Below are positions 1 through 39,987 of a stretch of DNA of 39,987 bases, in pieces. Numbering within the stretch: the first letter of the stretch is position 1; every line of letters begins with the position of its first letter. The notes beneath the pieces are model-generated. The model saw only the letters and a list, made by a program, of their open reading frames with translations, made no database searches and was not told the origin of the DNA. Origin of the DNA: Eledone cirrhosa (lineage: Eukaryota); the NCBI GenBank assembly GCA_964016885.1, contig CAXHJY010001573.1, positions 1 to 39,987 on the forward strand, written 5' to 3'. The position numbers and the translations under genes are program-made.

Positions 1-16037: not shown

Positions 16038-16040
<3 letters not shown>
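15670..16040 (-). mobile_element. Penelope-like fragment between microsatellites, with a minimal HHR-like motif and a terminal 100-bp hairpin
   Basis: HHR-like motif at 15757-15792; segment 15862-15940 is homologous (inverted) to 38921-39001; inverted repeat at 15941-16040. Confidence 0.6.
15757..15792 (-). ncRNA. Minimal hammerhead-like motif of the Penelope type (core variant CCGAUGA)
   Basis: Minus strand reads TCTT-CCGATGA-A-GGAT-ACGC-ATCC-GAA-ACGT-T-AAGA: 4-bp stem I, 4-bp stem II, and loopless palindromic stem III ACGT. Confidence 0.55.
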
Positions 16041-16105
<65 letters not shown>

Positions 16106-16409
16106 GTATACTGACTCTAGCTGATGGAGATCCGGTGCGAAGGGAAAGATTTTTCCCTTCATATTTTGACGTAGTAGAAGTTATCTTGAAATAAAAGAAG
16201 CTGAGATATTTATAGTTACTAGTGACTGTTTGGTGATTCAATGGATGTGAACTCACGTAATGAAAACATCTGTTTACATTTATTAACTACTATGTGTAAT
16301 ATAATATACCTTAAACATAACAGACATATAGGTATCACACAAGTACAGATATACATATACATATATATGTATATATATATATATATACATGCATACATAC
16401 ATACACACG

Positions 16410-16449
<40 letters not shown>

Positions 16450-16474
16450 CAAATACATGCATACATACATACAC

Positions 16475-16507
<33 letters not shown>

Positions 16508-16758
16508 CATAAGTATATACATATATGCATACATATACACATACATATATTTACATATACACAGACATACATATATATATATACATACATGCGTACATAT
16601 ATACATACATACACTTACATACATACATGTATATACATATATATGTGTTCATATATATATATATATATATATAATCAGATTACATAGCAATATCTAAAGT
16701 TTCTGTGCAGCTTGCCCCATGCAGGGACAGCTGAATTCGCTTCTCAGTGGTTGTAAGA

Positions 16759-16849
<91 letters not shown>

Positions 16850-16924
16850 TGTGTGTGTGTGTGTGCGTGAAGTTGAGAAATAGTTGACTCAATAAATTAC
16901 CAGACAGCTTCCCTAATAGCGTGT

Positions 16925-17150
16925 CTGAGTTGGTAACCGCAACATTTAACTCTTAGCAGCCAAGTCTAACCAACTGTAAGGAGTTCTACCAATGGGAGTG
17001 TATGTATGTAGTGTTTTCAATGCTCAGAGAGTGGGATTGGTCGAGTGCAAGGCCTTTCCCCACTTAAAAAACCTTCAAAGCACAGGCATTGCTTGTTCAG
17101 GATATGTTACATGTTTGTGTGGCTGGCCGTAGCCTAAAAGTGCACTATTT
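16925..17150 (+). mobile_element. Retroelement-derived repeat (RTE 5'UTR-like), copy 2
   Basis: Homologous to 8684-8790 and 38322-38430. Confidence 0.55.
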
Positions 17151-17261
17151 TCTGTAATCTGACAAGCGATTGCAATACTCTTAGCAAAGTTTGCAGCCAT
17201 CATGTATGTTCGTTCTTCTGGTTTTATAATTTCACTAATTTTTTCCAATAGAGAGAGAGTC

Positions 17262-17794
17262 GGTTTCTAACATAGACACAAGACTCTCTCATTGGAATTT
17301 GCACAACATCAACTTGGTAGATATGTATGCATGTCTGCATGCATGCGTGTGCAGGGATGGATGTTATTGTATGTGTGGATGTGTATGTTTTGAGTTATAT
17401 GTGTGCATGTGCATATGTTTTGTTTCTGTACAAGTGTATATGCAGTTATTAGATGCAGAATTTTTGGAATGTTTTACATATTTTTACTGTTCCATTAATG
17501 AATTGTACTTGTAATTTCCTAACTAGTCGTGTTATTTCTGTTTCTGTGAAGCCCAGCTTCTCAAGATTTGTACTGAGGCAGTTACTAACATATCCCAGTG
17601 CCCCAATAATCACAAGTATAAATCTGAAGGTATAGTCAGAGTGGAGTATCTTTAGATTTCTCATTAGTTCTGCATAGATATTCTCCTTTTTGCTAATCTT
17701 TAATATTATATTGGCATCTGCTGGGCAGCTAACTTCCACTACCGTGCATGCCTTCTTTTCCCCTGTCCCATATCATTATATCTGGTCTGTTATG
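17262..17794 (-). mobile_element. 3' end of an R4/Dong-clade non-LTR retrotransposon (restriction-like endonuclease domain plus 3'UTR), frameshifted
   Basis: Minus translation HNRPDIMIWDR/EKKACTVVEVSCPADANIILKISKKENIYAELMRNL...VIIGALGYV fits the RPD...(D/E) RLE signature and the following IGALG motif of R4/Dong elements. There is a +1 frameshift near 17760. Confidence 0.85.
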
Positions 17795-18254
17795 CCGATG
17801 ATCTAAAAAAGTTTATTTAATGATCCCTGCATTAAATTGTGTGCAATTCGAGGGAGATTTCGGTCCTATTTCTAACAGGTCGAAAGCCCACATAGAGGTT
17901 CTTTCACAGGCTCACGTCGAAGTCAAATATAATCGTGTTCTTAGAATGAAGTCATGGATTTGGCAGGTTTTGTGTAGGAATAGCTGTGTAATTGAGACAG
18001 TTTAGAAGTTAATAAGTAGGGGCGAACCTTTGGTGTCTTATGACGAGGCTGTTACATTCATTACAGGGCTATGGTGACATTCATTACAGAGGTACGGTGA
18101 CAAAAACATTTGTCATGAGAGAAATTTGGATTGGATTACATGTAAATTTACAACGTTCCCACCCATTGATGTAAGTTGGTTTGTGACAGTTGGTAGGGGT
18201 GGGATTAATTGATTAAAGATCCAGTCTTAACTCCCTGGAGCATCGCAAAAAAAC

Positions 18255-18777
<523 letters not shown>

Positions 18778-19188
18778 TGAAACTCTGACCCTATCCAGTT
18801 ACATAACATATTTCCTATTCAACAGCAAACAAGTAAGTGTAAAGAGAGAATATAAGAAAGCTTGACGAATACACCGGACCTGCATTAAATGGTTACTAAA
18901 CGGAACTAGTTGATTGACACAATCCGCCTGTCTATGTACACGTGTGTATATGTGTCTGTATATAAGTGGCTGTCAATGTGTACTGTATATGCGTGTGCAT
19001 ATATGAGCAGGTTTACAAGTCTCTTTTCCTTCTAATCTCCCCCACTTCCCCCCCCCCACTCTCTCCTCTCAGCATATATATATATATATATATATATAGA
19101 TAGTAATAATAATAATAATGAAGAAGACGAATTTTGTAAATATTGATATCTTTGTGACTGTTATATATATTTCAGTGGTATCGATATA

Positions 19189-19221
<33 letters not shown>

Positions 19222-19224
<3 letters not shown>

Positions 19225-19882
19225 GTGCGGATGCATTCATGTATATATGTGTGTGTCCGCATGTATCTGTGTGTTTCTAAATATATTGTTAATAACTCCC
19301 TCTGGTCGAGCAATCTTTGAAGTGTGGGGACAGCTGGAAAGCTTCCATTACTCATACTTCTCGCCTTCTTCACCACCTCTTCTACGGCCTCGATATAAAT
19401 ACCCCCTCCGCTTCCGTGGTATTTTCTTCGGGGTTATAAGAGGCTTAGCTCTGTTTCTCAACCGTTATATCGCGTGACTATCTCCCCCTCCGCCTTTTGG
19501 GATTCTTTCTCACGTCGTGTAGACGCGTTCTTGAGACTAGTAAAATGAGGTATCCTCTTGATAAGTCGGCAGACCTCGCAAGGACTCTATATCTTTATGA
19601 TATATTGTTTTTGTTTATGCCACGAAACTACGTAGTCGAGGAATTTAGGAGCAGTTTAGGTATGATACATTTTATTACTAATTATATCTAAATGTTTCTT
19701 CTCTCTTCATAATGTATTTTTAACTCTGATACTGGTTCAGTCTAGTTCAACTGAATTGGTCTGTCCCAGTCATTCATTGAGCAACATCGGTGAAGTTGGC
19801 ACCCTTAACTCACAGTTGGGTGCGGATGCATTCATGTATATATGTGTGTCCGCATGTATCTGTGTGTTTCTAAATATATTGT
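19222..19882 (+). mobile_element. Candidate retrozyme or Penelope-pLTR-derived element: 595-nt unit with terminal redundancy, inserted in (TA)n
   Basis: Direct repeats at 19222-19289 and 19817-19882 differ by one GT dinucleotide; (TA)n lies on both sides; there is an internal HHR and no credible ORF. Confidence 0.75.
19553..19642 (+). ncRNA. Type I hammerhead ribozyme motif with a U3-A8 covariant core and branched stem II
   Basis: Stem I TCCTC (19553-57) / GAGGA (19638-42); core TTGATAA 19558-64; stem II GT.GGCA / TGCC.AC with G-C at the base; GAAA 19624-27; palindromic stem III ACTACGTAGT 19627-36; GUC site with cleavage predicted after 19637. Confidence 0.8.
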
Positions 19883-20610
19883 ATATATATATATATATAT
19901 ACACAATATATTAACAAATGGAAACTATATTTATAAAACCATATTTATTTTGTTATACATATTTCAAGGGCCACCAAGGCAAATTATGGTGCGCTTTCAT
20001 CAGATAAAATACAATCCAGAATTAGTTTTATAAATAAATATTGACATACCCTGAAAAAAAGACAACCTTAACGGTTGGAGCTGTTGAGTGCTTCATATCA
20101 GTTATAAAAATGTTTTAAGCTTGTTGAGTCCCAACAAATTAAATATAACCTCTGCTTATATATATATATATATATATATATATGAATAAAACTAATATCG
20201 TCGAAGACAGGATACAGACAATCTCAGCTTATCAGTCAACCGCTAGAGATGCGTTGTTTCAGTACTTTAAGATCGATACAGCCGGCTCTAGTGCATAACG
20301 GACAGTAACAAATGGACAAAGAACAAGACGATAGTCTTAACGACTATTTACAAATAAAAGAAAATTCGCCACTAACCCATTTAGGTTTTGATAAAGATGC
20401 CTTTATTCCGAGAATCCTTATTCTTCGTTTGTATTTTATTTTTAAAGAGCATCTGATCCAGGGGCGGTGGAAGCATTTCTGAATAGGGTAAGGGGGTTAG
20501 TCAATTTAGTTGTAGTGGTTAGTTTAGCTCTTTGCTCTCTGAAATGGTCAGAAAATGTAATTTGAGTCCATGCAGGTCATAGTACTTTTACAGCTTTCAA
20601 TAATTATAAA

Positions 20611-21160
20611 GTGATTGGTGATGGTCATGGTGGTGGTGGTGGTGATCGTCATGATGGTGGTTGTAGTGATGGCGTTGGTGGTGGTGATAGTCATGGTGGT
20701 GGTGGTGATTATAATGGTCATGGTCATGGTCATGGTGGTGGTGGTGGTGGTAGTAGTGGAGGTGGTGTTCATGGTTGGGGTGATGGTGGTGGTGATAATG
20801 GTGGTAGTGGTGATCGTCATGATGGTGGTTGTAGTGATGGCGTTGGTGGTGGTAATAGTCATGATGGTGGTGGTGGTGGTGGTTATGATGGTCATGGTGG
20901 TGGTCGTGGTGGTAGTGGAGGTGGTGTTCATGGTTGGGGTGAGAGTGATGTTCATGAAGGTGGTGGTGGTGATCGTCAGATGGTGGTTGTAGTGATGCTG
21001 TTGGTGGTGGTGATAGTCATGATGGTGGTGGTGGTTATGTTCATGGTCATGATGGTGGTGGTGGTGTTCATGGTTGGGGTGATGGTGATGGTGATGGTGG
21101 TGGTGGTGGTCATGGTGGGAGTGATGATGATGGTTATGATGATGATGGTGGTGGTGGTAA
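20611..21160. repeat. (GGT/GAT)-rich low-complexity tract with about 160-170-bp higher-order repeats
   Basis: GGTGATCGTCA..ATGGTGGTTGTAGTGATG recurs near 20641, 20809 and 20968. Confidence 0.9.
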
Positions 21161-21410
21161 TATTGAGATTGTTAATTTACTTCGCTGCATATTTGCTTTC
21201 ATTTCCCGCCTCTAATAAACTCGCTCTCCGGTATTTCTGACTAAAATTAAGTCTCAATATTATATATCTTTTACTCTTTTACCTGTTTCAGCCATCCAGC
21301 TGAGGCCATGCTGGGGCACCGCCCTTGATATATATATTTTTTAATACTATTTTATTTTACGTATTTATTATTATCATTGTTGTTGTTATTGTTTTTGTTG
21401 TTATTATTAT

Positions 21411-21595
21411 TGGCAGTATCGGTAGAGGGTCGGACGCCATGCTTTGACGCATAGAGTTACGGCCCTTGCCATTCTGAGTTCAAATCCCGCCGAGGTTAAC
21501 TTTGCCTTTCATCCTTACGGGGTCGATAAAATAAAGTACCAGTAATACACTGGGTAATTGCTGGCCGTGTGCCAAAAGTAGAAACAATTATTATT
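21411..21595 (+). mobile_element. tRNA-derived SINE, family A
   Basis: A-box-like TGGCAGTATCGG, B box GAGTTCAAATCCC, body CTTTGCCTTTCATCCTTACGGGGTCGATAAAATAAAGTACCAG, tail GTAGAAACAATTATTATT. Confidence 0.9.
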
Positions 21596-22154
21596 TCAAT
21601 TTTATTTATTTGTTTTAATTTAATTTTTTTTATTTTATGCATTTTTTATTTTGTTTATTTATTTATTTTGTTTATTAATATTTTTTTTGGAGGGGGGAGC
21701 AAAGTTTCTTTTGTTTTGGTTTGTTTTTGATTCTTTGTTTGACTCCCGAAATTTTAATCCATTGAAAAAAGGCCAAAAACAAAAGTCAATAAAAATCTGT
21801 GAATGGCGCAGTAGTTAGTGGGGAACGAATGAGAAGGATGAAGAAACTGGAAGTTAGGCGAAGAAAGAAATAAGTGTACGGAGTACGGTCTGGGCTGTTG
21901 TATTTAACATGCTTCCGATTCTAACGAATTTACCATAGTAACTTCACATTATAACGATGAAAATTAATTCAAATTAGCTCTTAAAAACAATTACAAGCTA
22001 CACATTTGCAAGGAACGAGATATGTATGTATATACATATATGCATAAATATATAAATATAAGCTTACATACTCGTATACACGTACACATATGCATAGTTA
22101 TATACGCACATCGACATATATATACACACACAAACATATATAATGATAGAGAAC

Positions 22155-22214
<60 letters not shown>

Positions 22215-22482
22215 TACACATACGTATACATTCATAAGTATATGTATGCATACATGCATGCAAACATAAATACATAATACATAGATACATACATAATACA
22301 TACATGCATCCATGCATATATACATACAAATATTTCTGTTTGCCTATATATATATATATACTGTATATAAATATATATACTGTATATAAAATTAAACGAG
22401 AAAAATTATAGGAGTACAAAGAAGATAAACAAAAAAATATTTTGTGTCCTAATATACTAGGAGATGTCGATAACGAAATAAG

Positions 22483-22911
22483 GGTTTCTGATTTAGGCAC
22501 AAGGCCAACAATTTTAGAAGAGGGGAAAGTCGATTAAATCGCCCCCAGTGCATTACTGGTACTTTGTTTTATCGATCCCGTAAGGATGAAGAGCAAAGCT
22601 AACCTCGGTGGGATTTGAACTTACAATGCAAAGGGCCATAACTCTTTGCTGCAACGCGTGGTGTTTGGTGCTTTACCAATACTGCCAATCCACCACCCTA
22701 ATAATGATAACAATAATAATTGTTTCTACTTTTGGCACAAGGCCAATGTATTACAGGTTCGATAAAATACCAGTAATACACTGGGGTAATTGCTGGTGCT
22801 TTATTTTATCGAACCTGCAAGGATGAAAGGCAAAACTAACCTTGGCGGGATTTGAACTCAAGGGGCCTTGGTGGGATTTGAAGGCAAAGCTAACCTTGGC
22901 GTAAAGGGCCA
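22483..22911 (-). mobile_element. Two tandem family A SINEs (22483-22699; 22721-22911, rearranged) separated by an (AAT)n tract
   Basis: Same B box, body and tail as the other copies; a third tail stub lies near 22925. Confidence 0.85.
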
Positions 22912-23003
22912 ATAATAATAATAATTGTTTCTAAGTTTGGCGTAAATCCACAAATGTTAAAACAAAATATTGATCCGAAAAGTTTGTGGTTCTTATATTG
23001 CCT

Positions 23004-23039
<36 letters not shown>

Positions 23040-23749
23040 AACAAACAAATTTATGAGGACAAGGAACGATGAGTTGTTTTCTTCGTTTAAATAAACCTCT
23101 TATTGTGAGTTTGATTTCCAGTTCTTCACGACAACCACCAGCACGCATCAAAACCTCCATTCACTCAACACATTTCTTTCTTTTTTGAATCTGTTTCAAA
23201 CAATAAGATTCACTTTTAATAAAGAATAATCGTTAACGCCTATCCCACTTGCTTTCCAGTCGATAACAATTGAACTACTAACTCCTTTCCTCCAATTTTA
23301 TGTAAATCTTCAGGACGAAGATTAAACTTTCTTTATGTAAACGCCGCCTACAAAACACCTGCAAAACCACACAGGAGATATTTTTCTTCTCGATACTTTT
23401 AAAGAGAAGATAATCAGCTTAATTTACCACTTACCTATTTTTTTTTTTTTTTTTCTCTATTTCCTTTGAAGTTTAACTCTTTTGAGCTTATTTCTTTTAT
23501 CTAGAAGATTTGGTTCAACTAGTTTAGCTTACTTGAGTCGCTATATAGGACAAGTCTTACTGTTCACTGGCTATTCAGTTTGTGTATTAAGTTGATTTGT
23601 TCATTTGTAAATGTGTTGAGAAACAATGTCTATTAAATAACCTTCTTCTGCTAAATTATTTACTTGGTTGTTTTAGAACAAGCACAGCACGTTTTTACGA
23701 TCAAGTCAAGCTCTCGGTACTAATAGTCTGTACCTCTAACATCTTAAGT

Positions 23750-23885
23750 CAGGCATAGGTAACCTTTTTCGAGCAGTGGGCTGCATAGGATGTAGCTCAT
23801 CATAATGGCGGGCTACATTCAAGGCAATTTTGAAATTTAGCATGCCACTCAGAAAGCCAAACGGGCCACAGGTTTCCCGTGACTA
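23750..23885. mobile_element. Decayed hAT/Charlie-type MITE
   Basis: Left end CAGGCATAGGTAACCT, right end AGGTTTCCCGTGACTA, with subterminal GGGCYRCA-like motifs. Confidence 0.5.
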
Positions 23886-24240
23886 ACTTCGAGTCTTTTA
23901 TTTTACGAATGGTTAAAAGTACGACAAAATCAACGCCCTCTATCTTGCCGCGTTCCTTTGATAAGTCATAGTTCCCTTTTTTCTTTTTTTTCTTTATAGG
24001 GAAACCCATTATAGTCATACAATCAATTAGAACCGCCTTTGCAAGGTTGTTTGGGCACCAGAATGTAAATACAAACTAGGTTTTATGTTTTATTTACTCA
24101 ACCGAACAGATGTGATCTTTTTTTTATGAAATCATGAACCATGATTTCATTTTGGAAATATCTTCTATGTTGTTTAGTTGCTTTTCTCATCATTTCATTC
24201 TTGTAATATATTATTGCTATTATTACTATTTACTATTATT

Positions 24241-24448
24241 CAGAATCAGTAGAGCGTCGGACAACATGCTTTGCGGCATAGAGGAACATCCCTTTACATT
24301 CTGAGTTTAAATCCCGTTGAGGTTAGCTTTGCCTTTCATCCTTACGCGGTCGATAAAATAAAGCACCAGTAATGCACTAGGGTCGATTTAATCGACTTTC
24401 CCCTCCCCCCAAATTGCTGCCCTTGTGCCTATAGTAGAAACCATTATT
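24241..24448 (+). mobile_element. tRNA-derived SINE, family A
   Basis: B-box-like GAGTTTAAATCCC, shared body, tail CCTTGTGCCTATAGTAGAAACCATTATT. Confidence 0.88.
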
Positions 24449-24459
24449 GACCCAGTGAA

Positions 24460-24592
24460 TTACAGGTGTAATCCATCCGACGAGCTACTAGATAGTTTCC
24501 ATTTGCCCAGTTTCACTCACAAGGTATGGGTTAACATGAGGCTGTCGTAAATGACACTTGTCCAAGATGCAATGCAGTAAGATCGAACCAGA
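24460..24592 (-). mobile_element. Decayed second tRNA-derived SINE fragment
   Basis: Reverse B box GATCGAACC preceded by GACACTTGTCCAAG (CORE-like on the minus strand). Confidence 0.5.
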
Positions 24593-24687
24593 GACTTGAC
24601 ACAAATTAACTATATTCATAACAAAACCAGTAACTTGAAACATTCCTATGAAGCAAAATCACAAAAAAACTTTTCGTATCATTATCC

Positions 24688-24882
24688 CAGACCTGTCAAC
24701 TGCCTCCGTCCGACGGGGCGATCTCCTACCCACTTTGGGGTGGGTGAGAGATGTTTTCTCTTGTGAAAATGGGTATAGCTTTCATTATGTAAAATCTCCC
24801 CATTTTGCCTCATTTCTCCCCATTTTGAGGCACTGTTTTTCATGGCACTCCCCGTTTGGGTTTTTAGAGGTTGGCAGATCTG
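24688..24882 (-). mobile_element. MITE family M1, copy 2, with a perfect 6-bp TSD TTATCC
   Basis: TIRs CAGACCTGTCAAC / GTTGGCAGATCTG; TTATCC on both flanks. Confidence 0.92.
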
Positions 24883-24928
24883 TTATCCAAATAAATCAGA
24901 ATTTTTAAAAAAGCAAGTTCATTGTGTT

Positions 24929-25570
24929 AAATCATCACTAAATAGCTAGCAGACACTGTTGGCAACATTTAGTAAGGAAGCTGATACGATGATTGAGACA
25001 AGTTTTGTTATGTCATTGAATACTGCTCGTGTTAAACGCCCATATTCTCATGACGAATTTTCTAAGAAAAATATTGCTGAACTTGTTGCTGTGGTTAGAA
25101 ATAATAAATAAATAATACTTTAGTTTTGCCCAAGCATAATTTCAAGCCGTAATTTCAAGTATCTTCGAAATTAACGTTGATGCTGCAGGTAAAATTCAAA
25201 ATGGTTTAAGGAATTTCCTTGTATTCAGCTTAGCTCTCGGCGAATCTACAGACGTAGAAGATAACTCACGAATGAAAGTATTTATTTCTGTTTCTTCTTC
25301 TGAAACAATGAAAGAAGAGATGTGGTAGTTAATGACATTAAAAATACGCTTGACAGAAACTTAACAAATGAATAACTTCTCATTGTTGAAACAGATGGAA
25401 CACTTCCAATGGTAGGAGAAATGCATGTCTAGTGATCCCAGCTTTCCAGAGTTTCTCCTTGTTCAATACATTATTCCTCACGAACAACTGACAGCCAGGT
25501 ACATGAAGTACGAACATGTTATGAAATGTGTCCTTGAAACTGTTAATTTCATACGCTTAAATGGGGAAAA
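24929..25570 (+). pseudogene. Decayed hAT (Charlie/SPIN/GTF2IRD2-like) transposase fragment
   Basis: Interrupted translations ETSFVMSLNTARVKRPYSHDEF, FSLALGESTDV (DESTD motif), TDGTLPMVG (TDGAPAMVG) and QYIIPHEQLTA...HVMKCVLETVNFIR (HCIIH...VNFIR), in the expected order, with stops and deletions. Confidence 0.85.
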
Positions 25571-25848
25571 CACTCCATTTCCGAAATGTATAGTAAAGTA
25601 TAATGTATCCCTGACTACATTCTCTTGGATTCATTATACAATAAGCCTTCTTCAATTGTTATGGTTGTAGTGTGTGACTTGCAGGAGATTCGGCAGCTAT
25701 TTCTAATAACTCAATCAGCAGATTCCTCGTTTGCTTGCCATAAATAAGTAGTTACAGCTAGTATTCAATTTCAGCAAAATGCATTTTTGTCATGGACTGT
25801 TCCATGAAAAGTTCTCATGAACGTACTCACGGTCGCATATTCGTACAC

Positions 25849-26040
25849 CAGACCAGCCAATCTCTAAAAACCCAAATGGGGAGTACCATGAAAAAATGGA
25901 CCCCAAAATGGGGAGAAATTAGGTAAAATGGGAAGATTTTACATAATGAAAACTATACCCATTTCCACAAGAGAAAACATCTCTCACCTAGCCGAAAGTG
26001 TGTAGATCTCCCAATCGGACGGGGAGAGTTGACAGGTCTG
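25849..26040 (+). mobile_element. MITE family M1, copy 3
   Basis: TIRs present; flanks GTACAC / GTACAT. Confidence 0.9.
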
Positions 26041-26859
26041 GTACATATCTAGATGTACTCCTATGTGTTTCGTTGCTTTTTCTTCTAGAGGCATTTTACC
26101 AATAAGTCTTTGTTTCAAATAGCTCCAACCTTTTCTTTTTAACTATCTTAGTTGCTCGGTTATAATGCAGTTTTGCTGATAAGGTCCTTTAAGAATAAAT
26201 CAAGTTTCCCAGTATAAATCTTGCACATTCTACGATGTAATTAATTCTCTAGAAGGGCGGTTCCATTATTTTTGAGAGCAAAAATGTGAGGACAGTTGAT
26301 AGCCTTTTATTTCTTTATGTTAAAATTATTTTCAAGAACAAAGTGTAAGGTCAATTGATAGAGTTTAACGCCTCTCCATGCTTTTCAAATGTAATGAAAT
26401 CAAATATGTAACTAAGTTCTCAGTTTTTGACTTTGTGTTTTTATTTTTTAAAGTAATTCAATAAGAAATATAGTTCAGCTTGGTTAAGTTACACTTAAAG
26501 AAGTCTTCAGTATTTTTTACTATTCGTTTTAGAGATTGACTTTACAGAACTCGGATTGTATTTTTCGTTTTCATACTAGAAAACCCCGATTTTTCAACGT
26601 AAATGCTTAAAATATTAGTAACATGACCAAACGCCACAATAATTGCCATTTTCAATGTGAAACTATATTCAGGCGGGATTTCTATTACTTTTTGTCGGCG
26701 AAGAACATAACAACTTTGCTCAGATTCTACAGTTTGATTACATTCAATGGATAGACTGATCCAGAAACTATTGTAAATAGTTCCCTTTTGTTAGTTTCGG
26801 ATTGTATAAAGATATGTTTTTATCATAGATACAATGTTAGATATTTAATAATGTGGCTC

Positions 26860-26960
26860 TAGTCGATTATATCTACTCCATTACCTGACCCGTGTTTATT
26901 TTATATATTGTGGAAAGTTGAAAGGTAGAATTGACCCCGGTGGAATTTGAGCTCAGAACA
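26860..26960 (-). mobile_element. Old degenerate family A-like SINE fragment
   Basis: TGAAAGGTAGAATTGACCCCGGTGGAATTTGAGCTCAGAAC resembles the body and B box. Confidence 0.55.
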
Positions 26961-28140
26961 TATGGTTCTTTTATAATTCCATTCACATGAGATGCCTTCC
27001 ATGAATATACATCAAATCATACTTTACTTTATCGATGCCGGCAGGGCATTATAAGTAGTGCCGGATTTACCATTGTGCTTAAGCTCAGGGCCTCGTTGGC
27101 CAGGGATGGGCCCATCTTCCTGCCAAAAATATTTCAGTTAATTAACTCAACTCCACAATGGACGCTTTGCTGAATTTTGAATTATAAATGCTCTGCTACT
27201 ACAACTATTCGCTCCCGAAGAACGAAGGGTAAAAGAGTCATTGAGCTTAACTTATCTTACCAATGAAAATAATGAACTAACATACGATAACATTATGTAT
27301 TAGTATGTATATATATATATATACACGCATACACACATTGGTATGTATATTCAGATGGAAGGGTTAAATAATAATTTAAGGTTAAAGGAAGTAGTGTGTG
27401 AATGCGAATTTTAGTATTTTAGTTTTAGAGAGAGGTTAGAGTCGTGAAGTGTATCGAAGTATGAAACGCTCCACTACTCAGTACCAATTTGCTGAAAGAG
27501 CATCAAATTTCTATTTGAATTTTACATGAAAAAAAAATCAAACAAATAAATATATATTAAGCTGGCTTCTTCATTTCATCAAATTTAGTAAGTTTATTAA
27601 CAATTATATGAGATTGAAGATAGTTTGATGAAAATATTATATGTATTAGCTACTTCAGCTCCCCATATGCATCTCCCTTCCCAACAATCTCAATACTGGT
27701 GTATTGACAATTATAATTTTTCACATCATCTCTGCCCGCCCATCACTCAACTCTGTCATTAATTTCACTAAATGACAAAAACAGAAGAGAAAATATAATT
27801 AAAAAATAAGAAAATAAAAATTAAATAGTTTTCGAAATCTGAAAAAGATATTTTCTTCCAATTTAAGTTGTGAATTTGTATCCTGCAGCGGGAGTTGAGT
27901 TATGCCTGGTAGCAGTAATGGTTGAATTTACTTAAGCCCAGGTTCTGATATATCTAGCAGCTTTTACTAACACCTTCAACTAACTCTGCTAGCAACGAAT
28001 CATTAAGATAGGATCAATATAGTCGCTCAACCTGCTAGAAATAGCAGCCAACTCTTCCTTAAGCAACACGCTGCCATCTCGAAAAAGGAGACATTGGCTG
28101 TAATTTACTGAAGTCCTTCGCAAAAAAAAACAATGATAAT

Positions 28141-28353
28141 AGTTTCTATTTAGGCACAAGGCCAGCAATATTGGGGGTGGGGAATCGATTACATCGACCC
28201 TGGTGCAATACAGGTGCTTTATTTATCGACCCCATAAGGAGAAAAGCAAAGCTAACCTCGGCAGGATTTGAACTCAGAATGTAAAGGGCCATAACTCTAT
28301 GCCGCAAAGCATTGTGTCTGACGCTCTACCGATACCGCCAATCCACCGCCCTT
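28141..28353 (-). mobile_element. tRNA-derived SINE, family A (near full length)
   Basis: Tail GTTTCTATTTAGGCACAAGGCC next to (AAT)n, body, B box GGATTTGAACTC and head. Confidence 0.9.
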
Positions 28354-28582
28354 ATAATATTAATCTTAATGCATTGAAATGTGCCTCTTATTTGAAGAAA
28401 GAAAATATATACATAGCAACAATTGTTAGCGACTCACAAAAAGGGGAAATAATTTCTAGAAATTTAAAATTAATTTCACAGAAAATAATTTTGTTAACAC
28501 GAAGGGTGGAAGTTGCGGTAATCTTTAGGTCACATTAGGACTCATCATTGAGGCATAGTTATTTCGAATCTTGCCATCTCAG

Positions 28583-28777
28583 CAGACCTGTCAACTCTCC
28601 CCGTCCGACGGGGAGATTTGCAATAGTCTTTGGGATGGGTGAGAGATGTCTTCTCTTGTGAAAACGGGTATAGCTTTCATTATGTAACATCTCCCCATTT
28701 TGCCTTATTTTCCCCCCGTTTTGGGGCACTTTTTCCATGGTACTCCCCGTTTAGGTTTTTAGAGGTTGGCAGTTCTG
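28583..28777 (-). mobile_element. MITE family M1, copy 4
   Basis: TIRs present; flanks TCTCAG / TTTTAG. Confidence 0.9.
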
Positions 28778-29875
28778 TTTTAGTGGATAAGAAGGAAAGT
28801 GTTGGCGAGAAATTTTATCGCAGTAATTTGTATAATTGCCTTCCCCAAAAGTGCCAATGAAAATAACCAAAGAAAACCAATGGCAAGAATTTAGGTTGGT
28901 GATAATGTTCAGAATGACGTCCACAAAAATTCTTCATAAATTGAAATTAGTCGAAGGGGCCAAAAACCTTCCTGCATTTGTTAACAACTCCTTCCCAAAA
29001 TTAAAAAAGAAATGTGTGGGGTTAATTTCAAAAAATTAAGAATTAATTTCACTGGGGTAAAAAAAACACACACACACAAGAGAGCTGGACAGCAAAAGGT
29101 CTTCAGAGAAGAAACCCCACTCAAGTGAGTATTTAGGCCCGTAACTTCTGAAAATAATTGTCGAACTTAAAGGGAATCTAATCGTTTTGGGAAGAATCTT
29201 AACAGTTACGGCTATGTTTCCAACTTACTAAACCACATCAGCCACAGAAAAACAAAAAAAAAAAAAGATGAAATTCTCACAACTGGAAAATCTTTTATCA
29301 TAAGTTTGCTGCAGCAGAGTTAGTCTAAAGCTAAACAACAAACTGATTCTACCATTCACTAGATTTAAGCTATTATCATAAGTTGGACAGATTTGCTGGT
29401 ACACACGGCAACAAGAAAAACAATCACCAACCTCTGTTGCAGTTTGTCATAGGTTTTACGGCTTTAGAGTGAAAATTGATGCATTTTAATGCACCATTGG
29501 TACTGGAGAGGCTTTCTGCGATAGAACTAAAGAGTCCCGTCAATGCTTTATCAGTTTTCATTCAAAGATAGTTCCCTATTAGAATGGGTTCCCCACGGTG
29601 AGGCATATGAAGCCAACGTTTCCTCCATTCGTTCCTTCTTTTGGTATGGATGTTATAATTAGACGCCCTTTAGTTGGAATGAACTCCGTACAGGGTGGAC
29701 CACCTGAAGGCTACCATTAGAGAGGTTGTCTACAGAAAAACGAAAAGGTCCCTTCTTCTCTGTACCATTTAAAATTTTTCTGAGTTACTGCTCTCCTATT
29801 TGAGTTATGTATGATATGGTTTATAAAAACTACGTCTCCTCGAGGTAATATTTGGGCTTAGACGTGCGTATGTAT

Positions 29876-30072
29876 CAGACTTGCCAACCTCTAAAAGCCC
29901 AAACGGGGTGTACCATGAAAAAAATGGACCCCCAAAACGAGAAGAAATGGGGCAAAATGGGGAGATTTTACATAATGAAAGCTATATCCATTTTCACAAG
30001 AGAAGACATCTCTCCCTCACCTCAAAGTGGGTGGGAGATCTCCCAGTCCGACGAGGAGAATTGACAGGTCTG
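29876..30072 (+). mobile_element. MITE family M1, copy 5
   Basis: TIRs CAGACTTGCCAAC / ATTGACAGGTCTG; internal sequence matches the other copies. Confidence 0.9.
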
Positions 30073-30742
30073 GAATATAAACATCAAATACATTGAAAGC
30101 TGAATTAACAATGTGAAGGCCGGACCCCTTGATAACTAACTTTACCTACCGTATCTCCGAGTCAGCCCTGAACGATCAGCACTATGATTGAAAACATGAC
30201 TAAACCAATTTTGTTAGTATATGAAGGGCTCCCAAGACAAGATGTGATCTGGATATTACTTATAGCAGATCGACTGTATTATCTATTGTACTCTTCCCTT
30301 TTTTTTTTGAGACAGTAGAGTTTGATTTGGCGGTAATATGGGTCACTATTTCTAGTAGGTCGAGTGATCACGTAGAAGCTCCCTCGTTGCCTTGTCCGAT
30401 TAGGGTTTTATTCGAGGGGGGGGGGGGCAGATTTAGCTTTCATTTCGATTGTTTTCATTGTAAACTTCAATAACTTTTTCTTATAACGAAATAAGTTGAG
30501 TCGGTTGCAAAAAAAGTCCATTTAAACTCTGTTCCTCTCATATATATAATAAAAAAAGACGATTTGTTATATCTTCATTGCGTTTATTGAGTAGTGACGT
30601 GCGTTTCGCTATTGATCAGCTCAAGGTTCGATCTGTATCGATCTGCCCCGGCTCCGAAATCAAAAGCTCGTCGGGCTTCTGTTGAGGTAATGACAGAATA
30701 TATATATATATATATATAAGAAAGAGAGAAAGTTTAAATATA

Positions 30743-30841
30743 CAGGGTATCCCCCCAAAATGTATACACACTCCAACAGCATTCTGATAAATATTGCCTG
30801 TACAGGTAATCAGTGTGTATACATTTTTGGGGGACACCCTG
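30743..30841. mobile_element. Solo Tc1/mariner-type MITE (family M2) with TA TSD
   Basis: TIRs of about 29 bp, CAGGGTATCCCCCCAAAATGTATACACACT / AGTGTGTATACATTTTTGGGGGACACCCTG, with TA on both flanks. Confidence 0.9.
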
Positions 30842-31524
30842 TATACATATATATACACAAGGCATTCATATATATATGTATATAATTATAACGAGCCAGA
30901 CATATATATATATATATATTATGAACAACACTCAATTTCATGTGAGGAATATTCCGTGAGAATTATGTTAAAGAATTAATGATGTCGATTATTTATGCCC
31001 CTAGCAAGTCCCTGGTGATCCTGATCAAGTCATATATTTATTTTATTAGCAGATCTAAAAGACAAAAAAGTTTTTCATTTTAGAGTATGCGTTAAAGTTA
31101 GAATTATATTTTACGATCGATAAAAACAACATAGAATTATAGAATGAAATAGTCTGTGATTATAACCAATACGTAATTAATATAAATATTTTAATGCGAT
31201 ACATTTAGGTTTTCGTAATTTTTTAAATGTATATTGACAAAAACAACAAGGGAGATTGAGAAATTTTGCTTCTATCTTTAATGGTTCCTCTATAATTTTT
31301 TTTTTTTTTTACTTTGGAACTCTCGAGTTCGATTTCCACTTAAAATTATTTCATATTGTTTTTGTTAGCAGATAATAAATGAAAGAAAATAAACCCAAAA
31401 TGGATAATACGCAAAAAATAGCAAAAATAAAACGGTTAGCACATAATTAATTCTTCTAAATTAGAGTAACACGAGGAAAAAAAATTAAGAGAGAAAGTTG
31501 AAAGAAAATAGAAAAAAATAAGAG

Positions 31525-31585
31525 CAAATCTGGCGCGATGTGAAGTTAAAGGGAAGCTATCCCAGGATGCTTTGATTGGCGATTT
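31525..31585. promoter_or_regulatory. Candidate promoter motif cluster
   Basis: E2F-like TGGCGCGA (31531), ZNF143/Staf-like TCCCAGGATGCTTTG (31560) and inverted CCAAT GATTGG (31574), in unique sequence 3.3 kb upstream of the RNF220-like exon. Confidence 0.3.
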
Positions 31586-33087
31586 CAAGACGAGGCTGAA
31601 GAAGATTGAATGTAAGACTAACTAATCTGTAAGTGTTTTGAAATTCTATCTCATGCTTTGCTGTCCCATCTCAGTCTACTTTTTTAACAACTTCAACGAA
31701 AAACTTTTATTTAATTCTCCCTAGACAATCAATAGCATTATTTTCTGGTTTCCATTTGTTGAAATGCGCCAAAAAAAGACAGTCAGTCGGTGTGTGTGTC
31801 CACTCTGTCCTCGCCTTTCTCATAGATCATATACCTCCCTCCCTCTTTTCAATTTCACTGCTAATCTATTACATACACATGTATATATAAATATATATAT
31901 GAAACTTCTGTTGAAATGTATGTTTCACAACCAGATGAATATCTGATGTTACACAGTTTGTTTCTGCAACCATATATACAATACATCTGCGCACCGTTGT
32001 TGCATCGACACCGGTAAATCTAATCAACAACAGGCACGGACGAGGAACAAAACAACACACAACTGTTTGTTTACAAACAACTTATCGTCAGTTCAATCCG
32101 ACTCCATCTAGCTATTTGGCTCTATTTATGGCTCTTGTATTCAACTGTTACCATTAAACAAACCGTTTGAGGCGTTTGTCTCTGTCCTCTTGATATTTAA
32201 ACATCATGGGACACTATAAAATACCACTTCAAATATGCTATGTCCTTCCACTATCTTAGATCTTCTTCAATTTTCGGTAATTTGTTTCTAAATTACCAGA
32301 AAGCGAGACTATTTCTGGGACCTTCTCACCTTTCATATTGTCCTCTAGAATACCCTTTTGTCTTCAATGCCCTCTCCCTCTCCAGATCGTCGTAGAAACG
32401 CATCCAAACTTATTGACATTGCTACCAGTATGTGTGTGTACACGTATCTAACCGATCCCGGCATCGAAAAACACGTTAAATGATTATATATATCAATAGG
32501 AGAGAGCGGGAGATCCGGTGTTCAGCAAAGATACAAAAATAAATATCGCATGTGTTATAGTTTTGTTTATTCGAAAGGCAAAGCAATCATATAAGGCATT
32601 ACCTATTAATGTTTCATTGAGAGTATGGGTGATATACAGCGTTAACTCCTAACCTGCGTTTGAACTCATGAAGCATGAATGTTGTTAGTTTGTGATCATT
32701 CTCTTTGTTAGTTTGTAATACTGAGTTCAATCCTTCCCAATAGAAGTCATCTGCGAAACACTTATGGCCTATCCATATTGAGATGTCTCTTATTTACATA
32801 CCCCGATAGAACCAGGCCAGTTTGGAAGTGTGTGAAAGGAACAGATCAAAGCACGAAAATATCTCGATATGTGGGGAAGAGAACTAATTTAATACATTCA
32901 CAAAGAACACTAGCATGTCTAAATATAGAAACAGCAATCAAATCCCCCACACCATTATATATATTTATACCAATAAAAATCCGAGGCAATATTCATTTAG
33001 TTTTTGTTTATTAAAATCCGTAATGTATATTTCACAACCGACAGACCATTAAGTGGTCCGCACACCCTTGTTCGGTTAACCCCTTAC

Positions 33088-33125
<38 letters not shown>

Positions 33126-33779
33126 GACATATTAAACAATGTAGTTCTAGATATACAAAAATGACGATGTGGTCAAGACCTTTGATTAAAAAGTCTGCTC
33201 GATCAGAGCTGACCTGGGGCTAAACAAATGTAAACAACAGAAGTGTTTTCCCCTCAACTAATCATAATTGTGCTTTCATACATAACTCTCGTGGAAAGAC
33301 TTACATAATTGCAATAGTAAATAAAAAAAGAAAAAAAAGGATGAGAATTTGTCACATGCATACCTTTCCCTAAGTCACTTAATCAGGTAAGAGAAGTCGC
33401 CAGAAGGAGAACTGTATATAATATTATAACTTACTTAGGAATCGAGCCCCAACTTTACAGGACAATGAAGGCATAAATAAGAAGTTATGTTATGTTGTTG
33501 TTTTTTCCAAAGAGCATCGAAAATCGAAATAAAATAAAGTGATTCCAACTGATACCGACTCTTTTATGTTGATGTATGTGGTGGAAATAATGTTGAGTTA
33601 TGTGTGCGGGGTTGTGTAGGAAAGCCTCAAAACAACAGTTAGGTTCTTTCAACGTTGTTTAAAATCCGTCCATTTTGAGAAGTAATTTTGTTGAGATCTC
33701 GTCCAGTTATTTGTCCATCTTGGTGTGATAAACTGTTAACTGCTGTCGTCTCCACACAACGTCCTTCGCTTCTATCTCA

Positions 33780-34330
33780 CTAACTGAAATAGCTATTATA
33801 CACACACCACTTCAACTATTCGTCCTCCTACTGCTCCTCTTTCAATTCACTGTTCCCTACCCCGTCTCTATATCTCTGTTCTCCTCCTCCTCTCTCTCTC
33901 TCTTACGCTAACAGATCTATATGCTTTGAAATTTATTGACGTATATTTACAGAGTAGGGTAACAAGCACCTTCATACTCCTAGAAAGCGTCACATATCAA
34001 TATATCATTAGACAGCCGGACATCGGCTACATACATGTAAGAGTCAACCGACACATACCCTGAGAGAGAGTATCCCCCCCCCCCCCCTTATCCCCGTCAT
34101 TGAATTAACGATCGGCAGGAGCAGCAGTGTTCTGCATAACTTCTTCTCTGGCGATAAGTCAGCCGGTGTCAGTCTATTTCTCGTTTCCTCTGTACAAAGG
34201 CTCCTCGTGCATTCTCCGGGTCTCTCTCTCACACACATACACATACTGCCCAATAACAGTTGATCCGTCAAAGTCTGCAACACTGTCTATACATTCTCCA
34301 TCCAGTCTTCCCTCTTTAGTAACATTCTTG
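33780..34330 (+). promoter_or_regulatory. Candidate proximal promoter or 5'UTR region of the RNF220-like gene
   Basis: Repeat-free, locally GC-richer block with CT tracts and an Inr-like TCAGTC near 34168, followed by very AT-rich intron-like sequence. No strong splice donor is visible. Confidence 0.3.
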
Positions 34331-34860
34331 ATGTAAAAAAAACAACAACGATAAACAGTCAATACTAAAAGAAATTATTTTGATATAGTTAATTGTTAAA
34401 ACGATTTATATACATTAGATGTATATAGTTCTATCTAAATATTTTGCTTTAGTTAAATTGTTTCGTTTTTTAAATGCTCAATAATTTTATAGGATTTTTA
34501 TATTTTCTAAATAATGATTCTATTTCAACTTATTCTCTTATAATTTCTATTTTTATTGATATTTTGTTTATCTTTGTATACATTACATATGTATCTTCCG
34601 ATCTAGTAAATATATAAATATTAACAGGATTTGGGGTGCATATATTTTTTAGAAAATGAATTCTAAAAGTTTTTAGAGCATAATTTGAAAGTTGGAGGTT
34701 AACTAAAACACAACTTTTTTTTTCTTTTTTTTTTCTTTATAACACTATTTTTAAAATATTGACCATGAGTAATGTGTCAAATTTTGCCATGTTTAGGTTG
34801 AATCTGTGGACGAAACCATTTCTTGGAGTGGCACCCCAAGGCACCTCCGGAGGCCGGGGT

Positions 34861-35467
34861 ATGGATAGTTCATCTTTTGTTCCAAACCCACTGACCTCTC
34901 CGGCGTTGATGGTTTTAGCATCAACTTCTGATGGTGGTCACGATACCAACCGTCTTTCCAGCTCTCATCATTTCTCAGGACAAAATGTTGACAAGGATCC
35001 TACACCTGGTGCTTCTTACAGCACTTCGTCTTTCATGTACCGTCCAGGAGAGCCCTTCGCTCCACCACTCTATGCTCCTCTGCCGCCCTATGTCCAGTCT
35101 AATCACTTGGATCGTGGAGTGAGTATTATTAACAGTGGTGGCGGGAGTGCTTTCCGACCTGTGGCTAGTTCCTCGGATTGTGGAGTAGATGAATATCAGT
35201 CGGCATTTTTACCAACCAAGAAAAGCAAACAAGAAGAAAATTCAGCGTTAACAACTCTGTACAACCACTGTAATAACGCCAGCGAAAGGTTGGTGGAACA
35301 GGCGTCTTTTGGTCACTCGAGGGAGGAGAAAAGTAGTCACACCACTGTCAAAGAAGAGAGACCATCTAGTTTATGTTCTGGCTCATGTGATACAAACTCT
35401 GAGAGTCACTCGGAGTCGGGAGATCATACAGAACGTGCCACACCTGATGAAGGGAGAAACTTGCGAA
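34861..35467 (+). CDS. RNF220: First coding exon of an RNF220-like RING E3 ubiquitin ligase (N-terminal 202 codons plus 1 nt); exon probably 34797-35467
   Basis: MDSSSFVPNPLTSPALMVLASTS, VDKD, SAFRPVAS and YQSAFLPTKK parallel the vertebrate RNF220 N-terminal motifs as I recall them (MENSSYLPNPLASPALMVLASTA, VDKD, GAFRPFAS, YQSAFTPAKR), in the same order. Acceptor TTTAG ends at 34796; donor GTAAGT at 35468 (phase 1). I saw no downstream exons in the window. Confidence 0.9.
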
Positions 35468-36139
35468 GTAAGTACAACCTTTAATTGCCACCTTCAAATA
35501 TGACATTTTTTTTAGTTTTCACCTATATGCCATTCTTCAATACAGTCGATCATAATGTTATTACAAATTCATTCAATCAATGTTTTGTGTATGTCTGTGT
35601 CGTTTTTTTTCTATTTTCCTAGAATATTTTCACTTGAAAATCATATTGGAAACATTTCGATCTTTTATTTATTTACTTTAGGCCTTTCAGATTTTCAACA
35701 ATATGAACAGTATACCTACATCTAATGAATGTGTGCACTTAAATGTCTATTTAAGTTGTGAGATAGTTCCACAGCTATCATACTACTTATGTATATATTC
35801 ATATAGATTCTTTTTTAAAATAAAAATAGTTAAATTTGATAAGTTGCATAAGTATTTGGAGAATTGTTTCATATACATTATACATGTGTGTGTGTATAGC
35901 AACAAACACTATAATAGATACACACACATGCGTGTGTGTATGTGTGTAGTTACAAACACTAAAGGTATAATAGACACACACACACCTGTGTGTAAATCTG
36001 TGGACATTGCATAGCAAATATCAGGTATGAGATTGCACATGAACTGTGAGTTCAGTTATCCTATAAAGGTTTTTCTTCCTAGAAACGGTTTCACCAGTCA
36101 TAAACAAAATTTTGATATAGATATATATAGAGAGAGAGA

Positions 36140-36217
<78 letters not shown>

Positions 36218-36814
36218 CATACACACACACATATATATACACACATATATAAATCAATGTATTTATCTGTTCTAAATGATATCAATAAAGAGTTGAGTAC
36301 ACTGGGGAGCAGATTTTGGTGTGTGTGTTTGCAACAAAGTACTTACTTTTATGTATGGTACTATTTGTATATACTCGTGTAAAAGTTGAATTTTTTAGAC
36401 CATTTTTGAAGGTTAAATTTATGGGGCCGTCTACATGGATACTACTTTTGATGGGCTTAAAATTCAAGCTAGAATCCAAAGTACCATATTCGTAGAAGCT
36501 CAACTGATCTCTGAAGGAATAAATACAAAAACAATGAATTACAGTAATATTACCAATTCTATGCATCAAAACACACATCCTTGTAAATAAAATCTTATAA
36601 ATATTTAGACTAGCTTAGTACAATCCATTTATATCTCATAATTACTATATACTACCATCGGTAATATACCGGTATGCCACTTACCGTAATACTGTGCACA
36701 TGGCCGATACCTACTTGGCTTGTTTCGCATTACAACTCTCCAATCATATTATTTTCATAATTGTGGTTAAAATCACACTCATCACAGATATGTTGTGGTA
36801 CAGTATATTAGTCG

Positions 36815-37075
36815 TTGTCTTCTTCGTGTTCACCCACTTATTCCTGAGAGGATCATGGGGACAGAGTCCTCAGAATCCTCAAACACTCTTTCCAGCGGGT
36901 CCTGCTGTCAGAAACAACTGTCTCCAACTGATCTCCCCGAGCGTGACCAAGCAAGCTCATGGATGTTATCCAACCATCATGCTCTGGGTCTCCTACCTTT
37001 TGGTTTTGCTTGTAAAATCTATTCAGTGAGTCTTTCCTGACACATCCTAACCACATGCCCATTGAATAAAACTTT
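36815..37075 (-). mobile_element. 3' end fragment of an RTE-clade LINE
   Basis: Minus translation GHVVRMCQERLTE*ILQAKPKGRRPRA*WLDNIHELAWSR matches the GHV.RM...R.P...G.RPRGRP..RW.D signature, with stops. Confidence 0.8.
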
Positions 37076-37439
37076 TGCTTTCAGACATGTATTTGCATTG
37101 ATTTGAAGTCACCTTATATTCATAACATTTAGTAACAGTGTTATTTCTAAGTACAGGATGACACATTGACTCACAAATGTGGACCTGTTAACTGTGAAAT
37201 ACAAGGGTTGACTTTTATACGAAAGTATATAGAAAATTCCTGATTTTTTGGCCAGAGATATAAGGTCAAGTTTTACTGCTCGAATATATAAGGTATATGT
37301 ATCCTTATATAATATCTGTTTATACATATTTATTGCCATCTCATGAATGTTCTTCACAGGGCATTAAGGCAACCCAACAGGCCAAAAGTTGCACCCAACC
37401 CAAACCGTGCGGAAGATATCTCTTTAACCCCAAACCAGT

Positions 37440-37757
37440 GTACGTATATATATATATATATATAATATATATATATATATAATATATATATAAAATTTAA
37501 TATGGAAACAGCTTCTACAGGACTAGAACTGTTTCAATATATATGTATGTATGTATGTGTATATATATATATATGTATGCATGTATGTGTATATATGTAT
37601 GTGTATATGTATGTATATATATGTGTATATATATATATATGTATGTTTATATATGTATGTCTATATATATATGTATGTATATGTATGTATATATGTATGT
37701 ACATATATGTATATATATGTATGTGTATGTATGTCTACGTGTATATATATATATATA
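37440..37757. repeat. (TA)n/(TATG)n microsatellite
   Basis: Directly visible. Confidence 0.9.
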
Positions 37758-38040
37758 GGGGCACATGGCTTAGTGGTTAGAGCATTGGCCTTGCAATCGA
37801 AAGGTTGTGAGTTCAATTCTCAGACCGGGTGATGTGTTGTTTCCTTGAGCAAGCCACTTTATTTCACATTGCTCCAGTTTACTCAGCTGCAAAGTGGTCG
37901 TGGAGGTGCCGTGGCAAAAAAGCACCCAACACTCACTGTAAATGAGGTTGGTGTTAGGAAGGGCATCCAGCTGTAGAAATCAAGCCAGAATCAGTTCCCG
38001 TCACACCCTTGCTAGCAGGGAAAAAGCAGACGTAAAATGA
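37758..38040 (+). mobile_element. tRNA-derived SINE, family B (CORE-like body, RTE-associated-type 3' part)
   Basis: A box TGGCTTAGTGG, B box GAGTTCAATTC, body TTCCTTGAGCAAGCCACTT...GCTCCAG...ACTCAGCTG, then GTTGGTGTTAGGAAGGGCATCCAGC. Confidence 0.75.
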
Positions 38041-38044
38041 AATG

Positions 38045-38080
<36 letters not shown>

Positions 38081-38097
38081 TTGTATGTATGTATATG

Positions 38098-38430
38098 TAA
38101 GCTGGCAACCCCACTAAGCGGGGTGATTTTCGACACACTGCGGGATGAAAATCAGAACCTGTCAAAGGGCGGAGGAACTCAGGTGTTTTTTTTTTTTTTT
38201 TTTTTGTGCTAGAGACTCCTAGTCTTCATTAAGACATTTCTCTAGGAGAAAGGCACTGATATAGAACCTATGACTTTGTTTGCATGTAGACCAGTTTTTC
38301 TTTTTTTTTTTATTCAATGTTTAGAGAGTGGGTTGGCCCTGTGCAAAGCCTTTCCTCATTTAAAAGTGCTTCAAGCACATGCATCGCTTGCTACTCAACA
38401 TTTTTCGTGATGCATGGTGATGCTGGCCAT
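38098..38430 (+). mobile_element. Retroelement-derived repeat (RTE 5'UTR-like), copy 3
   Basis: Homologous to 8425-8520 and 8684-8790. Confidence 0.6.
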
Positions 38431-38739
38431 AGACAGATCCCTAAATAGTCTAATAATCCAAGTCTGTGATGCACATGCTTAACCCTTTAATGTTCAAACT
38501 GGCCAGAATTCTCTACCTCTTTCTGTTGAAACTGGCTGTAACTGGTTGCTCAAACTGATGTTAAGGTATTGTACTCAAAATAAATACTTTCAAAATCTCA
38601 TAGATTCAATATTATGTGAGATAATTATGTGAGATAAAGCATTTACTATGAAAATATAATAGTATATATAGAGTAATGTGATTGCTAAAGGCTTAAGCAT
38701 CAATTTGCACCCATCATGTATATGTATGTGTGTGTATAA

Positions 38740-38793
<54 letters not shown>

Positions 38794-38920
38794 GGTTTCC
38801 ACTCTTTCCCTATTATTTTATGTGTTGAACAAATATATGTAGTATGTTGTTTCATTTATTTCTCTTTACTTCTTACATGCATATAGGTGTATGGAAATAT
38901 ATACCATCAAGAATAGTTAG

Positions 38921-39001
38921 GTTACCCACGCTACTACCTCAGGTATTGAGTACTGTGGTGCATTATGGTCCACCTGGTATCGTACCACACCCTCTTTGTT
39001 A
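38921..39001 (+). repeat. Inverted homolog of 15862-15940
   Basis: GTACTGTGGTGCATTATGGTCCACCTGGTATC is the near reverse complement of GATACCAGGTGGACCATAATGCACCAGAGTAC; both copies end in (TA)n. Confidence 0.85.

Positions 39002-39987
<986 letters not shown>

Follow-up and report, generated by a model that had tools for sequence, protein, structure and literature searches.

Sister insertions of a hammerhead-bearing repeat family in Eledone cirrhosa repeat a single monomer

Insertions of a 595-nt non-coding unit in the genome of Eledone cirrhosa include two parent-daughter pairs in which variants carried by one unit of the parent recur in every pass of the daughter, so that a single monomer was copied more than once. 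The arms of these insertions nearly always stop at one of two 3' sites, A and B, and insertions with two inverted arms use one of each. From these sequences it seems probable that a Neptune-type reverse transcriptase copied a predicted circular RNA repeatedly into TA microsatellites, sister insertions repeating one monomer.

The window copy and its family

The window is the whole stretch of DNA analysed, 39,987 nt of the forward strand of contig CAXHJY010001573.1. It holds one copy of the family, amounting to 1.11 turns of the unit, with the following features.

19184-19221, no strand: (TA)n target microsatellite, 5' side, from the sequence
19222-19882, plus strand: 1.11 units inserted as a single arm, truncated 5' at unit position 1 and with the 3' end at site A
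19222-19289, plus strand: first copy of the terminal redundancy, putatively a second pass of the reverse transcriptase, from repeat comparison
19547-19577, plus strand: candidate pseudoknot, predicted from complementarity, of GAGGT (19547-51) with ACCTC (19573-77) of the helix II internal loop
19553-19642, plus strand: type I hammerhead, built manually from the sequence and a pair list
19709-19717 (unit about 488-498), plus strand: 3' end site B, putative start of reverse transcription, from sister copies (78 of 179 arms)
19718-19882, plus strand: 165-nt B-to-A segment, from arm ends; counterpart of the Penelope "tail" as defined in PMC11167929
19817-19882, plus strand: second copy of the terminal redundancy, stopping at site A, from repeat comparison
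19874-19882 (unit 62-72; also 19283-19293 in the first pass), plus strand: 3' end site A, used by this copy (92 of 179 arms)
19883-19901, no strand: (TA)n target microsatellite, 3' side, from the sequence

Much of what the preliminary description had seen in this island stands. The same 66-68 nt open and close it, the two copies agreeing at 97% over 68 columns (period 595, E 7e-27) with one slipped TG; both flanks are (TA)n; and there is no credible reading frame, the longest stop-free frame of the doubled unit being 87 aa and the longest starting with ATG 76 aa. Compared with its 595-nt subfamily, the copy shows two substitutions (19412 and 19460) and the one TG slip. The redundancy differs in extent from copy to copy, so the terminal repeat is not an LTR, and because 3' ends in the family are fixed and 5' ends variable, position 19222 is rejected as a unit junction and marks only the 5' truncation point of this copy.

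A target duplication is unreadable at this locus within (TA)n. The left flank is unique in the assembly, where neither an empty site nor a duplicate locus was found, and the right flank (19906-20150) is itself a very high-copy repeat. A Pfam search of 12 of the 69 window ORFs returned nothing relevant. Elsewhere in the window, an ORF overlapping a tandem array of 16 x 66 nt (12583-13628) matches DUF6870 (E 3.5e-13, no single stretch passing), which is probably an effect of the repeat. A SINE-like dispersed repeat of 200 nt lies at 12258-12454, 24688-24884, 25849-26047, 28583-28779 and 29876-30079, on both strands and with 82-87% identity, and long palindromic stretches at 42-324 (98%) and 14007-14323 (78%) are possibly MITE-like or inverted insertions.

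The family is large and young. In the 3.0-Gb assembly, which is rich in TA microsatellites, a 24-nt hammerhead core pattern has 7,444 exact matches (control, 0); the first 100 matches represent 51 insertions, which scales to about 3,800 in all. We analysed 115 loci, a sample enriched for multimers: the 18 best matches to the window copy, 59 further fetched loci (50 by position on C1 and 10 best matches, less L073) and 38 matches to locus L104. A 93% identity cut dropped four of them and left 111 loci with 179 arms and 270 units. Subfamily periods range from 587 to 595 nt. The tandem multimers for which a genome search had been advised are present, arrays reaching 6.8 units per arm with a type I hammerhead in each unit. 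Period and ends are shared by an older subfamily with about 80% identity, which differs at 97 of 595 positions.

Several individual loci deserve mention. The longest insertion seen, L278 (G000:C7:38439123-38445604), has 11 units (6.8 + 4.2) with A/B ends; at L067 and L220, young copies sit beside or inside older diverged copies of the family; and at L073 (G000:C1:19618000-19626000) a two-armed insertion and its flanks occur twice, 2,554 bp apart, a pair that was not counted.

The one complete hammerhead placed mid-island by the preliminary description was confirmed by manual construction of the motif, though its core pair is U3-A8 where the canonical pair is C3-G8, and Rfam, at gathering and E-value thresholds, did not report it and gave only miRNA noise driven by the microsatellite. 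Stem I is TCCTC/GAGGA (19553-57/19638-42), followed by the core TTGATAA (19558-64), helix II (19565-19623; its closing pair is G10.1-C11.1, one C is bulged and the extension measures about 45 nt), GAAA (19624-27) and a helix III of two pairs with the palindromic loop TACGTA. The NUH site is GUC, and the predicted cut falls at 19637/19638, or unit 416/417. In the older subfamily, 0 of 50 core and stem positions are changed vs 97 of 595 overall; 25 of the 50 were fixed by ascertainment of the seed copy, and among the other 25 none is changed (P 0.007). Both motifs of the candidate pseudoknot are retained in diverged copies, with no covariation seen between them. The U3-A8 pair has been reported in Penelope-like hammerheads of Schistosoma, and short palindromic helices III have been associated with dimeric cleavage (PMC4209133). 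With only one hammerhead, the window copy would by itself release no monomer, and it is likely a dead-end product.

Fixed 3' ends and the genealogy of copies

Among the 179 arms, 92 end at A, 78 at B and nine elsewhere, and TA-rich DNA adjoins 164 of the 170 fixed ends. Free circular permutation of the copies, which had been expected of a circular template, is thus not what we see, as only the 5' ends vary. Fixed ends, or attachment to an RT/GIY-YIG ORF, had been named as the marks of an ordinary Penelope pLTR; the first holds in part, the 3' ends being fixed and the 5' ends not, and the second fails, with no such ORF attached to the unit in the window.

Both ends are fixed in 62 two-armed inverted insertions at the 111 loci, and of these 61 are AB, one is BB and none is AA. 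The older subfamily uses the same sites, all 15 of its two-armed copies that were readable by eye (29 loci) being A/B. Single arms were seen 29 times with A, as in the window copy, and 14 times with B. A monomer has one A and one B, which would account for each of two DNA ends taking one; the two 3' sites are putative starts of reverse transcription.

Copies within an insertion share their alleles. The arms of one insertion differ at 8 of 874 comparisons (26 polymorphic sites, 49 loci), whereas random pairing gives 21%. At sites with at least three passes, common alleles are present in all passes 143 times and in part of them 18 times. At locus L104, 7.6 units over two arms are near 100% identical (the next best among 40 scored loci reaches 98%), and C295A is in 8 of 8 passes, in both arms. 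The exact C295A pattern has 12 matches, seven in L104 and one each at five unrelated loci, which were rejected as parents of L104. A 23-nt deletion is present in both passes of one arm, its pattern having no other match.

For a test of parent and daughter we used the sublineage with the 6-nt deletion of L087 (34 matches, 15 loci, all fetched). In the first pair, the parent L087 carries a 1-nt deletion near 458 (one of five passes) and C110A (one of four) in a single unit flanked by two hammerheads, and the daughter L280 carries both in three of three passes and is otherwise identical (0/570). The 1-nt deletion has exactly four matches genome-wide, all in L087 and L280, and its presence in all three L280 passes means that one monomer was re-read. 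Through a nearby variant, C182G, the boundary of the monomer is narrowed to 183-457, a range that contains the cut at 416/417. In the second pair, T464C is in one of three passes of L283, between two hammerheads, and in two of two of L286, with no other differences (0/576); this pair is the weaker, since T464C recurs elsewhere (10 matches). T93C of L113 was dropped as a private marker on account of its 65 matches. Some observations run contrary: T450G is in two of five passes of L087, in two adjacent units; both arms of L278 have C241T, each in one pass; and the deletion is lacking in L289 although C110A is there, so that a two-step history is needed.

The two sites are only some 80 and 245 nt away from the 5' end of a cut monomer, whereas the arms of the position-sampled set have medians of 663 and 564 nt (values that ascertainment biases upward); copying must therefore run across the cut junction. 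The fact that 164 of 179 arms span the cut site was not counted as evidence, the loci having been ascertained through the hammerhead or long matches. Re-reading of a single monomer fits rolling-circle reverse transcription, and the genealogy and the fixed ends together support the earlier suggestion that a monomer was reverse transcribed for more than one unit length into a microsatellite.

A search of sequencing runs listed no RNA run with the repeat, and contigs from six runs of unrecorded kind were left out as evidence on expression; because the genomic units are tandem, reads across a junction say nothing about circles. From DNA alone, re-entry of a nicked monomer looks the same as copying of a covalent circle. 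The template might be a hammerhead-cut linear monomer, its ends held by stem I, which pairs across the cut, with the enzyme jumping from 5' end to 3' end each round; the parent-daughter, all-or-none and A/B data would fit equally. We think this improbable, because 5' ends are scattered over the unit with no excess near the cut (6 of 179 within 412-424, 3.9 expected), no recurrent indel is found at 416/417 in 22 loci, and covalent circles have been shown for related retrozymes (PMC7229834). Less probable again is an uncleaved linear read-through transcript of an array with two internal starts, as proposed for the Anolis element PAc, for which a Penelope-like protein in vitro used uncleaved RNA without need of the hammerhead and no read ends fell at the cut (PMC11167929). 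A minority of variants here are at intermediate frequency within loci, as such a template would allow; yet a linear transcript of the parent would transmit a mosaic, and L280 and L286 hold in every pass what their parents hold in one unit. Such a template would also offer many A and B sites, so that 61 AB insertions in 62 would not be forced by itself, and arms of up to 6.8 units also speak against it. Growth and homogenisation of arrays as DNA after insertion, by unequal crossover, slippage or gene conversion, is very unlikely, for while local amplification has been proposed (10.64898/2026.07.22.740005) and T450G in two adjacent L087 units may be one such event, the arrays are short, dispersed and fractional in length with fixed 3' ends, alleles are common to inverted arms, and rare alleles at sites with at least three passes (n=145) mostly sit in a single pass (127) or in every pass (11), few (7) falling between.

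Predicted RNA fold, candidate partner enzyme and possible editing

The plus strand of the unit is predicted to fold far more stably than its shuffles (z -7.7 linear; z -6.9 circular, over 40 shuffles), with an MFE as a circle of -182.8 kcal/mol against -133.3 kcal/mol for the minus strand, and the monomer is thus strongly self-paired, as in metazoan non-LTR retrozymes. Of the hairpins pointed out earlier, that at 19731-19770 is present in the predicted fold, while GCACCC/GGGTGC across the repeat junction is not favoured, its pair probability as a circle being about 0. The circle is predicted to pair unit 483-500, which includes site B, with the 3' half of the hammerhead. The active hammerhead fold is predicted to cost 8.0 kcal/mol in the circle and 1.1 in a local 107-nt segment, suggesting that the circle fold would block the hammerhead, a prediction without covariation support. 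Among 51 pairs altered in the older subfamily, 35 keep pairing (four by two-sided change) and 16 are broken.

A GIY-YIG search of the genome gave 10,596 candidates, of which 150 were scored and 50 loci fetched, 20 of them in full. These include long ORFs with a reverse transcriptase domain, DKG, a CX4CxxC linker and, at the C terminus, GIY-YIG, an architecture given for the Neptune and Nematis clades (PMC8557442); we call them Neptune-type by domain architecture. In this genome such elements occupy (TA)n tracts. U3-A8 hammerheads are present in several of them, and copies of the L152 family end 3' at two sites separated by 68 nt, with A/B use in three of three inverted copies. Several Neptune-type families have long ORFs (L152:1988-5781, L153:1275-4562, L154 and L167-L169), with U3-A8 hammerheads in at least three (L152, L168 and L169) and two 3' ends about 40-68 nt apart.

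No autonomous element homologous to the unit was found among the 50 GIY-YIG loci, and a short-helix-II pattern search for an autonomous partner matched only one deleted copy. What the unit has in common with the families at these 50 loci is architecture and the U3-A8 core, not sequence, so the partner is suggested by footprint only. Penelope-like ORF fragments lie near eight of 141 loci, and in four with mapped arms they are at least about 900 bp away. The family shows partial tandems, an inverted 5' arm, variable 5' truncation and two alternative 3' ends, all Penelope-like features, and since the Neptune-type elements show the same insertion footprint, its sequence places it among the metazoan non-LTR retrozymes and makes it a non-autonomous Penelope-like element. 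The retrozyme identity proposed earlier is therefore well supported, and retrozyme and Penelope pLTR are no longer alternatives, the insertion footprint being of Penelope type.

The changes among copies have a strand bias that may reflect RNA editing. On a parsimony tree of 76 locus haplotypes, limited to alleles in at least two passes and with little resolution, plus-strand changes number 45 A>G, 24 G>A, 12 T>C and 8 C>T, while A is the rarer base (133 vs 215 T). The signal lies in recurrent sites, A>G being involved at 13 of 17 sites with repeated changes and the same A>G recurring on separate branches; the recurrent A>G positions include unit 100, 163, 218, 259 and 547. Among unit-specific changes this bias is absent (13 A>G, 26 T>C), and the comparison of old and young subfamilies gives 19 A>G and 18 T>C. 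An apparent A>G excess among locus-private shared variants, 15:5 in a first sample, was 9:8 in a larger one and did not hold. Locus L100 has four rare A>G fixed in both passes, three of them within 16 nt of one hairpin, resembling an editing burst.

We consider ADAR editing the likelier source of this bias, with reasonable though not strong confidence. Selection for RNA pairing, which would tolerate A-U to G-U changes, or a polymerase bias is a distinctly weaker candidate. The pairing of 20 of the 28 A>G sites with U (A-U to G-U 20/83) would suit it, as would the even ratio in the private class; still, G-C to G-U, a change that pairing would tolerate just as well, is rare (2/74 vs 20/83, P 1e-4), the excess persists at predicted unpaired sites (13 of 20 events, hand-counted, P 0.004), and the recurrence on separate branches also argues against it. 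ADAR prefers a 3' G and disfavours a 5' G (PMC5663115); A>G sites are enriched for 3' G or C (19/28 vs 33/105, P 8e-4, a post hoc grouping), while the depletion of 5' G is not significant (3/28 vs 25/105, P 0.19), a point for the non-ADAR causes.

The process we favour, with a circular template, would begin with transcription of an array of at least two units, whose hammerheads would cut at unit 416/417 and free a monomer that a host ligase would circularise, by analogy with PMC7229834. The predicted circle fold would then block the hammerhead, and the circle may occasionally undergo A-to-I editing. A Penelope-like RT-GIY-YIG protein would break (TA)n DNA, and cDNA would begin at A, at B, or at both at once on the same molecule, where the ends are observed. 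Extension through 0.1-6.8 turns, with arms joined head to head, would give the structures seen; the window copy would be an A-primed single arm. A broader proposal, for which we would not claim even chances, is that an edited, hammerhead-excised circle with one A and one B primes both break ends, that this geometry explains tandem, inverted and tailed Penelope-like insertions generally, and that edits enter the germline.

Comparison with known systems

Several consequences follow for work on such elements. The family lets circular-template and uncleaved-multimer models be told apart by DNA, and its pairs favour monomer re-copying; the one-A-one-B rule sharply constrains the enzyme-RNA complex; in vitro work gains a substrate that is short and ORF-free, along with candidate partner proteins; and the A>G bias suggests that a mobile RNA has its sequence shaped by RNA editing. 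If the one-circle geometry is true, RNA edits would be written into the germline. Neither the A/B rule, nor re-copying of a monomer from parent to daughter, nor inherited retrozyme edits are reported in the literature found; subscription journals were largely outside its scope, and supplements (e.g. S9 of PMC7229834) and preprint tables may bear on the point.

Metazoan non-LTR retrozymes (Cervera and de la Pena 2020, PMC7229834; Li, Clavereau and Pollet 2026, 10.64898/2026.07.22.740005) share with this family head-to-tail units that are non-coding and hold a single type I hammerhead, a GC content below 50%, strong self-pairing, thousands of copies and Penelope-like elements in the same genome. 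The 595-nt unit, earlier thought unusually long, falls within the published range of 51-972 bp (10.64898/2026.07.22.740005). Unlike their canonical hammerhead, the one here has a U3-A8 core and a long helix II extension, and it is predicted to be blocked in the circle, where most animal retrozymes are predicted to have it free. The family is further set apart by its inverted two-armed insertions, which keep a strict A/B rule, and monomer re-copying, which both sources propose, here has parent-daughter evidence.

With Neptune-type Penelope-like elements (Craig et al. 2021, PMC8557442; Cervera and de la Pena 2014, PMC4209133) the family shares 5'-truncated partial tandems, an inverted 5' arm, an optional tail and (TA)n targeting, and with Penelope-like elements of Schistosoma and the L152, L168 and L169 families of this genome the U3-A8 hammerhead and palindromic loop III. 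It differs from Neptune-type elements in having no ORF, and no sequence homology to an autonomous family was found. Its 165-nt tail belongs to the repeat unit itself, whereas published Penelope-like tails are 30-40 bp and that of the L152 family is 68 nt.

The origin of tandem and inverted Penelope-like insertions has been called undefined (PMC8557442). A circular template with more-than-unit reverse transcription (PMC4209133, PMC7229834) has as its rival an uncleaved multimer (PMC11167929), the latter from in vitro study of PAc, a Poseidon element of Anolis (Frangieh et al. 2024, PMC11167929), whose protein cuts and extends both strands and uses two internal RNA starts that define the tail. 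The family resembles PAc in these respects and in its AT-rich target. In contrast to PAc, its putative start sites are AU-rich and resemble the target, and its two DNA ends take one site each, where PAc has no strand difference in start site. The PAc paper favours an uncleaved multi-copy mRNA, while the daughters described here repeat one monomer. The family is thus a known kind of element, and the genomic evidence that it brings to an open mechanism is unusually direct.
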